Shown: in pieces, positions 1 through 64,000 of the stretch
Layout of the letters: every line of letters starts with the position of its first letter
Numbering within the stretch: position 1 is the stretch's first letter
DNA from: Candidatus Actinomarina sp.
GTDB lineage: Bacteria; Actinomycetota; Acidimicrobiia; Actinomarinales; Actinomarinaceae
DNA length: 64,000 nucleotides
Reading direction: 5' to 3'
Assembly (NCBI GenBank): GCA_016777845.1
Contig: JADHQS010000001.1
Location: forward strand, 3,573 to 67,572
Made by a program: the position numbers and the translations under genes
The notes under the pieces: model-generated
What the model was told of the DNA's origin: nothing
Seen by the model: only the letters and a program-made list of their open reading frames with translations
Database searches by the model: none

Positions 1-479
1 TAAGGCGTGAATTAAAAAATGCTGGTGCTTCATTTAATGTAGTCAAAATGTCTTTAGCCAAAAGAGCAGCAGAAAATATTGGTCTAGATTCTTTAAATGA
101 TTATTTTTCTGGCCCTACTGGAGTGGCAGTAATTGAATCTGACCCTGTCGAAGCTGCAAAAGTCCTAAAAGAATTTTCAAAAGAAAACGAGGCCTTTGTA
201 GTTAAAGGTGGCTTGATGGATTCAGAACCATTAACTGTAGACCAATTAAATGTTCTAGCTGAAATTGAACCTAGAGATGTACTTCTAGCAAAAATTGCTG
301 GTGGCTTCAATGCACCATTGGTAAAAGTTGCTGCAGGTGCAAAAGCTGTGATCAACAAGGCTGGCTACGCATTAAGTGCTTTATTAGATAAAAAAGCAAG
401 TGAAAAAGAAGTTTCTGAAGCTACTGATTCCGTTAAAGAAGAAGTGGCTTCTGAAGAAGTTAAAAAAGAGGAGGAATAG
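1..479 (+). CDS. rplJ: 50S ribosomal protein L10, 3' portion (5' end upstream of window)
   Basis: In-frame translation from position 3 (RRELKNAGASFNVVKMSLAKRAAENIG...) matches the L10 family; acidic C-terminus; directly followed by rplL. Confidence 0.85.
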   Translation, partial: RRELKNAGASFNVVKMSLAKRAAENIGLDSLNDYFSGPTGVAVIESDPVEAAKVLKEFSKENEAFVVKGGLMDSEPLTVDQLNVLAEIEPRDVLLAKIAGGFNAPLVKVAAGAKAVINKAGYALSALLDKKASEKEVSEATDSVKEEVASEEVKKEEE

Positions 480-482
480 CAA

Positions 483-866
483 ATGGCAAAAATGACAATT
501 GATGAGTTGCTTAGTGTCTTTGAGGAAATGACTGTCTTAGAACTAAAAGAGTTTTTAGATGCATTTGAAGAAAAATTTGATGTAACTGCCGCAGCCCCTG
601 TAGCTGTAGCTGCTGCACCAGCTGGTGGAGGAGATGATGCAGGAGCAGCAGAAAAAGATTCTTTTGATGTAGTTCTTTCAGATTCAGGATCACAAAAAAT
701 TCAAGTAATCAAGGAAGTAAGAGGTCTTACTAGTCTTGGACTTAAAGAAGCAAAAGAGCTTGTAGACAGTGCCCCATCAGATATTTTGAGTGGTGTTTCT
801 AAAGAAGATGCTGATAAAGCAAAAGAAGCTTTAGAAGGTGCTGGCGCTACTGTAGAACTAAAATAA
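483..866 (+). CDS. rplL: 50S ribosomal protein L7/L12
   Basis: 127 aa, Ala/Gly hinge then conserved C-terminal domain ([24 protein letters not shown]). Confidence 0.95.
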
Positions 867-949
867 TTTACTAATTATTTGTTTGCTTAAATAATAAGAA
901 CTAATATACTCTATCTTTCGGGTAGCTGTTATTTAATTTTTGAGGAGGC

Positions 950-3900
950 TTGTTGTCCGCTGTTCAGAATTCTAGACTTTCATTTGCAAAAATTCCTAAA
1001 GTTCTAGATATTCCAGATTTATTAATTATACAAAAAGATTCTTTCAAGTGGTTTATTGAAGAGGGATTAAAAGAAATTTTAGATGAGATATCACCCATTG
1101 AAGATTTCTCTGGTAGATTCTCCTTAGAATTTCTAAATCATTACTTTGAAGAGCCATTAAAAACTCTTGAAGAATGTAAAATAACAGACTCTACTTATTC
1201 ACAACCTTTATATGTAACAGCTCAATTTTTAGATCGTGAAACTGGTCAAATAAAACAACAAACAGTTTTTCTTGGTGATTTTCCAATTATGTCGGATACT
1301 GGAACTTTTATAATCAATGGAACCGAAAGAGTTATTGTTAGTCAGTTAGTCAGGTCTCCTGGAGTTTATTTTTCTCAAGAGATTGATAAAACATCTGACA
1401 AGGAAGTTTTCATTGGCAAGATGATCCCCGGAAGAGGAGCATGGTTAGAGTTCGACACAGATAAAAGAGACACTCTTGGTGTAAGAGTTGATAGAAAAAG
1501 AAGACAGCACATCACTGGCTTTTTGATGGCCCTTGACGTTATTGAGAATAAAGAAGATGCTATAGAGTTATTAGGTGATTACCCGTCTGTAAGAAATACT
1601 ATTGAAAGAGATCCAGATACAACAAGGGAAGCAGCGCTTATAGATTTATACAGAAAACTACGACCAGGAGAACCTGCAACAGTTGAGTCTGCTAGGAACT
1701 TGGTAAAACAATTGTTCTATACCCCTAAAAGATATGACCTAACAAAAGTTGGTCGATACAAAGTTGAACAGAAGTTAGGAAGACAATACGGCGAAAAAGA
1801 TGCTGAATCGTATACAACTGAAGATGATGGAATGTTAAGAATTGAAGATATGATAGATTCTATTAAGTATGTCATCGCTCTACATGCAGGTGAAGACAGC
1901 TTTATTAATAATAAAGGCAGTGAAATTCCTGTTCGTCTAGATGATATTGATCACTTCGGAAATAGAAGAATTAGAACAGTTGGTGAACTAGTTCAAAATC
2001 AAGTAAGAGTAGGTCTTAGTAGATTAGAAAGAGTAGTTAGAGAGAGAATGACAACTCAAGAACCTGAAGCGATTACACCTCAGTCACTAATTAACATTCG
2101 TCCAATTCAAGCATCGTTAAAAGAATTTTTTGGAACAAGTCAATTAAGTCAGTTCATGGATCAACCAAATCCAATTGCAGGCTTAACCCACAGAAGAAGA
2201 CTATCAGCTTTAGGTCCAGGAGGCTTGTCAAGAGAAAGAGCAGGTTTTGAAGTTAGAGACGTCCACCCTTCACACTACGGTAGGATGTGTCCAATTGAGA
2301 CACCAGAAGGTCCAAATATTGGTCTAATAGGAACCCTTGCTACATATGGTCGAGTAAATAAATTTGGGTTTATCGAGACTCCATATTGGAAAGTTGAAAA
2401 TGGAGTTGTTAAAACTAATAAAGCAGTTTATTTAACTGCTGCTGAAGAGGATAATTTTACAATTGCACAGGCTAACGCTCCTTTAAATGATGATGGAACA
2501 TTCCAAAACAAGAAAGTTCTCTCCAGACAAAATGGAGGAGAAGTTGCATTCGTGTCAGACAAAGAGATAGATTTTATGGATGTCAGTCCTAAACAAATCT
2601 GCTCTGTCACCACTGCTCTTATCCCATTTCTTGAACATGATGACGCAAACAGAGCATTAATGGGATCAAACATGCAGAGACAAGCAGTCCCATTAGTTAA
2701 AACTGAAGCACCATATGTAGGAACTGGAATGGAAGAAAATGTTGCAAGAGATTCTGGCGAATCTCTTATTTCTAATATTTCCGGTACTGTTGAAGAAGTA
2801 TCCGGTGATGAAATCTCAGTTAAAGAAGAAGGAACTAATAAAAAATATAGATTTGAAGTTTTAAAATTTAAAAGGTCTAATCAGGCTACAAGTTGGAATC
2901 AAAAGCCACTTGTTAAAGTTGGAACAAAAGTTAAACCAGGGGATGTACTAGCTGATGGTCCAAGCACTCAAGGAGGAGAGTTAGCTCTTGGTAAGAATTT
3001 ACTTGTTGGATATATGCCTTGGGATGGATACAACTTTGAAGATTCAATTGTAGTATCTGAACGACTTGTAAAAGAAGATGTCTTAACTTCAGTACACATA
3101 GCTGAACATGAAATAGAAGCCCGTGATACAAAACTTGGTGAAGAAGAAATAACAAGAGATATTCCCAATGTAGCTGAAGAAGTTCTTATGGACTTAGATG
3201 AAATGGGAATTGTTAGAATTGGAGCCGAAGTATCACCAGGAGATTATCTTGTTGGGAAAGTTACCCCAAAGGGAGAAACTGAGTTAACACCTGAAGAAAG
3301 ACTTTTGAGAGCCATTTTTGGTGAAAAAGCAAGGGAAGTTAGAGACACCTCTTTGAGAGTTCCTCATGGTGAAAGAGGGAAAGTTATAGATGTTCAAATT
3401 TTGAAGCGTGATGATGGAGCTGATTTACCTCCAGGCGTTAATCAAAAAGTTAGAGTTTATGTCGCAATACAAAGAAAAATTCAAGTTGGTGACAAATTAT
3501 CTGGTAGGCATGGAAACAAAGGTGTTATATCAAAAATTCTCCCAATTGAAGACATGCCTTATATGGAAGATGGAACTCCTTTAGATATTATGCTTTCACC
3601 CTTAGGTGTTCCAAGCAGAATGAATCTTGGTCAAATTTTAGAGACACATCTTGGTTGGGCAGCTGATCAGGGTTGGAAAGAATACAAAGGGAATACAAAA
3701 GCATCTAGTGGTGCAAAACCTGGAACCCTTATTTCAACACCAGTATTTGATGGGGCAGATGAAGATGAAATACATGAAATTTTAAGAAATGTAAATCCAA
3801 ATAGAGATGGAAAATTGATGGTTGATGAAAATGGTAAAGCAACTCTTTATGATGGTCGCACAGGGGAGTCTTTTGATTCAAGAGTTACTGTTGGGTATAC

Positions 3901-4342
3901 ATATATATTGAAGCTTATTCACTTAGTTGATGAAAAAATTCATGCAAGATCAACTGGTCCTTATTCTATGATTACACAACAACCATTAGGAGGTAAGGCT
4001 CAATTTGGTGGACAAAGATTTGGAGAAATGGAAGTTTGGGCATTAGAAGCTTATGGTGCAAGTTACGCACTACAAGAACTTCTTACTATAAAATCTGATG
4101 ATACTGTAGGTAGGGTTAAGGTTTACGAATCAATAGTCAAGGGTGATAATATTCCCGAGCCCGGTATACCAGAGTCTTTCAAGGTTCTATTAAAAGAAAT
4201 GCAAAGTTTATGTTTAAATGTTGAAATTCTTTCAGCAGGTGAGGAAATTTCAATGAAAGATATAAGCGATGAATATGTAAAGACTGCAGAAACTTTAGGA
4301 ATTGATATGACAAGGCCAGAACAAGATGAGGCAGGGGTATAA
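950..4342 (+). CDS. rpoB: DNA-directed RNA polymerase beta subunit
   Basis: 1130 aa; RpoB motifs ([15 protein letters not shown]); TTG start after GAGGAGG. Confidence 0.97.
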
Positions 4343-4344
4343 AT

Positions 4345-7300
4345 ATGGACAAAGTTTTTGATGAGTTAAGTATTAGTCTTGCCACCACAGATCAAATGAG
4401 AAGCTGGTCATTTGGCGAAGTGAAAAAACCAGAAACAATTAACTATAGAACTTTAAAGCCTGAAAAAGACGGCCTATTTGATGAAAGAATTTTTGGACCA
4501 ACAAAAGATTGGGAATGTTCATGTGGAAGATACAAAAGAATCAGATACAGAGGAATTGTATGCGAAAGATGTGGTGTTGAGGTAACCAGACGTGAAGTAA
4601 GAAGAGAGAGAATGGGGCACATAGAACTCGCAGCACCTGTTACTCATATTTGGTACTTTAAAGGAGTTCCAAGTAGATTAGGTTATTTCTTAGATATGTC
4701 TCCAAAAGAGTTAGAGAAAGTAATCTATTTCGCTGCATATCTAGTTGTCTCCATTGATTCTAAAAAACGAACAAAAGATTTAGCTGAACTTGAAGAAGCT
4801 GTTGTAGCCGAAGTAGAGATAGTTAATGAAGATTTTGAAGAATGGGAACAGAAAAGAATTAAACAGATGGATACTGAAATTAAAGCTATGGAAAATGCAA
4901 AAATTCCTGAGCCAGAAATTCAAATTAGAAAAAAAGAAGTTGAAAAAGAAATAAAACAAAAAAAAGCTAAGTCAGATGCAGAAATTAAAGTTATCGAAGA
5001 AGCATTTTCCACTTTAAAGACACTCAAGCCAAAAACGCTAATAGAAAATGATACGTTATGGCGTGAAATGATTGACAAATATGATGAGTATTTTACTGGT
5101 GGCATGGGAGCAGAAGCAGTAAGAGAGTTAGTACAGCATGTTGACTTAAAAGCTGAAATGGAAAAATTAGAGACTGACTTAGATTCTAAGTCAGCTCAAA
5201 GACGACAACGAGCTATACAACGTATGAAAGTTATTAAGCCTTTCGCAGATGGAAAAAACCCTCCTGAAGCAATGATTCTTGAAGTAGTTCCTGTCATTCC
5301 TCCTGAACTTCGTCCAATGGTTCAGTTAGATGGTGGTAGATTTGCCACTTCAGATCTTAATGACTTATACAGAAGATTAATTAACAGAAACAATAGGTTG
5401 AAGAAGCTTATTGAGCTTGGAGCACCGGACATAATTATCAGCAATGAAAAAAGAATGTTGCAAGAGTCTGTTGATGCGTTATTTGATAATGGTAGAAGAG
5501 GACGTGCTGTTGCAGGCGCAGGTGGACGTGGTCTTAAGTCACTTTCAGATATGCTTAAAGGAAAACAGGGAAGGTTCCGTCAAAACCTACTTGGTAAAAG
5601 AGTTGATTACTCAGCAAGGTCTGTAATTGTTGTTGGCCCTCATTTAGAACTACAACAATGCGGGCTTCCTAAAATGATGGCTTTAGAGTTATTTAAACCG
5701 TTTGTGATGAAGAGACTTGTTGAGCTTGGGCTTGCTCAAAATATTAAATCAGCAAAAAGAATGGTTGAAAGATCAAGAGCTCAAGTCTGGGATGTATTAG
5801 CTGAAGTAATTGAAGAACATCCAGTTTTATTAAATAGGGCACCTACTTTACATAGGCTTGGTATTCAGGCATTTGAACCAATCCTTGTAGAAGGCAAAGC
5901 TATTCAAGTGCATCCTTTGGTTTGTGAGGCATTCAATGCTGATTTTGATGGTGACCAAATGGCAGTCCATGTTCCACTATCAGCAGAAGCTCAAGCTGAA
6001 GCTAAAGTTCTCATGCTATCTACTAATAATGTTTTGTCACCAGCTTCCGGAAATCCTATTGTTTCTCCAAGCCAAGACATGGTTATTGGTCTTTATTACA
6101 TTACTGAATGTCATGAAGATTTAGAAAGTGCAAAATTTAACTTTGTTGATTTTAATGAAGCTCAAATTGCTTATGAAAGTGGACATATTGGGTTGCAAAC
6201 ACCAATTAATGTAAGGGTTGGAGATTTGGCTGGTGATCCAGAAATGCACTCTGAATTAAAAGGAAGGTTCTCAGAACTATTAACCGATCAGCCAATTGAG
6301 GGCAACAAGTTAACGAAAACTACTCTTGGTAGATTGCATTTCAATTCCATCATGCCTACTGATTTTCCATACATCCAAGCTTCTGTTAGAAAACCAGAAA
6401 TGAAAAAAATAATTTCTGAAATTATTGAGCGTTACAATAAAGCAGAACTCAGAATATTTTTAGACTCGATGAAATCTGTAGGCTTTACGTTTGGTGCCAA
6501 ATCTGGTTTGACTGTTGCTATGAATGATGTAAAAACACCTCCAAGTAAAAACCAAATACTAGAAAAATATGAATCAGAAGCTGAGAAGGTTGAAAAATTA
6601 TATTTAGATGACATTATCACTGAAACTGAGCGTAAGCAAAAAATTATTGAGATATGGAATGAGGCCACAGATCAAGTTCAATATGCTATGAGTGCTGAGC
6701 TCGAAGCTGAACAGTTCAATCCAGTAGACATGATGGTTAAGTCCGGTGCTCGAGGAAATATGATGCAAGTAAGGCAATTAGCAGGAATGAGAGGCTTAGT
6801 TGCAAACCCTAAAGGTGACATAATTGAAAGACCTATAAAAAGTAACTTCAGGGAAGGTATGTCAGTACTTGAATATTTCATATCTACTCATGGTGCTAGA
6901 AAAGGTCTCGCTGATACAGCTTTAAGAACTGCAGACTCAGGTTATCTAACAAGAAGATTAGTAGATGTTGCTGCAGGAATTGTAGTTAAGGATATAGGCG
7001 ATGAAAATATTGATTGGCGTGGTACTAACAAAAAAGTTGTTATTGATGGAAAGTTGAGTAGATACTTACACTCAACATTGTATAGCCGTGTTTTAGCTGA
7101 AGATATAAAGATAGACAAAAAAGTATTTGAAATGGAAAACGGCACAAAGCTTACTAAAGGTACTTACATTGATGCTGAAGTCCTTGATGGGATAGCAAAG
7201 TCTGGCATAAAAGATGTTAATGTGCTGACTCCATTTAACTCTCTAGATCCAGAATCAATGGATCCTTTATGTTATGGATTTAGCTTGGCAACAGGAAAAC

Positions 7301-8259
7301 CAGTTGAAGTTGGTGAAGCAGTAGGGATAATTTCTGCACAGTCTATTGGTGAGCCTGGAACACAATTAACAATGAGAACCTTCCATACAGGTGGAGTTGT
7401 AGGTTTGGATATTACATCTGGATTACCAAGGATTGTGGAATTATTTGAAGCAAGAACTCCTAAAGGAAAAGCTGTGCTTTCTCCGATACAAGGGAAAGTT
7501 AAATCTGTAGAAGTAACACCTGAAGGCAACAGAAATGTAACTATAGGAAATGAAAAAGAAGATGTAGAATTACTTGTCTTAAGAAGACAGACCTTACTTG
7601 CTAACCAAGGAGATTCGGTTGAAGCTGGGCAGTCTTTGACAACAGGACCTAAAGATCCAAAAGAAGTTTTACAAATTAATGGTGTAAGAACTTGTCAAGA
7701 ATACTTGGTTGGCGAAGTCCAAAAGACTTATAGAGATCAAGGAGTTGAGGTTCATGACAAGCATGTTGAAATGATAGTTCGCCAAATGTTAAGAAGGGTA
7801 AGGATTGTTAAATCAAACAATTCAGACTTTTTACCAAATGAACTTGTTGATTCAACATTATTTAGAAAGACTAATCAAGAGTTAGTCAAAGAGGGAAAAA
7901 TTCCTGCTGAAGGAAGACCTGAGCTTATGGGTATCACAAAAGCTAGCCTTGCAACAGACTCCTGGTTATCAGCAGCGTCTTTCCAAGAAACTACAAGAGT
8001 ACTCACTGAAGCCGCAATGAAGAGAAGTACAGATTCTCTTGCTGGCTTAAAAGAGAATGTTATTATTGGAACACTGATTCCTGCCGGAACTGGTTCCGAT
8101 GCTTATCAAAGTATGAAACCTTCTCTTCCAAATGCTCCTGAAGTTTCTAAATTAGGATTTATGGCTTCAACTTCTGAGGACTCAGAAGACGAAGCATTGC
8201 CAAATCCTGCACAATGGCTAGCTATGTTAGGTGATGAAAATGAAGTGGAGGATGAGTAA
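4345..8259 (+). CDS. rpoC: DNA-directed RNA polymerase beta' subunit
   Basis: 1304 aa; Zn finger [20 protein letters not shown], catalytic NADFDGD. Confidence 0.97.
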
Positions 8260-8352
8260 AAAACTTATAAAAATAAGGTTGTTGTAAGTTTAAATTCGTC
8301 ATATACTTCTTTTTCGGTAAGCCAAATAAGTAAATTTTAGATTGGAATAACT

Positions 8353-8721
8353 ATGCCTACAACGCAACAGTTGATAAGAAAAGGTAGAAAGTCTAAAGTG
8401 TCAAAAGAAAAGACACCTGGACTAAAAGGATCGCCTCAACGTAGAGGGGTGTGTACTCGCGTGTACACTGTTACTCCAAAAAAACCAAACTCTGCTTTAC
8501 GTAAAGTTTGTAGAGTAAGGCTTTCAACAGGTACAGAAGTGACCGCTTATATACCTGGTGAGGGTCATAACCTACAAGAACACTCAATAGTTTTAGTTAG
8601 AGGTGGAAGAGTGAAAGACTTACCTGGTGTGAGATATAAAGTTATCAGAGGTGCTTTGGACACTGCTGGGGTGACAGATAGAAAACAAGCTAGATCTAGG
8701 TATGGAAGTAAAAAGGGCTAA
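8353..8721 (+). CDS. rpsL: 30S ribosomal protein S12
   Basis: 122 aa, [11 protein letters not shown]... KKPNSALRK. Confidence 0.97.
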
Positions 8722-8725
8722 GTAA

Positions 8726-9193
8726 ATGAGAAGAGGACCATCACTTAAAAGAAAACCAAAACCTGACCCGATTTACAACAGTTTGTTGGTCTCTCAACTT
8801 ATAAATCAAGTTTTACTTGATGGTAAAAAAGATTTGGCTAGCAATATTGTTTATTCCGCACTAGAGCTTGTTGAAAAGCAAACTGGTTCAGACCCAATAA
8901 ACACATTAAAAGATGCTTTTGAAAATGTCAGGCCTCAAATAGAAACAAAATCCAGAAGAGTTGGTGGAACAAACTACCAGGTACCTATGGAAGTTCCTCA
9001 AAGAAGAAGTACAACTTTAGCAATACGCTGGATGGTAGATTCCTCTAGAAAAAGAGGTGAAAACACAATGCATGAAAGACTAGGAAGAGAAATTTTAGAT
9101 GCCAGTAATAAAACTGGTGCTTCAGTCAAAAAAAGAGAAGATGTTCATAAAATGGCAGAGTCAAATAGAGCCTTTGCTCACTACAGGTGGTAA
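8726..9193 (+). CDS. rpsG: 30S ribosomal protein S7
   Basis: 155 aa S7 family. Confidence 0.95.
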
Positions 9194-9196
9194 TCA

Positions 9197-11284
9197 ATGA
9201 CTAGAGAAGTAGATTTAAACAATTTAAGAAACATTGGAATTATGGCTCATATTGATGCCGGTAAAACAACTCTTACTGAAAGAATCTTGTATTACACAGG
9301 TAAAACCTACAAGATTGGTGAAGTCCATGATGGAGCCGCTGTTATGGATTGGATGGAGCAAGAACAAGAACGAGGTATTACTATTACCTCAGCTGCAACT
9401 ACATGTAGTTGGAACAAGCACACTATTAATATAATTGATACACCTGGCCACGTTGATTTTACTGTCGAAGTTGAAAGATCTTTAAGGGTTCTTGATGGTG
9501 CAGTTGCAGTATTTGATGGTGTAGCTGGAGTTGAGCCGCAGTCAGAAACTGTTTGGAGACAGGCAGACAAATATAATGTTCCAAGGATTTGCTTTATAAA
9601 TAAATTAGACCGAACTGGTGCAGATTTTAATTTTGATGTTCAATCAATCATAGACAGGTTAGAAGCGAAGCCAGCAGTTCTCCATATTCCAATTGGGTCT
9701 GAAGCAGATTTTGTTGGTGTTATTGATTTAGTAGAAATGAAATCTCACACATGGTCTAAAGATGACGGTTCTGAGTGGGACATAACAGATATTGCTGAAG
9801 ACATGCTAGAGGAAGCAAATACAAAAAGACAAGAGCTTCTAGATGTAGTAGCTGAAGCAGACGATGATGTATTAGAAAAATACTTTGCTGATGAAGAGCT
9901 CACTGTTGAAGATATCAAAAAAGCTATTAGAAAAGGTACTTTAGGGGGCATGTTTGTTCCAGTACTTGCTGGAAGTGCATTCAAAAATAAAGGAGTTCAG
10001 CTTCTACTTGATGCTGTTGTTGATTATTTACCATCACCTCTTGATATCGAAGATGTAACAGGTTTTAAACCTGGAGATGAAGAAAATGAGATTTCAAGAT
10101 CTCACAGTGATGAAGAGCCATTTTCTGCATTAGCTTTCAAAGTAGTTAGCGATCCACATGTAGGTAAGCTTACATATTTTAGAGTCTACTCAGGAACTCT
10201 TAACAAAGGGGACAAAGTTACCAACACTACAACAGGAAAAGAAGAGAGATTAGGAAGAATTTTAAGAATGCATTCCAACTCTAGAGAAGATATAGATTTT
10301 ATTTGCACAGGAGACATTGTTGCAGGTGTTGGCTTAAAGAATGCTAAAACTGGAGATACCTTATCAGACTCATCGCAACTTATTCAACTAGAGTCAATGA
10401 CTTTTCCTGAGCCTGTTATTTCTGTAGCTATTGAGCCTAAATCAAAAGCTGATGAAGAAAAATTATCAGAAGGTTTACAAAAACTAGCTGAGGAAGATCC
10501 AACTTTCCGTGTTCAATCTGATGAAGAAACTGGACAAACAATTATATCTGGAATGGGTGAATTACATTTAGACATCTTAGTTGATAGATTAAAGAGAGAA
10601 TTTAAAGTTGAAGCAAATATTGGAAAACCTCAAGTAGCTTATCGAGAGGCTTTAAAGAAGAAAACAGATGTAGAAGCAAAATATATAAGACAAAGTGGTG
10701 GTCGTGGTCAATATGGTCACGTAATTATGGAACTAGAACCTATTGAAGATGGGTATGAATTTGTAGATTTAATCAAAAGCGGAAGAATACCTAAAGAATA
10801 TATACCTTCTGTAAATGCAGGAGTTGAAGCTGCAATGGAAACTGGAGTTCTAGCTGGATATCCATTAGTAAATATAAGAGCAACCCTTAAGGATGGAACT
10901 TATCATGACGTTGACTCTTCAGAAATGGCTTTTAAAATTGCTGGATCAATGGCACTTAAAGATGGTGCAAAAAAAGCTGGTGTTAAATTGCTCGAACCAG
11001 TTATGACTGTAGAGGTGGTAACACCAGAAGATTTCATGGGAGATGTTGTCGGAGATCTTTCCTCAAGAAGAGGAAAGATAGCTGAAATGGGGCAAAGAGG
11101 ATCTGCAAAGGTTGTCAATGCTAAAGTACCGTTATCAGAAATGTTTGGATACGCAACTGATTTGCGTTCTCGAACTCAAGGCCGTGCAACATTTACGATG
11201 CAGTTTGATAGTTATGAAGACGTACCAGACAGCATAACTAAAGAAATAACTGCGAGTATTCGTGGAGTAGAGGTAGAAGTTTAA
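9197..11284 (+). CDS. fusA: elongation factor G
   Basis: 695 aa; [10 protein letters not shown]-loop, DTPGHVDF. Confidence 0.97.
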
Positions 11285-11323
11285 GCCTTAAGAGGTTTAA
11301 ATTTTAACAAAAAAGGAGAAAAT

Positions 11324-12508
11324 ATGTCAAAGGAAAAATTTGACCGAAGCAAGCCTCATGTGAACGTCGGTACAATGGGACACATTGACCACGGTAAAAC
11401 CACATTGACGGCCGCTATTACAAAAGTCTTATCTGAAGCTGGTGGAGGAGTAGCTACTGCTTTTGAAGATATTGACAAAGCCCCTGAAGAGAGGGAAAGA
11501 GGAATCACAATTCAGATAGCTCACGTTGAGTATGAAACTGAAAATAGGCATTATGCTCACGTAGATATGCCTGGTCACGCTGATTATGTAAAAAACATGA
11601 TTACCGGTGCCGCACAGGTTGATGGAGCAATTTTGGTTGTTTCTGCAGCTGATGGTCCTATGCCACAAACGAGAGAACACGTTCTACTTGCTAGGCAAGT
11701 AGGTGTACCAGCTATTGCAGTATTCCTTAACAAAGTCGATCAAGTTGATGATGATGAACTTTTAGATCTTGTAGAGATGGAAGTAAGAGAATTATTAAAC
11801 GAATATGACTTTCCAGGAGATGATGTCCCTGTAGTTAAAGGATCAGCACTTGCTGCTCTTGAAGGAAAAGAAGAAGGCGTCAATGCTGTTAAAGAATTAA
11901 TGGATCAAGTTGATGCTTACATAGAAGAACCAATAAGAGATGTTGACAAACCGTTTTTGATGCCTGTTGAAGACGTATTCTCCATTACTGGTAGAGGTAC
12001 TGTTGTAACAGGTAGAATTGAACAAGGTATTGTTAACGTAAACGAAGAAGTCGAAATTGTTGGAATTAGAGAAACATCTAAATCAGTCTGTACTGGTGTT
12101 GAGATGTTCAGAAAACTTCTTGATGAAGGTAGAGCAGGTGACAACGTCGGTCTTCTCTTACGTGGAGTTGATAAAGAGGATGTTGAAAGAGGACAGGTTA
12201 TTGCAAAACCTGGCTCAATTACACCTCATACAAAGTTTGAGGCAGAAGTTTATGTTCTTACAAAAGAAGAAGGTGGAAGACACAATCCATTTTTCAAAGG
12301 ATATAGACCACAATTCTATTTCAGAACTACTGACGTTACTGGTGAAGTAACTCTAAGTGAAGGTACTGAAATGGTTATGCCTGGTGACAACGTTTCTATC
12401 TCTGTAGAACTCATTTCTCCAATTGCAATGGAAGAAGGAGTGAAGTTCGCAATTAGAGAAGGTGGTAGAACTGTTGGAGCTGGTCAGGTGACAAAAGTTA
12501 TCGAGTAA
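11324..12508 (+). CDS. tuf: elongation factor Tu
   Basis: 394 aa; [17 protein letters not shown]. Confidence 0.97.
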
Positions 12509-12516
12509 TAAAAATT

Positions 12517-12551
12517 AACCGGGAGTAGACTTCATACTCCCGGTTTTTTTT
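12517..12551 (+). terminator. Rho-independent terminator after tuf (AACCGGGAGUA-loop-UACUCCCGGUU + U8)
   Basis: 11-bp GC-containing perfect stem followed by T-run; ends 10 nt before rpsJ ATG. Confidence 0.8.
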
Positions 12552-12560
12552 GAGGAAAAA

Positions 12561-12872
12561 ATGGCAAAAGGACAACAAATTAGAATAAAGCTTAAAGCTT
12601 ACGACAACTATGTTGTTGATGAATCTGCACGTAAAATTGCTGAAACAGTTCTAAAAACACAAGCAAAAGTTAAAGGTCCTGTGCCATTACCAACTCAAAT
12701 ACATAGATACTGTGTAATTAGGTCGCCTCACGTAGATAAAAAGTCTCGTGAACATTTTGAAATGAGAATTCATAAGCGACTAATTGATATAGTTGAACCA
12801 ACCCCAAAGACTGTCGACTCTCTTATGAGACTTGATCTACCAGCAGGCGTTGAAGTAGAGATTAAATTATGA
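12561..12872 (+). CDS. rpsJ: 30S ribosomal protein S10
   Basis: 103 aa S10 family. Confidence 0.95.
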
Positions 12873-13501
12873 ACACTTTAATAGCCAGAAAAGTTGGTAT
12901 GACTCAGATATTTGATGAAAACTCCAAAGCTCTAGGAGTAACTGTTCTAGATGTTTCAGATTGTAGAGTAGTTCAGATTAAAAACAATGAATTAGATGGA
13001 TACAGCGCAGTACAGCTTACAATAGGAACCAAAAAAAATTCTACCAAACCTCTCCAAAATCATTTTAAAAAATATAATTCTGAACCAGGCGAAATTGTTT
13101 TAGAAGTTGAAGTTGATGAAAGTTTTGAATTAGATCCTGGGGCAGTAGTGAAAGTTTCAGACGTATTTGAGATTGGACAGAAAGTAGACATTTCTGGAAT
13201 TTCAAAAGGAAAAGGATTCGCTGGAGTAATGAAAAGACATAATTTTTCAGGTCAAAAAGCTAGTCACGGTGTTCATAAAGTTCATAGAGCAGGTGGTTCT
13301 ATTGGTAATGCTTCATATCCAGGCCATGTATTTAAAGGTCAAAAAATGGCTGGAAGAATGGGAAATGAAAAGTCAACGATTCAATCAGTCACAATTGTTG
13401 GTCTCAATGAAGAAAAAAATTATTTATTGGTAAACGGTTCAGTGCCTGGCAACAAGGGAAACATTGTAAAAATTCAAAAAGCTGTAAAGGTTAAGCAATG
13501 A
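12869..13501 (+). CDS. rplC: 50S ribosomal protein L3
   Basis: 210 aa L3 family, 4-nt overlap with rpsJ. Confidence 0.95.
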
Positions 13502-14118
13502 GTGTTAAATTAGATACCTTAAATACAAAAGAAAACAAAGTTTCAAAAAAACAATATAAATTTGAACCTATTGAAGAAATAAACATTGGCCTTTTACATC
13601 AAGTAGTAAAGGGAAGTAGAACAAACTTCAGAAATAACACTGCTTCAGTTAAAACTAGGGCTCAAGTTTCTGGTACTGGTGCAAAACCTTGGGCTCAAAA
13701 AGGAACAGGACGTGCACGTCAAGGTTCTTTAAGATCTCCACAATTTGTTGGTGGTGGTGTTGCTCATGGTCCTGGAACTAGGGTGTATAAAGACAGGACA
13801 CCAAAAAAAATGAAAAGCAAGGCATTAGCAATGGCGATTTCTCAAAGAATTTCAGAAGAATCAGTTTTTGTAATTGATGGGAATGGTATAGATTCTCCAT
13901 CTACTAAATTAGCTGCTTCAGCTTTAAAAGAATTTGATATTAAAAGAAGCTTTACATTGGTTTATTCTGATGAGGACGAAGTTTTATTCAAGTCATTCAG
14001 AAACTTGGAAGATTCAAAATTAGTTTCTGTAAGCAAAGTTGCTGCAATTGACATCATATCAACCGATGATACAATTTTTTCTGCAAACGCTATCACAAAA
14101 TATTTAGGGGATGAATAA
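13498..14118 (+). CDS. rplD: 50S ribosomal protein L4
   Basis: 206 aa L4 family. Confidence 0.93.
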   Translation: MSVKLDTLNTKENKVSKKQYKFEPIEEINIGLLHQVVKGSRTNFRNNTASVKTRAQVSGTGAKPWAQKGTGRARQGSLRSPQFVGGGVAHGPGTRVYKDRTPKKMKSKALAMAISQRISEESVFVIDGNGIDSPSTKLAASALKEFDIKRSFTLVYSDEDEVLFKSFRNLEDSKLVSVSKVAAIDIISTDDTIFSANAITKYLGDE

Positions 14119-14405
14119 TGAAATACCTTGAAGATGTATTGATTGCACCTGTGATTTCTGAAAAGTCTTATGATAGAATTTCTAACTCAAATTCTTATAC
14201 ATTTTTTGTTCACCCAAAAACCGATAAGCCTCAAATCAAAAAAGCTGTTGAACAAATGTTTGATGTGAACGTACTCAGAGTTAACACAATGTACCGCAAA
14301 GGTAAGAAGAAAAGATTTGGATATGTTTTTGGCCAGCAAAGTACTAGAAAAATAGCTATAGTTACGCTTTCTGAAGGTGAAACTATTGAGGCTTTTGGAG
14401 TTTAA
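14118..14405 (+). CDS. rplW: 50S ribosomal protein L23
   Basis: 95 aa L23. Confidence 0.93.
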
Positions 14406-14407
14406 TT

Positions 14408-15241
14408 ATGGGTTCAAAAAAAATTAGACCAGTAACTCCAGGAATGAGAGGACAGGTTTCAACAGACTTTAAAGATATTACAAAAAAGAAGCCTGAAAAA
14501 TCGTTGCTACAGTCTAAAAAATCTTCTGGTGGAAGAAATAATAAGGGTCGAATTACATCTCGCCATAGAGGCGGAGGACATAAACAGAAATATAGAATTA
14601 TAGATTTTAAGAGGATTAAAGATGGGATTCCAGCTAGAGTAGCTGGAATAGAATATGATCCAAACAGAAATGCAAGAATAGCACTTCTTCATTATGTCGA
14701 TGGTGAAAAAGCTTACATCATCGCTCCAGATGGCGTTAAGGTTGATTCAATTATCGAGTCAGGTTCTAAAGCAGATATAAAAGATGGAAACTGTCTTCCA
14801 TTGAGAAATATTCCTGCTGGTACATTTGTTCATGCAGTTGAGTTAAGACCTGGTGGGGGAGCTAAAATGGCTCGATCAGCAGGATCTTCTGTGCAGTTAA
14901 TGAGCAAAGAAGGCGACACAGCATTATTAAGACTTCCATCTGGTGAAATGAGAAATGTTCCTATGGACTGCAGAGCAACTGTCGGCACCGTCGGTAATGC
15001 AGAGGCAGAATTAACAAAGTTAGGAAAAGCTGGACGAAATAGATGGAAAGGTGTTAGGCCACAGACTAGAGGTGTTGCTATGAACCCAGTTGACCACCCA
15101 CTTGGCGGTGGAGAAGGTAAATCTTCTGGAGGCCGTGTTCCTGTAAGCCCATGGGGAAAACCAGAGAAGAAGACTAGAAAGAAAAATAAATACAGTAAAA
15201 AGTCAATTGTTAGAGGTAGATCTCAAAAGGGAAGAAACTAA
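14408..15241 (+). CDS. rplB: 50S ribosomal protein L2
   Basis: 277 aa L2 family. Confidence 0.95.
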
Positions 15242-15242
15242 T

Positions 15243-15506
15243 ATGTCAAGAAGTTTAAGAAAAGGACCATTTGTTGACGAGCATCTTCTAAAAAAAGTAG
15301 AAGAAGCTCAAAATACTGGCAACAAGGGAGTCATAAGGACTTGGAGTCGTCGCTCAACTGTTGTTCCTGAAATGGTTGGTTTAACAATAGCTGTACATAA
15401 CGGAAGACAACATTTACCAGTATTTATAACAGAAGCAATGGTTGGTCACAAACTTGGAGAGTTTTCACCAACCAGAACATTTAAAGGGCATCCAGGACAA
15501 AGCTAA
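15243..15506 (+). CDS. rpsS: 30S ribosomal protein S19
   Basis: ATG at 15243 gives [10 protein letters not shown]..., the canonical S19 N-terminus; ORF-track start 15207 is an upstream extension. Confidence 0.93.
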
Positions 15507-15853
15507 TGGAAAAAACAACAGTAAAAGCACAAAGTAAATATTTAAGGCAATCTCCTTATAAAATGAGACTTGTTTTAAATCTCATTAGAGGGCTTAATGT
15601 TCAAGATGCTTTAAATGTATTAACTTTTACAAAAAGAAAAGCAGCAACTGAAATAAAACAGCTCCTCGAAAGTGCGATCGCAAATGCTGAAGCAAACTAT
15701 AATTTAAATTCGTCTGATTTATATATTTCAAAAGCAATTGCTAATGAAGGGCCAACACTAAAAAGATTTAGACCACGTGCAAGAGGTAGAGCTGGAAGAA
15801 TCAATAAAAGAACTACCCATTTACTAATTGAGTTAGAAAGTGTGGGTGAGTAA
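15506..15853 (+). CDS. rplV: 50S ribosomal protein L22
   Basis: 115 aa L22. Confidence 0.93.
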
Positions 15854-16752
15854 TGGGTCAAAAAACACATCCATACGCATTTAGAATTGGTATTGTAAAC
15901 GACTGGAAATCTCGTTGGTTTAACAGCAAAGATTACAAAGACTTAGTTAATCAAGATTATCAAATTAGAGATTTTCTATCACGACAGCTTCCTAAGGCTG
16001 CTGTCTCTCGTATCGACATTGAAAGAAGAGACAAAGGTGGAACATTGACTGTAGACATACATACAGCTAGACCAGGAGTTGTAATAGGCCGAAAAGGTGT
16101 TGAAGCAGACAGGTTAAGAAAAGGTATTGAAAAGCTATCTAAGCAGCCAGTAAAGCTAAATATTATAGAAATAAGAGAAGCAGAATTAGACGCCCAACTT
16201 TTAGCTAGAGGAATAGCAGACCAATTAGAAAACAGAGTAGCTTTTAGAAGAGCTATGAAAAGAGCTGTTACTGCTGCATTAAAAGCTGGTGCTGAAGGTG
16301 TCAGAGTTGAATGTTCAGGGAGACTCGGTGGAGCAGAAATGGGAAGAAGAGAATGGTATAGAGAAGGAAGAGTGCCTCTACACACATTACGTGCCGATAT
16401 AGATTTTGGAAGAGCAGCAGCACACACTACAGTCGGAGCAATAGGTGTAAAAGTTTGGGTTTATAAAGGCGATGTTGTTGGTTCAAACAAGCTTAGACAA
16501 GAAAAAATATCTGCGGAAGCAAACCTAGCTAGTGGCGGTCCAGCAGCTGGAAGAGTTAAATCAGTTAAATCAAGAGCGGAAGCTGCTGTTGGTGAAAAGA
16601 AAGATTCAAAAATTCTAGAAGCTGGCGGAGGTAAAAAAGCTAATGAGGAACAAGCATCAAAGATAGTTGAAGCTGGTGGAGGTAAAAAAATTACCAAAGA
16701 AGAAGCTCAAGCAAAGTTTGAAGAAGAAAAATCAATTTTAGAAGAAGAGTAA
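15853..16752 (+). CDS. rpsC: 30S ribosomal protein S3 with repeat-containing C-terminal extension
   Basis: KH domain and S3 core; C-terminal about 80 aa low-complexity tail with tandem (I/L)xEAGGGKK...(E/Q)A..K units. Confidence 0.93.
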
Positions 16753-16756
16753 AAAT

Positions 16757-17170
16757 ATGTTAATGCCAAAAAAAACAAAATATAGAAAGTCTTTTCGAGG
16801 AAGAAGAAAAGGGAACTCAAAAGGTGGAAATCTTGTTTTCTTTGGTGATTTTGGTTTGCAAGCAGTAGAAACTTCTTACGTTACTGGAAGACAAATAGAA
16901 GCTGCAAGAATTACAATAACACGAACCATGAAACGTGGTGGTAAGGTATGGATTAATATATTTCCTCATAAACCTATTACAAAAAAACCTGCAGAAGTAA
17001 GAATGGGATCTGGTAAAGGTAATGTTGAATATTATGTTGCTGTAGTAAAGCCTGGCCGTATACTCTTTGAAATATCCGGTGTGCCAGAGGATGTTGCTCG
17101 TGAAGCAATGAGAAAAGCAGGTCATAAATTGCCTATGAAAACTAAATTTGTTACGAGGGTTAACGTATGA
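16757..17170 (+). CDS. rplP: 50S ribosomal protein L16
   Basis: [11 protein letters not shown]... L16 N-terminus. Confidence 0.95.
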
Positions 17171-17379
17171 GTGTTAATGACCTAAGAGAACTTTCTGTTC
17201 AAGAATTAGAAAATAAAATAGTTGATTTAAAAAAAGAACTTATGGATTCAAGATTTGCACTTGCAACAAGCCAGATTGAAGACACTTCTGTTTTTAAAAA
17301 AATTAAAAAGGAGATTGCACAAGCAAACACAATTTTAACTGAAAAACAAAATGAACTAAATAATGAGGTAACTGAATAA
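17167..17379 (+). CDS. rpmC: 50S ribosomal protein L29
   Basis: 70 aa, L29 coiled-coil. Confidence 0.9.
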
Positions 17380-17642
17380 TGGAAAATATGGAAAGATCAT
17401 CAAGAAAAGTAAGGACTGGAATAGTGGTTTCTGATGCTCGTGAAAAAACCGTTACAGTTGCAATAGAACTTCAATTTCCTCATCCAAAATATAAAAAAAT
17501 TGTTAAAAAGACTAGAAAACTACATGCTCATGATGAAAGTTTCGAAGCAAAAGTTGGCGATACAGTCAAAATAATGGAAACTAAACCATTTTCTAAAACA
17601 AAAAAATGGCGTGTTACTGAAGTAGTGGAGAGGGCAAGATGA
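17379..17642 (+). CDS. rpsQ: 30S ribosomal protein S17
   Basis: 87 aa S17; ends with TGA stop. Confidence 0.93.
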
Positions 17643-18007
17643 TTCAAAAAGAATCTAGGCTTAAAGTTGCTGACAACTCTGGTGCAAAAGAAGTACTCTG
17701 TATCAAAGTTAAAGGAAGCTCTCGAATTAGATATGCTGGACTAGGAGATACATTTGTTGCAACAGTTAAAGATGCTATTCCTGGTGGTCAAATCAAAAAA
17801 GGTGACATAGTTCAAGCTGTTGTTGTTAGGACTAAGAAGGAAACAAGAAGAAAAGATGGTACATATATACGTTTTGACGAAAATGCATGTGTAATTATTA
17901 ACGAGCAAGAGCAACCACGAGGTACAAGAATTTTTGGACCAGTTGGTAGAGAATTAAGAGAAAAAAAGTTTATGAGAATAGTTTCTTTAGCTCCGGAGGT
18001 TTTGTAA
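17639..18007 (+). CDS. rplN: 50S ribosomal protein L14
   Basis: 122 aa L14 ([18 protein letters not shown]). Confidence 0.95.
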
Positions 18008-18309
18008 TGAAAATTCAAAAAGGAGACATGGTAAAGGTAATATCTGGAAAAGATGCTGGAAAAGAAGGCAAAGTTTTAAAAGCATTTCCAAAAAAAGGAA
18101 CCGTCCTAGTTGAAGGTGTTAATGTAAATAAAAAACATCAAAAACCACAAGGTCAAACAATGCAAGGTGGGGTTATTGATAAAAGTATGCCAATAAACGT
18201 CTCTAATGTTGCATTAGTTGTAAAAAAGAAATCGGGACGAGTTGGTTATAAGTTTGATAAGAATGGCAAGAAATACAGAATATTAGCTCAAACAGGTGAT
18301 GAAGTATGA
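18007..18309 (+). CDS. rplX: 50S ribosomal protein L24
   Basis: 100 aa KOW motif. Confidence 0.93.
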   Translation: MKIQKGDMVKVISGKDAGKEGKVLKAFPKKGTVLVEGVNVNKKHQKPQGQTMQGGVIDKSMPINVSNVALVVKKKSGRVGYKFDKNGKKYRILAQTGDEV

Positions 18310-18851
18310 TTCCTAGATTAAAAGAACAATTTAACACCGAACTAAAGAAAAAAATTATGTCTGAACTTCAATTGGGTAATGTAAATGAAATACCTAGTCT
18401 TGAAAAAATAATCATTAACATTGGTGATGGGAAAGCAGCTACTGATGGTAGAGCACTTGAATCAATGGTTGATGAATTAACCGCAATTTCTGGACAAAAA
18501 CCAGTCATAAGAAGAGCAAAAAAATCAATTGCTGGATTCAAAATTAGAGAAGGAATGCCGATTGGCACATCTGTTACCTTAAGAGGTGACAGAATGTGGG
18601 AATTTTATGATAGGTTTGTACAAGTTGTTGTACCAAGAATTCGTGACTTTAGAGGTTTCAGTAAAAAATCGTTTGATGGAAACGGAAATTATACACTTGG
18701 ATTAAATGAACAGTTAGTTTTTCCTGAAGTTGAGTATGACAAAGTTAGAGATATCAGAGGAATGAACATTACAATTTGTACTTCTGCTAACGATAACGAA
18801 AAAGGTTATGTATTATTACAATCGCTAGGATTTCCATTTAGGGAGAATTAA
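18306..18851 (+). CDS. rplE: 50S ribosomal protein L5
   Basis: 181 aa L5. Confidence 0.95.
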
Positions 18852-18853
18852 TT

Positions 18854-19159
18854 ATGGCAAAAACAAGCAAAATAGTTAAAAATAATCAAAGGAAGAGAGC
18901 AATCTCTACCTATGCTGAAAGACGTCAAGAGTTACTTAAGATTATTAAAGATCCTGATACTTCATATGATGAAAAGCGCGAAGCTCAAAAAAAGATTGCA
19001 AAAATGCCTAGAGATGCCTCTGCTACAAGACATCGTAATCGATGCGAAGTAACTGGTAGACCTAGAGGTACCCTCAGAAAATTCGGTATGTCAAGAAATA
19101 CATTCAGAGATTTGGCACTAAAAGGTGAGTTGCCTGGCATAAAGAAAGCTTCCTGGTAA
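18854..19159 (+). CDS. rpsN: 30S ribosomal protein S14, long (101 aa) zinc-independent C-minus form
   Basis: 101 aa, single Cys only ([14 protein letters not shown]), no CxxC pairs. Confidence 0.9.
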
Positions 19160-19161
19160 AA

Positions 19162-19560
19162 ATGAATTCAGACCCAATTTCAGATTTTCTTACAAGAATA
19201 AGAAATGCATCAATGGTTAGTAAACCATCTGTTTCCGTTCCTCATTCGAAGTTCAAACTAGAACTTTCTAAACTTTTAAAGGATGAAGGATATATAAGCG
19301 AAGTTAAAGTTTCTGGAGATGGTTCTGATAAACAAATAGAAATAGATTTAAAGTATTCTGAAAGCGGTTCACCGGTTTTAGCTGGATTAAACAGGCTTAG
19401 TAAACCAGGAAGAAGGCTTTACGTAGGTTCTGATTCACTACCAAGAAATAATGGTGGATTAGGAACTGTTATAGTTTCAACTTCAAGAGGTTTATTACCT
19501 GATTCTGAAGCTCGAAAAAGAAAACTTGGTGGAGAATTAATTTGTGAGGTTTGGTCATGA
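19162..19560 (+). CDS. rpsH: 30S ribosomal protein S8
   Basis: 132 aa S8. Confidence 0.95.
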   Translation: MNSDPISDFLTRIRNASMVSKPSVSVPHSKFKLELSKLLKDEGYISEVKVSGDGSDKQIEIDLKYSESGSPVLAGLNRLSKPGRRLYVGSDSLPRNNGGLGTVIVSTSRGLLPDSEARKRKLGGELICEVWS

Positions 19561-20108
19561 GCAGGATAGGAAGTAAAGCAATTGAAATACCTGAAAAAGT
19601 AGAATTAAAAATCGATAGTAATTTAATAACTGTTAAGGGCCCAAAAGGTGAGCTTACGGTTGAAATTGTTGATGACAGAATAAATTATGAAATTAATGAA
19701 AACATTTTAAATTTTTCTAGAAGTTCTGAAGTTGCTGAAGTTAGAAGCCTTCATGGATTATATAGATCTTTAATCGCAAACAATATTCAAGGCGTTTTGG
19801 AAGGCTTTAAGAAGACTTTATTATTAAAAGGTGTTGGACATAGAGCAACTTTGAAAGGTAGTGATATTGAGATTCTTTGTGGATTTTCACATCCTGTAAT
19901 TTTCAAAAAGGTTGAAGGTATTAATTTCGAAGTGCCAGATCAAAATACGATAATTGTCTCTGGAATCGACAAGGCACTTGTTGGACAAGTATCAGCGAAC
20001 ATTAGAGCTATTAAACCACCTGAGCCATACAAGGGTAAAGGCATTAGGTATGAAGATGAATATGTTAGAAGAAAAGCAGGTAAAGCTGCAGCAACAGCTG
20101 GAGCATAA
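19557..20108 (+). CDS. rplF: 50S ribosomal protein L6
   Basis: MSRIGSKAIEIP from ATG 19557 (ORF-track start 19551 adds two residues). Confidence 0.93.
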   Translation: MSRIGSKAIEIPEKVELKIDSNLITVKGPKGELTVEIVDDRINYEINENILNFSRSSEVAEVRSLHGLYRSLIANNIQGVLEGFKKTLLLKGVGHRATLKGSDIEILCGFSHPVIFKKVEGINFEVPDQNTIIVSGIDKALVGQVSANIRAIKPPEPYKGKGIRYEDEYVRRKAGKAAATAGA

Positions 20109-20117
20109 AAAAATATT

Positions 20118-20465
20118 ATGAGAGTTAAAGACAGAAGACAACACAGAAAAATACGAATTAGAAAAAAAATTAATGGCACGGCTTCTGTTCCACGTCTTGC
20201 TGTTTTTAAAAGTAATTACAATATATATGTTCAGGCTATAGATGATTTAAATCAAGTAACAATAGCATCAGCAAGCACACTTTCAAAAGAAATTAAATCC
20301 AAAAACCTATCAGTTGATTCCTCAAAAGAGGTAGGAGAACTTATGGGTAAAAAGTTAAATGAACTTAATATTTCAAAAGCAGTTTTTGATAGAGGTGGTT
20401 ATGTATATCACGGTAGAGTTAAATCTTTAGCAGATGGAATTAGAGAAAAAGGGATTGAATTTTAA
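20118..20465 (+). CDS. rplR: 50S ribosomal protein L18
   Basis: 115 aa L18. Confidence 0.93.
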
Positions 20466-21016
20466 TGGCTGAACTAGAACTCCAAGAAAGTGTAATTCAC
20501 ATTAACAGAGTCGCCAAAGTTGTAAAAGGTGGAAGAAACTTTGCATTTACTGCCCTTGTAGCAGTTGGCGACGGAAATGGAAGGGCTGGAATTGGTTATG
20601 GTAAAGGTTCTGAAGTTCCATTAGCTATTCAAAAAGCTATAGAAAATGCTAAAAAAAACATTCAAGATATTCCAATGGCAGGTTCAACAATTGTTCATAC
20701 CATAATTGGAAAGCATGGATCTTCCAAGGTTCTTCTAAAGCCAGCAGCTCCTGGTACAGGAGTTATTGCAGGAGGTGCAGCTAGACAGGTACTTGAAGTT
20801 GCAGGTGTTAAAGACATACTTGCAAAATCTTTAGGTTCACCAACTCATCTCAATGTTGCCAAAGCAACAATCAATGGCTTGTTAAATCAAAGAACACCAG
20901 ACATAGTTGCTGGACTTAGGGGTAAAAAACCATCCGAGGTAGCACCAGCTGGTTTAGTTCAAGCATATGAAAAAACTAAAGCTGAAAAAAAAGTAAAGGC
21001 AGTAGATGAAAGTTAA
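20465..21016 (+). CDS. rpsE: 30S ribosomal protein S5
   Basis: 183 aa S5 (dsRBD + S5 C-terminal domain). Confidence 0.95.
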
Positions 21017-21185
21017 AATTACTTTAAAAAGAAGCTTAATTGGGCAAAAACAAAAAGCTCGAGAGACTGTAAGGAGCTTAGGTCTTAAGAAAATTAATTC
21101 TTCAACCGAAAGAGAACTCAACCCAATGATTGAAGGTATGCTTCACAAAATTAGACATTTAGTAGAAATAGAAGAGATTAAATAA
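21008..21185 (+). CDS. rpmD: 50S ribosomal protein L30 (59 aa; below ORF-track size cutoff)
   Basis: Manual translation [59 protein letters not shown]; sits between rpsE and rplO as expected. Confidence 0.85.
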
Positions 21186-21186
21186 A

Positions 21187-21636
21187 ATGAAAAAACTAAG
21201 ATTTCATCATTTGAAACCAACCCCTGGATCTACAAAACAAAAATTAAGAAAAGGTAGAGGAGAGTCAGGTAAAAGAGGGAAAACTGCAGGTCGAGGTACT
21301 AAGGGTACAGGTGCAAGAAAAACAGTACCAGCATATTTTGAGGGAGGTCAGATACCTCTATATAGACGTATTCCTAAAGTGAGGGGCATTGGTAATCCTG
21401 CAAAAATGGCATATGTTGTTGTCAATGTCAGCGAATTAGAAGAAAAAAATTTAGTAGGTGAAGTCACTCCTGATACATTAAGAGAGATGGGGCTAACTAG
21501 AAAAAAAGGTTTGGTAAAAATATTAGGTGATGGTCAAATCACCAAAAAAATAGATTTGAAAGTTCATGCTATAAGTGAAGTTGCTAAAAGCAAAATTGAA
21601 AGTGCTGGCGGTACTGTAGAAATTATTAAAGAGTAA
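21187..21636 (+). CDS. rplO: 50S ribosomal protein L15
   Basis: 149 aa, Gly/Arg-rich N-terminus. Confidence 0.93.
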   Translation: MKKLRFHHLKPTPGSTKQKLRKGRGESGKRGKTAGRGTKGTGARKTVPAYFEGGQIPLYRRIPKVRGIGNPAKMAYVVVNVSELEEKNLVGEVTPDTLREMGLTRKKGLVKILGDGQITKKIDLKVHAISEVAKSKIESAGGTVEIIKE

Positions 21637-21638
21637 TT

Positions 21639-22952
21639 ATGCAACTATCTATTTTTAGATATATTTTCAAAATTCCAGATTTAAGAAAAAGAATTCTATT
21701 CACTTTATTCATGTTTGCAGTTTATAGATTAGGAGCTGCTGTGCCAGTACCAGGTGTAGATCTTGATGCTGTACAGAGACTTACAGATTCTGGGTCACAG
21801 GCCGGTATCTATGGGTTGCTTAATTTATTTTCTGGTGGAGCATTAGAGACTTTTTCAGTATTTGCTCTTGGAATAATGCCTTACATAACTGCAAGCATTA
21901 TTCTCCAGTTGTTAACTGTTGTAATCCCAAGGTTGCAAAAACTTCAAGAGGAGGGTGAGTCGGGCAGGAAAGTTATCACCCAATGGACAAGATATATTAC
22001 TGTTGTTTTAGCCCTTTTACAATCTACAGCATTAACTTACTTATTTTCTAGAGGAAGTTTAACTGGAGGAATCTCATTGATTCCAAACTATACACCATCT
22101 CGAGTTGGGCTAATAGTCCTAACCATGACTGCTGGTACTGCATTTATTATGTGGATTGGCGAGCTTATTTCTCAACGAGGTGTAGGAAATGGTATGTCTT
22201 TAATAATTTTTGCCAGCATAGTCAGTCAGTTACCATCTCAGTTTGGAAGTTCTTATCAAGTAACAGCTGGACAAGGAAGAGTTGGCCAATTTGTGTTTCT
22301 TATGGTCATGTTCATACTTATGATTGTTGGAATAATTTATGTAGAACAAGGTCAAAGAAGAATTCCTATACAGTTCGCAAAACGAGTTAGAGGAAGAAAA
22401 GTTATGGGTGGTCAAAGCACATATATTCCATTAAAAGTTAATAGTGCTGGAGTTATTCCAGTAATATTTGCAACTAGTATTTTGTTTTTCCCTGCTTTAG
22501 TAGCTACTTCTTTACCGCAAGACAATAATGTTACAGCCGCAATTAGAAATTGGATTGATGTTAATTTAGCTAACTCTCAGGGGACAACTTGGTTTTATGT
22601 TTTCTTTCTTGGTATATTGATAATTTTCTTTACATATTTTTATACAACTATTCAATTTGATCCTGTTCGTCAGTCTGACATGATTAGAAGACAAGGTGGC
22701 TTCGTACCTGGAGTCAGGCCTGGAATTTCTACTACAAATTATCTTTCACATATTATTAACAGAATTACCCTTCCAGGATCAGTGTTTTTAGCTTCAGTTG
22801 CAGTCCTTCCCTCAATAGCATCTGTGATATGGGACATACCTCTTGGATTTAGTGGTATTTCAATTCTTATTACAGTTGGTGTAGCTTTGGAAACTATGAA
22901 GCAAATTGAGAGCCAATTAAGTATGCGAAACTATGAAGGATTTATTGATTGA
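21639..22952 (+). CDS. secY: preprotein translocase subunit SecY
   Basis: 437 aa, 10 TM helices, SecY signature. Confidence 0.95.
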   Translation: MQLSIFRYIFKIPDLRKRILFTLFMFAVYRLGAAVPVPGVDLDAVQRLTDSGSQAGIYGLLNLFSGGALETFSVFALGIMPYITASIILQLLTVVIPRLQKLQEEGESGRKVITQWTRYITVVLALLQSTALTYLFSRGSLTGGISLIPNYTPSRVGLIVLTMTAGTAFIMWIGELISQRGVGNGMSLIIFASIVSQLPSQFGSSYQVTAGQGRVGQFVFLMVMFILMIVGIIYVEQGQRRIPIQFAKRVRGRKVMGGQSTYIPLKVNSAGVIPVIFATSILFFPALVATSLPQDNNVTAAIRNWIDVNLANSQGTTWFYVFFLGILIIFFTYFYTTIQFDPVRQSDMIRRQGGFVPGVRPGISTTNYLSHIINRITLPGSVFLASVAVLPSIASVIWDIPLGFSGISILITVGVALETMKQIESQLSMRNYEGFID

Positions 22953-23509
22953 GCAATTTAGTAATCTTTCTAGGACCGCCTGGTGCTGGAAAAGGGACTC
23001 AAGCAATATCAATAGCTAAAGAAAAAAATCTTGCTCACATATCAACTGGTGACATGCTTCGTGAGCACGTAAGCAACGAAACAGAGCTTGGAAAAATTGC
23101 TAAAACTATACTCGAGGAAGGTAAGCTTGTTCCAGATTCTTTGGTAATTGAGATGTTGCAAGAAAGACTTCTTTCGAGTGATTGTGTTAACGGAGCAATA
23201 CTTGACGGCTTTCCCAGAACAATTGCACAAGCAGAAAGTCTAGACAAAATAAGCGACGGATTTAAAATTTCTAAAGTAATCGTTTTTGAAGCTGATCGTG
23301 ATGAGCTAATTAAAAGAATTTTAAGTAGAGGTGAAACAAGTGGTAGGAGTGATGACACTATAGAGTCCGTAAGTGTCAGACTTGAAGTTTATGAAAAGGA
23401 TACTGCTCCTCTAATTGAATACTATGAAACAAATAATTTAGTTGTAAAGATAAATGCGGTTGGGGAAGTTGAAAATATTTATAATTTAATACTGAAAGAA
23501 TTTACATAA
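22949..23509 (+). CDS. adk: adenylate kinase (short-LID type)
   Basis: GPPGAGKGTQA P-loop; 186 aa. Confidence 0.93.
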   Translation: MSNLVIFLGPPGAGKGTQAISIAKEKNLAHISTGDMLREHVSNETELGKIAKTILEEGKLVPDSLVIEMLQERLLSSDCVNGAILDGFPRTIAQAESLDKISDGFKISKVIVFEADRDELIKRILSRGETSGRSDDTIESVSVRLEVYEKDTAPLIEYYETNNLVVKINAVGEVENIYNLILKEFT

Positions 23510-23512
23510 ATA

Positions 23513-24280
23513 ATGCTTACATATAAAACTTCTGAAGATTTTGAGAAGATGGCAAGAGCAGGCAAAGTAGTTTCAAATATACATTACGAAATTTACAATT
23601 CAACTAAACCTGGAATGACATTCAAAGACCTAGATGATATTGCTAAAAATATTGTAGAAAATTCAAATGTTCAATCAAGTTTTTTTGGTTACGCACCCCC
23701 TGGACACGATCCTTATCCAGCTTATATTTGTTCCTCGCCAAATGACACAATAGTTCATGGGATACCTAACGATACAATCATAAAGGAAGGTGACTTAATT
23801 TCTATAGATGTTGGAGTATCATTTGAGGGTTTTCATGCTGACGCTGCCTTTACTTATGGTGTTGGAGAAATCTCAAGTGAGGACAAGTTTCTAATTGAAA
23901 CCACCAAGCATGCGTTAAATGAAGCAGTAAAACTAGTTAAAGATGGGCAAAAATTAGGAACAATTGGATATAAGATTGACAAAATAGCTACACGAAAAAA
24001 CCTTGGTAATGTAAAAAACTATGTTGGACACGGAATTGGTCAAGAAATGCATGAGGAACCACAGGTACCTCATTATGGTAAAAAAAATACAGGCTTTGAA
24101 TTAAAAACAGGAATGGCTATTTGTATTGAACCTATGTTTAATTTAGGCTCTGAAGAAACAATGGTAGATGAAGACGGATGGACAGTTAAGACAACAGATG
24201 GTCAAAATTCAGCCCATTGGGAACATACAATAGGATTAACTGAGGAAGGGACACGTGTTTTTACAGAAAACTTATTTTAA
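23513..24280 (+). CDS. map: methionine aminopeptidase type I
   Basis: 255 aa; metal ligand pattern D..D..H..E..E. Confidence 0.92.
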   Translation: MLTYKTSEDFEKMARAGKVVSNIHYEIYNSTKPGMTFKDLDDIAKNIVENSNVQSSFFGYAPPGHDPYPAYICSSPNDTIVHGIPNDTIIKEGDLISIDVGVSFEGFHADAAFTYGVGEISSEDKFLIETTKHALNEAVKLVKDGQKLGTIGYKIDKIATRKNLGNVKNYVGHGIGQEMHEEPQVPHYGKKNTGFELKTGMAICIEPMFNLGSEETMVDEDGWTVKTTDGQNSAHWEHTIGLTEEGTRVFTENLF

Positions 24281-24346
24281 TTTTGTGTTTGTAATAGTTT
24301 CAAATCGCACTAATCTAGTAAATCGGTCACATAATCAAGGCTAATT

Positions 24347-24571
24347 TTGGTAGAAAAAGAAAAAAACATAATTAAAGTTCAAGGAACTGTTATGGAAACT
24401 CTCCCAAATGCCTCTTTTAAGGTCCAACTTGAAAGTGGTGCAGAAATTTTAGCCCATGTGTCTGGAAAAATGAGGATGAGGTACATAAGGATTTTACCTG
24501 GGGATATTGTTGAAATGGAAGTTTCACCATATGATCCCACAAGAGGTAGGATAATTTGGAGACATAAATGA
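24347..24571 (+). CDS. infA: translation initiation factor IF-1
   Basis: 74 aa S1-like OB fold ([18 protein letters not shown]); TGA stop overlaps rpmJ ATG (ATGA). Confidence 0.93.
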
Positions 24572-24684
24572 AAGTTAAATCTAGCGTTAAAAAGAGAGGC
24601 CCTAACGATCAAATCGTTAGAAGAAAGGGCAAACTTTACGTAATAAACAAAAAAAATCCTCGTCATAAGCAGAGGCAAGGTTAA
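24568..24684 (+). CDS. rpmJ: 50S ribosomal protein L36, zinc-independent C-minus form (38 aa; missed by ORF track)
   Basis: [38 protein letters not shown]; no Cys at any of the Zn-ribbon ligand positions. Confidence 0.85.
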
Positions 24685-24690
24685 GTTTTA

Positions 24691-25068
24691 ATGGCACGTA
24701 TTTCAGGTATAGATATTCCAAGAGAAAAAAGGGTAATCGCATCACTACGTTACATACATGGTGTTGGCGCAAAAAGAGCAGACGATATATGCACAGACCT
24801 CAACATTGATCCAAGTACACGCGTTAGCAATCTAACAAATGATGAAGTTGCACAAATTAGAAAGTACATTGAGGCAAATTTCAGAGTAGAGGGTGATCTT
24901 AGAAGAGACGTATCACAAAATATTAGAAGAAAAACTGAAATTGGTACTTATCAAGGTTTAAGACATAGAAAAGGGCTTCCTGTTAGAGGTCAAAGAACTC
25001 ATACAAATGCTAGGACGAGAAAAGGTCCTAGATTTGCAATAGCTGGTAAGAAGAAAGCATTGAAATAA
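24691..25068 (+). CDS. rpsM: 30S ribosomal protein S13
   Basis: 125 aa S13. Confidence 0.95.
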
Positions 25069-25451
25069 TGGCTGATCAAAAAACTAAAAAGAAAGTCAAA
25101 AAAAATGTACCTGCTGGAGTAGCACATATAAAAGCAAGTTTTAACAATACAATAATAAATATATCAAACCCATCTGGTGAAACTATAGTTTGGACATCAG
25201 GTGGCTCGGTTGGCTTTAAGGGTTCAAGAAAGTCTACTCCTTATGCTGCACAAGTAGCAGCTGAGGAAGCTGTTAGAAGAGCCACTGAGTATGGAGTTCA
25301 AAAGCTAGACATAATAATTAGTGGTACAGGTGCAGGTAGAGAAACAGCTGTAAGAACTTTACAAAACATGGGTATGGATGTTGGAACAATTAAAGACATT
25401 ACTCCAACACCTCATAATGGCTGTAGACCAAAGAAGAGAAGAAGAGGATAA
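25068..25451 (+). CDS. rpsK: 30S ribosomal protein S11
   Basis: 127 aa S11. Confidence 0.95.
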
Positions 25452-26065
25452 TGGCAAGGTATACAGGACCTAGAGTTAGAGTTTCAAGAAGGATAGGATT
25501 TAATGTTTTTGAAAATAGAAAAGGTGATAAAGCACTTCAAGATAGGCCTTATCCACCAGGTGAGAATGGTCGAAAACGAGTTAGAGAAACAGATTATGGT
25601 ACCCAGTTAAAAGAAAAACAAAAAGTACGATACATGTATGGTGTTCTTGAAAAACAGTTTAGAAATTATTATAAAGAAGCTACAAGAATGCCTGGTATTA
25701 CTGGTGAAAACCTCCTTATACTTCTTGAATCAAGGTTAGACAATGTTATATATAGAGCTGGGTTTGCTTCAACAAGGCCTCAAGCAAGGCAGTTAGTTTC
25801 TCATAGGCACTTTAAGCTAAACGGTAAATTTGTAGATGTTCCCTCACATAAGGTTAAACCAGGGGATGTTATTGAGATTAAAGATGCAAGCAATGATTTA
25901 ATTATTATCCAACATACTATTGATACTGGACAGGACAATGTAATACCTAGCTGGTTAGATGTAGATAATAAAAAGAAATCTGTAAAAATTAATGCTGAAC
26001 CTTCTAGGGGTGATGCAAGTTCGCAGATTGAAGAACAGTTAATAGTAGAGCTTTATTCGAAGTAA
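25451..26065 (+). CDS. rpsD: 30S ribosomal protein S4
   Basis: 204 aa S4. Confidence 0.95.
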   Translation: MARYTGPRVRVSRRIGFNVFENRKGDKALQDRPYPPGENGRKRVRETDYGTQLKEKQKVRYMYGVLEKQFRNYYKEATRMPGITGENLLILLESRLDNVIYRAGFASTRPQARQLVSHRHFKLNGKFVDVPSHKVKPGDVIEIKDASNDLIIIQHTIDTGQDNVIPSWLDVDNKKKSVKINAEPSRGDASSQIEEQLIVELYSK

Positions 26066-26086
26066 ACATTTGAGAGGAGAAATAAA

Positions 26087-27046
26087 ATGTTAATGTTACA
26101 AAGACCTGAAATTACCCAGGAAGAGCTTGGTAAAAATAGAACAAAGTTTGTAATCGAACCCTTAGAACCAGGATTTGGTCTTACCTTAGGCAATACAATG
26201 AGAAGAGCGTTGCTTTCTAGAGTTCCAGGAGTAGCTGTAACTGGAATCAAAATTGATGGAGTAAATCATGAATTTACATCAATACCAGGAGTTGTAGAAG
26301 ACGTTTTGGACTTACTTCTAAATTTAAAAAGACTAGTTCTAAAGGTTGACGATCAAGAAAGTCACACACTTACTGTTAAAGCCAAAGGTCCAGGAGATGT
26401 TCTCGCAGCACAAATCCAATGTCCTGCTGGAGTTGAAGTCGTGAATACTGATATGAAAGTATGCACATTGTCAGACAACTCTACTCTTGATATGGAAGTT
26501 TCAATAGCACATGGAGTAGGTTATAGATTGGCTGATAAAAATAAAACAAGCGATTCAAACTTCATACCAATTGACTCTATTTTTTCTCCAATTGTAAAAG
26601 TGAGCTATGGAGTTTCACCTACACAGGTTGGTCAAGTAACTGACTACGATAAGTTAACTTTAGATGTTGAAACTGATGGTTCAATTGAGCCAAGCGAAGC
26701 AATCTCATCAGTTGGAAAAACTCTTGGTGAATTATGGAAGCTTTTTGCAGATATTGATGAGGGGGTTGGATTAGAACTTGGAGAATTAACTATTTCTGAA
26801 GGAAGTTCTCCTGATCTCTCATTATCAGTTGATGCACTAGATTTATCTGAAAGACCAAGAAATTGTCTAGGTAGAGAAAATATAACTACAGTTGGTCAAA
26901 TTCTTGAATATACAGAAGATGATTTGCTAAACCTAACTAACTTTGGACAAAAAAGTTTAGATGAATTAGTTGCAAAGCTTGATGAGCTCGGACTCAGCCT
27001 TCCAACGAGTTCTGATCTTGACTCAGGAGATATGGCTGATGCCTAA
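26087..27046 (+). CDS. rpoA: DNA-directed RNA polymerase alpha subunit
   Basis: 319 aa, N-terminal dimerisation domain plus C-terminal domain. Confidence 0.95.
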
Positions 27047-27389
27047 ACCTACTAAAGGTAAAAGGCTTGGAGGTTCTTCTTCACATGAGGATCAAATTAT
27101 TAGTAATTTAATCAGTGCTTTAATTGAACATGAAAAAATTGAAACAACAGTTACAAAAGCTAAAACTGTAAAGCCTTATGCAGAAAAGGTTATTACAAAA
27201 GCAAAAAGTGGCACTCTTCATGATAGAAGACAAGTGTTAAAAATAATTCAAAACAAATCTGTTGTTGCAAAACTTTTTGATGAAATTGGTCCAAAGTATG
27301 AAGACAGAAACGGTGGATATACTAGGATTACAAGAACTACATATAGACAAGGTGATGGCACAGAGCTAGCTGTATTAGAACTAGTCTAA
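27039..27389 (+). CDS. rplQ: 50S ribosomal protein L17
   Basis: ATG 27039 gives [16 protein letters not shown]..., the L17 N-terminus; overlaps rpoA end by 8 nt. Confidence 0.92.
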
Positions 27390-27391
27390 AT

Positions 27392-27937
27392 TTGAATTCT
27401 TTAAAAGATATCTGGTCACAATTTCAAAAATTTATTAGATTAAATCAAGATGTGTTTATCAGATTCAGTAATGATAGATATGAGTCTGGAAACTCACTTA
27501 TAGTAGTGCTGGTAAGCCTTCTAAGTATTTATGTTCCATTTATCCTGAATTCAAGCTCAACAAACATTAGCGATATTGTTTTTTACGGATTAGTAGACGG
27601 TGTTTTTGCTTGGTTGTTTGCAACTCTTGCTTCATGGTTTTTACTAACAAGGGCATTTAATACGATTATTGAAATTACTAATCTTTTAATTTTTACAGGA
27701 TACACTCATGGGCTTCTCTGTATTTTTGGGATAATTATTTTTATTAATAATTACTTTTCTATTCCGCAAAATATATTTCAACTTTTAACTTTATTAATAT
27801 TTGGTTGGATGTATTTTGTATTAACTAAAGCACTTGCAACTGCCTTCCTTCTTGAAAAAAGAACATCAAGTATTGCCTCTGTAACATTTTTAGCTATCTT
27901 AATATTTTTTTCTGATCCAATTCGTATTTTTGTTTAA
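27392..27937 (+). CDS. hypothetical integral membrane protein (4-5 TM)
   Basis: 181 aa, several hydrophobic helices, no recognisable motif; inserted between rplQ and truA. Confidence 0.5.
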   Translation: MNSLKDIWSQFQKFIRLNQDVFIRFSNDRYESGNSLIVVLVSLLSIYVPFILNSSSTNISDIVFYGLVDGVFAWLFATLASWFLLTRAFNTIIEITNLLIFTGYTHGLLCIFGIIIFINNYFSIPQNIFQLLTLLIFGWMYFVLTKALATAFLLEKRTSSIASVTFLAILIFFSDPIRIFV

Positions 27938-28662
27938 TGCAAAACTACAAGTTAATTATTTCCTACGATGGAACTAAATTCCACGGTTTTCAAATACAAA
28001 AAGATAAAATAACCGTACAAGGGGAATTCCAAAAAGCAATAGAAATATTTACTGAAAAATATGAATTGAATTACTCTGGCAGAACAGATGCAGGTGTCCA
28101 TGCTAAAGCGCAAGTAATAAACATAAAAACAGAATTAGCTATTAACAACAAAATAATAAATTCTTTAAATAATATTTTAGGTTCCAAAATCTCTATAAAT
28201 TCTTTTAAGACAGTAAAAGACAGCTTCCACGCTAGGTATGACGCATTTGAGAGAACTTATAAATATTTTTTGTCAGATATTAATCAGCAATATCCTTATT
28301 TAAGCAATCACTCTTATATTTATCCAAAGAAATTAGATTTAAAAAAACTAAACTATGTATCAAAGGTGTTTGTAGGTGAACATAATTTTTCTTCTTTTTC
28401 AAAACTTGATGTAAATAAAAACCCAAATAGACAAATATACAAGAGCAACTGGGTAAAAAAGCGTGATTATTTTGAGTATACAATTACTGGTAACTCTTTT
28501 TTGAGAAACATGGTGCGTAATTTAGTTGGTGTTCAAATAGCTTATTGTGAGGATAAAGTCACATATAGTGAAATTTCTAAAAATCTTCTTAATCCTAAAG
28601 AAGAAAGGCTAAACTACTTAGCTCCTCCAAATGGCTTAGTACTTTGGAATGTTAAATACTAG
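27937..28662 (+). CDS. truA: tRNA pseudouridine(38-40) synthase
   Basis: 241 aa; YDGTKFHGFQ and RTDAGVHA catalytic Asp motif. Confidence 0.92.
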   Translation: MQNYKLIISYDGTKFHGFQIQKDKITVQGEFQKAIEIFTEKYELNYSGRTDAGVHAKAQVINIKTELAINNKIINSLNNILGSKISINSFKTVKDSFHARYDAFERTYKYFLSDINQQYPYLSNHSYIYPKKLDLKKLNYVSKVFVGEHNFSSFSKLDVNKNPNRQIYKSNWVKKRDYFEYTITGNSFLRNMVRNLVGVQIAYCEDKVTYSEISKNLLNPKEERLNYLAPPNGLVLWNVKY

Positions 28663-28723
28663 TTTTCATAAATATAAATGCACTTTATACTAGTAGTTCG
28701 TTACAATTCAAAAAGATTGATAA

Positions 28724-29185
28724 ATGAATACTAAAACAACATTTAAAGGCATAGAGGCTTCTGAGCGCGAATGGCACTTGGTTGATGCATCTGGACTACC
28801 TATAGGTCGCTTAGCGAGTGAATTAGCTCAAATTTTACGTGGTAAGCACAAACCACAGTATGCTCCCCATTTAGATGTCGGTGATCATGTTGTTGTAATA
28901 AATGCAGGAAAAATTGCAATTACTTCAAAAAAACCTGAACAAAAAATGTATCATTCTCACTCTGGTTATCCTGGAGGAATAAAGTCTGAAAGTTTTAATT
29001 CATTAAGACAAAGAAAGCCTGAAAAAATAATAGAAAGAGCGGTATGGGGAATGCTTCCAAAAAATCGACTAGGAAGAGCTGTACTAAAAAAGTTACATAT
29101 TTATCCTGGTGCAAACCATCCTCACCAAAGCCAAAACCCAAGAGAATTAGTTTTTAACATAAAGAAAGTTGAAGAAAATGCCTGA
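28724..29185 (+). CDS. rplM: 50S ribosomal protein L13
   Basis: 153 aa L13. Confidence 0.93.
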   Translation: MNTKTTFKGIEASEREWHLVDASGLPIGRLASELAQILRGKHKPQYAPHLDVGDHVVVINAGKIAITSKKPEQKMYHSHSGYPGGIKSESFNSLRQRKPEKIIERAVWGMLPKNRLGRAVLKKLHIYPGANHPHQSQNPRELVFNIKKVEENA

Positions 29186-29567
29186 TAATTTTTACGGAAC
29201 AGGAAGAAGAAAATCTTCTGTAGCAAGAGTAACTATTACTGAAGGAAACGGCAAGTTTACATTTAATGGTAAAGATTTAGCACAATACTTTCCAAGCCCG
29301 TCAATGAAAATGACAATAGAAAAACCGTTTAAGGTGGTTTCTCTTGAAGGTAAATTTGATATGGTCGTTAATGTAAGCGGAAGTGGACTTTCTGCACAAT
29401 CAGATGCAGTAGCTCTTGGAATATCCAGAGCATTAATAAAAATGGATCCTGAACTAAGGCCAAAGCTTAAGAAGGCAGGACTTCTAACACGGGATGCTCG
29501 CAAGGTCGAAAGAAAGAAATACGGTCTTAAAAAAGCTAGAAGAGCTGAACAGTTTACTAAGAGATAA
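29169..29567 (+). CDS. rpsI: 30S ribosomal protein S9
   Basis: 132 aa S9, C-terminal ...RRAEQFTKR. Confidence 0.93.
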   Translation: MKKMPDNFYGTGRRKSSVARVTITEGNGKFTFNGKDLAQYFPSPSMKMTIEKPFKVVSLEGKFDMVVNVSGSGLSAQSDAVALGISRALIKMDPELRPKLKKAGLLTRDARKVERKKYGLKKARRAEQFTKR

Positions 29568-29575
29568 AAAACAAA

Positions 29576-30883
29576 TTGAAGAAATATTTCGGTACCGATG
29601 GAATCCGAGGTATTCCAAATAAAAATTTAACCAAAGAAATAGTTGCTAATGTTGCCTGTTCTGTTGAGGATATTTTACAACCAACTTCTGTTGCTGTTAT
29701 TTTAGATACCCGCGATTCTTCATTAGAAATATTAGATTGGATCTGTGAAGGATTTTCAGAAAATATTGAAGTAATTAATTATGGAATATTACCTTCAGGA
29801 TCTATGCCCGTATTGCTAGAAAATTTTGGACATAATCTTGGAATTATAATTTCAGCTTCACATAATCCGAGTGAATATAACGGTATTAAATTAATTGACG
29901 AAAATGGTTCTAAGCTTCAAGACGAAATTGAAATTAAAATTGAAGCAAATATAGAAAATATTCTTTTACCAAGTGCACACACTAGTTATAAAGAATCTGA
30001 AGAAGGATATAAAGTTTATTTTGAGTTTCTTAACCAGATTCTTGATTTTGAATTAACATCTTTTAATTTACTTATTGATAGTGCAAATGGTTCTGCATAC
30101 AAAATAATAGATGAGTTATTAAAAGACAGTGACGCTAAGTATAAAATGATTGCAAATGAGCCTAATGGAGAAAATATAAATCTAGCCAGTGGAGCTACAC
30201 ATACAGAAAATTTAATAAAAAATCTAAAAAAAGGAGAAATTGGAGCTGCATTTGATGGAGATGCAGACAGGCTCATAATGGTTGATGAAAACGGTATTAC
30301 TTGTAATGGAGATATCTTAATATTATTAATTGCTAAATATTTATCCTCTACTAATCAACTCAACAATGACGTCGTGGTTTCAACTGTTATGTCTAATTTT
30401 GGATTTAAAAATGCAATGGAAAAAAATAATTTTAAAAATATTGAAACAGCTGTTGGAGATAAATATGTGGCCGAAGCAATGTTAGAAAGCAACGCTTCTA
30501 TTGGTGGAGAGCAATCTGGACATATAATAATTTCAGACAAGCTTCCAGTAGGTGATGGTCTTCTTACTTTAATTTATTCTTTAAAAGCTTTATCATTCTT
30601 TAAGACTACTTTATCTCAATTTCGTGAGGATAATATTAAAGAGTATCCACAACAGCTAATCAACATAGAACTTAAAAATATGCCGGATATAAACCAACTA
30701 GAAGAATTAGACAATATTGCAAAGACACTGTCAGAGGAAGAAAATTTAGACGGCAGATACTTAATAAGAAATTCTGGTACAGAACCACTTCTTAGAGTTC
30801 TTGTCGAGGCCAGTGAGGAAGAGTCTGTTGAGAAATTCAGTGAAAACTTAGTCAACAAAATTAAAAACTTCTTACAAACTTAA
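29576..30883 (+). CDS. glmM: phosphoglucosamine mutase
   Basis: 435 aa; FGTDGIRG N-terminus, active-site SASHNP. Confidence 0.93.
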   Translation: MKKYFGTDGIRGIPNKNLTKEIVANVACSVEDILQPTSVAVILDTRDSSLEILDWICEGFSENIEVINYGILPSGSMPVLLENFGHNLGIIISASHNPSEYNGIKLIDENGSKLQDEIEIKIEANIENILLPSAHTSYKESEEGYKVYFEFLNQILDFELTSFNLLIDSANGSAYKIIDELLKDSDAKYKMIANEPNGENINLASGATHTENLIKNLKKGEIGAAFDGDADRLIMVDENGITCNGDILILLIAKYLSSTNQLNNDVVVSTVMSNFGFKNAMEKNNFKNIETAVGDKYVAEAMLESNASIGGEQSGHIIISDKLPVGDGLLTLIYSLKALSFFKTTLSQFREDNIKEYPQQLINIELKNMPDINQLEELDNIAKTLSEEENLDGRYLIRNSGTEPLLRVLVEASEEESVEKFSENLVNKIKNFLQT

Positions 30884-30911
30884 ATTAGTTTCTTATAATT
30901 ATAATAACGAG

Positions 30912-31082
30912 CAATTAGCGCCAGGCCTTGAAAAAGGTGACGAGGAAGTATGTTATCGAAACATTCGGCGGATGCATACTCGGCTCTGCAGTCGTAATAA
31001 ATTGTTTAAAAACATAGAGAGATCTGTGAACAGAAACAATTTAAAGCAGTCTTTATTACAACCTGCTCGTTGGAATGGAGAT
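30912..31082 (+). ncRNA. glmS ribozyme (GlcN6P-responsive self-cleaving riboswitch) in glmS 5' leader
   Basis: A/GCGCCAG cleavage-site motif at 30917-30924, P1 CCUU-GAAA-AAGG, UGACGAGGA, UUAUCGAA-ACA-UUCGGCGGAUGC, P2 strands AGUAUG/CAUACU covarying relative to Bacillus GGAGG/CCUCC. Confidence 0.85.
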
Positions 31083-31085
31083 ATA

Positions 31086-32882
31086 ATGTGTGGAATAGTA
31101 GGGTATTCAGGCCCAAAAGAACCATTACCAATTCTAATTAATGGTTTATCACGTTTAGAGTATCGAGGATACGATTCAGCTGGTATTGCAATTTCTGATG
31201 GTAACAAGATTATTGTTGAAAAAAAAGAAGGTAAACTCGACGTTTTAAAAAATCATTTAAAAGATAGCAACATTAAAGGAAATTTAGGAATTGGTCATAC
31301 AAGATGGGCAACTCATGGAGTTCCAAATGATGTTAATGCACATCCACATTCTGACAATAGTGAAGAATTTGCAATTATTCATAATGGAATAATCGAGAAC
31401 TATGCAGAAATTAAAAAAGATCTTTTAGAAAAAGGTTTTAAATTTAAATCTGATACTGACACAGAGGTTGTTGCAGTTGAATTAAGTCGAAAATGGAATG
31501 GGCAATTGTTGAAAACTGTTACTGATGTAGCAAAAACTTTAGAAGGAACATATGCTCTTGTAGTAACTACTACAAGAGAAGAAGGAACAATTGTAGCAGG
31601 CCGTTTAATGAGCCCTCTTGTTTTAGGTGTTGGAGAAAACGAAGTATTCCTAGCATCTGATGCAGCAGCTATTTTAGAACACACAAATAAAATGATTTTT
31701 CTTGAAAATGGAGATTTTGTAGAAATTAAAAATGGTCAGTATAAGTTGTTTGATTCAGAACTGAATGAGATTGAAAGAGAAATTCAAGAAATAGACTGGG
31801 AGGTTTCCGAAGCTGAAAAACTAGGGTATGACCACTTTATGTATAAAGAAATACTTGAACAGTCAGAAGTAATAGAACGAACCATTTCTGGAAGACTTGA
31901 AAAAAATTCTAAAGAAATTCCAATTAAGCAAGATGAAGCATCAAAGTATGAAAAAATTTGGATAGTTGCATGCGGTACTGCTTACCATGCTGGTTTATTC
32001 GGAAAAGACATATTTGAAAAAGTTCTAGGAGTACCAGTCAGTGTTGAACTTGCTTCAGAATTTAGATATAGAGAACCAATAGTTGGCGAAAACGATTTAG
32101 GCATTGTAATTTCACAATCTGGTGAAACCATGGACACAATTGCTGCTACTGAGCTCTTAAAGGAAAATGGTGCCCATGTGCTTGCTTTAGTTAATGTTGT
32201 GGGTAGCTCTTTAGCAAGAATGGCTGACAGTGTTTTTTATTTACACGTTGGCCCAGAAATAGGTGTGGCTTCAACTAAAGCTTATCTTGGAATGTTAGTT
32301 GGACAATTACTTTTAGCTAAACATTGGGATTCTGCAAATAAATTAGATGTTTCTTTTAATGAGATTGCCGAGCTACCAAAATTGATTCAAGAGACTATGG
32401 CTTGTGAGAAACAAATAAAAGAAATATCTGAAATAATTTGTAAAAAAAATGATATTTATTTTATTGGTAGAGGACTAGATTATGCACTTGCAGCAGAAGG
32501 TGCTTTAAAATTAAAAGAGATTTCTTACTTACATGCAGAAGCTTTAGCAGCTGGAGAACTAAAACACGGAACTTTAGCTTTAATTGAAGAAGGTACTCCA
32601 ATAATCGTAACTGCTAGTCAAAATCATTTGTTAGACAAAACAACTAGTAACGTACAAGAGGTTATTGCTAGAGGCGCTTATGTCATAGCAATTGGTGATA
32701 ATCAATCAGAAAAATTAGAAAATATATCTGATGAATATGTCACCCTTCCAGATAGTAATGAAATTTTAACTACAGTTATATCTATAATTCCACTCCAGTT
32801 CATTGCATATCATGTTGCAAATCTAAACGGAGAGTCTATAGATCAGCCAAGAAACTTAGCTAAATCTGTAACTGTTGAATAA
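31086..32882 (+). CDS. glmS: glutamine--fructose-6-phosphate aminotransferase (isomerising)
   Basis: ATG 31086 gives MCGIVGY (N-terminal nucleophile Cys2); two SIS domains; ends ...VTVE. ORF-track start 30972 is an artefactual extension through the ribozyme. Confidence 0.95.
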   Translation: MCGIVGYSGPKEPLPILINGLSRLEYRGYDSAGIAISDGNKIIVEKKEGKLDVLKNHLKDSNIKGNLGIGHTRWATHGVPNDVNAHPHSDNSEEFAIIHNGIIENYAEIKKDLLEKGFKFKSDTDTEVVAVELSRKWNGQLLKTVTDVAKTLEGTYALVVTTTREEGTIVAGRLMSPLVLGVGENEVFLASDAAAILEHTNKMIFLENGDFVEIKNGQYKLFDSELNEIEREIQEIDWEVSEAEKLGYDHFMYKEILEQSEVIERTISGRLEKNSKEIPIKQDEASKYEKIWIVACGTAYHAGLFGKDIFEKVLGVPVSVELASEFRYREPIVGENDLGIVISQSGETMDTIAATELLKENGAHVLALVNVVGSSLARMADSVFYLHVGPEIGVASTKAYLGMLVGQLLLAKHWDSANKLDVSFNEIAELPKLIQETMACEKQIKEISEIICKKNDIYFIGRGLDYALAAEGALKLKEISYLHAEALAAGELKHGTLALIEEGTPIIVTASQNHLLDKTTSNVQEVIARGAYVIAIGDNQSEKLENISDEYVTLPDSNEILTTVISIIPLQFIAYHVANLNGESIDQPRNLAKSVTVE

Positions 32883-32958
32883 TTTGATAATTATCTTTAT
32901 TCTCGATATATGAGTAAAAAAGAACTTAACATCTCTTTTAAATTGGTGGAAGACAAAA

Positions 32959-34038
32959 ATGGATAGAGGATTTATATATATTAATAATTCAAATTTAATT
33001 AACAATTTAAATTTTCTTAAAGTTACTACAAAGAAAGAATTGTGTCTTGTTGTAAAAGCAAATGCTTATGGACATGGATTAGAGTGGGCTGTAAAAAATG
33101 CAAAAAAATTTGGTGTCAAGTGGTTTGCTGTTGCTTCTGTTGATGAAGGAATTCAAGTTAAAAAAGTATTTGGAGAATCACGTGTATTATTACTTGCTGA
33201 ACCTTCAAAAACTCAGTTGGAAAATATAAAGGAAAATGTTTTAGATCTTACTGTATACAACGAAAGCTTTATTGATGCTTTAATTGAGACAGGAGATGAA
33301 TATAGTGTTCATCTCAAAATAGATACTGGAATGCACAGATTAGGATGTCCTCCAGAGAAGTTTAATGACTTATATAAAAAAATAATAAGCTCAAATTTAA
33401 AACTTGTAGGTATTTGTACACACTTTCCTATGGCGGATACTGATGTAACCGAGACAAAAAAATCAATTGAATTATTTGAAAAGACTATTTTAGATATAGA
33501 TCTAACTGATATGCTTTTGCATGTAGACAATTCAGCATCATCTTTATACAATCTCGAAAATTCTTTTAACATGACAAGAGTTGGTATTGCTGCATATGGT
33601 GTCGAAATTACAGCAGTTGAACATAAAAATGAACTGTTACCAATTATGGAAATCAAAACAAGAATCTCAAATTTGCAATTAAGAAAAAAAGGCGATGCAG
33701 TTTCTTATGGAAAAGCAAAAACACTATCTAGAGACTCAATTATTGCGACTGCACCTATTGGGTATGGTGATGGCTATCCTTGGAATTCATTTCCTGATGG
33801 AAAAGTCATTGTAAATAATCAATTTTGTAATTTAATTGGCCGGGTGACAATGGATCAAATATTATTTGATGTTACAGATGTAAATGTTCAAATCGATGAT
33901 GAAGTAACTGTTCTAGGTAATTCTACAGATGGTAAGTTGAATATTTCTGTTTCTGACATTGCCCAATGGAATAAAACAATTGAGTGGGAAATTTTGACTA
34001 ATATGTCTAAAAGACTTGAAAGAATTGAAGTTGAGTAA
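32959..34038 (+). CDS. alr: alanine racemase
   Basis: 359 aa; PLP-Lys motif VVKANAYGHG. Confidence 0.9.
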   Translation: MDRGFIYINNSNLINNLNFLKVTTKKELCLVVKANAYGHGLEWAVKNAKKFGVKWFAVASVDEGIQVKKVFGESRVLLLAEPSKTQLENIKENVLDLTVYNESFIDALIETGDEYSVHLKIDTGMHRLGCPPEKFNDLYKKIISSNLKLVGICTHFPMADTDVTETKKSIELFEKTILDIDLTDMLLHVDNSASSLYNLENSFNMTRVGIAAYGVEITAVEHKNELLPIMEIKTRISNLQLRKKGDAVSYGKAKTLSRDSIIATAPIGYGDGYPWNSFPDGKVIVNNQFCNLIGRVTMDQILFDVTDVNVQIDDEVTVLGNSTDGKLNISVSDIAQWNKTIEWEILTNMSKRLERIEVE

Positions 34039-34438
34039 TTTAATTAAAGAAGATGATTTAGATAGCTTTCTTGACAGTTATTTAAAAAGATTGATTCTTC
34101 CAAAAATTATTGGATTGGCAGGTCCTCTAGGTGCAGGCAAAACTACACTTGCGAAAAAAATTATAAAATTTTTTGGTTGTAATGATGTTGTCACTTCTCC
34201 AACTTTTAACATTGTCAAAAATTATGAAGTTGGCGAAATAAAAATATTTCATGTAGATTTATATCGTCTCGGTAGTTGGTCAGAGTTTATTGATTTAGAT
34301 TTACCTTTAAATGAAGAAAATACTTTAGTAGTAATTGAGTGGGCAAATTTAATGGCTGAAGCAAATATTCCTATAATGGATTTGATTGAAATTAATATAG
34401 TCGATGAACATACTAGAGAGATTTTTATAAATGCATAG
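34016..34438 (+). CDS. tsaE: tRNA t6A37 threonylcarbamoyladenosine biosynthesis protein TsaE
   Basis: 140 aa; P-loop GPLGAGKTT; conserved position after alr. Confidence 0.85.
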   Translation: MKELKLSNLIKEDDLDSFLDSYLKRLILPKIIGLAGPLGAGKTTLAKKIIKFFGCNDVVTSPTFNIVKNYEVGEIKIFHVDLYRLGSWSEFIDLDLPLNEENTLVVIEWANLMAEANIPIMDLIEINIVDEHTREIFINA

Positions 34439-35135
34439 CTTATCCATTTCAACTTCAGGAAAATATATATCTGTAGCCATTCACGATGATAAGTTGATTT
34501 CTAGCAGCTCTGTTTTATCAGAAAATGGTACTACGAATTTATTGATGAAATCAATCGATGAAATAACCAAGAAGTCAAGAATAGAGAAGTCCAATATGAA
34601 TGTAGTGTATCTTGATATTGGCCCTGGTTATTATACAAGTCTAAGAATTGGATTAGCAGTAGCACAAGGAGTATGTGGCAGTCTAGGAATTCCATTAGTA
34701 CCTGTAAATGGACTCGATGCGCTAGCTTTCGCAGCGCACACTGGCCATAGAAAAATTTGTACAATTATTGACATTAAGAGAGAGGAATATGCTTTTTGTT
34801 TATATAAGCCAGTACCGGGTGGAGTTGTCAGAGATTCTGAGCCAGAGGTTCTAAATGCTGAAAACCTTAAGATTAAATTAAAAGAAGATAATGATAAAAA
34901 ACTTGTAGTAGGAGATTGGCACAGTTTGAGTGAAAATTTATTTGGTGAAAATTCATACATTAAATTTGGGTCTCCTGAACATGTATCGTCTGAAAATATT
35001 TTTAATATTGGAAAAGAATTATTTAAAAATAATGATTATCCAAATTTTAACGAAGTCAGGCTTGAATATATGAGAGAACCAGACGTATCCTTTTCAACAA
35101 AAAGTTTAGAAGGTAAGATTAACTTCCATGATTAA
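34431..35135 (+). CDS. tsaB: tRNA t6A37 biosynthesis protein TsaB
   Basis: 234 aa YeaZ/TsaB ASKHA fold; conserved synteny. Confidence 0.8.
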   Translation: MHSLSISTSGKYISVAIHDDKLISSSSVLSENGTTNLLMKSIDEITKKSRIEKSNMNVVYLDIGPGYYTSLRIGLAVAQGVCGSLGIPLVPVNGLDALAFAAHTGHRKICTIIDIKREEYAFCLYKPVPGGVVRDSEPEVLNAENLKIKLKEDNDKKLVVGDWHSLSENLFGENSYIKFGSPEHVSSENIFNIGKELFKNNDYPNFNEVRLEYMREPDVSFSTKSLEGKINFHD

Positions 35136-35571
35136 GATAATTGAAAAATCAACAATTGAATTAGCAGAAAAGTTGGCAAAATTAGAAAAAAATTTATTTG
35201 AGTCTGCTTGGGATTGTGTTGTGATTAACAACAAAATTAATAATGGAGAGTTTGTATATTGGGTTTTTGAGCAAGACAATCAAATTGTTGGATATCTTGC
35301 AATTCAAAAAACATTTTTTGATATTCATATTTTAGGAATTGGAGTTTTGGAAAGTCATAGAAATAATTCAATTGCAAAAAGTCTTACACAGGAACTAATT
35401 TCTTATTTTGAGGTATCTGATTTTAACAAAATATTATTGGAAGTCAGGCAGTCAAACGATATAGCTATGAGTTTGTATAAGTCATTTGGATTCAAGCAAT
35501 ATGGTGTAAGAAAAAATTATTATGTAAACGAAGATGCTAACTTATTTCACTTGGAAAAAATTTATGCTTGA
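35128..35571 (+). CDS. rimI: ribosomal-protein-alanine N-acetyltransferase (GNAT)
   Basis: 147 aa GNAT fold; conserved tsaB-rimI-tsaD synteny. Confidence 0.8.
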   Translation: MIKIIEKSTIELAEKLAKLEKNLFESAWDCVVINNKINNGEFVYWVFEQDNQIVGYLAIQKTFFDIHILGIGVLESHRNNSIAKSLTQELISYFEVSDFNKILLEVRQSNDIAMSLYKSFGFKQYGVRKNYYVNEDANLFHLEKIYA

Positions 35572-36565
35572 TGACCAAATAATTCTTGGATTTGAAACAT
35601 CATGTGATGAAACAGCTATTGCGATATTAAAAGGTGATGAGTTATTAGTAAATACAATTTCATCACAAGTAGATATACATGAAAAATTTGGAGGTGTAGT
35701 TCCTGAAGTTGCTTCAAGAGCACATGCTGAAATGATAAGAAATATATTCCATTCTTCATTAAATAGTGCAAATTTACAAATTTCAGATATTGACATAGTT
35801 TCAACTACAGATGGCCCTGGCCTCGTTGGAAGTCTTGTAGTAGGATATAATTTTGCTAAGTCAGTAGCTTGGTCCATAGATAAACCATTTTTCACTGTTG
35901 ACCACATGGTAGGACATTTGGCAGCACCATTAATTGAAAATAGAACAATGAAACCTCCATTTATGACACTTTTAGTTTCAGGTGGCCATACACAAATTGT
36001 ACTTGTAGAAGAGTGGGGTAATTACCAATTATTAGGTACAACGATAGATGATGCAGCGGGAGAAGCTTTTGACAAATTATCTAGGTTTTGTGGATTCGGT
36101 TTTCCAGGAGGTCCAGCAATTCAAAAAATTGGTGAAGGTGGAGATCCTAATAAAATAAACCTTCCTCGGCCCAAAACAAAGCATGAATACAACTATTCAT
36201 TTTCAGGCTTAAAAACTGCCGCAACAAACTTTTTGAATAACCTAGATCCAAATGACAAAGTAACAAAAGCTGACTTTGCTGCATCTTACCAAGAGGCTAT
36301 TGTTGATTCATTATTATCAAATTTTGTCAAAGCAGTCAATGAAACAGGCGTTAAAAATATTTCTGGAGGTGGTGGAGTGATGGCTAATTCAAGACTAAGA
36401 GAAAAAATGAATATTTTTGCAGTAGATAATAATCTTAATATTTACTTACCAACACCAAAATTATCAACTGATAATGCAGCAATGATTTGTGTAGCTGCCC
36501 AAAATAATTTAATAACAAACGAGATAAATGCTGATGATGTCCGTTTAAGTTCAATAATTGCTTAA
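35564..36565 (+). CDS. tsaD: tRNA N6-adenosine threonylcarbamoyltransferase
   Basis: MLDDQIILGFETSCDET from ATG 35564; Kae1/TsaD family with HMVGH metal site. Confidence 0.92.
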   Translation: MLDDQIILGFETSCDETAIAILKGDELLVNTISSQVDIHEKFGGVVPEVASRAHAEMIRNIFHSSLNSANLQISDIDIVSTTDGPGLVGSLVVGYNFAKSVAWSIDKPFFTVDHMVGHLAAPLIENRTMKPPFMTLLVSGGHTQIVLVEEWGNYQLLGTTIDDAAGEAFDKLSRFCGFGFPGGPAIQKIGEGGDPNKINLPRPKTKHEYNYSFSGLKTAATNFLNNLDPNDKVTKADFAASYQEAIVDSLLSNFVKAVNETGVKNISGGGGVMANSRLREKMNIFAVDNNLNIYLPTPKLSTDNAAMICVAAQNNLITNEINADDVRLSSIIA

Positions 36566-36646
36566 TTTTTAAATAATTTATTTACATATATAAACAAGAC
36601 AGTATTAAATTCACAATGTAGATATTTATTTAGGAGGTAAATATAT

Positions 36647-36940
36647 ATGAATCTTCAACCATTAGGAGACAGAGTTGTAGTAAAACCTTTGTCAGAAGAA
36701 GACAGTAAGACCCCATCAGGGATCTATATACCTGATACTGCGAAAGAAAAACCACAAGAGGGTGAAGTTGTAGCAGTTGGTCCAGGAGAGCCAAATGATA
36801 GTGGCGAAAAAATTAAACCAGATGTTGAAAAAGGCGACAAAGTCGTTTACTCAAAATATGGTGGTACGGAAATTAAAGTTGAAGGCATAGAGTATCTTAT
36901 TCTTTCAAGTAGAGATATTCTTGCAAAAGTTAGTAAATAA
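36647..36940 (+). CDS. groES: co-chaperonin GroES
   Basis: 97 aa Cpn10. Confidence 0.95.
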
Positions 36941-38581
<1,641 letters not shown>

Positions 38582-38602
38582 TTAATTTACATCTAAGAAT
38601 TA

Positions 38603-38634
38603 AAAAAGAGTGGACATCAGTCCACTCTTTTTAT
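38603..38634 (+). terminator. Rho-independent terminator after groEL
   Basis: AGAGUGGA-CAUCAG-UCCACUCU, 8-bp stem plus U-run. Confidence 0.8.
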
Positions 38635-38650
38635 ATAGTAAACAAATATT

Positions 38651-38995
38651 ATGAAAAGCATACGTGGAGCAATTGCAGTTGTAGAAAACAATGAAGAAAG
38701 CATTATGTCTTCTTCAAAAAAACTTATTAATGAAATTCTAATTAATAATGCAATAACTGAAAATAATATTGAATTTGTTATTTTTACAGTAACTTCCGAC
38801 ATTACTGAAGCTTTTCCAGCAAAAGCATTTCGAGAGCTTGGAATGACATCTATTGCCGCAATAGATACTCTTGCACCAAATATAAATAGTGACCTTTCAG
38901 GGTGCATTCGCATATTGATCTACCTAAATAAAGATTTAGAAGAAATTAATCATGTTTATTTAGAAGATGCCAAAAAGTTAAGACCTGATAGATAA
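38651..38995 (+). CDS. aroH: chorismate mutase, AroH class
   Basis: 114 aa; aligns along full length to the Bacillus AroH pattern (IRGA..V, AFPAKA.REL, CIR, HVYL....LRPD). Confidence 0.85.
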   Translation: MKSIRGAIAVVENNEESIMSSSKKLINEILINNAITENNIEFVIFTVTSDITEAFPAKAFRELGMTSIAAIDTLAPNINSDLSGCIRILIYLNKDLEEINHVYLEDAKKLRPDR

Positions 38996-39038
38996 AAATT
39001 TATTTGCAAAGCTAAATAGTCTGCTAACATATTTGTTA

Positions 39039-39083
39039 ATGAAATTAAATAACGCATATTTTTACTTTAGAGAGCACATATAG
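39039..39083 (+). CDS. candidate aromatic-amino-acid attenuator leader peptide MKLNNAYFYFREHI
   Basis: 14 codons with tandem Tyr-Phe-Tyr-Phe; lies between aroH and the DAHP synthase gene, immediately upstream of an intrinsic terminator; weak SD. Confidence 0.55.
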   Translation: MKLNNAYFYFREHI

Positions 39084-39106
39084 GTCGCCCTAAAGTACGT
39101 TGTGTG

Positions 39107-39138
39107 AAATCGGGCAAAAGCCCGATTTTTTTATTTTG
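39107..39138 (+). terminator. attenuator/terminator hairpin AAAUCGGGC-AAAA-GCCCGAUUU + U-run in aro operon leader
   Basis: 9-bp stem, tetraloop, U7 tract; ends 1 nt before GAGGAGG RBS of DAHP synthase. Confidence 0.7.
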
Positions 39139-39151
39139 AGGAGGAAAAAAA

Positions 39152-40165
39152 TTGATAGTAGTAATGAAGCAGTCTCATACAGAAGAAGATATTGAGAAAG
39201 TAAAACAAAAAGCAATACAGCAAGGACACGAACCACTAGTTATTAACGGTGTTGAAAGAAGTGTTGTTGCTGTTAGTGGAAAAGTAAATGACGATCATAG
39301 AGCCGTTATGAAGCTTTTACCGAATGTAAGTAGAGTTATTCCAGTAGGAAAACCATATAAACTTGCAAGCAAAAACTACAAAAAGGAAAATTCCATAATT
39401 CAAATACAAAATTTAACTATTGGTGGTGATGAAATCGCAATTATTGCTGGTCCAGATAGCGCAGAGACACAGGAACAAACAATTGAAACTGCAATGGCTG
39501 CAAAGGATGCAGGATCAAATGGTTTGAGAGGTGGTGCATTTAAACCAAGAACTTCACCATATAGTTTCCAGGGATTGGGCGAAGATGGATTAAAAATGCT
39601 AAAGGAGGCCTCCGAAATTACTTCATTACCTCTTTTTAGTGAAATTATGGATGCTCAACATTTGTCAATGATGGAAAAATATGTAGACGTTTTACAAATT
39701 GGTGCAAGAAACATGCAAAATTTTAAACTCCTCGAAGCTGTTGGTGAATCAGAGTTGCCTGTATTGTTAAAACGAGGGATGTCTGCAACATTGGATGAGT
39801 TATTACTTGCAAGTGAATACATCTTATCCAGAGGAAATGAGAATGTTATGTTGTGTGAAAGAGGGATTAGAACATACGAGACAGCCACAAGGAATACATT
39901 TGATATAAATGCTATTCCTTTTTTGAAGCAGAACAGTCATTTACCTGTAATTGCTGACCCTAGTCATGCGACAGGCGACAATACTTTAGTTGAACCAGTT
40001 GCTTTAGCGGCTATAGCTGCCGGGGCTGATGGATTATTAATTGAAATTCATCCAAGGCCGGATGAAGCTTTATGTGATGGTCCACAAGCATTACTACCTA
40101 GCGAATTAGAAACTTTGATAAACAAAGCATCGATTGTCGCAAAGGCGGTTGGAAGGTCACTTTAA
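39152..40165 (+). CDS. 3-deoxy-D-arabino-heptulosonate-7-phosphate synthase, type I-beta with N-terminal ferredoxin-like regulatory domain
   Basis: 337 aa; about 70-aa N-terminal extension then KDO8P/DAHP synthase TIM barrel (GxRNMQNF, KRG, ADPSHATG); TTG start 7 nt after GAGGAGG. Confidence 0.85.
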   Translation: MIVVMKQSHTEEDIEKVKQKAIQQGHEPLVINGVERSVVAVSGKVNDDHRAVMKLLPNVSRVIPVGKPYKLASKNYKKENSIIQIQNLTIGGDEIAIIAGPDSAETQEQTIETAMAAKDAGSNGLRGGAFKPRTSPYSFQGLGEDGLKMLKEASEITSLPLFSEIMDAQHLSMMEKYVDVLQIGARNMQNFKLLEAVGESELPVLLKRGMSATLDELLLASEYILSRGNENVMLCERGIRTYETATRNTFDINAIPFLKQNSHLPVIADPSHATGDNTLVEPVALAAIAAGADGLLIEIHPRPDEALCDGPQALLPSELETLINKASIVAKAVGRSL

Positions 40166-41001
40166 TGCTAAAAAAAGTTCATATTATTGGTCTTGGTTTA
40201 ATGGGAACTAATTTGGGAATCAAGTTGGTTAATAGTGGCATTAAAGTTAGCGGATCTGATATTTCAGAAAAAAATGTAGGACGCGCAAAAGATTTTGGTG
40301 CTATTTCGTTGAAACATAAAGAATCAATAGATTATGATCTTACTGTTCTGGCTACACCCATAAATGAAATTATCAACTATTTTGATTCGAAATTATCTTT
40401 GAAAACAAAAGCTATTGTTGACCTGGGAGGTACAAAAGAGCTTATATGTAAAAAAATGGATACATCTACGATTCCTTCAATAGGTGGACATCCATTATGT
40501 GGTATTGCTGATAATAGTACGTGGGTACCGACTCCTGAAATGTATGAAGGTGCACCATTTTTGCTATGTGAAACAAAATCAACAGATAAACAAAGCAAAG
40601 CACTAGTTTCAGAATTTGTACGAGCTATTGACTCCAAAGAAATATGGATTGATCAATCTAAACACGACGAGTTAATTTCTTTGACTAGTCACTTGCCGCA
40701 TATTCTAAGTTCCGCCTTAGTGTCGCTTGCTATGAAAGAGCAGGATTTAAACGAATTGATAAATTTAGCTTCAGGTGGTTTTGATGGAGCTACTCGTCTA
40801 TCTAGGACTTCACCAAATATGATTTCTGATATGTACTTAACAAATGTTGACAATGTCAAAGATTTAATAGATAAATTAATATCAGAACTTGAAAAAATTA
40901 AAAAAATTAATGACGAAAAAATTATGTTAGATTATTTGTCAGATACTGTTGATTGGCGTAGGGCGCTAGCAGATAAATTTGGAGAAAGAGACCTCACATA
41001 G
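40165..41001 (+). CDS. tyrA: prephenate (arogenate) dehydrogenase
   Basis: 278 aa; N-terminal Rossmann IIGLGLMG, PDH catalytic-domain HxPH region (SHLPHIL). Confidence 0.8.
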   Translation: MLKKVHIIGLGLMGTNLGIKLVNSGIKVSGSDISEKNVGRAKDFGAISLKHKESIDYDLTVLATPINEIINYFDSKLSLKTKAIVDLGGTKELICKKMDTSTIPSIGGHPLCGIADNSTWVPTPEMYEGAPFLLCETKSTDKQSKALVSEFVRAIDSKEIWIDQSKHDELISLTSHLPHILSSALVSLAMKEQDLNELINLASGGFDGATRLSRTSPNMISDMYLTNVDNVKDLIDKLISELEKIKKINDEKIMLDYLSDTVDWRRALADKFGERDLT

Positions 41002-42269
41002 TGAAAATCCAAGGATCTTTAAGTATTATTGGTGACAAATCTCTTTCTCATAGAGCAGTAATTCTCTGTTCTTTAGCAACTGGAGTTTCAAATATTAAAA
41101 ATATTTTATTGTCAGGAGATACTAAAGCTACGATACAAATTTTTAGACAATTAGGTGTAGAAATAAATGAAACAAAGAACAATGAAGTGGAGATTCACGG
41201 AGTAGGGTTACATGGCTTAAAACAACCTAAAGATTCACTTGATGCAGTAAATTCTGGTACAACTGCAAGGCTTCTTATAGGTCTACTGTCAAAACAAAAT
41301 TTCAGCACTGAATTAACCGGTAGTTCTCAATTAATCAAACGCCCAATGAAGAGAGTAGTTAGGCCGCTCAATGAAAAGGGTGCTGATATAAAAGATTCCA
41401 ATGGTAAATTACCAATTAAATTTGAACCAAAAGATTATAAATTTGAAAGTATTCATTCAGATAAACCGAGTGCACAAGTTAAAAGTGGATTTCTTCTTGC
41501 ATCACTATATCATGATGAATTCCCTACGACTGTTACTGAAGAGTTGCCAACAAGAGATCACACTGAACGAATGTTAAATTTAATGGGAGTAAATACCGTT
41601 AGACTTGGTAATTCTATAACATTAGAGCCTGTACAAAGCCTTAGAAGTATGGATTATATTGTTCCTGGAGATCCTTCTTCAGCAGCTTTTTTGATAGCAC
41701 TTGGGCTAATGAAAAGTAAAAAATTAATCATCAAAGATGTTTTACTTAATGAGAGAAGAATTGGATTCCTTAAGATATTAAAGAGAATGAACGCAAAAAT
41801 TACAATCGAAAATTTAGAAATCAAAAATAATGAATCAGTAGGAGATATACATGTTTCAAAATCTAATCTCTCTGCTATCAAGGTTAGTAAAGAAGATGTA
41901 TCTGACATGGTAGATGAATTTCCAATATTTACCCTTTTAGCAACTCAAGCAAAGGGATTAACTACCGTTAGTGGTGCAGGCGAGTTGAGACTAAAAGAAT
42001 CAGACCGTATAGAATCTATGGAAAAATTTATTAAAACTCTTGGTGGAGAAATAGAGGTTAACCCTGATGGGTTTAAAGTTAACGGTCCTCAAAATCTCAA
42101 ATCAGGACAAATTAAAACTTTTGAGGACCACAGAATAGCTATGACTGGTGTAATTGCAAACCTAGCAATTAATGATGGAATTAAACCAGATAACATAAAT
42201 TGTATTTCAGATTCATACCCTAGTTTTTTTTCAGATCTTGAAAAAATTGGAGCAAATTATGACAATTAG
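41001..42269 (+). CDS. aroA: 3-phosphoshikimate 1-carboxyvinyltransferase (EPSP synthase)
   Basis: 422 aa; GDKSLSHR, EPSPS fold-length. Confidence 0.9.
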   Translation: MKIQGSLSIIGDKSLSHRAVILCSLATGVSNIKNILLSGDTKATIQIFRQLGVEINETKNNEVEIHGVGLHGLKQPKDSLDAVNSGTTARLLIGLLSKQNFSTELTGSSQLIKRPMKRVVRPLNEKGADIKDSNGKLPIKFEPKDYKFESIHSDKPSAQVKSGFLLASLYHDEFPTTVTEELPTRDHTERMLNLMGVNTVRLGNSITLEPVQSLRSMDYIVPGDPSSAAFLIALGLMKSKKLIIKDVLLNERRIGFLKILKRMNAKITIENLEIKNNESVGDIHVSKSNLSAIKVSKEDVSDMVDEFPIFTLLATQAKGLTTVSGAGELRLKESDRIESMEKFIKTLGGEIEVNPDGFKVNGPQNLKSGQIKTFEDHRIAMTGVIANLAINDGIKPDNINCISDSYPSFFSDLEKIGANYDN

Positions 42270-43053
42270 ATTAGGGATAATTGGTTGGCCATTAATAAAG
42301 ACATTTTCTCCAAATATACATCAAACTCTCTCTGAGATTTCGAATATTGATGTTACTTATAAAAAATTACCAATTGAAAATTTTACTTTAGATATCTTTG
42401 AAAGTTTAAATAATAATTTTGATGGATATAACGTAACAATTCCTCATAAAGAAAACATTTATAACTTATCTAAAGAATTAAAAAATGTTTCGAGGTCATT
42501 AGCAGTTGATAATATTAAAGCTGTAAATACCGTAAAAGTAGATGACAATATTGTTTCATTATTAAACACAGATGTGGATGGTATTAATCAAACTTTTGAA
42601 TTTTTAAATTTTGATATTAATGACAAACATGTTCTTATTCTTGGTAGTGGAGGAAGTGCTCAAACTGCACAGTATACGTTATCAGAAAATAATAAGGTTT
42701 ACATAGTGTCTAGAAATAAAAAGTATGGAGACTTAATTTATTCAGATCTTAATGAGATTTCTGGTGATATTGACGTCATTATAAATACTACGCCACTTGG
42801 AATGCCACCATATGAAAACGAAAAACTTCCAATAAGTCTTCTAAATTTCTCAAAATTAGAATTGTTCTATAACTTTGGATATGGCGTATCAAAGAAATTA
42901 ACAAGTGAACTTCCTAAAAATGTAATATCAATTGATGGAACAATAATGTTAATTGCTCAAGCAATTTCATCGTTTAACATATGGACAGGACAAAGTATAA
43001 AGTTTAACGAAGCTTACAAGGAAATATTAGAAAGGATAAATCATGAAAATTAA
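42259..43053 (+). CDS. aroE: shikimate dehydrogenase
   Basis: ATG 42259 gives MTIRLGIIGWPL...; GSGGSA NADP site. Confidence 0.85.
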   Translation: MTIRLGIIGWPLIKTFSPNIHQTLSEISNIDVTYKKLPIENFTLDIFESLNNNFDGYNVTIPHKENIYNLSKELKNVSRSLAVDNIKAVNTVKVDDNIVSLLNTDVDGINQTFEFLNFDINDKHVLILGSGGSAQTAQYTLSENNKVYIVSRNKKYGDLIYSDLNEISGDIDVIINTTPLGMPPYENEKLPISLLNFSKLELFYNFGYGVSKKLTSELPKNVISIDGTIMLIAQAISSFNIWTGQSIKFNEAYKEILERINHEN

Positions 43054-44224
43054 ATATTTGACTGCTGGTGAGAGTCATGGACCAGAATTAACAGCAATTA
43101 TAGAAGGCATTCCATCAAATTTTGAAGTAAGTAAAAGTTATATTGACGAGTTTCTAGCAAGAAGGCAAAAATCTTTAGGTTCTGGCGGAAGAATGAATAT
43201 TGAACAAGATGAGGTTTTAATTACTTCTGGTGTCATTAATAATATATCAACTGGTGGTCCGATAGCAATAAAGATAATCAATAAAGACTGGAAAAATTGG
43301 AAGGATAAAGAAATAGAACCTTTCGTAGTTCCTCGTCCAGGACATGCTGACTTAGTCGGGACATTTAAGTATCAACATAATGATATAAGACTTACACTTG
43401 AAAGAGCAAGTGCTCGTGAAACTGCAATTAGATGTGCAATTGGAGCTATCTGTCATCAAATTTTAAATCAACTTGGAGTTGAAGTTGTTGGTTATGTTTC
43501 ATCTATTGGCGAGCAAAAGTTAGAAGATATTAATTTAGAAGACATAGGTCAAATTAAAAAACTTGTTGATGAATCTGAAGTTTCCTGTCCAGATAAGGAA
43601 ACAAGTGAATTAATGATAAATGAAATTTTAAAGGCAAGAAAGAAAAAAGACACTTTAGGTGGCTCTATAACATTAGTTGCAAAAAATTTTCCTGCAGGTT
43701 GCGGTAGCTATGTTCATTTTGATAGAAAGCTAGATGCAAAACTTGCCTCATCAATGATGTCTGTACAGAGCGTTAAAGCAGTTGAGATTGGAAGTGGTAT
43801 AGAGGCATCTAAAGATTTTGGTACTACAGTACAAGATCAAATAGTTTTAAACGAACAAAATGTTGAACGAATTACAAATAATTTAGGTGGATTTGAGGGA
43901 GGCATGTCAACTGGAGAGCCTATTATGATAACTTCTTATTTAAAACCTATAAGTACAACTTTGACTCCCATAAAGAGCATTGACTTGGCATCACAGAAAG
44001 AGACAGAAACTACCTATGAAAGGTCTGACACCTGTGCTGTCCCTAGAGCTGTACCTATTTTTGAAAGTGTAATATCTATAGATCTTTTAAATTCCCTGAT
44101 TGAAAATACAGGCGGAGATAATAAAGAAGTAATTTTTAAACGAATTAATGAAATAAAAGACATAACTCTTGATAGTTTTAATCTGGCTAATAAAACATGG
44201 TCCATGAAATATGAAAATGAATAA
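43043..44224 (+). CDS. aroC: chorismate synthase
   Basis: 393 aa; AGESHGPELTAIIEG, RPGHAD. Confidence 0.92.
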   Translation: MKIKYLTAGESHGPELTAIIEGIPSNFEVSKSYIDEFLARRQKSLGSGGRMNIEQDEVLITSGVINNISTGGPIAIKIINKDWKNWKDKEIEPFVVPRPGHADLVGTFKYQHNDIRLTLERASARETAIRCAIGAICHQILNQLGVEVVGYVSSIGEQKLEDINLEDIGQIKKLVDESEVSCPDKETSELMINEILKARKKKDTLGGSITLVAKNFPAGCGSYVHFDRKLDAKLASSMMSVQSVKAVEIGSGIEASKDFGTTVQDQIVLNEQNVERITNNLGGFEGGMSTGEPIMITSYLKPISTTLTPIKSIDLASQKETETTYERSDTCAVPRAVPIFESVISIDLLNSLIENTGGDNKEVIFKRINEIKDITLDSFNLANKTWSMKYENE

Positions 44225-44711
44225 TTCATTTTATTTATGTGGGTTTATGGGTGTTGGTAAAACTACGATTTTAAACAACATTAAAGAACAAACTAAATAT
44301 AGGTGTATTGATTTGGATGAAAGTATAGAGAATAAGTTTGGTCAAATAGAAAATATTTTTGAAGAAAAAGGAGAGACTTTTTTTAGGGAAATTGAAGAAA
44401 AAGAATTTTTTGCAAATCAAAACAAATTTGATTTAATTTCTTTAGGTGGTGGTGTGATAGAAAATGACAATATTTTTGAGAATTTACTTAAAAGTCACAA
44501 AACCATTTATTTAAGTCTTAACTTTGAAAGCCTTTGGGAAAGAATTAAAAACAGCAACAGGCCATTAATTAGTAACGGAAGAGAAGTTCTTGAAAGTAGA
44601 TATAAAAACAGAATAAAAAGATACGAAATGATGGAATATAAAATTTCCAATGAAAATGTAAAAGATACTACAAGTAAAGTATTAGAAATAATGGAAACTC
44701 AAAATGCCTAA
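44211..44711 (+). CDS. aroK: shikimate kinase
   Basis: 166 aa; P-loop GFMGVGKTT. Confidence 0.88.
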   Translation: MKMNNSFYLCGFMGVGKTTILNNIKEQTKYRCIDLDESIENKFGQIENIFEEKGETFFREIEEKEFFANQNKFDLISLGGGVIENDNIFENLLKSHKTIYLSLNFESLWERIKNSNRPLISNGREVLESRYKNRIKRYEMMEYKISNENVKDTTSKVLEIMETQNA

Positions 44712-45696
44712 AAATATTTACTTAAACCGAACTGAAGAATTAATCAAACATATTAATGGAGAATTATCAAATGAGAGCTTAATTATTTTGGACTCTGCTC
44801 TCGAGCAATTTCAATTACATAACAACTTTAATGCAAGCCATGTTTATCTAGAAGTATCTGAAGAAACAAAGAATTTAGAAACAATTGAAAAAATTTGGGA
44901 AATAATGTTTTTATCAAATTTAAATAGGTCACATGAAGTAGTAATTATTGGAGGTGGGGTTATGCTCGATCTCTGCTCTTTTGCTGCAAGTACATACAAA
45001 AGGGGTGTTGCCTTCACATTAGTTCCGTCTACTTTATTAGCTATGGTTGATGCATCTCATGGAGGGAAAAACGGTTTTAATAATGTTCATGGAAAAAACC
45101 AGATTGGAACTTTTAATTTGCCAAAGAGTGTTGTTGTGTGTTTTGAACTTCTTAACACATTGAAAGATAATGATTATAAAGATGGATTAATTGAGCTTGT
45201 AAAACATGGACTAATTGGAAGTAGAGAAATATTTAATGAATTGGTTTTTACAGAAAATTTCAAAATAGATACTAAGACAATCAAAAAAGGAATACAGATC
45301 AAAGAAGATATCGTAAAAGAAGATTACTTAGAAACTGGAAAAAGGAAATATTTAAATTTTGGACACACAATTGGCCACTTAATCGAGCAAGATTCGAAGT
45401 TCAATTTATCACACGGTGAAGCAGTCGCTATAGGAATAATTTATGAACTCGAACTGTCAAAGAAACATTTTGGATTACCACAAGAGGTAATTGATTTATA
45501 TATATCGTATCTAGAAAAACTTAATTTCAAGAAATCATATAAATTTGAAAACAATATCGATTACTTATTAGAAATCTTAAAAGATGATAAAAAAAGCAAA
45601 TCTGATTCTGTAGATATTGTTTTATTGTCAGATATATCACAACCTAATTTAATTAGTATAAGTTTTGATGAATTGATTGAGGTGATTCAAAATTAA
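44704..45696 (+). CDS. aroB: 3-dehydroquinate synthase
   Basis: 330 aa; GGGVMLDL, metal-binding HG..HLIE / HGEAV. Confidence 0.9.
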   Translation: MPKNIYLNRTEELIKHINGELSNESLIILDSALEQFQLHNNFNASHVYLEVSEETKNLETIEKIWEIMFLSNLNRSHEVVIIGGGVMLDLCSFAASTYKRGVAFTLVPSTLLAMVDASHGGKNGFNNVHGKNQIGTFNLPKSVVVCFELLNTLKDNDYKDGLIELVKHGLIGSREIFNELVFTENFKIDTKTIKKGIQIKEDIVKEDYLETGKRKYLNFGHTIGHLIEQDSKFNLSHGEAVAIGIIYELELSKKHFGLPQEVIDLYISYLEKLNFKKSYKFENNIDYLLEILKDDKKSKSDSVDIVLLSDISQPNLISISFDELIEVIQN

Positions 45697-46129
45697 AAAT
45701 ATATACATTATCAATGGTCCCAATCTTAATTTTTTAGGTATTAGAGAAATTACACAATACGGCTCCACAAGTTATGATGAGTTAAAAAATTTAGTAAATT
45801 CTGAAGCTAAAAAGTTAAAAATCAAAACTGATTTTTTTCAATCAAATATTGAAGGCGAAATTGTAAATTATATACAAAATCTAGTTAATAATGAAAATAC
45901 ATGGATTGTGATTAACCCTGGTGCGTACACACATACAAGTATTGCAATAAGAGACGCTTTGCAGACTTACTCACAAAACAATGAAATAGTTGAAGTTCAT
46001 ATTTCAGATATAAATCAAAGAGAGCAATTTAGAAAAATAAACTTAATTTCTGATATTTGCAATAAATCAATTATTGGAAGAGGTGTGCAGGGATATATAG
46101 AAGCACTGGAGTATATTAATGAACAGTAA
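45692..46129 (+). CDS. aroQ: 3-dehydroquinate dehydratase, type II (start codon non-canonical/uncertain)
   Basis: In-frame translation from 45692 gives (I)KNIYIINGPNLNFLGIREITQYG...WIVINPGAYTHTSIAIRDAL, a full-length type II DHQase; no ATG/GTG/TTG between upstream in-frame TGA (45683) and residue about 72. Confidence 0.8.
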   Translation: MKNIYIINGPNLNFLGIREITQYGSTSYDELKNLVNSEAKKLKIKTDFFQSNIEGEIVNYIQNLVNNENTWIVINPGAYTHTSIAIRDALQTYSQNNEIVEVHISDINQREQFRKINLISDICNKSIIGRGVQGYIEALEYINEQ

Positions 46130-46940
46130 AAAAATAATTGCTTACCAGGGTTCATCTGGCTCATATTCAGAACAACTTTTGAAAAAAGAATATCCAGATT
46201 ATCTGTATCATCCAACAGAAACATTTACTGAGTTAATTTCTTATGTAAAATCTGATTCTGGCATTGGATTATTACCTGTTGAGAATTCAATTGCAGGTAC
46301 TGTGAATGAAGCATACGAAGAGCTTATAGACAGTGGTTTAAAAATCTTTGCTGAATATATACACAGAATTAACCATAGTTTAATTGGCTTAGTGGGTTCA
46401 GATATATCAAATATTACAAATGTTATTTCTCACCCACAGGCATTACAGCAATGCAGCAAGTTTATACAAAAGTATAAGTTCAGAATCACTCCAGTCTTTG
46501 ATACAGCGGGAAGTGTATTTGAAATTTTAGAAAAAAATGAACTTACTATCGCTGCGATAGCCGGTGAACATTTTGAAAGCGATGAAAGATTTTTGATTTT
46601 AGAAAAAAATATATCAAATCATGAAGAAAATTATACAAGATTCCTTCTGATTGGAAATATAGATTTAGATCATAAACAATTTAATAACAAGGTTTCATCA
46701 GTACTCATATCTGATGATAAGCCAGGTTCATTATTGCAGTCTTTGAATATTTTTAGTGAACTGGATATAAACCTAACAAAACTTGAATCACGACCAATAC
46801 TTGGAAGACCTTGGGAGTACAAATTTTACATAGATTATGAACTAGAAAACTTGGAAAAACAATATGAGCTTGAGGAAAAAATAAGTAAAGTCGCCAAAGA
46901 ATTTAAGTTATTGGGGCATTATCCAAAAGCTATTCAGTAA
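46119..46940 (+). CDS. pheA: prephenate dehydratase (PDT + ACT domains)
   Basis: 273 aa; PDT domain, C-terminal ACT (ESRP motif). Confidence 0.88.
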   Translation: MNSKKIIAYQGSSGSYSEQLLKKEYPDYLYHPTETFTELISYVKSDSGIGLLPVENSIAGTVNEAYEELIDSGLKIFAEYIHRINHSLIGLVGSDISNITNVISHPQALQQCSKFIQKYKFRITPVFDTAGSVFEILEKNELTIAAIAGEHFESDERFLILEKNISNHEENYTRFLLIGNIDLDHKQFNNKVSSVLISDDKPGSLLQSLNIFSELDINLTKLESRPILGRPWEYKFYIDYELENLEKQYELEEKISKVAKEFKLLGHYPKAIQ

Positions 46941-48039
46941 CTTTCCATTGAATACCTTCTTCAGAATCTTCTATTTGTAAACCAGCAGATTCTAATATAT
47001 TTCTAATTTGATCAGAAAGCTCATAATTTTTTTCATTTCTCAACTTTGATCTAAGTGTTATTAGATTTTCAATTAATATTTCGAAGCGCTCATTATTTTT
47101 TTTATTAGACTCTATTTGAATTTCTAAATTAGCGATTTCTTTCAAGATAGCTTTATCTGTAGAATTTACTTCAGTTGCAATACTATCTATTTTTTCGACA
47201 GAGCTTTTTTTGTCAGAAATCAGAAGTTTTTGTAGTGCACTCAAACTTTCTTCAGATTTATTTTCAAAAATATGAGTTCCTTCATTATTTAAAACAGTTA
47301 CATTACCTAATCCAACAACTTTGAAAGTTTCTTTTTTGCCAGAAATTATTAGTGCTGTATGTTCATCGATACCAAGAATATTTGAGTAAGAGTTATCTAG
47401 AAGAGTTTTCATTCTATTTTCCCCAACATAACTAAAGCTTGTATCATGATTTCCACCCTCTGCATTATTAAAGTGAGGAACTACAGTACAAGACAAACCA
47501 TAAACATCTAAAATATTCAACCCCTTTTCCCAATAAGGATCTTGACCAACTTTATAAATTTCATAAACAGGCAAGGTATACTCTCCGAGAGTAGAGGCTG
47601 CTGCACTTGCAAATACACTGTTGTTACCATTTATAAGATGATTTTTTAAAGTTTTTTGAAACTCATTACCGAACCAAAGCTTGCTTGCATAGCTAGGGCT
47701 TCCAGGTCCAGCAAAAATAAATGAAGCATTTTCCAATAATTGAATTGATTTAAAGAATGATTTTGAATGTAATTCTTCAATTTTTCTGTAAGTAGCTAAT
47801 TTCATATCAACGTTTAAACTAACTTTGTAAAAATCTATAATTTTTTTGACCAATTGGCTAGCATTTTCCTGGAATCCAAATGGCGAATCAATCATTAAAA
47901 CATCTGAAGAATCATCTAGTCCATGTAGAAGTTCTCTATGTACACTAACTAAGTTAGGACTTGTTTCACCGGATCCTAAAATAGCTAATGAACCTGTAGC
48001 TTTTTTCATTAAACTATTATATATTTTTTTTGTATACAA
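46930..48039 (-). CDS. peptidase S51 (cyanophycinase/dipeptidase E)-like domain protein with coiled-coil and CysRS C-terminal-like tail
   Basis: 369 aa; N-terminal LAILGSGE...ASFIFAGPGSP...FASAAAS resembles the S51 [AD]xIFFxGG...GTSAG layout; C-terminal NEKNYELSDQIRNILESAGLQIEDSEEGIQWKV resembles the CysRS C-terminus (KD[WF]..SDxIRDxL...GIxLED...GTxWR). Confidence 0.5.
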   Translation of the reverse strand: MYTKKIYNSLMKKATGSLAILGSGETSPNLVSVHRELLHGLDDSSDVLMIDSPFGFQENASQLVKKIIDFYKVSLNVDMKLATYRKIEELHSKSFFKSIQLLENASFIFAGPGSPSYASKLWFGNEFQKTLKNHLINGNNSVFASAAASTLGEYTLPVYEIYKVGQDPYWEKGLNILDVYGLSCTVVPHFNNAEGGNHDTSFSYVGENRMKTLLDNSYSNILGIDEHTALIISGKKETFKVVGLGNVTVLNNEGTHIFENKSEESLSALQKLLISDKKSSVEKIDSIATEVNSTDKAILKEIANLEIQIESNKKNNERFEILIENLITLRSKLRNEKNYELSDQIRNILESAGLQIEDSEEGIQWKVTE

Positions 48040-48060
48040 CTAAAGGTGTATAATTTAATC

Positions 48061-49059
48061 ATGGCAAGATTTTTAGCTTTTGTTCTTGAAAAATTTACAA
48101 TTGAAATCATTCCAAAGCTTCCTCTACTTATAAGGACACCACTATATGTAAACATATTAAAACTTAGAAAAGTTCGTGACCGAATTAGGCTCGATGTAAC
48201 GAAAAAAAATCCTACATTTCAAGATCGCTTAAATTATGCTATCGATTCAAGAGCAAATCTAAATAATTCAGGTGAAAGAATTTTATCTTTTAATGATGAA
48301 GTTCAAATGGAGGAACTAGAAGACTCACCTGTAAAGATTTATAAATTCACTCCAAAAAATGCGGAGACTGGAAAGTATGGTGTTTATTTTCATGGAGGAG
48401 GTTATTTTGCAGGTAGTATTAAATCTCATAAAAATTTTGTTTCAATCGTTTCTCAAAAATCTAATTTAGTAACTTATTTTTTTGAATATAGGCTCAGTCC
48501 AGAACATAATTTTCCTGCTGCCCATGAAGATGCAAAAATAGCTATAGAATTTATTGACAACCTTCACAAAGACGAACAATCAATTTGGATGGGTGAGTCA
48601 GCTGGAGGAGGCCTAGCCACAGGTCTTGTGGTGGATGGTGGGTTTGTATACAATCCTGACAATCTCATTTTACTCTCACCATGGCTAGATTTGTCAGATG
48701 GGTTCCAAGACAAAAGATTTCTTAAAAACAGAGACATAACAATAATAATTGAGGGAATGTATGAGGTTGGAGAGTTTTATGCGGGGGAGTATGGCACTAC
48801 CAACCCAATACTGTCACCAGTTTATGCAGATATTAATAATTTTCCAGATACTTTAATTCAAGTCTGCTCTGATGAATTACTTTACAATGATGCAATTGAA
48901 TTTGTGAAAAAATTAAGAGATAAGAATACAAATGTACAACTTCAAACATGGGATAAGCTTTGGCATGCATGGCACTTTTTTCCAATTAAGGAAGCATTTG
49001 AGGCTATTGATAACATAGCTGAATATATTAAGTCCTCAGAATTTCACTCTTCTAAATGA
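48061..49059 (+). CDS. alpha/beta-hydrolase fold esterase/lipase (HSL/Aes family)
   Basis: HGGGY oxyanion motif, GESAGG nucleophile elbow; start at ATG 48061 (MARFLAF) preferred over GTG 48046. Confidence 0.8.
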   Translation: MARFLAFVLEKFTIEIIPKLPLLIRTPLYVNILKLRKVRDRIRLDVTKKNPTFQDRLNYAIDSRANLNNSGERILSFNDEVQMEELEDSPVKIYKFTPKNAETGKYGVYFHGGGYFAGSIKSHKNFVSIVSQKSNLVTYFFEYRLSPEHNFPAAHEDAKIAIEFIDNLHKDEQSIWMGESAGGGLATGLVVDGGFVYNPDNLILLSPWLDLSDGFQDKRFLKNRDITIIIEGMYEVGEFYAGEYGTTNPILSPVYADINNFPDTLIQVCSDELLYNDAIEFVKKLRDKNTNVQLQTWDKLWHAWHFFPIKEAFEAIDNIAEYIKSSEFHSSK

Positions 49060-49790
49060 TGAAGGGCAAATCCAAAAGGTAATTCCAACCTGTTGTCTGA
49101 CATAATTTTTTCGTTTTTAAGAATTTTATAAGTGTCATCATCTGCAGTAATTTTACCGTTGTTTAAAATTACACTTCTATTACAAATTTCCAATGCCATT
49201 GGTAAATCATGCGTAACAAGGATAATTGATACATCTAAATTTTTAAGTATATCTATTAGTTCCCTCCTAGAAGCAGGATCTAAATTTGAACTAGGTTCAT
49301 CTAAAACTAGTAATTCAGGCTCTGAAGCCAGAACACTTGCTATTGCCACTTTTCTTTTTTGACCAAAGCTTAAATGGTGTGGTGGTTTGTCTTTAAACTG
49401 CAACATCTTAACTTGTTCGAGTGCGTTGATTGAATTTTTCTTCACTAACTCATCACTGAATCCAAAATTTTTTGGTCCAAACATTACATCTTCTAACACA
49501 GTTGGCATAAATAGTTGATCATCAGGATCCTGGAAAACTAAACCTACAGATTTTCGAATTTTTGAAATATTTTCTTCGGAAAAATCTATATTATTTAATG
49601 TAATTTTTCCGTTTAAATCACCTAGAATCCCGTTCAAATGAAGAATAAGAGTAGTTTTACCTGCTCCATTAGGGCCTAATACAGCAAGCCTTTCACCTTT
49701 TGATAAACTTAGATTTATATTTTCAAGAGCTTTAAATCCATCTGGATATTCAAAACTTAAGTTATCTATATTCAGGTATTCCTGCTTCAT
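49044..49790 (-). CDS. ecfA: ECF transporter ATPase (CbiO/EcfA family)
   Basis: 248 aa; Walker A GPNGAGKTT, ABC signature, Walker B LLVLDEP. Confidence 0.88.
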   Translation of the reverse strand: MKQEYLNIDNLSFEYPDGFKALENINLSLSKGERLAVLGPNGAGKTTLILHLNGILGDLNGKITLNNIDFSEENISKIRKSVGLVFQDPDDQLFMPTVLEDVMFGPKNFGFSDELVKKNSINALEQVKMLQFKDKPPHHLSFGQKRKVAIASVLASEPELLVLDEPSSNLDPASRRELIDILKNLDVSIILVTHDLPMALEICNRSVILNNGKITADDDTYKILKNEKIMSDNRLELPFGFALHHLEE

Positions 49791-50551
49791 AAAACGAACC
49801 TATCTACAATACAAATTACAATTGAAAATATAGAAATTAGAAGAATTAAATTAGATGAATTAAACTCTCGTGCCTCTAGCTCTAACGTTCCTTTAAAGCC
49901 TCTAGAAATCATAGAATTATAAACCCTTTCTCCTCTTTCATACCCCCTAATCAATAAGGCACCAGATGCAAAAGCAAGTGGCTTAAGTGTTTTGATTCCT
50001 TTTTCAGAATAACCTCTAGAGCGCATTGATATTTTTACTCTTTTTACCTCGTCAATGAATACATCAATATATCTAATTGCAAAAGAAAATATAGAAATTA
50101 ACAAAGGTGATACTTTAAGTTTCTGTAATCCATATATTATTTCGATATTAGACGTTGTCGCAGTAAGAACAATTGCCAACGTGACACAAAGAGTAATTTT
50201 TATCAGAATTGATATCATTTCATCAACTCCAGTCTTATAAATACTGAAATTAAAAAAACTTGTTAAGACTTCTCCATTCCCTTTACTCACAAATGGTAAA
50301 AATAAGGCGAACAATATAAATGGTATATCTATTGAAAGTCTTTTTAAATATGTTTTAAGTTGTAATCTTGAAACAATCAATAAACCCGCAACTATTACTG
50401 CTTGAAGTACAACCGAAACATTGTTTTCTAAACTCAAAAAGGCAATAGAGAGAATAATTGCAAAAAAGGAAAGTAATTTTATTTCAGGTTTGATTTTAAC
50501 TAAATACGAGTCACTATGAGTTTCTAAATGATGAGAATGGGATGTTTCCAT
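49787..50551 (-). CDS. ecfT: ECF transporter transmembrane T component (CbiQ/EcfT family) with His-rich N-terminus
   Basis: 254 aa multi-TM, CbiQ-like; N-terminus METSHSHHLETH; 4-nt overlap with ecfA. Confidence 0.75.
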   Translation of the reverse strand: METSHSHHLETHSDSYLVKIKPEIKLLSFFAIILSIAFLSLENNVSVVLQAVIVAGLLIVSRLQLKTYLKRLSIDIPFILFALFLPFVSKGNGEVLTSFFNFSIYKTGVDEMISILIKITLCVTLAIVLTATTSNIEIIYGLQKLKVSPLLISIFSFAIRYIDVFIDEVKRVKISMRSRGYSEKGIKTLKPLAFASGALLIRGYERGERVYNSMISRGFKGTLELEAREFNSSNLILLISIFSIVICIVDRFVL

Positions 50552-50566
50552 ATTTGTATATCTTAA

Positions 50567-50581
50567 TGCAAATTATTTGCA
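50567..50581. promoter_or_regulatory. perfect 7-1-7 inverted repeat TGCAAAT-T-ATTTGCA (candidate Fur-family operator)
   Basis: Located in the 39-bp gap between the Fur-family gene stop and the ecfT start; 7-1-7 architecture as for Fur/PerR/Zur boxes. Confidence 0.5.
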
Positions 50582-50590
50582 ATAAAAGAT

Positions 50591-51001
50591 TTATTTACAT
50601 TTTTTGCAATACCCTGAGTATACGAAGTGATTTGTTATCTCTCTAAAATTTGTTTTACTAGTTATTAGATCATTTACTTTTTCGGATGTTTTTATATCAA
50701 GATCTGAAATGTCTCCACATGACTCACACACAATATGTATATTTGAATGTACATCTTTTACAAAATATAATCCTGACCCATGTACCTGGTGAGAATGTTC
50801 AATTAGATTTATATTTTCTAAAAGTTCTAGAGTTCTATAAACAGTAGCCAAGTCAATATTTTTATCTTTTTTTAATGAAAGTTTATGTAGCTCTTCAACA
50901 GTAAAGTGTTTATGCCCAGATGTTCCAAGAATTTTGCAAACGACTTCTCTTGCATTAGTTATTCTTTTACCTCTTTTTCGTAATTCATTAACGAAATCCA
51001 T
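50591..51001 (-). CDS. Fur-family metalloregulator (Fur/Zur/Nur/PerR)
   Basis: MDFVNELRKRGKRITNAREVV... winged-helix N-terminus, HSHQVHG and C-terminal CxxC...CxxC; the ORF-track upstream start (51031) adds 10 aa not typical of Fur proteins. Confidence 0.8.
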   Translation of the reverse strand: MDFVNELRKRGKRITNAREVVCKILGTSGHKHFTVEELHKLSLKKDKNIDLATVYRTLELLENINLIEHSHQVHGSGLYFVKDVHSNIHIVCESCGDISDLDIKTSEKVNDLITSKTNFREITNHFVYSGYCKKCK

Positions 51002-51035
51002 ATCCAAGTATATTATATGTTTGGCGGGCAAAATT

Positions 51036-51509
51036 ATGAAAAAAAAGTTTCTTAGAATATTAAACAGGTATAGTTTGCTCTATCTTCCCACGGGATGGGT
51101 TATTGGACTGGGTATCATTTTTATTGCTTATGAGCCAATAACTGTTCTTTATTTTCTTAGTTTATTTGTTTTGGGTATATTTGGATTCCTTATTCTTTAT
51201 ACATCAAATAGAAGAATGGTTGATGACTCTTATAATATTTCAGATTACCAATACTCAATAATTGAGTTTTACTCAGACTACTGACTAGGTTGCACTGCTT
51301 CAAAGTTCATAGTTGATGAATTTAAAAAGAAAAATCCAGACGTTTATTTTGTTTCTATAAATGCGAGTAAGCAAAAAGATCATGAGTTTATTGATATATA
51401 TAACTTAAACAACACTCCAACATATGTATTGATTAATAATGAAGGTGAAAAGCTTGGAAGAAGAGTTGGTACATTTTATCCTAAGTATTTCGAAAATAAA
51501 ATAGGTTAG
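51036..51509 (+). CDS. candidate selenoprotein: two-TM membrane-anchored thioredoxin with in-frame TGA (51282-51284) at the first active-site position (U-L-G-C replacing C-G-P-C)
   Basis: Single frame: MKKKF...2 TM...IIEFYSDY-TGA-LGCTASKFIVDEF...VYFVSINASKQKDHEFIDIYNLNNTPTYVLINNEGEKLGRRVG aligns residue-for-residue with thioredoxin (VVDFWAEWCGPCK...LTVAKLNIDQNP...IRGIPTLLLFKNGE...KVG); TGA is a genuine stop for neighbours (rpsQ, infA, rimI). Confidence 0.5.
51303..51323 (+). promoter_or_regulatory. candidate bacterial SECIS-like hairpin AAGUUCAU-AGUUG-AUGAAUUU
   Basis: 8-bp stem (one G.U) with GU-containing apical loop; loop G lies 30 nt downstream of the UGA. Confidence 0.3.
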
Positions 51510-51841
51510 GAAACTTTGTCTCCAAGCTCTGCTTTGTCGGATGGCTGAAGTAATAGTACATCTCCATTTTCAGAAATTGATCCTAAGACTAAGCACTCAC
51601 TCATAAATGGTCCTATTTGTTTATTTCCAAGATTGATAACTGCTATACAAGGCTTTTCATGAAGTTCATTTAATTTATAGTTTGTTATCTGTGCACTGGT
51701 CTTTTTAGTGCCAATTAAATCACCAAAATCAATTGTCAGTTTGTATGCTGGTTTTTTAGCTTCTTCGAAAATTTCTGCATTAATTATTTTTCCGACACGA
51801 ATATCTAATTCAAAAAAATTAGTTGATTTATCACTTTCCAT
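51506..51841 (-). CDS. tRNA-binding domain protein (CsaA/Trbp111/MetRS C-terminal-like OB fold)
   Basis: 111 aa; DIRVGKIINAE... and ...PFMSECLVLG pattern of the EMAP/tRNA-binding family. Confidence 0.75.
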   Translation of the reverse strand: MESDKSTNFFELDIRVGKIINAEIFEEAKKPAYKLTIDFGDLIGTKKTSAQITNYKLNELHEKPCIAVINLGNKQIGPFMSECLVLGSISENGDVLLLQPSDKAELGDKVS

Positions 51842-51869
51842 ATAACAAACATAATTACATACTTAATTC

Positions 51870-52415
51870 ATGTCAAAATTATTAATTCTTAGCGCAGGAG
51901 TTAGTGAAGATTCAAACAATACCAAATTAGCAAAAAAGCTAAACAAATTTCTAGATGAAAAGGCTGTGCCTAATGAAATTCATGAAAATCTATATGAAAA
52001 TATTCCATTTTTGCTAAACAACCAAAAAGATGTTCCCAAAAAAATATTGGAAATTAGAAATTCTCTAGAAAGTGCAGATAGGATTATTATTTTTAGTCCA
52101 GTTTACAATGGAGGATTTTTGGCACATTTAAAAAATACTCTTGATTGGCTATCTCTTGCTTACGATGAAAATAGATATAATTCACTGTTTAAAGATAAAG
52201 CAGTAGGTGTCATTACATCAGTAAGTGGTGGTGGTGGAAATGCTCAAAATGCTTTTAACATACTGCGTGCGCAATTAATGAATTATGGATTAAGAGTTTT
52301 TGAAGAATTTCATTTGATTACAAACAAGGAACACCAAGAAGATACCTCAATTGAAGAGAATCAAACAGTTTTTGAAAATATTACACATTATGTAAATAGA
52401 TTTTTAGAGTTTTAG
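51870..52415 (+). CDS. NAD(P)H-dependent FMN reductase (flavodoxin-like fold)
   Basis: 181 aa; SPVYNGG flavin-binding region typical of NADPH-dependent FMN reductases. Confidence 0.7.
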   Translation: MSKLLILSAGVSEDSNNTKLAKKLNKFLDEKAVPNEIHENLYENIPFLLNNQKDVPKKILEIRNSLESADRIIIFSPVYNGGFLAHLKNTLDWLSLAYDENRYNSLFKDKAVGVITSVSGGGGNAQNAFNILRAQLMNYGLRVFEEFHLITNKEHQEDTSIEENQTVFENITHYVNRFLEF

Positions 52416-53132
52416 TTTTTCATCGATTAAGTTATAAATTTTTGTTGTTAAATCCTCTACAGAAATTTCTTCGGTATTATCAATTGGGTTTAATATCTCA
52501 ATAGTTATTTCACCACTTCTCAACCAAACCTCTCCTTTTCTCATAAGATTATGTGCATTATGAGTAACTACTGGAACAATAGGTAAATGAAAATCTTTTG
52601 ATATGTAAGCAGCTCCTTTTTTAAAGGGGAGGAGATCTTTCTGATTACTTCTTTTTCCTTCAGGGAAAATCATGATAGAGTTCTTGTTATTAATTACTTT
52701 TGATATAGAGTCATTAATTTTTTCGAAATTTGCGCTGGCATTTTTTCTATCTATTCGAGGTAGTCCTAGAACTTTTAACACTCTTCCAAAGATGGGAATC
52801 CTAAATAGCTCAGTTTTTGTTAGAAACCTTATTGAGACAGGTAAAGCGGTTATATGTGTAAAAATATCTAAAGTAGAGGGGTGATTTGAAACTACAACAT
52901 AACTTTTATTTAAATCTATTTTTTCAGCACCCATAACAATAAGTTTTATACCTACAAATTTAAGCCCAACCCAACCAAAAAATTCATAAAGCTTTGTTGC
53001 AATTAATTTCCCATAAGGCAAAAAAGAAGCAACAATTATTAGAAGAATTATTGGAAATAATACAAAAATCATAAAAATAGGAAATAGAAAAATTGTTCTG
53101 ATGAAAATAGGAATTGTGACTTTAGTTTTCAT
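52404..53132 (-). CDS. plsC: 1-acyl-sn-glycerol-3-phosphate acyltransferase
   Basis: 242 aa; NHPSTLD (HX4D) and FPEGKRS motifs, N-terminal TM. Confidence 0.85.
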   Translation of the reverse strand: MKTKVTIPIFIRTIFLFPIFMIFVLFPIILLIIVASFLPYGKLIATKLYEFFGWVGLKFVGIKLIVMGAEKIDLNKSYVVVSNHPSTLDIFTHITALPVSIRFLTKTELFRIPIFGRVLKVLGLPRIDRKNASANFEKINDSISKVINNKNSIMIFPEGKRSNQKDLLPFKKGAAYISKDFHLPIVPVVTHNAHNLMRKGEVWLRSGEITIEILNPIDNTEEISVEDLTTKIYNLIDEKLKL

Positions 53133-53201
53133 ATTTGTATTTTAAAAAAAGAATTGCCTTGATATCAAATAATTAAAATAAATATCATTAAAATTAGTAA
53201 A

Positions 53202-53915
53202 ATGAAAAAATATTTTATTATTTTGTTCCTACTGCTTGCTTTTTGTGGTGATAATTCTGAACAAACACCTCAACCTGAAGCTATTAGTACTGACACAACA
53301 GAAGTAATCGTTGTTGCAGAAGAGGAGTCTACAACTACTACTGAAATTGTACAATTAGATTCTTTTGAGGGTACAGTCTATGAAATTCTAAAAGACAAAA
53401 GTAAGGTAGGTTATTTAGCTCCAAAGCAATTTTTGAACTCTGGTCTTGAAACAATAGAAGGTGTTACAAGTGAGATTATTGGAGAGTTTACTCTCGAACT
53501 ATCAGAATGCGACCAATCTGATTCTTGTCTATATATAACAAATTTGTTGATTCGTGTTGACATCTTTACTCTTAAAAGTAATAACTCAATCAGGGATTCA
53601 GCAATTAAATCTCAGTGGCTGGAATCAAAATTATTTCCAGAGGCTGTATTTAAGATAAATGAATTGGTTATTCCAAATAAAAATTTTGACTCAAAAGTTG
53701 AAGATACAATAGTTGGTAAATTGTCAATTAGAGAAATAGAGTTAGACACACCCTTTTCTATTACAGCATCACTTGTGGGTGATGAAATACGAATTCAAGG
53801 GTTCACAGAAATTGACACAACTTGGTTTGGTTTCGATGCTCCAACAAAATTTAATGCATGGGAAGTTTTGAATCCAATAGGTTTGACAGTAGATTTGGTC
53901 GCAAAGCAAAAATAA
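53202..53915 (+). CDS. lipoprotein, possibly YceI-like
   Basis: Lipobox LLAFCG; Thr/Glu-rich linker; beta-rich C-terminal domain with weak YceI-like pattern. Confidence 0.4.
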   Translation: MKKYFIILFLLLAFCGDNSEQTPQPEAISTDTTEVIVVAEEESTTTTEIVQLDSFEGTVYEILKDKSKVGYLAPKQFLNSGLETIEGVTSEIIGEFTLELSECDQSDSCLYITNLLIRVDIFTLKSNNSIRDSAIKSQWLESKLFPEAVFKINELVIPNKNFDSKVEDTIVGKLSIREIELDTPFSITASLVGDEIRIQGFTEIDTTWFGFDAPTKFNAWEVLNPIGLTVDLVAKQK

Positions 53916-53916
53916 A

Positions 53917-54468
53917 TTGGTAAAAAACAGATTAGTTTATAAAAATTTAGATAAATCTGTAGATAAAACAAAAAATAAATATGCATCGGTAGCTGTTTTA
54001 TTCATTGATGAAGTTGAAATTCTGTTTATAAAGCGATCAGAAAACATGCCTACACACAAAGGGCATGTAGCGTTTCCTGGTGGAAAAAAAGAAAAAAATG
54101 ATACGAGTATCATTCATACTGCAGTACGTGAAGCCACAGAGGAATTATTAATATCTGATAATTTGATCACTCCATTTGGCTATATAGACTCTGTTGACAC
54201 AGTAGAGTACAAATTTGAAGTTTACCCTATTCTCTGCCTGTTAGAAAGCAAACCAAAAAAGTTCAACAAAGATGAAGTACAAAAAGTTTTATATGCATCA
54301 ATTGATGATCTAAAGTTAGAAAAAAATTGGGTATACAGAGGTCTGTATCCAAATGATTGGATTTTTCATATTGATAACGAAATTTTATGGGGTGCAACGG
54401 CAAAAATGATTAGAAATATATTAAATCTCGATTTAGATTTTAATCAAGACTCCGAGCTTCATCCTTAA
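53917..54468 (+). CDS. Nudix hydrolase (CoA pyrophosphatase-like)
   Basis: Nudix box GGKKEKNDTSIIHTAVREATEEL. Confidence 0.8.
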   Translation: MVKNRLVYKNLDKSVDKTKNKYASVAVLFIDEVEILFIKRSENMPTHKGHVAFPGGKKEKNDTSIIHTAVREATEELLISDNLITPFGYIDSVDTVEYKFEVYPILCLLESKPKKFNKDEVQKVLYASIDDLKLEKNWVYRGLYPNDWIFHIDNEILWGATAKMIRNILNLDLDFNQDSELHP

Positions 54469-55264
54469 CTGCTAAGTAAAGTGAAATAAATATAAAAAGT
54501 AATGTTACAAAAAAGATATTATTAATTAATTCATCCAGAAAAATATAGCCAACATAAATTCCTACTATTGGCACAACATAATCAACCAGAGTTGTAAACG
54601 TAGCCGAAAGTCTTTTAATTGTATAAAAGAAAAGAGAGTAGTTAAAGATGTCTATAAAAACTAAGCCAGATAACCTTAGGGCCTGAGAACGATTTAAAAT
54701 TTCAACTTCCCCTCCAAGAATAAAAAACAAAATTAAAGAAAAAGCTGTGCTTGCTATCCATTGAGCTAAAAGATAAGTTCTCGCAGGAATGTATTGAGAG
54801 TCTTTTTTATTTGTAATGTTGCTTAAGGCAAGCCCCTGTACACCAATAAGTGCTAGCAATCCTCCAGTTACAAGATCTCCATCATTTGATAGACCAGTAG
54901 CTCCAGAGGCAAAAAGTAAAATTAATCCACTAAGACCAATTAATACTGAAATAACCTTAAGTCTTGTAATTTTTTCTTGTTTATAAACAAGAAAAACCCA
55001 GAAGACTGTGAACATAGGAATTGTTGAAATAAAAATACTTTGAAGGCCTGAAGAAATGCTTTTTAAAGCATAGATGAAAGTCCACCCGGGAATAGTAATT
55101 GCCAAAAATCCAGTTAAAGCTCCTTTTAAAAAGTACTCTTTATTGATTTCAGAAAGGAACTCTTTAGCACAATAAAGAAAGAGTAAAAAAGTGACCAGCG
55201 ATATTCTTGTAGTAACAACAAAAATTTCATTTACACCATCTATTAATAAACTTCTATTTAGCAA
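54440..55264 (-). CDS. EamA/DMT-family transporter
   Basis: 274 aa, about 9-10 TM, duplicated EamA-like halves; TTG start, N-terminus possibly longer. Confidence 0.75.
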   Translation of the reverse strand: MLNRSLLIDGVNEIFVVTTRISLVTFLLFLYCAKEFLSEINKEYFLKGALTGFLAITIPGWTFIYALKSISSGLQSIFISTIPMFTVFWVFLVYKQEKITRLKVISVLIGLSGLILLFASGATGLSNDGDLVTGGLLALIGVQGLALSNITNKKDSQYIPARTYLLAQWIASTAFSLILFFILGGEVEILNRSQALRLSGLVFIDIFNYSLFFYTIKRLSATFTTLVDYVVPIVGIYVGYIFLDELINNIFFVTLLFIFISLYLAVKDEARSLD

Positions 55265-55386
55265 ACCATGAAATCCAAATAAAATTCCAATTATTACTAT
55301 ATTTATTAACCCTGCTTTTGCTGATAGCTTATATTCGGATTTTATAAAAACTCTCCAATTTGATTTAGTTTATTAGAATAGCAGAT

Positions 55387-56361
55387 ATGAAAACAGTTTT
55401 TTCTGGTATACAACCAAGTGGACTAGTGCATCTAGGTAATTTACTAGGGGCAATAAATAATTGGGTTAAGCTATCAAATGAAAACAGTAAAAATTACTTT
55501 TGTATAGTTGACCTACATTCATTAACAGGACTACCAAATAAGAATGATCTTAAAAAAAGTATAAATGATACTTTAAAAGTACTTGTAGCTTCCGGAATTA
55601 ATACTAAAACTTCGGTCATATATACACAAAGTAGTCTTCAGGAACACGCTTATCTTTCTTGGATACTGTCTAATTTCTGCCAAGTAGGAGAGTTACAGCG
55701 AATGACTCAGTTTAAGGAAAAAGCTTCTTCTTTTGGTACTCATTCAGGTTTATTGACGTATCCTATCTTGATGGCTTCTGATATTTTAATACACAAAGCT
55801 AATGAAGTTCCCGTAGGAGATGATCAAACTCAACACCTTGAATTGACTAGAAATATAGCAGAGCGTTTTAATTCAAATTATGGTGAAATATTTCCAATCC
55901 CTGAAAAAACAAGTGGAAGATCAGGTGCTCGTTTGATGTCTCTAAGACATCCACAAAATAAAATGTCTAAAAGCTCTGATGATATAAATGGAACTGTTTA
56001 CTTTAATGACGAAAAAGACAACATATTAAAAAAATTTAAATCTTCAGTTACTGATTCTGAAAACATTGTTAGGTACGACCCTAAAAATAAACCAGGTATT
56101 AGTAATTTGATTGAAATTTATGCTGCAGTTAATGATAAAGAAATATCTGATACAGAAAAAGAATTTGAAAATTCTCAATATGGGGAATTTAAAATAGCTG
56201 TTGCTGAAACAGTAATTGACTATCTTGACCCAATAAAAAAGAATTTTCATGACTTAACCAGTGATAATTTAGAGGATATTGTTGTATCAAATTTAAAATC
56301 AGCAAAAAATTCTGCTCAAAAAACAATTATTGAAGTTGAAGAAGCTTTAGGTATAAGTTGA
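55387..56361 (+). CDS. trpS: tryptophan--tRNA ligase
   Basis: 324 aa; class I HIGH-like PSGLVHLGN and KMSKS. Confidence 0.93.
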   Translation: MKTVFSGIQPSGLVHLGNLLGAINNWVKLSNENSKNYFCIVDLHSLTGLPNKNDLKKSINDTLKVLVASGINTKTSVIYTQSSLQEHAYLSWILSNFCQVGELQRMTQFKEKASSFGTHSGLLTYPILMASDILIHKANEVPVGDDQTQHLELTRNIAERFNSNYGEIFPIPEKTSGRSGARLMSLRHPQNKMSKSSDDINGTVYFNDEKDNILKKFKSSVTDSENIVRYDPKNKPGISNLIEIYAAVNDKEISDTEKEFENSQYGEFKIAVAETVIDYLDPIKKNFHDLTSDNLEDIVVSNLKSAKNSAQKTIIEVEEALGIS

Positions 56362-56398
56362 AAGTATTTCCATTCTTTCAAGTAGTGTCTTTTCTTTA

Positions 56399-58540
56399 AT
56401 GTCGTCAGATCCTCAAATTCCTGAAGCCTGGAAAAATATTTTAAATGAAAGTCAGATTGAAGCTGTAACTACTATCAATGGTCCTGTCTTAATTATGGCT
56501 GGAGCAGGATCTGGTAAAACAAGAGTATTAACACATAGATATGCTCATTTGGTTGAACAGCACAAAGTTGATATAGAGCAGATTTTAGCCATTACATTTA
56601 CTAACAAAGCCGCTGAGGAAATGAAATTACGTATCGGTAATTTATTGAATTTAAAAATATCTCCTAAATGGATATCTACTTTTCATAGCTTGTGTGTAAA
56701 AATTCTTAGAATTCATGGTGATAAAATTGGTTATAGAAATAATTTTTCAATTTATGATCAATCAGATTCAAACAAAGTAGTAAGAAACTGTATGTCAGAA
56801 AATAATGTTGATTTAAAACAGTACTCACCAAAAAGATTTCAAGCTCATATTTCAAATTTAAAAAATAATATGACTTCACCAGGAGAGGCATTACAAAATG
56901 CAGAATCATTTTTTGAGGTCAAAGTTGCAGAAATATATTCGAGCTATGAAAAGAAATTAATTTTGGCTAACTCCATGGATTTTGATGATTTATTGATCAA
57001 AACTGTAGAACTTTTACAAACAAATGATCAAATACTACATTATTGGTCAAATAAATTTCAATTTGTTATGGTAGATGAATATCAAGATACAAATTATGTT
57101 CAATATAAGCTTGTTGAGTTATTGAGTTCAAACAACCAAAATGTATGTGTTGTTGGCGATTCTGATCAAAGTATTTATGCTTTTAGAGGTGCGGATATTA
57201 GAAATATTATTGAGTTTGAAAAAGATTTTAAAAATGCCAAGATAATTCAACTCGATAAAAATTACAGATCTACAAAAAAAATATTAGATTTAGCAAACAC
57301 AATTATTTCAAATAATCCAAGAAAAATTAAAAAAAATCTTTGGACTGATAATGAAGATGGTCTTGAAATAAGTTCTTTGAGATTTAGATCTGAAAAAGAT
57401 GAATCCAGGTGGGTAGCTGAAGAAGTTAAGGAAATTATTAAAAATGATAAAGAAGCAGAAGTTGCAATATTCTATAGAACAAATAGTCAATCGAGATTAT
57501 TTGAAGAAGAATTAAGAAAATTAAATATAAATCACAAGCTAATTGGAAGCGTTAGGTTTTATGACAGAAAAGAGATAAAAGATATAATTTCTTATTTGAA
57601 ATTTCTAGTAAATGAAAATGATGTTGTGTCTTTTGAGAGGATTGTCAATGTTCCAAAAAGAGGTATTGGTGAGTCAAGTGTCAAGAAGCTACGAGATCAT
57701 ATCGACAAAAATGAAATGTCGATATTCGAATTGTTGCAAAACATTGAACAGGTTGAGAATATATCTCCAAGAATAAAAAATAAATTGATTGAATTCAAAA
57801 ATTTAATTTTAGATTTAAAAACATTTTCATTGGAAGGACCATCAAAATCTATCGAAAAAATTATCGACTTAACTGGCTATAAAATGAATCTCATTAAAGA
57901 AGGAACAATGGAATCACAAATGAGACTTGAAAATATAGAGGAGCTATTAAATTCTGCATATAATTTTGAAAATCTTTATGAAGATGAGATTGATGAACCC
58001 TATGCAAAATTGAGAGATTATCTTGAATCCATAGCACTATTTTCAGAAACTGATGAGCTTAAAGATTCAGATAAAGTTTTATTAATGACTTTACACAATG
58101 CCAAAGGTTTAGAGTTTCCTTATGTATTTATGACCGGAATGGAAGAAAATTTATTTCCACACGAGAGAAGCTCACAGGGTGATCAATCTGAAATTGAAGA
58201 AGAAAGAAGACTTTGTTATGTTGGTGTAACTAGAGCAGAAAAAAAGCTTTACTTATCCCATGCTTGGTCTAGAACTCTGTGGGGTGGTACAACATACAAT
58301 TTACCGAGTAGATTTTTAGATGAAGGATCAGAACATTTTGAAACTAAAGATTATTCTCCAGAATTTCAAGAGTCAAATGAAAAAAATAATTCGTCATCAG
58401 TTGGACAAAAAATTCTTCATGAAAAATATGGAGAAGGGGTAATAAAGGAAGTTCAAGGAAACGAAATTACTGTTGAATTTTCAGACGATACAGGAACTAA
58501 ATATTTGGACATAGAATGGGCTCCAATAAAATTTCTATAA
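56399..58540 (+). CDS. pcrA: ATP-dependent DNA helicase PcrA/UvrD
   Basis: 713 aa; GAGSGKT Walker A, helicase motifs, UvrD C-terminal Tudor-like region. Confidence 0.9.
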   Translation: MSSDPQIPEAWKNILNESQIEAVTTINGPVLIMAGAGSGKTRVLTHRYAHLVEQHKVDIEQILAITFTNKAAEEMKLRIGNLLNLKISPKWISTFHSLCVKILRIHGDKIGYRNNFSIYDQSDSNKVVRNCMSENNVDLKQYSPKRFQAHISNLKNNMTSPGEALQNAESFFEVKVAEIYSSYEKKLILANSMDFDDLLIKTVELLQTNDQILHYWSNKFQFVMVDEYQDTNYVQYKLVELLSSNNQNVCVVGDSDQSIYAFRGADIRNIIEFEKDFKNAKIIQLDKNYRSTKKILDLANTIISNNPRKIKKNLWTDNEDGLEISSLRFRSEKDESRWVAEEVKEIIKNDKEAEVAIFYRTNSQSRLFEEELRKLNINHKLIGSVRFYDRKEIKDIISYLKFLVNENDVVSFERIVNVPKRGIGESSVKKLRDHIDKNEMSIFELLQNIEQVENISPRIKNKLIEFKNLILDLKTFSLEGPSKSIEKIIDLTGYKMNLIKEGTMESQMRLENIEELLNSAYNFENLYEDEIDEPYAKLRDYLESIALFSETDELKDSDKVLLMTLHNAKGLEFPYVFMTGMEENLFPHERSSQGDQSEIEEERRLCYVGVTRAEKKLYLSHAWSRTLWGGTTYNLPSRFLDEGSEHFETKDYSPEFQESNEKNNSSSVGQKILHEKYGEGVIKEVQGNEITVEFSDDTGTKYLDIEWAPIKFL

Positions 58541-58592
58541 ACACACAGCATAAATTTTATTTTTTTGTAATCTATATTCTTGTTATAACATT

Positions 58593-59726
58593 ATGAATCT
58601 TTTTGAATACCAAGGTAAAAGACTTTATCAAGACTTTTCTATTCCAACACCCAAATCTATTTTTGTTTCTAAAATATCTGAAATTTCTGATAATCATGGA
58701 CTAACATATCCCGTTGTAGTTAAGGCTCAAGTTCAAGTAGGAGGAAGAGGTAAAGCTGGAGGTATCAAAGTAGCAAAAGATTTTGATGAACTTACCAAAT
58801 TTTCAGGTGAAATTTTAGGAATGGATATCAAAGGCCATATTGTGGAGAGTCTTTTATTAGAAGAGGCTTCAAATATATTAGAAGAATATTATATTTCTTT
58901 TACACTTGATAGATCAGCAAAATCCTACTTAATGATGCTCAGTGCAAAAGGAGGTATGGATATTGAAGAAGTAGCAGAAAAGAACCCAGACGACTTAATA
59001 ATGCTTCATATTTCTCCATCCAAAGGGTTAGATTCGGAAACAATCATTAAGTCAATAGAGGATGCAAAGCTCAATGAAAGTTATAAATCTGAATTAAGGG
59101 ATGTTATTTCAAACTTATACAAATTATTTGTAGAAGGTGATTGTGATTTAGTTGAGGTTAACCCACTAGCAATTACAGATAACGGAGTTTCTGCTTTAGA
59201 TTCAAAAGTTTCACTAGATATGAATGCTATTTATAGACACGAAAATTTTAAAGATTTCGAAAATGAAATACCTATTCCAGTTTCTGAGCAATTTGCCAAA
59301 GAAAAAAACCTTAATTTTATAAAGCTTGAGGGGAGTGTTGGAATTATTGGTAATGGTGCTGGATTAGTGATGTCCACGCTTGATGTAGTATCTGAACATG
59401 GTGGAATGGCAGCAAACTTTTTAGATATAGGCGGTGGCGCAAAAGCAGAGACTGTTACGGCAGCACTAGAAGTATTGGAATCAGAAGATAATGTTAAAAG
59501 TGTACTAATTAATATCTTTGGGGGAATTACAAGGTGCGACCTTGTAGCCAATGGCATAGTTGAAGCCACTAAAGGCAAAGAACTTAAATGGCCGATAATT
59601 GTAAGGCTTGATGGAACTAATTCAAAAGAAGGATTATCTATTTTGGAACAAAATACAAATGAAAAAATTACAATTTCTAGCTCTATGGATGAAGCAGCTA
59701 AGTTAGCAGTTGAAGGAGCAATTTAA
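58593..59726 (+). CDS. sucC: succinyl-CoA ligase (ADP-forming) beta subunit
   Basis: 377 aa; ATP-grasp MNLFEYQGK..., [12 protein letters not shown]. Confidence 0.93.
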
Positions 59727-60595
59727 TGTCTATCTTTATTGGTAATGAAACAAAAGTTGTAGTTCAAGGACTTACTGGAGAACAGGGAAAATTTCATGCA
59801 TTGAGAAATAGGGATTACGGTACAAAAGTTGTTGCGGGCACTAGACCTGGTAAGGGCGGAGAATCTGTAGAGGGAATTCCAATTTTCAATACAGTTGAAG
59901 AAGCTGTAGAAGCAACGGGAGCAAATACAGCTATGACATTTGTCCCACCACCATTTGCAAAAGATGCAGTTTTAGAAGCTGCGTATGCTGGGTGTGATTT
60001 AATAGTATGTATTACTGAAGGAATCCCTGCTAAAGATGAAGCAGAGATGTATGATCTCTTAAAAGAAAAAACATCTTCAAGATTACTCGGTCCAAATTGC
60101 CCTGGATTAATTTCTCCAGGTAAATCTAATGTTGGAATTATGCCACATGAAATTACCATGGAAGGAAATGTTGGTGTTGTATCTAGGTCTGGAACTTTAA
60201 CTTATCAAGCAGTTCTTGAATTAACAAATTTAAACATAGGTCAATCAACTTGTATTGGCATTGGGGGAGACCCAGTTCCAGGCACATCTTTTATAGATGT
60301 ACTTGATGCTTTTCAAAACGATTCACAGACGGAAGCTATTGTTATGATTGGTGAAATAGGTGGAAGTGCTGAAGAGGAAGCAGCAGAATTTATTAAGAAG
60401 AATGTAACTAAACCTGTTGTTTCTTACATTGCTGGACTCACAGCTCCACCAGGAAAAAAAATGGGCCATGCAGGAGCAATTGTTTCTGGAAACAAAGGTA
60501 CGGCTAGTGCTAAAATTGAAGCACTGACTGATGCTGGTGCAAATGTCGTTGAAAATCCAACAAGAATCGGTCAGGCCATTAAGGATGTTGTATGA
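59726..60595 (+). CDS. sucD: succinyl-CoA ligase alpha subunit
   Basis: 289 aa; phosphohistidine region GHAGAI. Confidence 0.93.
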
Positions 60596-61827
60596 ATGAA
60601 AATTTAAACAGAAAAGATTTAGAATTAGCAATACAAAAAACCAGAGATTCATTCGATACAGATAAACCCGTTATACCTTTTATTGAAGGAGATGGTATAG
60701 GCATAGATATTTGGCCTGCTTCACAGAGAGTTTTCGATGCTGCTGTTGAAAAAGCTTATTCAAAAGAACGAAAAATTGAATGGCAAGAAGTACTAGCTGG
60801 TCAAAAAGCATTTGATAATACAAGTGAATGGTTACCAGAAAAGACAATAGAAATGTTTGATGAATTTGGAATAGGTATTAAAGGACCGCTTACAACTCCA
60901 GTCGGAGGAGGAATTAGGTCAATCAACGTTGCAATTAGACAAAAATTGGATTTATACGCCTGTTTGAGGCCACTTAGATGGTTTGAAGGGGTTGAGACAC
61001 CAACAAAGAATCCAGGAAATGTAGATATAGCATTATTTCGTGAAAATACTGAAGATGTCTATTCAGGGAAAGAGTTAGAAATGAACTCAGATGATGTTGT
61101 TAAATTAAATAAATTTCTTAAAGAAGAATTCAATTGGGAAATTAGAAGTGATAGTGGAATTGGGATCAAACCAATATCAAAAACTGCCTCCGAAAGACTA
61201 ATTCGATCTGCATTAAATTATGCTGTTGAAAATAACAAAAAAAATCTGGCCATTGTTCATAAGGGAAACATTATGAAATTTACAGAAGGAGCATTTAGAG
61301 CCTGGGGATACGAATTAGTCAAAAATGAATTTTCTGATGTAGCTGTTTCATGGGATGATTGTAATGGTGATGCTGGAGATAAGATTTTAGTACAAGATGT
61401 TATTGCAGACGCCTTCTTGCAGCAAATATTAATTAAACCTCAGGAATTTGATGTTATAGCTACAACAAACTTAAACGGCGATTACGCATCAGATGCATTA
61501 GCTGCACAGATTGGCGGAATTGGTATCAGTCCTGGAGGAAACATTAATTATGAAAATGGTAAATCAGTTTTTGAAGCTACTCATGGAACAGCACCAAAAC
61601 ATGCTGGTCAAGATAAAGCAAATCCTGGTTCATTGATTTTGTCTGGAGAAATGATGTTTAGATACATGGGGTGGAATGAAGCTTCAGATCTCATCATTAA
61701 AGCCATGGAAAAATCAATTAGTGAAGGAAATGTGACGTACGATCTTGCTAGAGGTCGAAAAAATGCCACTACGCTGTCCTCATCTGATTTTGCTGCAAGT
61801 CTCGTTGAAAACATAGAAAGTTTTTAA
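60592..61827 (+). CDS. icd: isocitrate dehydrogenase (NADP)
   Basis: 411 aa; NLNGDYASD motif of isocitrate/isopropylmalate DH family. Confidence 0.9.
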
Positions 61828-61828
61828 T

Positions 61829-62767
61829 ATGAAAAAAGTAACTGTTGTTGGTGCTGGAAAATACGGTTCTATGACTGCACTTAGAGTCGCTGAGTATGAT
61901 CTTGTTGATTCAGTTGTGATGACTGACATTGTTGATGGTCTTCCACAAGGATTAGCATTAGACATGAACCAATCAAGATATGTAGAAAATTTTTCTAGCA
62001 AAATAATTGGAACTAATGATTATGAAGATACTGCTGACAGCGATGTTGTTGTAATTACCGCCGGCTTACCAAGAAAACCAGGTATGACCAGAATGGATTT
62101 ACTTGAAGTTAATGCAAATATAGTCAGTGATGTTACAAAAAATATTCTTAATTATTCTAAATCACCAATCATAATTGTTGTTACAAATCCACTAGATCAA
62201 ATGACAACTCTAGTTTCTCAAGTTTCTGGGTTACCTAAAAACAAAGTAATTGGACAAGCAGGAGTTTTAGACTCTTCTCGATTTGCATACTTTATTTCTG
62301 AAAAATTAAATGTAAACATGAATGAAATAGAAGCATTAACACTAGGAAGTCATGGAGAAACAATGGTTCCAGTTCCGTCACAGTGCAGAGTTGCAGGAAA
62401 ACCACTTAATGAACTACTTAGTAATGATGAGATTTCAGAATTAGTTCAAAAGACTTCTGATGGAGGTGCTGAAATTGTTGGATTACTTAAAACTGGAAGT
62501 GCATATTTTGCACCTTCGTCTGCTGCAGCAACAATGGTTAAGTCAATAGTTTCAGATTCCAATGAAGTAATGCCTGCATGCTCTTGGGTAGATGGTGAAT
62601 TTGGTATAAATGATGTATTTTTAGGAGTTCCAACAAAGCTTGGAGCAAAAGGTGTTACCGAGGTCGTTGAAATTGACCTTGTTGAAAGTGAACTAAACGC
62701 TTTAAAAGGCGCTTCAGAGGCTGTTAAAGCAAAAGTACAAGAGCTTAATAGCATATTAAGTCAATAA
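61829..62767 (+). CDS. mdh: malate dehydrogenase (LDH-like)
   Basis: 312 aa; GAGKYG NAD site, VVTNPLD. Confidence 0.9.
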   Translation: MKKVTVVGAGKYGSMTALRVAEYDLVDSVVMTDIVDGLPQGLALDMNQSRYVENFSSKIIGTNDYEDTADSDVVVITAGLPRKPGMTRMDLLEVNANIVSDVTKNILNYSKSPIIIVVTNPLDQMTTLVSQVSGLPKNKVIGQAGVLDSSRFAYFISEKLNVNMNEIEALTLGSHGETMVPVPSQCRVAGKPLNELLSNDEISELVQKTSDGGAEIVGLLKTGSAYFAPSSAAATMVKSIVSDSNEVMPACSWVDGEFGINDVFLGVPTKLGAKGVTEVVEIDLVESELNALKGASEAVKAKVQELNSILSQ

Positions 62768-62886
62768 ATTCAGTCTTTTTTATAAAAAAGGCAATAAATT
62801 TAGTATTTTAAGACAAATCATTAAAAAAAACTATACTTATTGATAAGGAGTTTTATAAAAACTCAAAAAAGAAAGGCTAAACAGCT

Positions 62887-63159
62887 ATGAATAAAGATCA
62901 ATTAGCAAGCGTTGTTGCAGCAGAAGTAGGGTTGTCACAATCAGATGCTAAAAAAGCTGTAGAAGCCGTGTTCGATGGCGTAACAAATGGTATGAAAAAT
63001 GGCGATAAAGTAAGTATTGCTGGTTTTGGTACTTTTGAGTCAAGATACAGGGCTGCAAGACAAGGCAGGAATCCAGCAACAGGAGAAACAATCCAAATTG
63101 CTGCAAAGAATGCACCAGCTTTTAAAGCTGCAAAAGGATTAAAAGACGCTTTAAACTAA
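62887..63159 (+). CDS. hup: DNA-binding protein HU
   Basis: 90 aa; GFGTFESRYRAARQGRNPATGE arm. Confidence 0.92.
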   Translation: MNKDQLASVVAAEVGLSQSDAKKAVEAVFDGVTNGMKNGDKVSIAGFGTFESRYRAARQGRNPATGETIQIAAKNAPAFKAAKGLKDALN

Positions 63160-63177
63160 AGCACTTTAATCAAATTT

Positions 63178-63212
63178 GAAAAGACGACGAAAGTCGTCTT
63201 TTCTTTTTATGG
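63178..63212. terminator. bidirectional terminator hairpin AAGACGAC-GAAA-GUCGUCUU between hup and the convergent SCP2 gene
   Basis: 8-bp stem, GAAA tetraloop, T-runs on both sides. Confidence 0.75.
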
Positions 63213-63482
63213 AGCAAGAATACTTATATCCCCAGAAATCTTTACTTTTTCATTAAAAAGAAGATCTTCTGGATGTTTTTTTCCTTCAACAATTAATAAT
63301 AAGTTTTCTGTAGAGATTTTAAATTTTAAAAATCTTTTATCTTCAATTGATGAATTTATTTGGACACAACTATCGAGGTTAAATGTTTTATCAATATCTG
63401 TAATTTCAAAATAAATGGAACTTAGATCAATATTTTTATCTGTCAGATTACTTTTGAATTGTTTAAGGATATCTTCAATCAA
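63207..63482 (-). CDS. SCP2 sterol-carrier-like domain protein
   Basis: 91 aa; C-terminal ...KVKISGDISILAP resembles SCP2 signature. Confidence 0.55.
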   Translation of the reverse strand: MIEDILKQFKSNLTDKNIDLSSIYFEITDIDKTFNLDSCVQINSSIEDKRFLKFKISTENLLLIVEGKKHPEDLLFNEKVKISGDISILAP

Positions 63483-64000
63483 TTGATGGTAAGGGTTTCT
63501 CTTTTAACATCTTCAATGGCTTTAGTAACCTGAATACCACGAGGACATGCAGAAGTACAATTAAATGCGGTTCTGCATCTAAATGCTCCATCTACATCTT
63601 TTAAAATTTCAAGTCTTTGTTTTGAAGCATTGTCTCGCGAATCAAATACAAATCTGTGTGCATTTACAATCGCTGCTGGTCCCACATATGTATCAGCAGT
63701 CCAGAAAACAGGACAGCTTGTTGTACAAGCTGCACACAAAATACATTTTGTAGTATCTTCAAACCTGTCTCGATCTTCAGGAGATTGCAGCCTTTCTCTC
63801 TCACCAGGCTCATCATCATTTATAAGATAAGGCATTACTTTTTTATAAGAATCAAAAAAAGAATCCATATTTACTACTAAATCTTTTATGACTGGTAGGC
63901 CTCTGATAGGTTCGATTTTAATTGGTGTACTAACTTCTTTAACAAGAACCTGACAAGCTAGCATGTTTTCCCCATTAACAACCATTGCATCGGATCCACA
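63479..64000 (-). CDS. sdhB: succinate dehydrogenase/fumarate reductase iron-sulfur subunit, C-terminal portion (5' end beyond window)
   Basis: CILCAACTTSCP and CRTAFNCTSACPRGI Fe-S cluster motifs. Confidence 0.88.
   Translation of the reverse strand, partial: CGSDAMVVNGENMLACQVLVKEVSTPIKIEPIRGLPVIKDLVVNMDSFFDSYKKVMPYLINDDEPGERERLQSPEDRDRFEDTTKCILCAACTTSCPVFWTADTYVGPAAIVNAHRFVFDSRDNASKQRLEILKDVDGAFRCRTAFNCTSACPRGIQVTKAIEDVKRETLTIN

Follow-up and report, generated by a model that had tools for sequence, protein, structure and literature searches.

A glmS ribozyme between glmM and glmS of Candidatus Actinomarina, shared with the class Acidimicrobiia, and a leader–tail helix with a possible role in translation

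The glmM–glmS locus

The window, that is the whole 64 kb stretch of DNA analysed here, belongs to a Candidatus Actinomarina MAG (class Acidimicrobiia) with a GC content of about 33% (29–38%), in keeping with the low-GC actinobacterium that the initial annotation had recognized as the host. Its genes follow the order rpoA–rplQ–(181-aa ORF)–truA–rplM–rpsI–glmM–[ribozyme]–glmS–alr–tsaE–tsaB–rimI–tsaD–groEL, the arrangement known from Mycobacterium. The 181-aa ORF between rplQ and truA (window 27392–27937) matches no Pfam family at E = 1e-5, with a weak Yip1 match on record only; gene calls include it on the NCBI contig and omit it on the three Logan contigs. The spacer between glmM and glmS spans 202 nt (30884–31085), and the following features frame it.

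29576–30883, + strand: glmM (phosphoglucosamine mutase), the upstream gene, from its ORF and translation; Pfam PGM_PMM I–IV on an identical protein
30871–30899, + strand: promoter-like site with -35 CTTACA (30871–76), a 17 nt spacer and -10 TATAAT (30894–99); 10/12 matches
30972–31085, + strand: spurious in-frame extension of the glmS ORF, in reality ribozyme and tail, from the ORF list and translation
31077–31080, + strand: Shine–Dalgarno (SD) sequence GGAG, 5 nt ahead of the start codon, read from the sequence and invariant in 23 leaders
31086–32882, + strand: glmS coding sequence, 598 aa, N-terminus MCGIVGY, from its translation; Pfam GATase_6/7 and SIS

The GlmM protein that carries the Pfam assignments is encoded on assembly GCA_016779085.1, contig JADHOH010000003.1. 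The -35 element overlaps the glmM stop codon, and positions T30894, A95, T96, A97 and T99 of the -10 element do not vary among 23 distinct Actinomarina leaders. Its distance to the ribozyme suits a promoter for the glmS transcript. Judged by its sequence, the site at 30871–30899 would act as a promoter, and the transcription start that it implies probably lies at about A30906.

The ORF list gave glmS an N-terminal extension (30972–31085), which the initial annotation had attributed to RNA. This attribution is right, GlmS starting with MCGIVGY at ATG 31086. It is true that an in-frame ATG at 30972 opens an ORF of 636 aa and that many gene callers predict 618-aa products, as would be expected if the region coded for an extended GlmS. 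Yet homologous GlmS proteins begin with MCGI, the NCBI call on the contig is of 598 aa, and the sequence variation in 30972–31085 tracks base pairing, not codons. Moreover, the catalytic cysteine of class II, Ntn-type amidotransferases must be residue 2. We therefore give virtually no credence to a coding extension and place the start of glmS at 31086.

Calls of glmS from inside the ribozyme yield proteins of 618, 626, 633 or 636 aa instead of 598–608 aa, and such starts were seen in the window (30972–31085), in L002–L004 and in L111 (2501–2575). The nearest database GlmS entries (97–100% identity) are mostly of 618 aa. Correcting the start is of practical value, as many database entries carry a false extension of 20–38 aa.

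The spacer element is a glmS ribozyme

The initial annotation had called a glmS ribozyme in the spacer and had itself named an Infernal search as the check. This search places a match to the Rfam family RF00234 at 30906–31053 (+), with a score of 90.9 bits, far above the gathering score of 37, and E = 1e-19. The alignment covers the full length of the model (positions 1–167 of 167), and it is the sole Rfam match across the 64 kb window. It begins 6 nt ahead of the start coordinate first proposed (30912). The ribozyme sits in the glmS 5′ UTR, on the same strand as the gene and with its 3′ end 32 nt ahead of ATG 31086; the Rfam model stops at 31053, beyond which a conserved tail with the ribosome-binding site extends to 31085. 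The elements of the fold are the following.

30906–31053, + strand: glmS ribozyme (RF00234 match), 90.9 bits, full-length model
30917–30918, + strand: predicted self-cleavage site A(-1)/G(+1) within A/GCGCC, from alignment to the Rfam consensus
30917–30924, + strand: motif A/GCGCCAG, read from the sequence
30925–30938, + strand: minimal P1, GCCUU/AAGGU, 5 bp with a GAAA loop; 100% of cells paired
30938–30946, + strand: motif UGACGAGGA, read from the sequence
30939–30980, + strand: catalytic core, GACGAGG, P2, UUAUCGAA ... UUCGGCGGAUG, from the Rfam alignment
30947–52 with 30975–80, + strand: P2, AGUAUG/CAUACU; 100% paired, one A–U to G–C change on both sides
30953–30960, + strand: motif UUAUCGAA, read from the sequence
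30956–59 with 30965–68, + strand: Rfam P2a, from the Rfam alignment
30964–30975, + strand: motif UUCGGCGGAUGC, read from the sequence
30979–30985, + strand: motif CUCGGCU, read from the sequence
30981–30994, + strand: P3 hairpin, CGGCU/AGUCG, loop CUGC (30986–89), from the Rfam alignment and the pair count
30998–31004 with 31037–43, + strand: P4, 7 bp; both-side changes at two pairs
31013–18 with 31023–28, + strand: P4a, 6 bp, GNRA loop GAGA (31019–22); both-side changes at three pairs
31046–31049, + strand: 3′ strand GCAG of the P3.1 pseudoknot, partner of the P3 loop (30986–89), from covariation

All of the core motifs that the initial annotation had quoted are found where it had placed them, and the GNRA-capped P1 that it had described is present as a 5 bp stem closed by GAAA.

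The match recurs at the same position in 28/28 of the other Actinomarina species loci with an upstream region, at 80–99 bits. Loci from Halanaerobacter, Fusobacterium, Bacilli and Clostridia served as positive controls for RF00234, and the scan was negative in Prevotella, Thermodesulfovibrio and other loci. We aligned 23 distinct Actinomarina leaders and counted pairs in the Rfam helices, in P3.1 and in an extra helix that we call P0 (see below). Standard pairs occupy 97.4% of cells, compared with 31–41% when the 3′ partner is slid, and each of P1, P2, P3, P4 and P4a is paired in 95.7–100% of cells. Eight pairs are altered on both sides, and the observed covariation score was reached by 0/500 shuffles. 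The both-side changes include one pair in P2 (from A–U to G–C), two in P4 and three in P4a. P3.1 also shows compensatory change: CUGC/GCAG becomes CUAC/GUAG (G–C to A–U) in four Actinomarina sequences, and it is CCAC/GUGG in L081, a high-GC locus described below. The P1 loop of the relatives is GAAA, GGAA or another tetraloop such as UAAC, and the P4a loop, which in this family docks on P1 and is GAGA in the window, is GAAA in most of them, with L026 (AAAA) and L028 (GUAA) as exceptions.

The core sequences A/GCGCC, GACGAGG, UUAUCGAA and UUCGGCGGAUG are invariant in the 23 leaders. The nucleotides of P2.1/P2.2, the double-pseudoknot core that builds the active site (PMC11602151), are present but never vary, so that covariation is uninformative there.

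The element thus belongs to the RF00234 family and is under purifying selection with compensatory changes. The short P1 is unusual and could suggest a relic that has lost its activity but kept its likeness to the family. However, all core positions are intact, the helices stay paired via compensatory changes even though the GlmS proteins of the species differ by up to 19%, and the bit scores match those of the Firmicutes controls; a relic is extremely improbable. We are highly confident that the spacer element is a genuine glmS ribozyme-riboswitch, a member of a well-known family, which would exert feedback by glucosamine-6-phosphate (GlcN6P) on glmS. Cleavage itself, and the repression of glmS that would follow, are predicted from the conserved sequence. 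As such, the ribozyme is a routine Rfam annotation, an ordinary high-scoring family member; what the analysis adds is the corrected glmS start, the presence of the ribozyme across the Acidimicrobiia, and P0 with its possible translational role.

The ribozyme is the rule in the Acidimicrobiia

The initial annotation had regarded glmS ribozymes as uncommon in Actinobacteria. A comparison of 255 genomes found the motif in 0/8 Corynebacteriaceae and 0/9 Mycobacteriaceae, and in Bacillales, Staphylococcus, Clostridiaceae, Chloroflexi and Deinococcus-Thermus (PMC3766115, supplement 4); reviews place it 'in many Gram-positive bacteria' and in 'only a few groups'. For these two families (0/17 genomes; PMC3766115) the remark therefore stands. 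It does not hold for the Acidimicrobiia, where all loci sampled, 28 of Actinomarina and 11 of high GC, are positive.

The high-GC loci came from a pattern scan of metagenomes built to leave out Actinomarina. The scan returned two high-GC contigs with rpsI–glmM–[RF00234]–glmS, L081 (61% GC), in which rplM precedes this series, and L102 (67% GC). The high-GC set consists of L081 and ten loci of relatives of its GlmS that NCBI labels '[Acidimicrobiia bacterium]'. All ten show rplM–rpsI–glmM, a gap of 189–487 nt and glmS, with RF00234 at 84–104 bits, and in most of them acpS, nnr and alr lie downstream of glmS. The ribozyme is thus found in 11/11 high-GC loci of the sample, all with a GlmS that groups with proteins named Acidimicrobiia by NCBI, and the synteny rplM–rpsI–glmM–[ribozyme]–glmS is the same in these loci and in Actinomarina. 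For the class, a ribozyme at this position is normal, and the window is no exception. Since the ribozyme is present class-wide and its genomic position is fixed, it points to vertical inheritance within the class and argues against recent transfer.

Some details of these neighbourhoods may be recorded here. When L105–L112 are compared, acpS comes soon after glmS in most of the high-GC loci, followed in several by nnr (YjeF) and alr; in Actinomarina alr directly follows glmS (window 32883–32958), consistent with genome streamlining. The L102 region (1800–2147; 67% GC) reads rpsI–glmM–ribozyme–glmS ... alr, its ribozyme scoring 97.6 bits, with an extended -10 element (TGGTAGAAT) about 46 nt ahead of the cleavage site and GAGGAGG in the leader.

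A GlmS scan with one genome per GTDB species gave 30 loci at 81–97% identity, with the titles 'Candidatus Actinomarina', 'OCS155 cluster', 'Candidatus Actinomarinales' and, in one case, 'Acidimicrobiaceae'. The next matches of this word-based search do not exceed 48% identity, with Halanaerobacter, Prevotella and Fusobacterium at 45–48%, and among the GlmS representatives in a library of 1.8 billion proteins none lies above 49% (best 48–49%). A GlmS protein search is uninformative on relatives, the matches listed being dominated by Actinomarina at 77% identity or more. By sequence, the Actinomarina GlmS is very divergent. It is also unusually isolated, with no match seen between 77% and about 50% identity in the searches made.

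Taken at face value, the nearest non-Actinomarina proteins of the word-based search and the lack of any representative above 49% identity would suit an acquisition of the ribozyme, with or without glmS, from Firmicutes or Fusobacteria. Against this, glmS lies within the conserved block rplM–rpsI–glmM–glmS–alr–tsaE–tsaB–rimI–tsaD–groEL, the ribozyme occupies the same site in 11/11 high-GC Acidimicrobiia-type loci, and no GlmS seen from outside the genus comes closer than that of the Acidimicrobiia locus L081, at 50% identity. We consider horizontal acquisition very unlikely and the likeness of GlmS to that of low-GC phyla probably an effect of composition. A transfer from Firmicutes was rejected on synteny, on the class-wide ribozyme and on the lack of a close GlmS donor (best 48–49%). 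The view of glmS ribozymes as a Firmicutes feature therefore understates their range: in the Acidimicrobiia the ribozyme is a vertically inherited, class-wide trait. With it, a bacterium that ranks among the most abundant and most streamlined in the sea has kept a predicted RNA feedback on cell-wall precursor synthesis.

A helix between the leader and the tail

Outside the Rfam model, the 5′ end of the predicted transcript is complementary to the tail that follows the ribozyme. The two strands of this helix, P0, are the following.

30906–30913, + strand: P0 5′ strand AACGAGCA, bases 1–8 of the predicted transcript; perfect 8 bp complement of 31064–71
31064–31071, + strand: P0 3′ strand UGCUCGUU, made of the tail hairpin loop and three bases of its 3′ arm; complement of 30906–13

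The 5′ strand lies within the 12-nt leader that cleavage would remove, and the 3′ strand UGCUCGUU abuts the ribosome-binding site GGAAUGGAG. Within Actinomarina seven of the pairs are invariant, the eighth changes from A–U to U–A in L020 and L028, and a ninth is present in four sequences, so that the genus offers a single compensatory event only.

A leader–tail helix is found in 10/11 Acidimicrobiia lineages, as ten different complementary pairs at equivalent positions, given below for the high-GC loci (leader strand, then tail strand).

L081 and L105: leader CGGAUAC, tail GUAUCCG
L106: leader CAGGUAC, tail GUACCUG
L107: leader GAGUACCGGAG, tail CUCCGGUACUC
L108: leader AGACCGG, tail CCGGUCU
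L110: leader GGAGACC, tail GGUCUCC
L111: leader CCGGGACA, tail UGUCCCGG
L112: leader GAGACCG, tail CGGUCUC
L113: leader GACCGGAG, tail CUCCGGUC
L114: leader GACCGG, tail CCGGUC

The leader strand ends 4–21 nt ahead of the cleavage site in the high-GC Acidimicrobiia. The tail strand ends 14–26 nt ahead of the start codon and always adjoins, or lies inside, a hairpin between an anti-SD sequence and the SD. In the window, P0 gives a shuffle p of 0.004 for the 12-nt leader and of 0.03 in dinucleotide shuffles of a 35-nt leader. Per-lineage dinucleotide shuffles give a Fisher combined p of 4e-6 over 11 lineages, and of 1.4e-5 over the seven lineages with unrelated P0 sequences, including one failure (L109); these P0 p-values are indicative only, given the relatedness of the lineages and a position band chosen post hoc. 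Taking these observations together, we think it likely that the pairing is real, and P0 appears to be a new feature.

P0 is not a universal feature of glmS ribozymes. It is unsupported in the single sequences from Halanaerobacter (L032), Bacilli (L064), L056/L058 and the AT-rich metagenome loci, and no leader–tail helix is detectable in L102; on these grounds universality was rejected. In Fusobacterium a leader–tail match, AGGAGA/UCUCCU, is conserved and not significant alone. There (L051, L052, L054 and L069) the SD-like AGGAGA stands in the leader about 15 nt 5′ of the cleavage site and matches UCUCCU(AU) right after the ribozyme, which in turn matches the real SD, UAGGAGG; AUG–UAA directly follows the leader SD in three of the four loci, and AUA in L052. 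Many Firmicutes-type leaders in L083–L104 carry GGAGG 15–25 nt ahead of the cleavage site. The same triad of leader, anti-SD and SD as in the Acidimicrobiia is seen in the Clostridia-like metagenome loci L082, L093, L095, L097, L098 and L100 (45–55% GC), where P0 covaries (GUCAUGAAG/CUUCAUGAC versus UCAUGGAG/CUCCAUGA) and the SD region GGAGGAUA finds its complement in the tail UAUCCUCC.

A further pairing in the window, between the tail CUCGUU (31066–31071) and the core GACGAG (30939–30944), has 6 bp including a G–U and is not distinguishable from chance; it may represent an alternative inactive fold or a coincidence. The leader sequence AACGAGC resembles the core strand GACGAG.

Accessibility of the Shine–Dalgarno sequence and a possible mechanism

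The tail of the window can also fold on itself, in a hairpin that would mask the SD.

31050–31081, + strand: tail hairpin able to mask the SD, 31050–62 with 31069–81, loop CUGCUC; predicted -9.7 kcal/mol

Its inner 8 bp are kept in 20/23 leaders and 7/8 of them in the other three, with no double compensatory change among the 23 Actinomarina leaders, and in L020 and L028 the SD lies outside it. P0 and this hairpin share the loop and G31069–U31071; because of these shared bases, loop and three positions of the 3′ arm, each structure competes with the other. The P0 tail strand of most high-GC lineages overlaps an anti-SD (e.g. GGUCUCC) whose pairing partner is the SD (GGGAGAC), and their P0 leader strand resembles the SD. 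The three strands form a triad of anti-anti-SD, anti-SD and SD, with the anti-anti-SD 5′ of the cleavage site. This logic fits feedback repression: cleavage, loss of the leader, masking of the SD.

We estimated the accessibility of the SD with a two-strand folding proxy, in which a leader fragment is added to the tail. With the leader added, an unpaired SD is predicted with higher probability in 8/10 high-GC lineages (the exceptions being L111 and L113), while the predicted effect is small or absent in Actinomarina. Values without and then with the leader are as follows.

L108: 0.00 to 0.90
L114: 0.05 to 0.91
L106: 0.05 to 0.74
Window: 0.08 to 0.35
L009 (Actinomarina): 0.31 to 0.55
L005 (Actinomarina): 0.00 to 0.09
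L020 (Actinomarina): 0.72 to 0.74

In a simple constraint model for Actinomarina, in which the P0 3′ strand was blocked, the SD stayed closed and the hairpin lost only about half of its stability. In the Clostridia-like loci the SD hairpin beats the leader thermodynamically, so any effect there would be kinetic, during transcription.

The following course of events can be proposed. The promoter overlapping the end of glmM probably starts the transcript at about 30906, and the RNA would fold into P1, the P2 core, P3/P3.1 and P4/P4a. In the intact mRNA P0 would be formed and the SD open. Accumulated GlcN6P would then serve as the cofactor for cleavage between A30917 and G30918, which would lower glmS expression and so provide negative feedback. 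Two outputs of cleavage may be envisaged. It would leave an mRNA with a 5′-OH end, a substrate of RNase J1 in Bacillus. It would also detach the 12-nt leader, eight bases of which pair just 5′ of the SD in P0, and the loss of the leader would free the P0 3′ segment to complete the SD-masking hairpin, whereupon translation would stop.

The first of these outputs could be the only one. In that case cleavage would act as in Bacillus, by making a 5′-OH end for an RNase J-type 5′–3′ exonuclease, and P0 would serve only to close the structure, insulating the fold or shielding the 5′ end, with no translational role. The accepted mechanism of the glmS ribozyme, according to reviews, runs through mRNA stability only, via RNase J1; the SD of Actinomarina is predicted to be largely masked with or without P0, and the thermodynamic advantage of the SD hairpin in the Clostridia-like loci points the same way. 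A simple clamp, however, would not require the P0 tail strand to be always adjoining or inside the anti-SD/SD hairpin, 14–26 nt ahead of the start codon. In addition, predicted SD accessibility rises strongly with the leader in 8/10 high-GC lineages. To purely Bacillus-like action we assign a probability slightly under one half.

That P0 works as a translational off-switch in the Acidimicrobiia as a class is suggested by the recurrent triad, and we advance it as a tentative proposal, with a little less than an even chance of being correct; for Actinomarina itself we rate it lower. With the same reserve, and at a similar level just below even odds, the ribozyme may have a second output in the Acidimicrobiia and apparently in some gut Clostridia, namely an irreversible translational switch independent of RNase J. 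Translational control by P0 is thus put forward as a hypothesis and not as a result. A leader/anti-SD switch for the glmS ribozyme is not described in the literature searched, though a leader–tail helix may have been mentioned elsewhere before. If the proposal is true, self-cleavage represses translation directly, which would alter the accepted view of mRNA decay as the only outcome and would be relevant to antibacterial strategies aimed at the glmS ribozyme.

Comparison with known systems

The ribozyme of the window has the same core sequences, helices P1–P4a and P3.1 pseudoknot as the RF00234 ribozymes of Bacillus subtilis, B. anthracis and Thermoanaerobacter tengcongensis. It also shares with the known systems the GNRA loop on P4a and the location in the glmS 5′ UTR, and with the Bacilli the presence of glmM immediately upstream. 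It differs from the RF00234 consensus in its P1, which in Actinomarina has 5 bp and a tetraloop compared with a 19-nt insert in the consensus, and from the known systems in its leader of only about 12 nt, in the gap of only 32 nt between ribozyme and start codon, and in its host, an actinobacterium (Acidimicrobiia) with an rplM–rpsI–glmM context. The extra leader–tail helix P0 of Actinomarina has no counterpart in the Rfam model.

The arrangement predicted around the SD recalls translational riboswitches such as the thiM TPP riboswitch, in which three strands likewise exclude one another and a hairpin masking the SD sits immediately ahead of the start codon. Unlike in the thiM type, the putative anti-anti-SD belongs to the part 5′ of the cleavage site and would be removed covalently and irreversibly, not by refolding around a ligand. 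In Escherichia coli, GlmZ opens an SD-masking hairpin on the glmS mRNA. The GlmZ/GlmY system (PMC4152352) likewise provides GlcN6P feedback on glmS through RNA, GlmZ activating the glmS mRNA through base-pairing. The E. coli activator is a trans-acting sRNA that is destroyed via RapZ and RNase E, whereas here it would be a self-cleaved leader acting in cis. Finally, the tandem of a c-di-GMP-II riboswitch and a group I intron (Lee et al. 2010) is likewise a case in which RNA self-processing alters the context of a ribosome-binding site; there splicing turns expression on, whereas in the glmS leader cleavage would turn it off.

Follow-up and report, generated by a model that had tools for sequence, protein, structure and literature searches.

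The window analysed here is a stretch of 64,000 nucleotides (33.8% GC) from Candidatus Actinomarina, an uncultured lineage of free-living marine bacteria with few rivals in small size and in abundance; to our knowledge, almost nothing is known of its gene regulation. A gap of 156 nt (38996-39151) separates aroH from a DAHP-synthase gene in this window, as a first-pass annotation of the DNA had noted. Pfam and the ORF map bear out its other gene assignments: the upstream gene encodes a type I chorismate mutase (CM_1), the DAHP synthase carries the N-terminal regulatory domain attributed to it (PF18152, ferredoxin-like), and the supposed shikimate/Phe/Tyr supraoperon comprises nine aromatic genes, tyrA and pheA among them, in the order DAHPS-tyrA-aroA-aroE-aroC-aroK-aroB-aroQ-pheA, tightly packed or overlapping. 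The trp, leu, ilv and his operons lie outside the 64-kb window. As aroH has no terminator of its own, its transcripts enter the leader and the terminator described below. The GAGGAGG of the DAHP-synthase gene begins right after the T-run of this terminator, which ends at 39137; the lack of any space between the two leaves no place for a second promoter, so that the operon can be expressed only through read-through.

The gap holds a putative promoter, a short leader ORF and an RNA with three possible pairings (Table 1): region 1, in the ORF, with region 2, just behind it (1:2); region 2 with region 3, in the 5' arm of the terminator (2:3); and region 3 with region 4, the terminator itself (3:4).

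Table 1. Features at the aroH-DAHP synthase locus, in coordinates of the window
Feature	Start	End	Strand	Basis and remarks
aroH, type I chorismate mutase	38651	38995	+	Pfam CM_1, E = 4e-34
-35-like hexamer TTTGCA	39003	39008	+	16 nt upstream of the -10; TT 39003-39004 invariant in the alignment
Extended -10, TGC-TAACAT (TGnTAnnnT)	39022	39030	+	T, G, T, A and final T invariant; middle positions variable
Leader ORF MKLNNAYFYFREHI and stop codon	39039	39083	+	ATG 39039, TAG 39083; 28 peptide variants, in-frame 3-nt indel
Hairpin 1:2 outer stem, 5' side (codons 5-7)	39053	39058	+	Pairs with 39101-39106
Regulatory codons Tyr-Phe-Tyr-Phe, TAT TTT TAC TTT	39057	39068	+	Divergence 0.078, against 0.479 at DAHPS third codon positions
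Region 1, UACUUUAGAGAGC	39063	39075	+	Pairs with region 2 (alignment columns 71-81 with 93-101)
Region 2, GCCCUAAAGUA	39087	39097	+	GCCC invariant; pairwise divergence 0.074
Hairpin 1:2 outer stem, 3' side, in the variable spacer before the terminator	39101	39106	+	Folding
Intrinsic terminator, regions 3 and 4	39106	39137	+	Folding, RNAalifold; divergence 0.033
DAHP-synthase SD GAGGAGG (39138-39144) and TTG start codon (39152)	39138	39154	+	Sequence, alignment
Operon: DAHP synthase (FXD regulatory domain), tyrA, aroA, aroE, aroC, aroK, aroB, aroQ, pheA	39152	46940	+	Pfam and ORF map

Each of the 47 Actinomarinales genomes sampled (DAHPS 71-99% identical) carries the same element, as do 85 full-length metagenome copies. 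Together these yield 80 unique sequences; 41 unique leaders are genome-derived, and helix lengths were counted over 57 unique leaders. The extended -10 motif TGnTAnnnT occurs in 78 of the 80, 7 nt (55 sequences) or 8 nt (22) upstream of the leader ATG. At the place of the hexamer TTTGCA, to which the sequence suggests a -35 role, relatives have TTGGCA, TTTGTA or TTTTCA, and the promoter spacer diverges freely (pairwise divergence 0.529). Transcription is predicted to start at 39037-39039, at the leader ATG or 1-2 nt upstream of it. No Shine-Dalgarno sequence lies between the extended -10 and the ATG in the unique sequences compared. This lack, and the conserved distance of 7-8 nt, make it most likely that the transcript is leaderless and the ORF is translated from its very 5' end, as happens in other Actinobacteria.

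The ORF that the first-pass annotation had placed at 39039-39083 reads MKLNNAYFYFREHI and has 14 codons, four of them aromatic. Its conservation in relatives is strong: four (once five) consecutive Tyr/Phe codons are found in 47 of 47 genome loci and 85 of 85 metagenome copies, and all 80 unique sequences keep a [Y/F]FYF run, with the variants TACTTTTACTTT, TTTTTTTACTTT, TATTTTTACTTT, TTTTTTTATTTT and TACTTTTTTTATTTT. Changes within the run are only exchanges of Tyr and Phe (TAC to TTT included) or synonymous TAC/TAT changes. A leader ORF without its aromatic codons in close relatives, named in the first pass as grounds for refutation, was thus looked for and not found. Outside the run the peptide is less restricted: there are 28 variants among the 80 sequences, codons 2-6 vary freely, and one clade has an in-frame indel of 3 nt. 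Variable N-terminal codons, a whole-codon indel and a run that is always aromatic fit a peptide-coding constraint. Pairwise divergence in the run is six-fold below that at the third codon positions of the DAHPS gene, our neutral-like comparison; it is similarly low in region 2 and lowest in the terminator (Table 1).

The strong intrinsic terminator proposed at the end of the gap is there as well. Its hairpin, GAAATCGGGC-AAAA-GCCCGATTTT (39106-39129), has 10 pairs, 5 of them G-C, and leads into T7-A-T4 up to 39137; the 5' arm spans 39106-39115 (with GGGC at 39112-39115), the loop 39116-39119, the 3' arm 39120-39129 and the T-run 39126-39137. In one relative, L042, a U-A pair has been replaced by G-C through a compensatory change.

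Hairpin 1:2 had been proposed from an 8-bp pairing, and UACUUUAG (39063-39070) is indeed a perfect complement of CUAAAGUA (39090-39097). The 3' part of region 2 pairs with region 1; for its 5' GCCC there are two possible partners, G-GC in region 1 and GGGC in region 3. The 8-nt core of region 1 can form all 8 bp in 30 of the 57 unique leaders, and the others allow 7 bp (20 leaders), 6 bp (6) or 5 bp (1). Without constraints, the window leader folds into hairpin 1:2 beside the terminator (-34.8 kcal/mol, z = -2.76 against shuffles), and the RNAalifold consensus likewise shows 3:4 together with a hairpin 1:2 that ties up GCC of GCCC. Coordinated changes in regions 1 and 2 of L042 preserve a helix of 9 bp: region 1 of the window combined with region 2 of L042 gives -0.4 kcal/mol, compared with -9.3 and -11.9 for the native pairs. 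Uncompensated weakening of 1:2 occurs too, in L013 and L019 (CUUUAG) and as single mismatches in several metagenome singletons. Several clades of differing sequence retain the complementarity of the outer stem (ACAAUAC/GUAUUGU, UUGAACA/UGUUCAA, ACAACGUA/UACGUUGU); a swap test for covariation in this stem gave -5.8 for self against -5.2 for cross combinations, a small difference in a weak test.

The complement of GCCC (39087-39090) and GGGC (39112-39115), noticed in the first pass, would form the core of the antiterminator. Helix 2:3 has only 4 bp in the window and 5-6 bp in most relatives (of the 57 leaders, 39 have 6 bp, 13 have 5 bp and 5 have 4 bp). When the segment left free by the ribosome is folded, this helix has the lowest energy in 41 of 41 orthologs, with -5.8 to -10.7 kcal/mol. 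Nearly all paired positions of the leader are invariant, so that covariation is minimal, and 2:3 is backed by invariance and not by covariation. Dinucleotide shuffles of this segment are uninformative because they tend to rebuild GCCC, and random genomic 26-mers were used in their place: 5% of them equal the energy of the window helix and 1.5% that of a consensus-type helix. At equilibrium the terminator beats 2:3, and it is retained when a ribosome footprint is placed over any one of the aromatic codons. Antitermination would therefore have to be kinetic, with 2:3 as the putative antiterminator.

The placing of the ORF relative to these helices fits such a scheme. Of the 41 unique leaders taken from genomes, 40 have the stop codon 3 nt before GCCC (in L042 it overlaps GCCC), and the last aromatic codon lies 19 nt upstream of GCCC. 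A ribosome terminating at the stop codon would thus mask region 2, whereas one stalled in the YFYF run would leave it free. Since DAHPS, tyrA and pheA all belong to the operon, Tyr and Phe codons are fitting sensors.

We consider it likely, and hold this view with good confidence, that the element is a ribosome-mediated leader-peptide transcription attenuator through which the availability of charged tRNA-Tyr and tRNA-Phe sets the expression of the nine-gene operon. The extended -10 promoter would start transcripts at the leader AUG or slightly upstream of it, and a ribosome would load on the leaderless 5' end. When Tyr-tRNA and Phe-tRNA are plentiful, the ribosome would reach the stop codon (39081-39083) and cover GCCC (39087-39090); after its release, region 1 (39063-39075) would pair with region 2 (39087-39097). 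Whether covered or paired in 1:2, GCCC would leave GGGC (39112-39115) free for the terminator stem, and the polymerase would stop in the T-run, before the DAHP-synthase RBS. When either charged tRNA is scarce, the ribosome would stall at YFYF (39057-39068), masking region 1 and leaving region 2 single-stranded. The (UU)GCCC of region 2 could then pair with the nascent GGGC(AA) while the 3' arm of the terminator is still to be made; the terminator would fail and the operon would be transcribed. In living cells, we infer, ribosome stalling at a leaderless ORF is what the operon responds to, and it is most likely switched on when charged Phe and Tyr tRNAs are low. In transcripts coming from aroH, the ORF would be internal and has no Shine-Dalgarno sequence; such transcripts should fold into 1:2 and 3:4 and terminate.

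Other readings of the same elements deserve consideration. The leader could be a structured RNA sensing a metabolite, a tRNA or an RNA-binding protein, with an untranslated ORF and with GAGCACAUAUAAG as the binding site. This would account for a feature that the attenuator model leaves over: there is hardly any variation in the segment AGAGAGCACAUAUAAGYUGCCC, which runs from codons 11-14 through the stop codon to the hairpin loop, and the conservation of the 3' half of the ORF and of the loop GAGCACAUAUAAG exceeds both pairing needs and those of the attenuator model. The Tyr codon TAC in the leader, despite a genome preference for TAT of 74:26, also hints at a constraint at the RNA level. Against an aptamer, only about 68 nt separate the predicted transcription start from the terminator, and a 5' third that varies in sequence and by whole codons while the run of Tyr/Phe codons stays aromatic is hard to explain. 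Family searches point the same way. A cmscan of 38600-39500 against Rfam at E <= 10 found no Phe_leader, Trp_leader, His_leader, Thr_leader, T-box or riboswitch in the gap; the sole leader-type matches, Leu_leader and L20_leader, are at chance level and lie at 38600-38717, around the groEL terminator. At the gathering threshold, a scan of the whole window returned glmS only, elsewhere in the window. T-box riboswitches have a specifier loop, a T-box sequence complementary to the tRNA acceptor end and a leader of at least about 200 nt; the present leader has about 100 nt, mostly ORF, without a UGGN/T-box motif, and a T-box was rejected. On balance, we regard a sensing RNA of this kind as improbable.

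Still less probable, in our view, is that the terminator is simply a constitutive, leaky aroH terminator with unregulated read-through, and that the short ORF is incidental to AT-rich DNA. Such a view can appeal to the absence of another terminator behind aroH and to a terminator that is stable in every equilibrium fold. Aromatic runs are not rare in micro-ORFs either: at least four consecutive aromatic residues occur in 6 of the 1095 ATG micro-ORFs of the window, although the leader ORF is the only intergenic one and the remaining five lie inside coding regions. A conserved putative promoter, however, sits between aroH and the terminator, and none of the 80 unique sequences has lost the ORF, its frame or its aromatic run, with the six-fold reduction in divergence and the in-frame indel described above. 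Moreover, 11 unrelated terminators from metagenomes that have an identical stem sequence are not accompanied by an aromatic ORF. Intergenic DNA of the 64 kb contains about four strong terminators with hairpin and T-run, that of the attenuator included. Some single features are thus not rare, but conservation in relatives lifts them above chance, and chance alone is insufficient as an explanation. Other ORFs of at least 20 aa spanning the gap, on both strands, were unconvincing. The Trp/Tyr-family tRNA synthetase gene at 55387, in the same window, has neither a leader ORF nor a terminator.

Finally, a stand-alone gene for a small RNA or for the 14-residue peptide, perhaps acting in trans and with a cis role absent or additional, would suit a complete transcription unit of about 95-100 nt with a conserved C-terminal (R/S)-(E/A)-H-I and loop sequence, and has a precedent in the trans-acting RNA reported for the Sinorhizobium trp attenuator (PMC6614838), but the N-terminal half of the peptide is free to vary and the operon, for want of another possible promoter, requires terminator read-through anyway, so that we see hardly any likelihood in it.

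The attenuator reading may nevertheless be incomplete. It is conceivable, though we think it unlikely, that the leader is more than a classical attenuator and that the conserved codons 11-14, stop codon and loop, together with the peptide tail, reflect a second function. By analogy with rnTrpL and peTrpL of Sinorhizobium, one possibility would be a released RNA of about 95 nt or a 14-residue peptide that acts in trans; another would be a nascent peptide that modulates ribosome release.

The attenuation mechanism itself is textbook: a well-known type of switch is found here in a lineage where it was previously undescribed, and two Actinomarina genome papers make no mention of attenuators, riboswitches or aromatic biosynthesis. 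The element constitutes a high-confidence regulatory signal in every Actinomarinales genome sampled. One cis leader of about 100 nt, without a regulatory protein, is predicted to govern the common aromatic pathway as well as its Tyr and Phe branches, and this predicted attenuation would be stacked on the allosteric control of DAHP synthase. It is conceivable, though again we think it unlikely, that attenuators with leaderless leader peptides are a principal means of regulation in the 1-Mb, transcription-factor-poor genomes of Actinomarina. The ratio of attenuated to read-through transcripts in marine metatranscriptomes might serve as an in situ indicator of Phe/Tyr sufficiency.

Compared with known systems, the leader would follow the 1:2, 2:3 and 3:4 logic of pheL-pheA and trpL-trpEDCBA in Escherichia coli: its regulatory codons lie in region 1, its stop codon comes shortly ahead of region 2, and the first structural gene is immediately preceded by an intrinsic terminator. 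The pheL/trpL-type architecture claimed in the first pass holds for the geometry of stop codon and regions; its weak point is the putative antiterminator, of only 4-6 bp. Unlike pheL and trpL, the Actinomarina ORF has no Shine-Dalgarno sequence and is probably leaderless; codons for both Tyr and Phe occur in it, and the pathway under its predicted control is the common one, not a terminal branch. In its probable leaderless start it resembles trpL, leuL and ilvL of Streptomyces and Corynebacterium, in which an ORF of 12-18 codons at the 5' end of the transcript, without an RBS, stands before hairpins to which several of these leaders add a U-stretch (PMC8079986, PMC3890552, PMC1262725); Streptomyces leader peptides have been reported to be transcribed leaderless (PMC8079986). 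Those leaders, in contrast, sense Trp, Leu or branched-chain amino acids, and in Actinobacteria a comparative survey of 2005 detected no RNA element for Phe or Tyr (PMC1262725).

Among known systems, the nearest is the aroR-aroF attenuator of Corynebacterium glutamicum (Neshat et al. 2014, summarised in PMC11802643, PMC4046766 and PMC7356990). It is reported that aroR has a Phe-Tyr-Phe motif, came to light through RNA-seq and reacts when Phe is limiting (PMC11802643, PMC4046766). Leader-peptide attenuation of aromatic genes in other Actinobacteria, which the first-pass annotation had taken to be only predicted, thus goes beyond prediction. Judged by this motif and by its position upstream of aroF, the two systems share consecutive Phe/Tyr codons in a short leader peptide directly upstream of an actinobacterial DAHP-synthase gene and, as predicted for Actinomarina, ribosome-mediated transcription attenuation. 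They differ in the run, which in Actinomarina has four codons ([Y/F]FYF), in the unit controlled, here a nine-gene operon with the whole shikimate pathway, tyrA and pheA, and in the DAHP synthase, here with an N-terminal FXD domain (Thermotoga-like type); the genome of the Actinomarina host, moreover, is only about 1 Mb long, with 34% GC. None of 31 loci with DAHPS genes of the same type in other phyla has a leader of this type upstream. An independent origin of the Actinomarina leader and C. glutamicum aroR seems likely, and with the present element, actinobacterial leader-peptide attenuation by Phe/Tyr codons would no longer be confined to Corynebacterium but would reach a low-GC lineage far removed from it.

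Within the very compact gene map of the window (G+C 33.8%), the 156-nt gap separating aroH from the DAHP-synthase (DAHPS) gene is among the largest. The first-pass annotation had placed in it a leader ORF with Tyr and Phe codons, a perfect complementarity between UACUUUAG and CUAAAGUA, a second one between GCCC and GGGC, an intrinsic terminator and a ribosome-binding site (RBS), and the sequence reads exactly so. The RBS directly follows the T-run, and there is therefore no promoter space between terminator and RBS. About four intergenic hairpin-plus-T-run terminators of this strength stand out in the 64-kb window, including that of the leader.

Coordinates of the leader locus and of other features in the window
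Feature	Position	Description
Terminator, + strand	12517-12551	-18.1 kcal/mol; follows 394-aa ORF 11324-12508, presumably tuf
glmS ribozyme	30906-31053	upstream of glmS; RF00234, 90.9 bits
Bidirectional terminator	38603-38632	3' of groEL
Promoter-like element	38611-38639	TGGACA-17-TATAGT
aroH	38651-38995	CM_1 (Pfam)
Gap	38996-39151	
Extended -10	39022-39030	TGCTAACAT
Leader ORF	39039-39083	ATG to TAG; product MKLNNAYFYFREHI
Aromatic codons	39057-39068	TAT TTT TAC TTT
Complementary 8-mers	39063-39070, 39090-39097	UACUUUAG, CUAAAGUA
GCCC, GGGC	39087-39090, 39112-39115	complementary
Canonical terminator	39106-39129	GAAATCGGGC-AAAA-GCCCGATTTT
T-run	to 39137	T7-A-T4
DAHPS RBS	from 39138	GAGGAGG
DAHPS start codon	39152	TTG
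aroQ	45686-46129	class II dehydroquinase
Operon end	46940	
Class I tRNA-synthetase gene	within 55265-56361	Trp/Tyr family; 324 aa
Terminator, + strand	63178-63208	-16.7 kcal/mol

Downstream of aroH, the genes for DAHPS, tyrA, aroA, aroE, aroC, aroK, aroB, aroQ and pheA are tightly packed or overlap, so that the leader stands at the head of an operon of nine genes, which span the common pathway together with its Tyr and Phe branches. As had been claimed, the DAHPS carries an N-terminal regulatory domain (ferredoxin-like PF18152) besides PF00793 (Pfam). In aroQ, ATG, GTG and TTG are all absent before 45908, yet the frame, open from 45686, specifies the conserved N-terminal half of the enzyme (NIYIINGPNLNFLG...); translation probably begins at a non-canonical ATT codon (45692-45694) that overlaps the stop codon of aroB (ATTAA). 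The terminator behind groEL overlaps a promoter-like element lying 11 nt before the SD-less ATG of aroH, whose 5' UTR may therefore be very short or absent. The glmS ribozyme is the sole Rfam family above its gathering score in the window.

Relatives were gathered with the DAHPS protein as query, one genome per species, giving 47 full-length Candidatus Actinomarina or Actinomarinales loci (71-99% identity); the next matches come from other phyla only, at 55% identity or less, which places the window in the Actinobacteria, as first assumed. The same leader arrangement is found in all 47 loci, and an aromatic leader ORF is absent at all 31 loci of other phyla whose DAHPS is of the same type. In an alignment of 41 unique leaders, mean pairwise divergence is 0.529 in the promoter spacer, 0.48 between -10 and ATG, 0.326 in the spacer 5' of the terminator, 0.181 in the N-terminal leader codons, 0.078 in the aromatic run, 0.074 from stop codon to region 2 (39087-39097) and 0.033 in the terminator. 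Given 0.479 and 0.087 at third and second codon positions of DAHPS, the constrained leader segments are therefore conserved at least like the latter. A metagenome scan anchored on the terminator sequence alone returned 102 matches, of which 85 carry the full aromatic micro-ORF and 6 are further copies of this leader, truncated at contig ends or changed by a deletion; the 11 unrelated terminators sharing the stem sequence have no aromatic ORF (0/11), and so provide a negative control. Pooled, genomes and metagenomes comprise 80 unique sequences from promoter to SD, which encode 28 different peptides. The aromatic run is TAC-TTT-TAC-TTT in 57 of them, TTT-TTT-TAC-TTT in 16, TAT-TTT-TAC-TTT in 5, and TTT-TTT-TAT-TTT and TAC-TTT-TTT-TAT-TTT in one each, with no non-aromatic codon inside it in any of the 80. 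Codons 2-6 are free to vary (e.g. K/N; L/T/I/M/F; N/K/V/M/L/R/T), and exactly one codon is missing in one clade. Loss of aromatic codons in relatives, named at the outset as evidence against attenuation, is thus seen in neither the 47 loci nor the 80 sequences.

An extended -10 (TGnTAnnnT), with invariant key positions and variable middle positions, occurs in 78 of the 80 unique sequences, and a -35-like TTTGCA/TTGGCA lies 16 nt upstream of it. The distance from its end to the A of the ATG is 7 nt in 55 sequences and 8 nt in 22; this variable interval never contains an SD in the unique sequences, whereas AGGAGG precedes the DAHPS gene. Transcription is therefore predicted to start either at the AUG itself or 1-2 nt 5' of it, and we infer a leaderless translation start. 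This agrees with reports on actinobacterial attenuators, namely leaderless transcription of the Streptomyces lividans trpL, leuL, ilvL, thrL and metL leaders (PMC8079986) and, according to a title in the reference list of PMC4046766, leader-peptide formation without an RBS at C. glutamicum ilvB.

The first-pass annotation had claimed three alternative structures: a leader hairpin (1:2), an antiterminator (2:3) and the terminator (3:4). The unconstrained fold (-34.8 kcal/mol, z = -2.76) contains a long hairpin (39053-39106) directly adjoining the terminator hairpin. RNAalifold on the 41-sequence alignment gives two helices, the terminator and 1:2, the latter pairing UACUUUAG-A-G-A-GC with GCC-CUAAAG, so that this hairpin ties up GCC of the GCCC motif, which is invariant. 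Folding was also confined to the RNA left exposed when a ribosome stalls on the last aromatic codon and transcription has reached the terminator loop; the minimum-energy structure in 41/41 orthologs is then 2:3, (UU)GCCC with GGGC(AA), at -5.8 to -10.7 kcal/mol. This helix has 6 bp in 39 of 57 unique leaders, 5 bp in 13 and 4 bp in 5; the window copy, in which C has replaced U at 39086, is thereby limited to 4 bp. In 40/41 orthologs, GCCC follows 3 nt after the stop codon. Ribosome footprint sizes were used for the masking geometry. With footprints imposed, the equilibrium fold retains the terminator every time, so that the antiterminator can act only kinetically, forming ahead of 3'-arm synthesis. 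Of random genomic 26-mers drawn for comparison, 5% attain the 2:3 energy of the window and 1.5% a consensus-type energy. Taken by itself, the pairing is thus barely out of the ordinary, and what gives it weight is that GCCC stays invariant while neutral sites are saturated.

With so little variation at the paired positions, covariation is rare. One compensatory pair is present in the terminator, in the related locus L042, where regions 1 (39063-39075 in the window) and 2 have also changed in concert and preserve a helix of 9 bp; combining region 1 of the window with region 2 of L042 yields -0.4 kcal/mol, compared with -9.3 and -11.9 when each has its native partner. Codons 4-7 and the variable spacer show outer-stem complementarity in several clades of differing sequence, but the swap test of this stem is weak (-5.8 self vs -5.2 cross). 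Hairpin 1:2 is weakened without compensation in metagenome singletons with single mismatches and in two loci, L013 and L019. In these two, the hexamer CUAAAG of region 2, some 70 nt 5' of the DAHPS start, is replaced by its own reverse complement, CUUUAG, which is identical to region 1 and not complementary, and 1:2 drops from about -15 to -11 kcal/mol; a template switch may have caused the inversion. Conservation of GAGCACAUAUAAG (codons 12-14, stop codon, loop) exceeds what the model needs. Leader Tyr codons (39057-39065) are almost always TAC in relatives despite the TAT preference of the genome (TAT:TAC = 74:26, 22 CDSs counted), which points to RNA-level constraint, notably the C39065-G39095 pair.

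The conserved aromatic run, terminator, promoter and geometry support the attenuator control proposed for the aromatic operon, and the leader is very probably a Tyr/Phe leader-peptide attenuator, with 2:3 as its putative antiterminator. By classical logic, plentiful Tyr-tRNA and Phe-tRNA would cause termination, the ribosome at the stop codon covering GCCC. With any of the YFYF codons in the A site, a ribosome would shield region 1 and leave GCCC free; stalling would then permit 2:3 pairing, formed kinetically ahead of synthesis of the terminator 3' arm, and read-through into the operon. Transcripts initiated at aroH, in which the ORF is internal and lacks an SD, would fold 1:2 and 3:4, then terminate. 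One metagenome contig (LUMQ01001684.1, minus strand, about 8150-8330 of the reverse-complemented locus) has lost, through a deletion, the stop codon of aroH, the promoter of the leader and leader codons 1-4, so that aroH is fused in frame to the remaining peptide (...DAKKLRP-NTYFYFREHI*), with terminator and DAHPS unaltered. Ribosomes translating aroH would read its YFYF codons; being seen in a single contig, the deletion may be an assembly artefact.

That the promoter-ORF-terminator unit is merely a stand-alone sRNA or small-peptide gene is unlikely, since read-through would still be needed in an operon that lacks any other promoter; a trans function beside its cis role is conceivable. The codon-by-codon variation and the Y<->F substitutions, the shortness of the leader (only about 68 nt before the terminator) and the lack of Rfam support in a scan of the gap make a riboswitch, T-box or protein-binding leader improbable. 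The conserved promoter that separates aroH from the hairpin and the conservation at the codon level contradict the reading as a simple aroH terminator beside a fortuitous ORF.

Attenuation by a leader peptide is itself textbook; the Tyr/Phe attenuator proposed here adds a probably leaderless instance, one that would control the complete shikimate/Tyr/Phe operon of a marine lineage that is abundant, uncultured and streamlined in its genome. Two Actinomarinales genome papers mention neither attenuators, riboswitches nor aromatic biosynthesis, our literature search found no link of Actinomarina to attenuators, and a 2005 survey of Actinobacteria did not find a Phe/Tyr RNA element (PMC1262725). 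Streptomyces trpS has a Trp leader peptide, whereas the 122-nt region upstream of the Trp/Tyr-family synthetase gene of the window has neither leader ORF nor terminator. The likeness to E. coli pheL and trpL that had been claimed holds for the attenuation logic, but no Rfam leader model matched the gap. The closest system is aroR-aroF of C. glutamicum, detected by RNA-seq, in which a Phe-Tyr-Phe leader peptide is described upstream of a DAHP-synthase gene and Phe limitation is reported to raise transcription (PMC4046766, PMC3890552, PMC11802643, PMC7356990).

Follow-up and report, generated by a model that had tools for sequence, protein, structure and literature searches.

A widespread fusion of an S51-type serine hydrolase domain with the C-terminal module of cysteinyl-tRNA synthetase, represented in Candidatus Actinomarina: a possible tRNA-Cys-directed enzyme

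Introduction

Located on the minus strand of a 64,000-nucleotide stretch of Candidatus Actinomarina sp. DNA (hereafter the window), one reading frame joins a peptidase-like N-terminus to a tail resembling cysteinyl-tRNA synthetase (CysRS), and raises the question of what an enzyme of this composition would act on. The encoded protein, here called X, is best explained as a cytosolic enzyme built of two modules, from a family that is widespread and uncharacterised. Annotation pipelines label the two pieces separately, databases assign no function to the whole, and its JGI name is "cyanophycinase-like exopeptidase". The initial annotation did not recognise the combination as a described family; our literature search likewise found no paper on it, either under 6NQC, cyanophycinase-like proteins, YqeB with CysRS and BshC/MshC with Cys-tRNA, or under mycothiol in Desulfobacterota or Actinomarinales.

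Gene model and domain organization

The reading frame of X is a genuine gene. Delimited mechanically, it spans 46930..48039 on the minus strand, with a TTG start at 48039 and 369 aa; homologs have 355-361 aa, and their alignment with X begins at the ATG of position 48009 (MKKATGS...), so that the likely product has 359 aa. The motifs LAILGSGE, FIFAGPGS and FASAAAS and the tail NEKNYELSDQIRNILESAGLQIEDSEEGIQWKV, pointed out in the initial annotation, are all found within it. The features discussed below are as follows:

46930..48009, minus: coding sequence of X, the S51-CysS_C fusion protein (likely ATG start; 359 aa plus stop)
47245..48009, minus: S51 serine hydrolase domain, class I glutamine-amidotransferase-like, residues 1-255 (Foldseek, PDB profile)
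47605..47607, minus: codon of Ser135, predicted nucleophile (FASAAAS aligned to CSAGA of 6nqc)
47473..47475, minus: codon of His179, predicted triad histidine (VVPHFNN aligned to PHF of 6nqc)
47362..47364, minus: codon of Glu216, predicted triad acid (GIDEHTA aligned to IDE of 6nqc)
47164..47244, minus: variable linker, residues 256-282, low confidence (residues 268-280 with pLDDT < 50)
46933..47163, minus: CysRS-derived module, residues 283-359 (predicted helix 283-325, helix 329-341 and beta-hairpin 344-357)
47002..47052, minus: predicted anticodon-contact segment with R320, R324, Y329, D333 and R336 (alignment to E. coli CysRS)

The N-terminal domain is a divergent S51 hydrolase

Structural comparison assigns the N-terminal domain to the S51 fold. 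With the AF2 model of X (pLDDT 87) as query, the top Foldseek match was 6nqc (E 1.5e-16, TM-target 0.83), while PepE (7ffp/6a4r/1fy2) appeared at ~1e-11 and cyanophycinase (3en0/7uqw) at ~1e-10. The single sequence of X found 6nqc in the PDB with phmmer (E 2.4e-6), and a family profile of 60 sequences, searched against the whole PDB, matched 6nqc only on the S51 side (2.3e-13). The Pfam Peptidase_S51 model (PF03575) scored 16 bits on X alone, under its cutoff of 23.9, and was matched by 37 of the 60 family members at E <= 0.01 (best 1.9e-7). Judged from these matches, the family is a divergent S51 subfamily. Against the cyanophycinase equivalog TIGR02069, X reached 32.4 bits with a cutoff of 126.6 (E 6.3e-8, over two short stretches) and, by this measure, is not a cyanophycinase ortholog. 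The S51-like N-terminus named in the initial annotation is thus borne out by profile, model and Foldseek, although the domain measures ~255 aa and not the 280 aa given there.

The predicted triad is almost completely retained among 133 representatives, with Ser135 and His179 in all 133 and Glu216 in 128 (100/100/96%). His179 is followed by a family-specific motif, NNxEGGxHDT..(C/S)YxGExR, which is not present in 6nqc; the near-invariant active-site motifs PVYEIYK and HFNNxEGGxHDT are peculiar to the X family and missing from tail-less 6nqc. A zinc site around Cys193 was also considered and is unlikely, since this residue is Ser in the Actinomarina clade.

The C-terminal module derives from CysRS

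The last ~90 residues of X, including the preceding helix, are homologous to the CysRS C-terminus only. The single sequence found CysRS structures 8qhp/6ujd in the PDB at E 2-4e-6 (phmmer), and the family profile returned, besides 6nqc, five CysRS C-termini at 3.8e-13 to 1.5e-5 and nothing else (8qhp 3.8e-13, 6ujd 2.5e-11, 3tqo 5.6e-11, 1li5/1u0b 2.7e-9). Residues 264-366 fit the extreme C-terminus of the NCBIfam CysRS models (positions 362-464 of 466, E 1.7e-8), and Pfam CysS_C (PF23493) scored 14 bits on X alone, under its cutoff of 23, with matches in 30 of the 60 family members (best 7.4e-10). A tail-only AF2 model (pLDDT 79) had 1u0b_B as its top PDB match (45 columns, rmsd 1.2 A, 33% identity, probability 1.00), with an E-value of 0.057 owing to the small domain size. 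The CysRS-like tail noticed initially is therefore supported by PDB and NCBIfam matches as well as by the fold of its model. The 50-aa coiled coil proposed alongside it holds as a long predicted helix (283-325) but not as a separate element, being part of the CysRS-derived module, where it aligns to the CysRS helix before the anticodon-binding domain (E. coli 365-402).

The remainder of the synthetase is absent from X: the full CysRS models (TIGR00435 / PRK14536) gave 29-34 bits with cutoffs of 340-780 and aligned the C-terminal region alone, and the catalytic part of E. coli CysS (residues 1-400), used as a probe, found no match in X or in the window. A split CysRS was ruled out; in locus L013, a CysRS gene lying 6 kb from X keeps its own tail. 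The tail was also considered as a generic "CysS/YqeB" domain (a PGAP name) employed beyond tRNA biology, and E. coli YqeB had no detectable copy of it (hhalign probability 0.3%, no PF23493 match). The tail motif occurs in 132 of 148 representatives, the remaining ones examined being short or apparently frameshifted, and length variation within the family (proteins of 346-470 aa) is located in the linker at residues 256-282.

Within this module, R320, R324, Y329, D333 and R336 of X align to R423, R427, W432, D436 and R439 of E. coli CysRS, which contact the anticodon base G34 (PMC12684709, PMC13449415). In the 133 representatives, R320, D333 and R336 are invariant (133/133 each), R324 is found in 131, and position 329 is W, F or Y in 132. 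These five positions are thus kept at 98-100% over at least six phyla, against a mean column identity of 37%.

Distribution and genomic neighborhood

The initial annotation regarded the fusion as unusual and called for a survey of its phylogenetic distribution. The survey found it to be common, in at least 594 species genomes from six or more phyla, and the family comprises ~8,000 sequence clusters. Its carriers include organisms in which MshC is expected, Dactylosporangium and Actinoplanes for example, and mycothiol genes have been reported for Ca. Actinomarina; for these reasons, X is not simply a substitute for MshC.

In the window, X is convergent with the aro/pheA genes, as first described, and the 3' ends overlap by 11 bp. 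The order in Actinomarina (Fur, CbiQ, CbiO, Abhydrolase_3, X, pheA, aroQ, aroB, aroK) is conserved within Actinomarinales only; these neighbors were considered as functional partners and are read instead as synteny, given this limited conservation. The aro-operon surroundings carry no functional signal. In ~18 Acidimicrobiia loci, X converges with a ZnuBCA-like transporter, and the window has Fur and an ECF transporter close to X; a metal link was set aside, the genes being on opposite strands and lineage-restricted. No tRNA-Cys gene adjoins X in 60 loci.

A mycothiol-like operon in a Desulfobacterota-type branch

A different arrangement characterizes the branch with at least 50% identity to the X of locus L074, in which 28 of the 33 loci with enough flank have same-strand downstream partners. 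Such partners were found in 4 of 38 loci at 40-50% identity and in 0 of 49 below 40%, the class that takes in the window and every Actinomycetota locus. X heads the operon, in the order X, [ThuA-Gfo/Idh, Gfo/Idh], Acetyltransf_6/FemAB-like, GT4 and PIG-L. The GT4 glycosyltransferase has MshA as its best match (1.8e-92), the PIG-L deacetylase (BshB/MshB-like) has BshB1 (1.4e-28), and a nearby Ino1 matches mycothiol_INO1 (5.6e-124); the GNAT/Fem-like acyltransferase reaches 26 bits against the FemAB_like threshold of 27. A HAD phosphatase and a GloB-like hydrolase are also found near the operon, with a Grx-TrxR fusion in one locus, and no solved relatives of the operon's CelD-like protein were found.

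By its best matches, the operon resembles a mycothiol-type thiol pathway. No CysRS/MshC-type ligase was detected in the examined flanks of any operon locus with the E. coli CysS 1-400 probe, and MshC could lie elsewhere in these genomes. The operon is missing from Ca. Actinomarina; for the Actinomarina protein, family membership would suggest the biochemical type but not a pathway.

Proposed function and alternative explanations

Since hardly any variation is seen either in the G34-contact residues or in the Ser-His-Glu triad, the evidence points toward the "tRNA- or aminoacyl-related hydrolase" suggested in the initial annotation. The reading we favor, tentatively and somewhat short of calling it probable, is that X is a serine acyl-enzyme catalyst directed to tRNA-Cys, which would either transfer the cysteine of Cys-tRNA-Cys or deacylate it; what we infer here is the binding of tRNA, the attack on the ester bond, the choice between transfer and hydrolysis, and the acceptor. 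The C-terminal module, as a second, free-standing CysRS helical arm and anticodon-binding domain, would read the GCA anticodon, chiefly G34, and dock X onto tRNA-Cys, whereby the tRNA 3' end would be brought to the N-terminal S51 domain. There, Ser135-His179-Glu216 would attack the aminoacyl ester of Cys-tRNA-Cys to form a cysteinyl-enzyme intermediate, which would then pass its cysteinyl group to an amine (transfer) or lose it to water (deacylation). With its variable length, the linker speaks against a rigid ruler between anticodon and acceptor. In the operon branch, the most plausible acceptor would be the deacetylated amino sugar of a GlcN-inositol-type pseudodisaccharide, and X might take the step of MshC in mycothiol synthesis, with Cys-tRNA as the activated donor instead of ATP use. 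The operon's GNAT/Fem-like protein, of a fold class able to use aminoacyl-tRNA, could itself be the actual transferase. A bolder version of our proposal, which we consider rather doubtful, would make X the founder of a fifth class of aminoacyl-tRNA-dependent transferases, with an S51 fold, an anticodon-read donor and a cysteinyl-serine acyl-enzyme, cysteinylating a GlcN-inositol-type amino sugar.

The same structural basis, triad and G34-contact residues together, would equally serve a trans-acting quality-control deacylase that only hydrolyzes, clearing tRNA-Cys of an incorrect or damaged aminoacyl group or deacylating Cys-tRNA-Cys in excess, with no transfer to a metabolite. The broad, housekeeping-like distribution suits such an enzyme, as does the fact that most lineages, the window included, have no conserved operon; the S51 enzymes characterized so far are hydrolases, and free-standing editing factors offer an analogy. 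CysRS, however, is highly specific though it has no editing domain, so that the need for such a deacylase is unclear; moreover, X had no YbaK, AlaX or DTD matches in Pfam and NCBIfam scans, and the tight same-strand operon of GT4, PIG-L, GNAT and Ino1 in one branch would be left unexplained. We regard this reading as unlikely. A lower probability still is given to X being an ordinary S51 peptidase of the cyanophycinase/dipeptidase-E type, whose C-terminal module would serve oligomerization, stability or binding of a non-tRNA ligand. The fold and triad agree with it, the nearest structure (6nqc) belongs to a freshwater actinobacterium and is a peptidase with no such tail, the JGI name is of this kind, and the 2013 Ca. 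Actinomarina paper lists "a cyanophycinase". Against this, the 32 bits of X compare with an equivalog cutoff of 126.6, and a structural or oligomerization role would not demand 98-100% retention, from phylum to phylum, of exactly the five G34-contact residues. The cyanophycinase segment after the catalytic His is said to carry substrate-binding arginines (as Law et al. reportedly described in 2009), and X has a different invariant motif there.

A further explanation, which we judge improbable, holds X to be a tRNA-Cys-sensing amidase, its tail responding to tRNA-Cys (for example, uncharged tRNA in cysteine shortage) and gating an S51 aminopeptidase-like activity that frees cysteine from an amide conjugate (Cys-GlcN-inositol, for instance, or some other compound bearing cysteine), while the operon's GNAT/Fem-like enzyme installs the cysteine. 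S51 enzymes do cut amides beside a free alpha-amino acid (PepE with bound Asp, 6a4r), the GNAT fold is an established aminoacyl-tRNA-dependent transferase class to which the operon protein comes close (FemAB_like, 26 against 27 bits), and coexistence with MshC in Actinomycetes would be accounted for. However, the best matches of the remaining operon genes are of biosynthetic type, the idea is inferential throughout, and an anticodon-binding domain is not known to have served a peptidase as its allosteric sensor.

Implications

An arrangement in which the anticodon reader of a synthetase is joined to a peptidase-type active site that works on the tRNA cargo would be a design undescribed among tRNA-dependent enzymes. 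X is plentiful in a marine actinobacterium that ranks among the commonest; the protein was interpreted there as a "cyanophycinase" and as pointing to nitrogen-storage metabolism, an interpretation that is probably wrong. If the bolder version of our proposal, the fifth transferase class, is true, X would provide an ATP-independent, tRNA-dependent alternative to MshC/BshC, and lineages other than actinobacteria, Desulfobacterota and Rokubacteria among them, would be producers of mycothiol-like thiols. The operon offers a concrete route to how bacteria other than Actinomycetota might assemble a mycothiol-like redox buffer in the absence of MshC, and may inform the cysteine-adding steps of thiol-cofactor pathways generally.

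Comparison with known systems

The closest structure, 6nqc, is described as a "peptidase from an acI-B1 Actinobacterium" (cyanophycinase-like exopeptidase, COG4242) and has in common with X the fold, the aligned Ser-His-Glu triad and the motifs GSGE, G-P/D-P-x-Y, SA(G/A)A, PHF and GIDE; at the positions of the invariant PVYEIYK and NNxEGGxHDT of X, in contrast, it has gaps or other residues. PepE and cyanophycinase CphB (MEROPS S51) are more distant relatives of X than 6nqc, and all three are without the CysRS-type tail that X carries. On the synthetase side, homology to X extends over ~90 residues with the CysS_C domain (PF23493; E. coli CysRS ~403-461, 1u0b), whereas the Rossmann catalytic domain, the HIGH/KMSKS motifs and the zinc site of CysRS are absent from X, which cannot activate cysteine with ATP. 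The CysRS encoded near X in some genomes retains its own tail, that of X being an extra copy.

MshC, the Cys:GlcN-Ins ligase and a CysRS paralog, has kept the CysRS catalytic core and has no anticodon-binding domain. X, which like MshC contains a piece of CysRS, is its complement, having the anticodon-binding module only, paired with a serine hydrolase. In the operon branch, X lies beside MshA-, MshB/BshB- and Ino1-like genes, where it may stand in for the cysteine-adding enzyme (MshC/BshC) that these loci lack; the chemistry of MshC is ATP-dependent adenylation, whereas that proposed for X would combine an aminoacyl-tRNA donor with an acyl-enzyme. X had no NCBIfam match to MshC or BshC, and the CysS 1-400 probe, used for CysRS/MshC-type cores, found nothing in it; X would be at most a functional analog of these enzymes and no member of their families.

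Known aminoacyl-tRNA-dependent transferases include Fem/GNAT-fold enzymes, L/F-transferase, cyclodipeptide synthases, LanB-like PEARLs and the aaRS-like AcmF/SbzA (PMC12945691). Pfam and NCBIfam scans at E <= 10 found no match of X to Fem/GNAT, L/F-transferase, CDPS or PEARL, and among the classes in that review there is no S51 fold or covalent Ser-acyl mechanism, nor does the term anticodon occur in it. TglB, a PEARL, uses Cys-tRNA-Cys and is a precedent for it as donor (PMC12945691). What X would share with these transferases is the proposed use of an aminoacyl-tRNA as an activated acyl donor outside translation.

Gene and genomic neighborhood

The gene for X, in which an S51 hydrolase domain is joined to a CysRS-derived C-terminal tail, lies on the minus strand where the initial annotation placed it, and all of the sequence motifs quoted there are found in the ORF. 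Since homologs measure 355-361 aa and their alignment begins at ATG 48009, the product is most likely 359 aa long, and residues are numbered on this basis (+10 converts to the 369-aa ORF). The reported convergence with the aro region also holds. No terminator-like hairpin was detected between pheA and X, and no promoter signal above chance was found at the X gene.

Features of the window around X
46930-48039, minus: ORF of X, 369 aa from TTG
46930-46940: 11-bp tail-to-tail overlap of X (minus) and pheA (plus)
Upstream of pheA, plus: aroE, aroC, aroK, aroB, aroQ
45686-46129, plus: aroQ (type II dehydroquinase)
Divergent from X: Abhydrolase_3 esterase
49044-51031, beyond the esterase, 1-3 kb from X: ECF CbiO/CbiQ pair and Fur-family regulator

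The aroQ frame is intact (KIKNIYIINGPNLNFLGIRE...), with its first ATG, GTG or TTG only at codon 74; close to the true N-terminus, a start could lie only at ATT 45692, which overlaps the stop of aroB, at ATA 45701 or at ATT 45707. Among the loci collected around X homologs (L-numbers), the closest relatives L001, L002 and L009 likewise gave no aroQ ORF of at least 90 aa with the ORF caller, and L003-L008 carry a normal aroQ ORF starting MSMNK. A non-canonical start codon or translational coupling is suggested for the window aroQ.

The S51 hydrolase domain

With the window protein alone, the Pfam models scored below their cutoffs (Peptidase_S51, 16 bits vs 23.9; CysS_C, 14 bits vs 23), single-sequence phmmer searches against PDB returned the peptidase 6nqc (E 2.4e-6) and the CysRS entries 8qhp (1.8e-6) and 6ujd (3.5e-6), and the NCBIfam CysRS models aligned ORF residues 264-366 to their last ~100 positions (E 1.7e-8). 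These mixed scores were settled by A1, a profile built from 60 family members, so both similarities are taken as real: in the whole PDB its sole non-CysRS match is 6nqc (2.3e-13), a tail-less S51 peptidase, and its only other matches are the extreme C-termini of five CysRS structures (8qhp, 3.8e-13; 6ujd, 2.5e-11; 3tqo, 5.6e-11; E. coli 1li5/1u0b, 2.7e-9; 3sp1, 1.5e-5). A structure search with the AlphaFold2 model of X (pLDDT 87, pTM 0.79) also ranked 6nqc best ('peptidase from an acI-B1 Actinobacterium'; E 1.5e-16, TM-target 0.83), followed by PepE and cyanophycinase. Profile and model together support the S51-like N-terminal domain proposed initially.

In an alignment of 133 full-length representatives, one per 50%-identity cluster, the positions aligned to the S51 triad are Ser135 (133/133), His179 (133/133) and Glu216 (128/133), and X is a divergent S51 member by fold and triad. 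The motifs GSGE, FQxN, GPGSPxY, PVYEIYKxG and PHFNNxEGGxHDT..CYxGExR are nearly invariant in the family, whereas 6nqc has a gap or other residues at the last two. Against the cyanophycinase equivalog model X scores 32 bits, with a cutoff of 126.6.

The CysRS-derived tail

For the tail modelled by itself (pLDDT 79), the best PDB match is 1u0b_B, the tRNA-Cys-bound E. coli CysRS, which superposes at rmsd 1.2 A over 45 columns with 33% identity and a probability of 1.00; its E-value of 0.057 reflects the small domain size. Together with the A1 matches, this bears out the CysRS-like tail. The separate 50-aa coiled coil described ahead of it is instead one long predicted helix (283-325), which aligns with the CysRS helix preceding the anticodon-binding domain (E. 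coli 365-402), and the borrowed piece is therefore ~90 residues rather than 35. The linker ahead of the helix is disordered and variable in length.

E. coli CysRS reads G34 via Arg427, Asp436 and Trp432, while Arg423 takes part in a water network, and Arg427, Trp432, Asp436 and Arg439 are the four positions targeted by mutation with the aim of altering its anticodon specificity (PMC12684709, PMC13449415). Counted along the pairwise alignment with E. coli CysRS, the corresponding positions of X are conserved as follows.

Anticodon-contact positions of E. coli CysRS and their conservation in X
R423: X R320, 133/133
R427: X R324, 131/133
W432: X position 329, W/F/Y in 132/133
D436: X D333, 133/133
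R439: X R336, 133/133

It is chiefly the retention of these residues, against a mean column identity of only 37% across the family, that argues for a tail still acting as in CysRS. The tail motif is present in 132 of 148 representatives, and the remaining ones examined are short or apparently frameshifted. In X the S51 hydrolase domain has kept its triad and the CysRS anticodon-binding module its G34-contact residues, and this two-module architecture is nearly certain.

A search of 160 loci with the E. coli CysS catalytic part found a genuine CysRS gene in four related loci of Acidimicrobiaceae, at a distance of ~6 kb from X: the housekeeping cysS at L013 448-1842 (minus, adjoining valS) and likewise in L024, L034 and L045. 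This CysRS keeps its own C-terminal domain, which rules out X as half of a split synthetase and means that X carries an extra copy of this module. The CysRS tail of L013 has a substitution at the last conserved Trp (…GTTHVRR). E. coli K-12 YqeB (L161 4615-6240) was rejected as a tail carrier (hhalign probability 0.3%, no PF23493 match), so 'YqeB' in the PGAP name for the tail must mean something else. In three loci a tRNA gene or cluster begins no more than ~100 nt after X (L011 9227-9300, tRNA-Glu; L035 9306-9608, a Glu-Asp-Phe cluster; L077 9285-9357, tRNA-Lys); no tRNA-Cys was found beside X in 60 loci.

Distribution and existing annotation

The fusion, initially considered unusual, is widespread: two word-indexed searches each gave ~8,000 clusters at 90% identity, 1,220 representatives at 50% identity have E <= 1e-3 (331 of them <= 1e-30), and the gene is present in at least 594 species genomes. 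Among those listed are Acidimicrobiia, Micromonosporaceae, Pseudonocardiales, Chloroflexota, Dormibacterota, Desulfobacterota/Thermodesulfobacteriota, Rokubacteriota and Vulcanimicrobiota. The window source is Candidatus Actinomarina, and locus L009 is 93% identical. Databases recognise both pieces and assign no function, naming X 'hypothetical protein', 'cyanophycinase-like exopeptidase' (JGI), 'CysS/YqeB C-terminal domain-containing protein' (PGAP) or 'Type 1 glutamine amidotransferase-like domain-containing protein' (UniRef). When Ca. Actinomarina was described in 2013, 'the presence of a cyanophycinase', common to acI, was noted; this is very probably the X gene or its tail-less relative. 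Literature searches found no study of the X family. Since the family already has database entries, novelty lies not in the sequence but in its functional reading and in the operon described below, neither of which has been reported.

No universal neighbor of X was found across 80 genome loci. Synteny is lineage-specific, and Actinomarinales share the window arrangement. In many Acidimicrobiia an alpha/beta hydrolase gene lies upstream of X, and a ZnuB/ZnuC/ZnuA-like Zn/Mn ABC transporter is convergent with X (genes +1 to +3, ~18 loci, including L010, L015, L016, L018, L028, L030, L050, L053, L060, L067 and L080); the nearness of ZnuBCA-like or ECF and Fur genes may reflect a metal connection or mere synteny. 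In a second sub-branch (45-50% identity to X of L074; L114, L116, L118, L120, L124, L131, L133, L138, L143), the +1 same-strand gene encodes a PNP/UDP-type nucleoside phosphorylase or AMP-nucleosidase-like protein, with a URO-D-like protein or WrbA-like flavodoxin at +2 and, in some loci, a ThDP enzyme divergent upstream (the last three assigned by eye, the +2 genes without HMM). These neighbors have no relation to those of the thiol-type operon.

A mycothiol-like operon branch

Same-strand partners of X were first seen in five Desulfobacterota, one Rokubacteriota and one Vulcanimicrobiota loci, and the follow-up sample comprised 80 metagenome loci centred on the Desulfobacterota-type branch. 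The recurrent order is [tail-less S51 paralog], X, [ThuA-Gfo/Idh (550 aa), Gfo/Idh (~350 aa)], Acetyltransf_6 protein, GT4 glycosyltransferase and PIG-L deacetylase, with 18 to ~365 nt from X to the first downstream partner.

Gene products of the operon branch (all equivalog-model matches fall below NCBI curated cut-offs and are best matches, not assignments)
GT4: MshA 1.8e-92; BshA 1.4e-33
PIG-L deacetylase: BshB1 1.4e-28; also BshB2, Mca, MshB
Acyltransferase: PF13480 2.6e-30; FemAB_like 26 bits vs cutoff 27
Gfo/Idh oxidoreductases: inositol 2-dehydrogenase and glycoside 3-dehydrogenase types
Nearby genes: inositol-3-phosphate synthase (mycothiol_INO1 5.6e-124), HAD-IA phosphatase, GloB-like MBL hydrolase

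Same-strand partners by identity to X of L074 (loci with at least 1.5 kb downstream)
At least 50%: 28/33, acyltransferase and GT4 together in 21
40-50%: 4/38
Below 40%, including all Actinomycetota loci: 0/49

The branch contains best-match counterparts of every mycothiol step (Ino1, MshA, phosphatase, MshB, N-acyltransferase) except the cysteine ligase. Among the 160 loci searched with the catalytic part of CysS, no operon locus gave a CysRS/MshC-type gene. This evidence does not extend to the window organism.

The Gfo/Idh/MocA pair, which also recurs near X in six Acidimicrobiia-type loci, is the only partner recurring across phyla (Acidimicrobiia, Rokubacteriota, Desulfobacterota; L030, L033, L035, L039, L050, L053, L071 and the operon loci). 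In 7-8 operon-type loci, including L042, L083, L087, L103, L139 and L146, gene -1 encodes a tail-less S51 protein (234-255 aa; GSSAGA, IPHHD, GIDEQTG; cyanophycinase model E 1.7e-20); its position immediately before X on the same strand indicates co-expression, and the two paralogs may form a heterodimer. Adjoining the L087 operon, gene -3 (418 aa) fuses a glutaredoxin-like CxxC domain (YGAHWCPDCRR) to a TrxB-type pyridine-nucleotide disulfide reductase (CATC); assigned by eye from motifs in this one locus, it could serve as the reductase of a low-molecular-weight thiol disulfide.

Proposed mechanism and comparison with known enzymes

We infer that X is a tRNA-acting enzyme assembled from a synthetase domain and a hydrolase. 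The tail would dock tRNA-Cys, Ser135 would attack the ester of Cys-tRNA-Cys, and the resulting cysteinyl-enzyme would be resolved by an amine or by water, the accepting amine most plausibly being the free amine produced by the PIG-L deacetylase. The 43-residue helix would measure ~64 A at 1.5 A per residue, with the contact residues at its far end; this length is of the right order of magnitude to span a tRNA, although the linker ahead of the helix, as noted above, is disordered and varies in length. Binding of tRNA-Cys is probable, and catalysis on the aminoacyl bond is a nearly even proposition. Cysteinyl transfer in a mycothiol-like pathway is a tentative proposal for the operon branch, and the same role in Actinomarina is more doubtful still. 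Of the CysRS architecture, MshC retains the catalytic core but not the anticodon-binding domain, and X has only the part that MshC lost; a change of donor, with Cys-tRNA in place of Cys-AMP, would agree with this pattern.

There are three rival readings. A hydrolysis-only editing or quality-control factor for tRNA-Cys would suit the wide operon-free distribution of X but leaves the operon unexplained, and we regard it as rather unlikely. Somewhat less likely again is an ordinary S51 peptidase with a structural tail, which agrees with current annotation but clashes with the invariant anticodon-contact residues and with X missing the cyanophycinase cutoff. The least probable places X as a tRNA-Cys-gated amidase and makes the GNAT/Fem-like protein the true cysteinyl transferase, GNAT-fold proteins being an established aminoacyl-tRNA-dependent transferase class (PMC12945691).

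X lacks the defining features that would make it a cyanophycinase, a CysRS or an MshC. A review of aminoacyl-tRNA-dependent enzymes covers aaRS-like, GNAT-fold, CDPS and LanB-like PEARL classes, with no mention of an S51 fold or of anticodon reading (PMC12945691). X might, at a low probability, represent a new class of tRNA-dependent transferase.

Follow-up and report, generated by a model that had tools for sequence, protein, structure and literature searches.

The window, a stretch of 64,000 nucleotides from Candidatus Actinomarina with a base composition of 33.8% GC, was found to contain a thioredoxin-like gene interrupted by an in-frame TGA codon, together with a divergent Fur-family regulator (Table 1). 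As the first-pass annotation had described, a single frame ran from the ATG at 51036 to the TAG at 51507-51509 and comprised 157 sense codons, with the TGA at 51282-51284 as its sole internal stop. The residues around this codon, codon 83, were IIEFYSDY-*-LGCTASKF. The annotation had further claimed that TGA is a true stop for neighbours such as rpsQ, infA and rimI and that no alternative in-frame start would keep a redox motif, and both claims held. TGA was the ordinary stop of rpsJ, rplC, rplP, rpsQ, rplX, rpsH, secY, infA, rplM, rimI and others, and beyond the TGA of these genes the next in-frame stop lay only 0-33 codons away. Among the credible genes of the window, a long in-frame continuation past TGA (74 codons) was observed only in the thioredoxin-like ORF. 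No in-frame ATG, GTG or TTG was present 3' of the TGA before the TTG at codon 132, and the ORF list held no ORF of at least 30 aa in the part downstream of the TGA.

Table 1. Features of the thioredoxin-like locus (positions in the window; hairpin nucleotides are counted from the U of the UGA).
Feature	Position	Strand	Description
Fur-family regulator, divergent	50591..51001	-	PF01475 at 82.9 bits
Predicted selenoprotein gene, complete	51036..51509	+	157 codons, U at 83, then TAG stop; carries the prefix MKKKFLRILNRYS; synteny with Fur and csaA
N-terminal membrane anchor, ~residues 12-57	51069..51206	+	NxYS motif, then two hydrophobic helices in hairpin
Thioredoxin-fold domain, ~residues 70-157	51243..51506	+	PF00085, AlphaFold2, Foldseek
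In-frame UGA, codon 83	51282..51284	+	Predicted selenocysteine, first residue of the U-L-G-C redox motif
Resolving Cys, codon 86 (TGC)	51291..51293	+	Cys invariant throughout the wider family
Candidate bacterial SECIS hairpin	51303..51323	+	AAGUUCAU-AGUUG-AUGAAUUU; stem nt 22-29 paired with 35-42
Hairpin helix	51304..51322
Apical loop AGUUG	51311..51315
Loop G31/U32	51312..51313
Pro128 (CCA), T-P-T motif	51417..51419	+	Aligned with the thioredoxin cis-proline loop
Product segment, residues 84-157			Includes the peptides FIVDEFK, NPDVYFVSINASK and DHEFIDIYNLNNTPTYVLINNEGEK

The start codons of the regulator and of the thioredoxin-like gene were separated by ~34 bp. The first-pass annotation had called this neighbour a divergent Fur/PerR-family regulator compatible with a role in redox stress. 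The divergent Fur-family gene was confirmed, but the Fur and PerR NCBIfam models scored equally on it, both below cutoff; since the two could not be distinguished, the link to redox stress is no more than suggestive.

Profile searches, structure prediction and structural comparison upheld the assignment of the domain to the thioredoxin fold, and the two-helix anchor was seen in the structural model and in hydropathy and charge analysis. With Cys in place of the stop, the thioredoxin profile PF00085 matched residues 71-143 at 24.1 bits, a narrow margin over its gathering score of 23.5, and PF13098 reached 23.5 bits, under its gathering score of 27. The AlphaFold2 model (mean pLDDT 80.5) showed long helices at residues 2-31 and 34-57, followed by a domain in the order beta-alpha-beta-alpha-beta-beta-alpha, in which a strand at 73-79 was followed by a helix at 84-99 and U83 and C86 lay at the helix start. 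The best PDB matches in Foldseek were all thioredoxins (E ~3e-7), and the best 50 were almost all thioredoxins or thioredoxin fusions, with a target-normalised TM-score of ~0.7 for stand-alone thioredoxins. The T-P128-T motif was invariant; P128 was among only three invariant columns of the wider-family alignment and presumably corresponds to cis-Pro76 of E. coli Trx. In the N-terminal part, N10, Y12 and S13 were invariant in the Actinomarina proteins, and N10 and S13 were nearly invariant in the wider family.

The protein was not a canonical thioredoxin. In the NCBIfam search (E <= 0.01), the only hit of the Actinomarina protein was TIGR01068, the canonical TrxA equivalog, at 20.6 bits against a cutoff of 96.8, and its motif was Y-U-L-G-C rather than of the WCGPC type. 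The curated thioredoxin-like selenoprotein families, among them SaoT (NF040730), TsoX (NF045809), HUIPC (NF047660) and VPGUxxT (NF041383), taken from the list of NCBIfam selenoprotein families with a thioredoxin-like fold in PMC13188914, gave no score above cutoff. No TlpA, ResA or DsbE profile hit the Actinomarina protein, and its wider-family relatives showed weak similarity to TlpA, ResA, DsbE and slr1796, in all cases far below cutoff. A membrane-tethered thioredoxin-fold domain is also the design of TlpA, ResA, CcmG/DsbE and TxlA/HCF164/Slr1796. Proteins of the TlpA/ResA/DsbE/TxlA type have a single N-terminal anchor and a domain outside the cytoplasm, whereas the Actinomarina protein has a helical hairpin with an N-terminus of charge +5 and an uncharged inter-helix loop. 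This charge bias favoured an N-in/C-in topology, and it weakly suggests a cytoplasmic location for the thioredoxin domain in this clade.

We compared 85 orthologous loci covering the site. Their sources were metagenomes, metagenome-assembled genomes and single-cell genomes, and they included material from GOS, Tara, the Red Sea and JGI. TGA was found at codon 83 in all 85 loci and was invariant among Actinomarinales orthologues down to ~50% protein identity, and the Cys codon 86 varied synonymously (TGT in 50 loci, TGC in 35). The same gene was borne by GOS contigs (AACY02...). One hit, L086, was discarded as a spurious partial match within an unrelated protein. In 70 of 71 distinct orthologous gene sequences, stops occurred at codons 83 and 158 only, and the dN/dS downstream of the UGA was 0-0.41, the same as upstream. 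The 74 in-frame codons and this dN/dS thus indicated purifying selection on the sequence past the UGA. These results demonstrated that the conservation of the UGA is far beyond chance.

The homologues in public protein sets displayed W at the UGA position, which at face value would suggest a TGG-to-TGA nonsense mutation and hence a pseudogene. To verify this residue, the underlying DNA was read for seven 'W' proteins from six lineages, and every one had TGA, which ruled out the face-value reading. The 'W' is a gene-calling artefact of genetic code 4 on short contigs; on long contigs, annotation pipelines call an 82-aa product that ends at the UGA. The alternative raised by the first-pass annotation, a recent Cys-to-stop pseudogene, was excluded by the invariant TGA and the downstream purifying selection, as was a sequencing error at the codon by the presence of the same TGA in 85 independent loci. 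The variety of sources among these loci also argues against contamination from a single origin. Taken with the lack of other frame disruption, these data make it vanishingly improbable that the gene is a recent pseudogene, whether from a Cys or a Trp codon, or that the TGA is a mistake of sequencing or assembly.

The UGA position was also compared with that in a wider family of ~160-residue proteins with two helices and a thioredoxin domain, from which 33 full-length proteins were aligned. At this site, 22 of the 33 carried CxxC and 11 carried 'W'xxC, and all three Cys forms whose DNA was checked had real Cys codons. The TGA therefore falls on the position of the first thioredoxin Cys, as had been claimed, and the orthologues gave TGA in some lineages and Cys at the same position in others, a pattern that the first-pass annotation had named as support for selenocysteine (Sec). 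Judged from the alignment, a UGA matched to the catalytic Cys of CxxC homologues is the classical Sec/Cys signature. One such counterpart was the Cys-form orthologue P0053 (locus L096; motif SIYCAGC), whose gene order was identical to that of the window (abhydrolase, ABC, CbiQ, Fur, Trx, CsaA-like, FMN reductase, acyltransferase, YceI and NUDIX) and whose flanking proteins were 39-63% identical to their counterparts there. The adjacency of the Fur and thioredoxin-like genes was kept in this locus and in a second Cys orthologue locus, L097.

These Cys orthologues are uninterrupted full-length proteins, which argues against true termination at the UGA, that is, a functional 82-residue two-helix peptide with the thioredoxin-like part untranslated or separately expressed. 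In favour of termination, an 82-aa product is what annotation pipelines predict when the contig is long. In addition, Sec insertion in bacteria is inefficient and some ribosomes probably stop at the UGA, so a truncated by-product is probably made; termination by these ribosomes would release the 82-residue two-helix peptide. Against termination as the main outcome, no start lies between the UGA and codon 132, and the 74 codons past the UGA stay in frame in all orthologues and evolve under purifying selection. Moreover, the downstream part is the thioredoxin core, which is sensible only when joined to the strand beta-1 upstream of the UGA. We consider true termination highly improbable.

Sec insertion in bacteria would be expected to involve a SECIS element, and a candidate hairpin was located in the coding sequence shortly 3' of the UGA. 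In 37 distinct Actinomarina sequences, seven of its pairs were always paired, and the pair 25-39 was seen as UA, UG and CG. All six Sec lineages had the helix in one and the same register, with 96.9% of cells paired, compared with 15-46% when the 3' partners were slid by 1-3 columns. Compensatory changes were detected in five of the seven pairs, and RNAalifold independently predicted the same helix. The compensatory changes mainly separate two clades; few independent events therefore lie behind the hairpin covariation. Codons 91-94 (TTC ATA GTT GAT), which lie in the core of the hairpin, were the only ones of 65 conserved degenerate codons without any synonymous variation, and the frozen codons were not the preferred ones, with TTC accounting for 21% of Phe codons and ATA for 29% of Ile codons in the window genes. 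Part of the loop conservation could come from the conserved V-D dipeptide. The syntenic Cys orthologue P0053 had no hairpin at this position, and one Cys form, L088, kept a hairpin of 5-6 bp.

The hairpin was thermodynamically weak in the window (minimum free energy -6 kcal/mol), and the 50 nt after the UGA folded no better than shuffled sequence (z = +0.3). Stability was therefore not counted as SECIS evidence, and conservation and covariation were. According to the description attributed to Zhang and Gladyshev in 2005, bacterial SECIS elements reportedly carry a G in the apical loop and lie 16-37 nt from the UGA; the loop G31-U32 and the 26-nt spacing fit this description. The Rfam SECIS models gave no match in a permissive scan of 51230-51400, which returned only a chance snoRNA hit (E = 4), and a scan of the whole window at the gathering threshold returned only a glmS ribozyme. 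The SECIS check proposed by the first-pass annotation came out in favour of Sec, with a conserved, covarying hairpin at the distance of bacterial SECIS elements, though without a match to the Rfam SECIS models. The E. coli fdhF SECIS, with a loop G-U at +23/+24, likewise lies within the coding sequence just 3' of its UGA and has G-U at the tip of the hairpin. The Actinomarina element differs from it in that the loop G-U lies at +31/+32, the stem is AU-rich with 7-8 bp, and no bulged U is evident.

In a recent preprint, every one of 84 complete Actinomarina genomes was reported to carry selC, selA and selD plus a divergent selB, and ~5 selenoproteins were predicted for each genome, the majority uncharacterised (10.64898/2026.04.03.716425). 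The selenoproteins named there from this same organism group were SelD, a 78-aa family and a K07090 family, and SECIS elements were not found; neither its text nor the supplement searched mentions a thioredoxin-like selenoprotein, and the present sequence was not found in that supplement, which carries no selenoprotein list (10.64898/2026.04.03.716425). Within the 64-kb window, we found none of selA, selB, selC and selD, and neither the window nor 13 related loci yielded a tRNA, tRNA-Sec included, with ARAGORN. Marine contigs of 32-33% GC (LUML01, LULZ01 and ENA contigs), which came from assemblies other than those yielding the thioredoxin-like loci, carried a SelD gene whose frame contains a TGA (MRLTQYSHGSG-U-ACKL); its start fits the 'MRLT' SelD prefix described in 10.64898/2026.04.03.716425. 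The candidate SECIS of this Actinomarina-type selD showed no obvious loop likeness to the hairpin of the thioredoxin-like gene. Sec machinery in the genome of the window is thus predicted from an unreviewed preprint and from selD contigs of matching composition.

The local context of the UGA also bears on read-through without Sec, in which the codon would be decoded by a lineage-specific suppressor or by a near-cognate tRNA for Trp, Cys or Arg, with the hairpin and a +4 C merely slowing termination. UGA-C is a known leaky termination context. The +4 base was always C in Actinomarinales, and codon 84 was CUN in 71 of 71 sequences, although UUR made up 57% of the Leu codons in the window genes; the weakness of the hairpin points in the same direction. 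On the other hand, the remaining Sec lineages share the hairpin although their +4 base is G or A, and the position matches the catalytic Cys of the CxxC homologues. A Trp or Arg residue would abolish the redox centre of a site that is nevertheless conserved, and the lineage is reported to have full Sec machinery and several selenoproteins per genome. Read-through of this kind is, in our assessment, unlikely.

Collectively, the invariant TGA, the Cys homologues, the covarying hairpin and the reported Sec machinery supported the selenocysteine reading of the first-pass annotation, and the conserved UGA of this membrane-tethered thioredoxin-like gene is almost certainly read as Sec in a UxxC site. 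The gene very probably encodes a 157-residue Ca. Actinomarina selenoprotein in which UGA83 is decoded as Sec by means of the hairpin and a two-helix anchor carries a thioredoxin-fold oxidoreductase. In the mechanism that we propose, the coding-sequence hairpin, 22-42 nt from the U of the UGA and with the loop AGUUG, would recruit SelB, which would deliver Sec-tRNA(Sec) to codon 83. By sequence, structural model and fold comparison, the full-length protein combines the two-helix anchor with a thioredoxin domain whose redox centre U83-L-G-C86 sits at the N-terminus of helix alpha-1 and whose T-P128-T loop is the usual cis-proline loop. By analogy with CxxC and UxxC thioredoxins, it may act as a selenol/thiol-disulfide oxidoreductase, in which the selenolate would attack an oxidised substrate to form a selenenylsulfide that is resolved by C86. 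The charge bias hints that this chemistry might take place at the inner membrane face, possibly with recycling by the cytoplasmic thioredoxin reductase system.

The Sec-thioredoxin of Treponema denticola and other Sec-thioredoxins share the thioredoxin fold, and in them Sec replaces the attacking Cys. Those proteins are soluble and canonical, whereas the Actinomarina protein has ULGC, which is not CGPC-like, and a two-helix membrane anchor. Sec-thioredoxins are among the selenoproteins of PMC1088965 and PMC2398784, and so are UxxC thioredoxin-like proteins of ocean metagenomes, namely Trx-like 1, 2 and 3 and GOS_C (PMC2398784) and those of the Sargasso Sea selenoproteome (PMC1088965). The Actinomarina protein is a new member of this known class of marine UxxC thioredoxin-like selenoproteins, as it shares with these families the thioredoxin fold, a UxxC motif with Sec first, Cys homologues, a SECIS-like hairpin and an origin in surface-ocean bacteria. 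Trx-like 3 was described as marine-enriched, with only a weak match to cd02950 (TxlA) and with 212 Sec against 183 Cys forms (PMC2398784). Its identity with the Actinomarina family is plausible, with a fitting type of motif, enrichment in marine samples and weak similarity to TxlA. The sequence was absent from Dataset S2 of PMC2398784 and is therefore not GOS_C, and it was not found in a portion of Dataset S1. The two papers describe neither the two-helix anchor nor the organism nor the SECIS of the Actinomarina gene.

The Sec-form lineages were only ~20% identical to one another, yet the hairpin register and the AGUUG loop were common to them. A tentative reading, which we consider possible but rather doubtful, is that these proteins constitute an undescribed, widespread two-helix thioredoxin-like family with an N-terminal NxYS motif, whose Sec forms share one SECIS design. 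Under such a scenario, Sec may be ancestral with repeated conversion to Cys, or the gene may have moved horizontally with its SECIS, and the topology may be inverted in Actinomarinales, so that the selenol centre is cytoplasmic. The Sec/Cys orthologue pair with identical gene order offers a clean natural experiment for the exchange of Sec for Cys and the loss of the SECIS.

Few free-living marine bacteria are as abundant or as streamlined as Actinomarina, and the retention of a Sec pathway by a genome of 1.1 Mb calls for an explanation. The present gene would be a concrete, universally conserved client of this pathway, with a recognisable fold, the active site ULGC and a candidate SECIS now defined, where earlier there were only anonymous predictions. 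In public catalogues, the gene is listed as an 82-residue stub or at full length with a false catalytic Trp, the latter because gene callers adopt code 4 when contigs are short. The SelD of the Actinomarina lineage suffers from the same artefact. Screening short AT-rich contigs for a false W where a catalytic Cys is expected could thus be an inexpensive way to find missed selenoproteins.

The Trx-like gene formed one frame of 157 sense codons ending in TAG, in which the TGA at codon 83, flanked by IIEFYSDY and LGCTASKF, was the sole internal stop, confirming in every detail the single frame with an in-frame TGA described in the first-pass annotation. 3' of the TGA, no in-frame start occurred before codon 132 (TTG), and ORFs of at least 30 aa were absent from the listing for this part of the gene, in agreement with the earlier statement that no alternative start would retain the redox motif. 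The window has a GC content of 33.8% and uses the standard code. TGA had been described as a true stop for the neighbours rpsQ, infA and rimI, and these genes, as well as rpsJ, rplC, rplP, rplX, rpsH, secY, rplM and others, ended normally at TGA; among the credible window genes, a long in-frame continuation past TGA (74 codons) was found only in the Trx-like ORF. The Trx-like gene overlapped the convergent csaA-like tRNA-binding gene at the stop codons, and ~34 bp separated the start codons of the Fur-family and Trx-like genes, both of which are typical of extreme genome streamlining.

Coordinates of the Trx-like gene, its recoding elements and related features
Feature	Sequence or locus	Position	Remark
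Trx-like gene	window	51036-51509 (+)	codons 1-157 and stop
In-frame TGA	window	51282-51284	codon 83
Codon 84	window	51285-51287
Candidate SECIS hairpin	window	51303-51323	AAGUUCAU-AGUUG-AUGAAUUU; nt 22-42 from U of UGA
csaA-like tRNA-binding gene	window	51506-51841 (-)	overlap 51506-51509
CbiQ to Fur-family gene gap	window	50552-50590
glmS ribozyme	window	30906-31053
CbiM	L096 (syntenic Cys locus)	2565-3494	309 aa
Cys-form locus	L088	1136-1705
Cys-form locus	L098	2737-3318
SelD gene with in-frame TGA	L099; also L100-L115	about 9929-10954 (L099)
False-Trp cases	L001-L003, L087, L089-L095		P0001-P0031, P0055, P0058, P0060, P0083, P0148

The UGA was checked for conservation in 71 metagenome loci, found with a peptide pattern leaving out codon 83, and in a further 12 genome loci and 3 contig look-ups. 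The genome matches revealed that single-cell and metagenome-assembled genomes of Candidatus Actinomarina / Actinomarinales (OCS155) carry the gene. All 85 loci covering the site, the window included, had TGA at codon 83, and the Cys codon three positions 3' of it varied freely (TGT 50, TGC 35). Stops occurred only at codons 83 and 158 in 70 of the 71 distinct gene sequences, so the ORF was not variously disrupted in orthologues. The dN/dS 3' of the UGA was 0-0.41 (Nei-Gojobori, against the window), indistinguishable from the upstream part, at synonymous divergences ranging up to saturation. These intact frames and low ratios indicated that the 74 downstream codons are translated in frame. A recent Cys-to-stop pseudogene, which the first-pass annotation had offered as its alternative, was thus excluded by the invariant TGA, the intact frames and the low downstream dN/dS. 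The invariant TGA likewise excluded a sequencing error, and the coding constraint on the downstream codons excluded termination only at the UGA. Codon 84 was CUN in 71/71 sequences (CTA in 61); in window genes, UUR makes up 57% of the Leu codons, yet it never occurred at codon 84 in Actinomarinales. The base after UGA was a fixed C in Actinomarinales and G or A in other Sec lineages.

A word-indexed search over ~5.8 billion proteins returned ~30 full-length 157-residue homologues (52-98% identical) from short contigs, all with Trp at position 83. At face value, these proteins would suggest a TGG-to-TGA nonsense mutation in the window; this reading was rejected, as the DNA behind the "W" proteins had TGA at the codon in all seven proteins read, which represented six lineages. 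The Trp arose because the gene caller changed to translation table 4 for contigs that were short and AT-rich; annotation of long contigs gave an 82-residue stub for this gene (P0043, P0196, P0198 and P0202). A false W at a catalytic Cys position could serve as a screen for missed selenoproteins.

A profile search over 1.84 billion representatives was used to define the wider family, which consisted of ~160-residue proteins of the same architecture as the Actinomarina protein: a short N-terminus with an NxYS motif precedes two hydrophobic helices, and a Trx domain follows. Among 33 aligned full-length proteins, 22 had C-x-x-C and 11 had "W"-x-x-C. TGA was found in 6/6 distinct "W" lineages checked (27-38% GC, including the two Actinomarinales clades), and true Cys codons were found in 3/3 Cys forms checked in DNA. 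The most informative Cys counterpart was P0053 (SIYCAGC, 32% GC), whose gene order was that of the window: abhydrolase, ABC ATPase, CbiQ and Fur, then the Trx-like gene, then CsaA-like tRNA-binding protein, FMN reductase, acyltransferase, YceI and NUDIX. The alignment of orthologues proposed earlier therefore gave Cys at the site in some homologues, including this syntenic one, and TGA in others. A positional orthologue with Cys in place of the UGA is the classical signature of a selenoprotein. The flanking proteins of the two loci were 39-63% identical, whereas the Sec and Cys forms of the Trx-like protein were only 26% identical; the protein has diverged much faster than its neighbours, in company with the Sec/Cys switch. 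At two unrelated Cys-form loci (L088 and L098; 55-57% GC, one from Chloroflexota), a gene for a TPMT/TehB-family methyltransferase came after the Trx-like gene and overlapped it by 4 bp; this family is linked to the methylation of selenium and tellurium.

After substitution of Cys for the stop, residues 71-143 matched PF00085 (Pfam Thioredoxin) with 24.1 bits, narrowly exceeding the gathering score of 23.5. With 20.6 bits against the TIGR01068 cutoff of 96.8, it falls outside the canonical thioredoxins, and it had no match to any curated NCBIfam selenoprotein family. In an AlphaFold2 model based on 22 orthologues (mean pLDDT 80.5), two long helices (2-31 and 34-57) preceded a beta-alpha-beta-alpha-beta-beta-alpha domain, and the model's best PDB matches were all thioredoxins (E ~3e-7, target-normalised TM-score ~0.7). 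The domain match, model and PDB matches agreed with the earlier description of two TM helices followed by a thioredoxin fold. Residue 83 immediately preceded helix 84-99, the CxxC place of thioredoxins, as expected if the TGA falls on the first Cys of the Trx motif; U-L-G-C thus lay at a helix N-terminus within a Trx fold that also held an invariant T-P-T loop. Window positions 51036-51206 encode the anchor, which in the Actinomarinales proteins had 4 or 5 K/R before helix 1 (N-terminus +4 or +5) and an inter-helix loop with 0-1. From this K/R-rich N-terminus and near-uncharged loop, a cytoplasmic location of both termini, and hence of the Trx domain, is tentatively predicted. The bias was reversed (N-terminus 0, loop +2 to +4) in most of the wider family (alignment A4), which predicts opposite topologies inside one family.

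Bacterial SECIS elements have been described as having an apical loop that contains a G and lies 16-37 nt from the UGA. The candidate hairpin fitted this description (G31-U32, 26 nt). Its seven inner pairs were unbroken in 37/37 distinct Actinomarina sequences, in which pair 25-39 was U-A in 28, U-G in 5 and C-G in 4, and in the C-G state Phe was replaced by Leu and GAA was changed synonymously to GAG. In other Sec lineages, the peptide was K-P-x-V-D-R instead of K-F-I-V-D-E, but the register of the hairpin was identical; a GUUG-type loop was present in four of these five lineages (AGUUG in three, CGUUG in one), and the fifth had a 7-nt CCGUAGA loop. In a 14-sequence alignment, 96.9% of cells were paired, compared with 15-46% when the 3' partners were slid by 1-3 columns, and five of the seven pairs had changed on both sides, with compensatory changes that mostly separate two clades. 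RNAalifold independently predicted the same helix. Over 65 conserved degenerate codons in 71 Actinomarina genes, mean synonymous entropy was 0.97 bit, and only codons 91-94 (TTC ATA GTT GAT), which cover the upper stem together with the loop, showed zero synonymous variation; TTC (21%) and ATA (29%) are minority codons in the genome, yet they were fixed. As a caveat, the V-D dipeptide that corresponds to part of the loop is conserved as well. The hairpin was absent at the site in the syntenic Cys orthologue and the Chloroflexota Cys form, and one other Cys form retained a 5-6 bp version. The window hairpin was weak (-6 kcal/mol, z = +0.3). The SECIS search suggested in the first-pass annotation yielded a conserved covarying hairpin at SECIS distance, but none of the Rfam SECIS models matched it.

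No selA, selB, selC or selD was found within the window or the flanking sequences covered. A 2026 preprint on complete Actinomarina genomes (10.64898/2026.04.03.716425) reported tRNA-Sec, selA, selD and a divergent selB in 84/84 genomes, no selenouridine synthase, no SECIS matches and, in each genome, ~5 predicted selenoproteins that are mostly uncharacterised; its text and the supplement examined do not mention a thioredoxin-like selenoprotein. It also described an "MRLT" prefix of SelD. A partial, independent check started from a GOS SelD read carrying this prefix and led to the corresponding gene, which lay on 32-33% GC marine contigs and contained an in-frame TGA (MRLTQYSHGSG-U-ACKL). SelD shared the pair of annotation artefacts of the Trx-like gene, appearing as a 341-aa protein with W where contigs were short and as an N-terminally truncated 317-aa protein where they were long. 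Its candidate SECIS had no obvious AGUUG-type loop.

Collectively, the conserved in-frame UGA, the coding constraint across it, the Cys in orthologues and the constrained hairpin, together with the Trx fold, supported the selenoprotein interpretation of the first-pass annotation, and the UGA at codon 83 very likely encodes Sec. Sec would be inserted in a SelB-dependent manner, and the protein would perform selenol/thiol-disulfide oxidoreductase chemistry, in which U83 would attack and C86 would resolve. A solid selenoprotein of an expected type, with a predicted function, is thus well supported in an ecologically important, extremely streamlined bacterium. UxxC thioredoxin-like selenoproteins are already known as some of the commonest selenoprotein families in ocean metagenomes, including Trx-like 1, 2, 3 and GOS_C (PMC2398784) and the Sargasso Sea set (PMC1088965), and the same gene was present on GOS contigs. 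It is not GOS_C. Going by the family descriptions in PMC2398784, it may be "Trx-like 3", a marine-enriched family with no more than a weak match to TxlA-like proteins and with 212 Sec against 183 Cys sequences. The assignment to Actinomarina, the two-helix anchor, the wider family, the syntenic Sec/Cys pair, the defined SECIS candidate and the exposed annotation artefact are new.

The divergent neighbour, previously described as a Fur/PerR-family regulator, was indeed a Fur-family member, for which the Fur and PerR models scored equally. The adjacency was kept in the Cys orthologue locus, and a link of the Trx-like gene to metal or oxidative stress is possible. Only ~40 bp lay between CbiQ and the Fur-family gene in the window, and CbiM occupied this place in L096; the ECF cobalt/nickel transporter locus therefore appears to be without CbiM in this genome. 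Elsewhere in the window, a glmS ribozyme (90.9 bits) was found upstream of glmS, and the listed ORF start (30972) lies inside it, so the true glmS start is probably further downstream.
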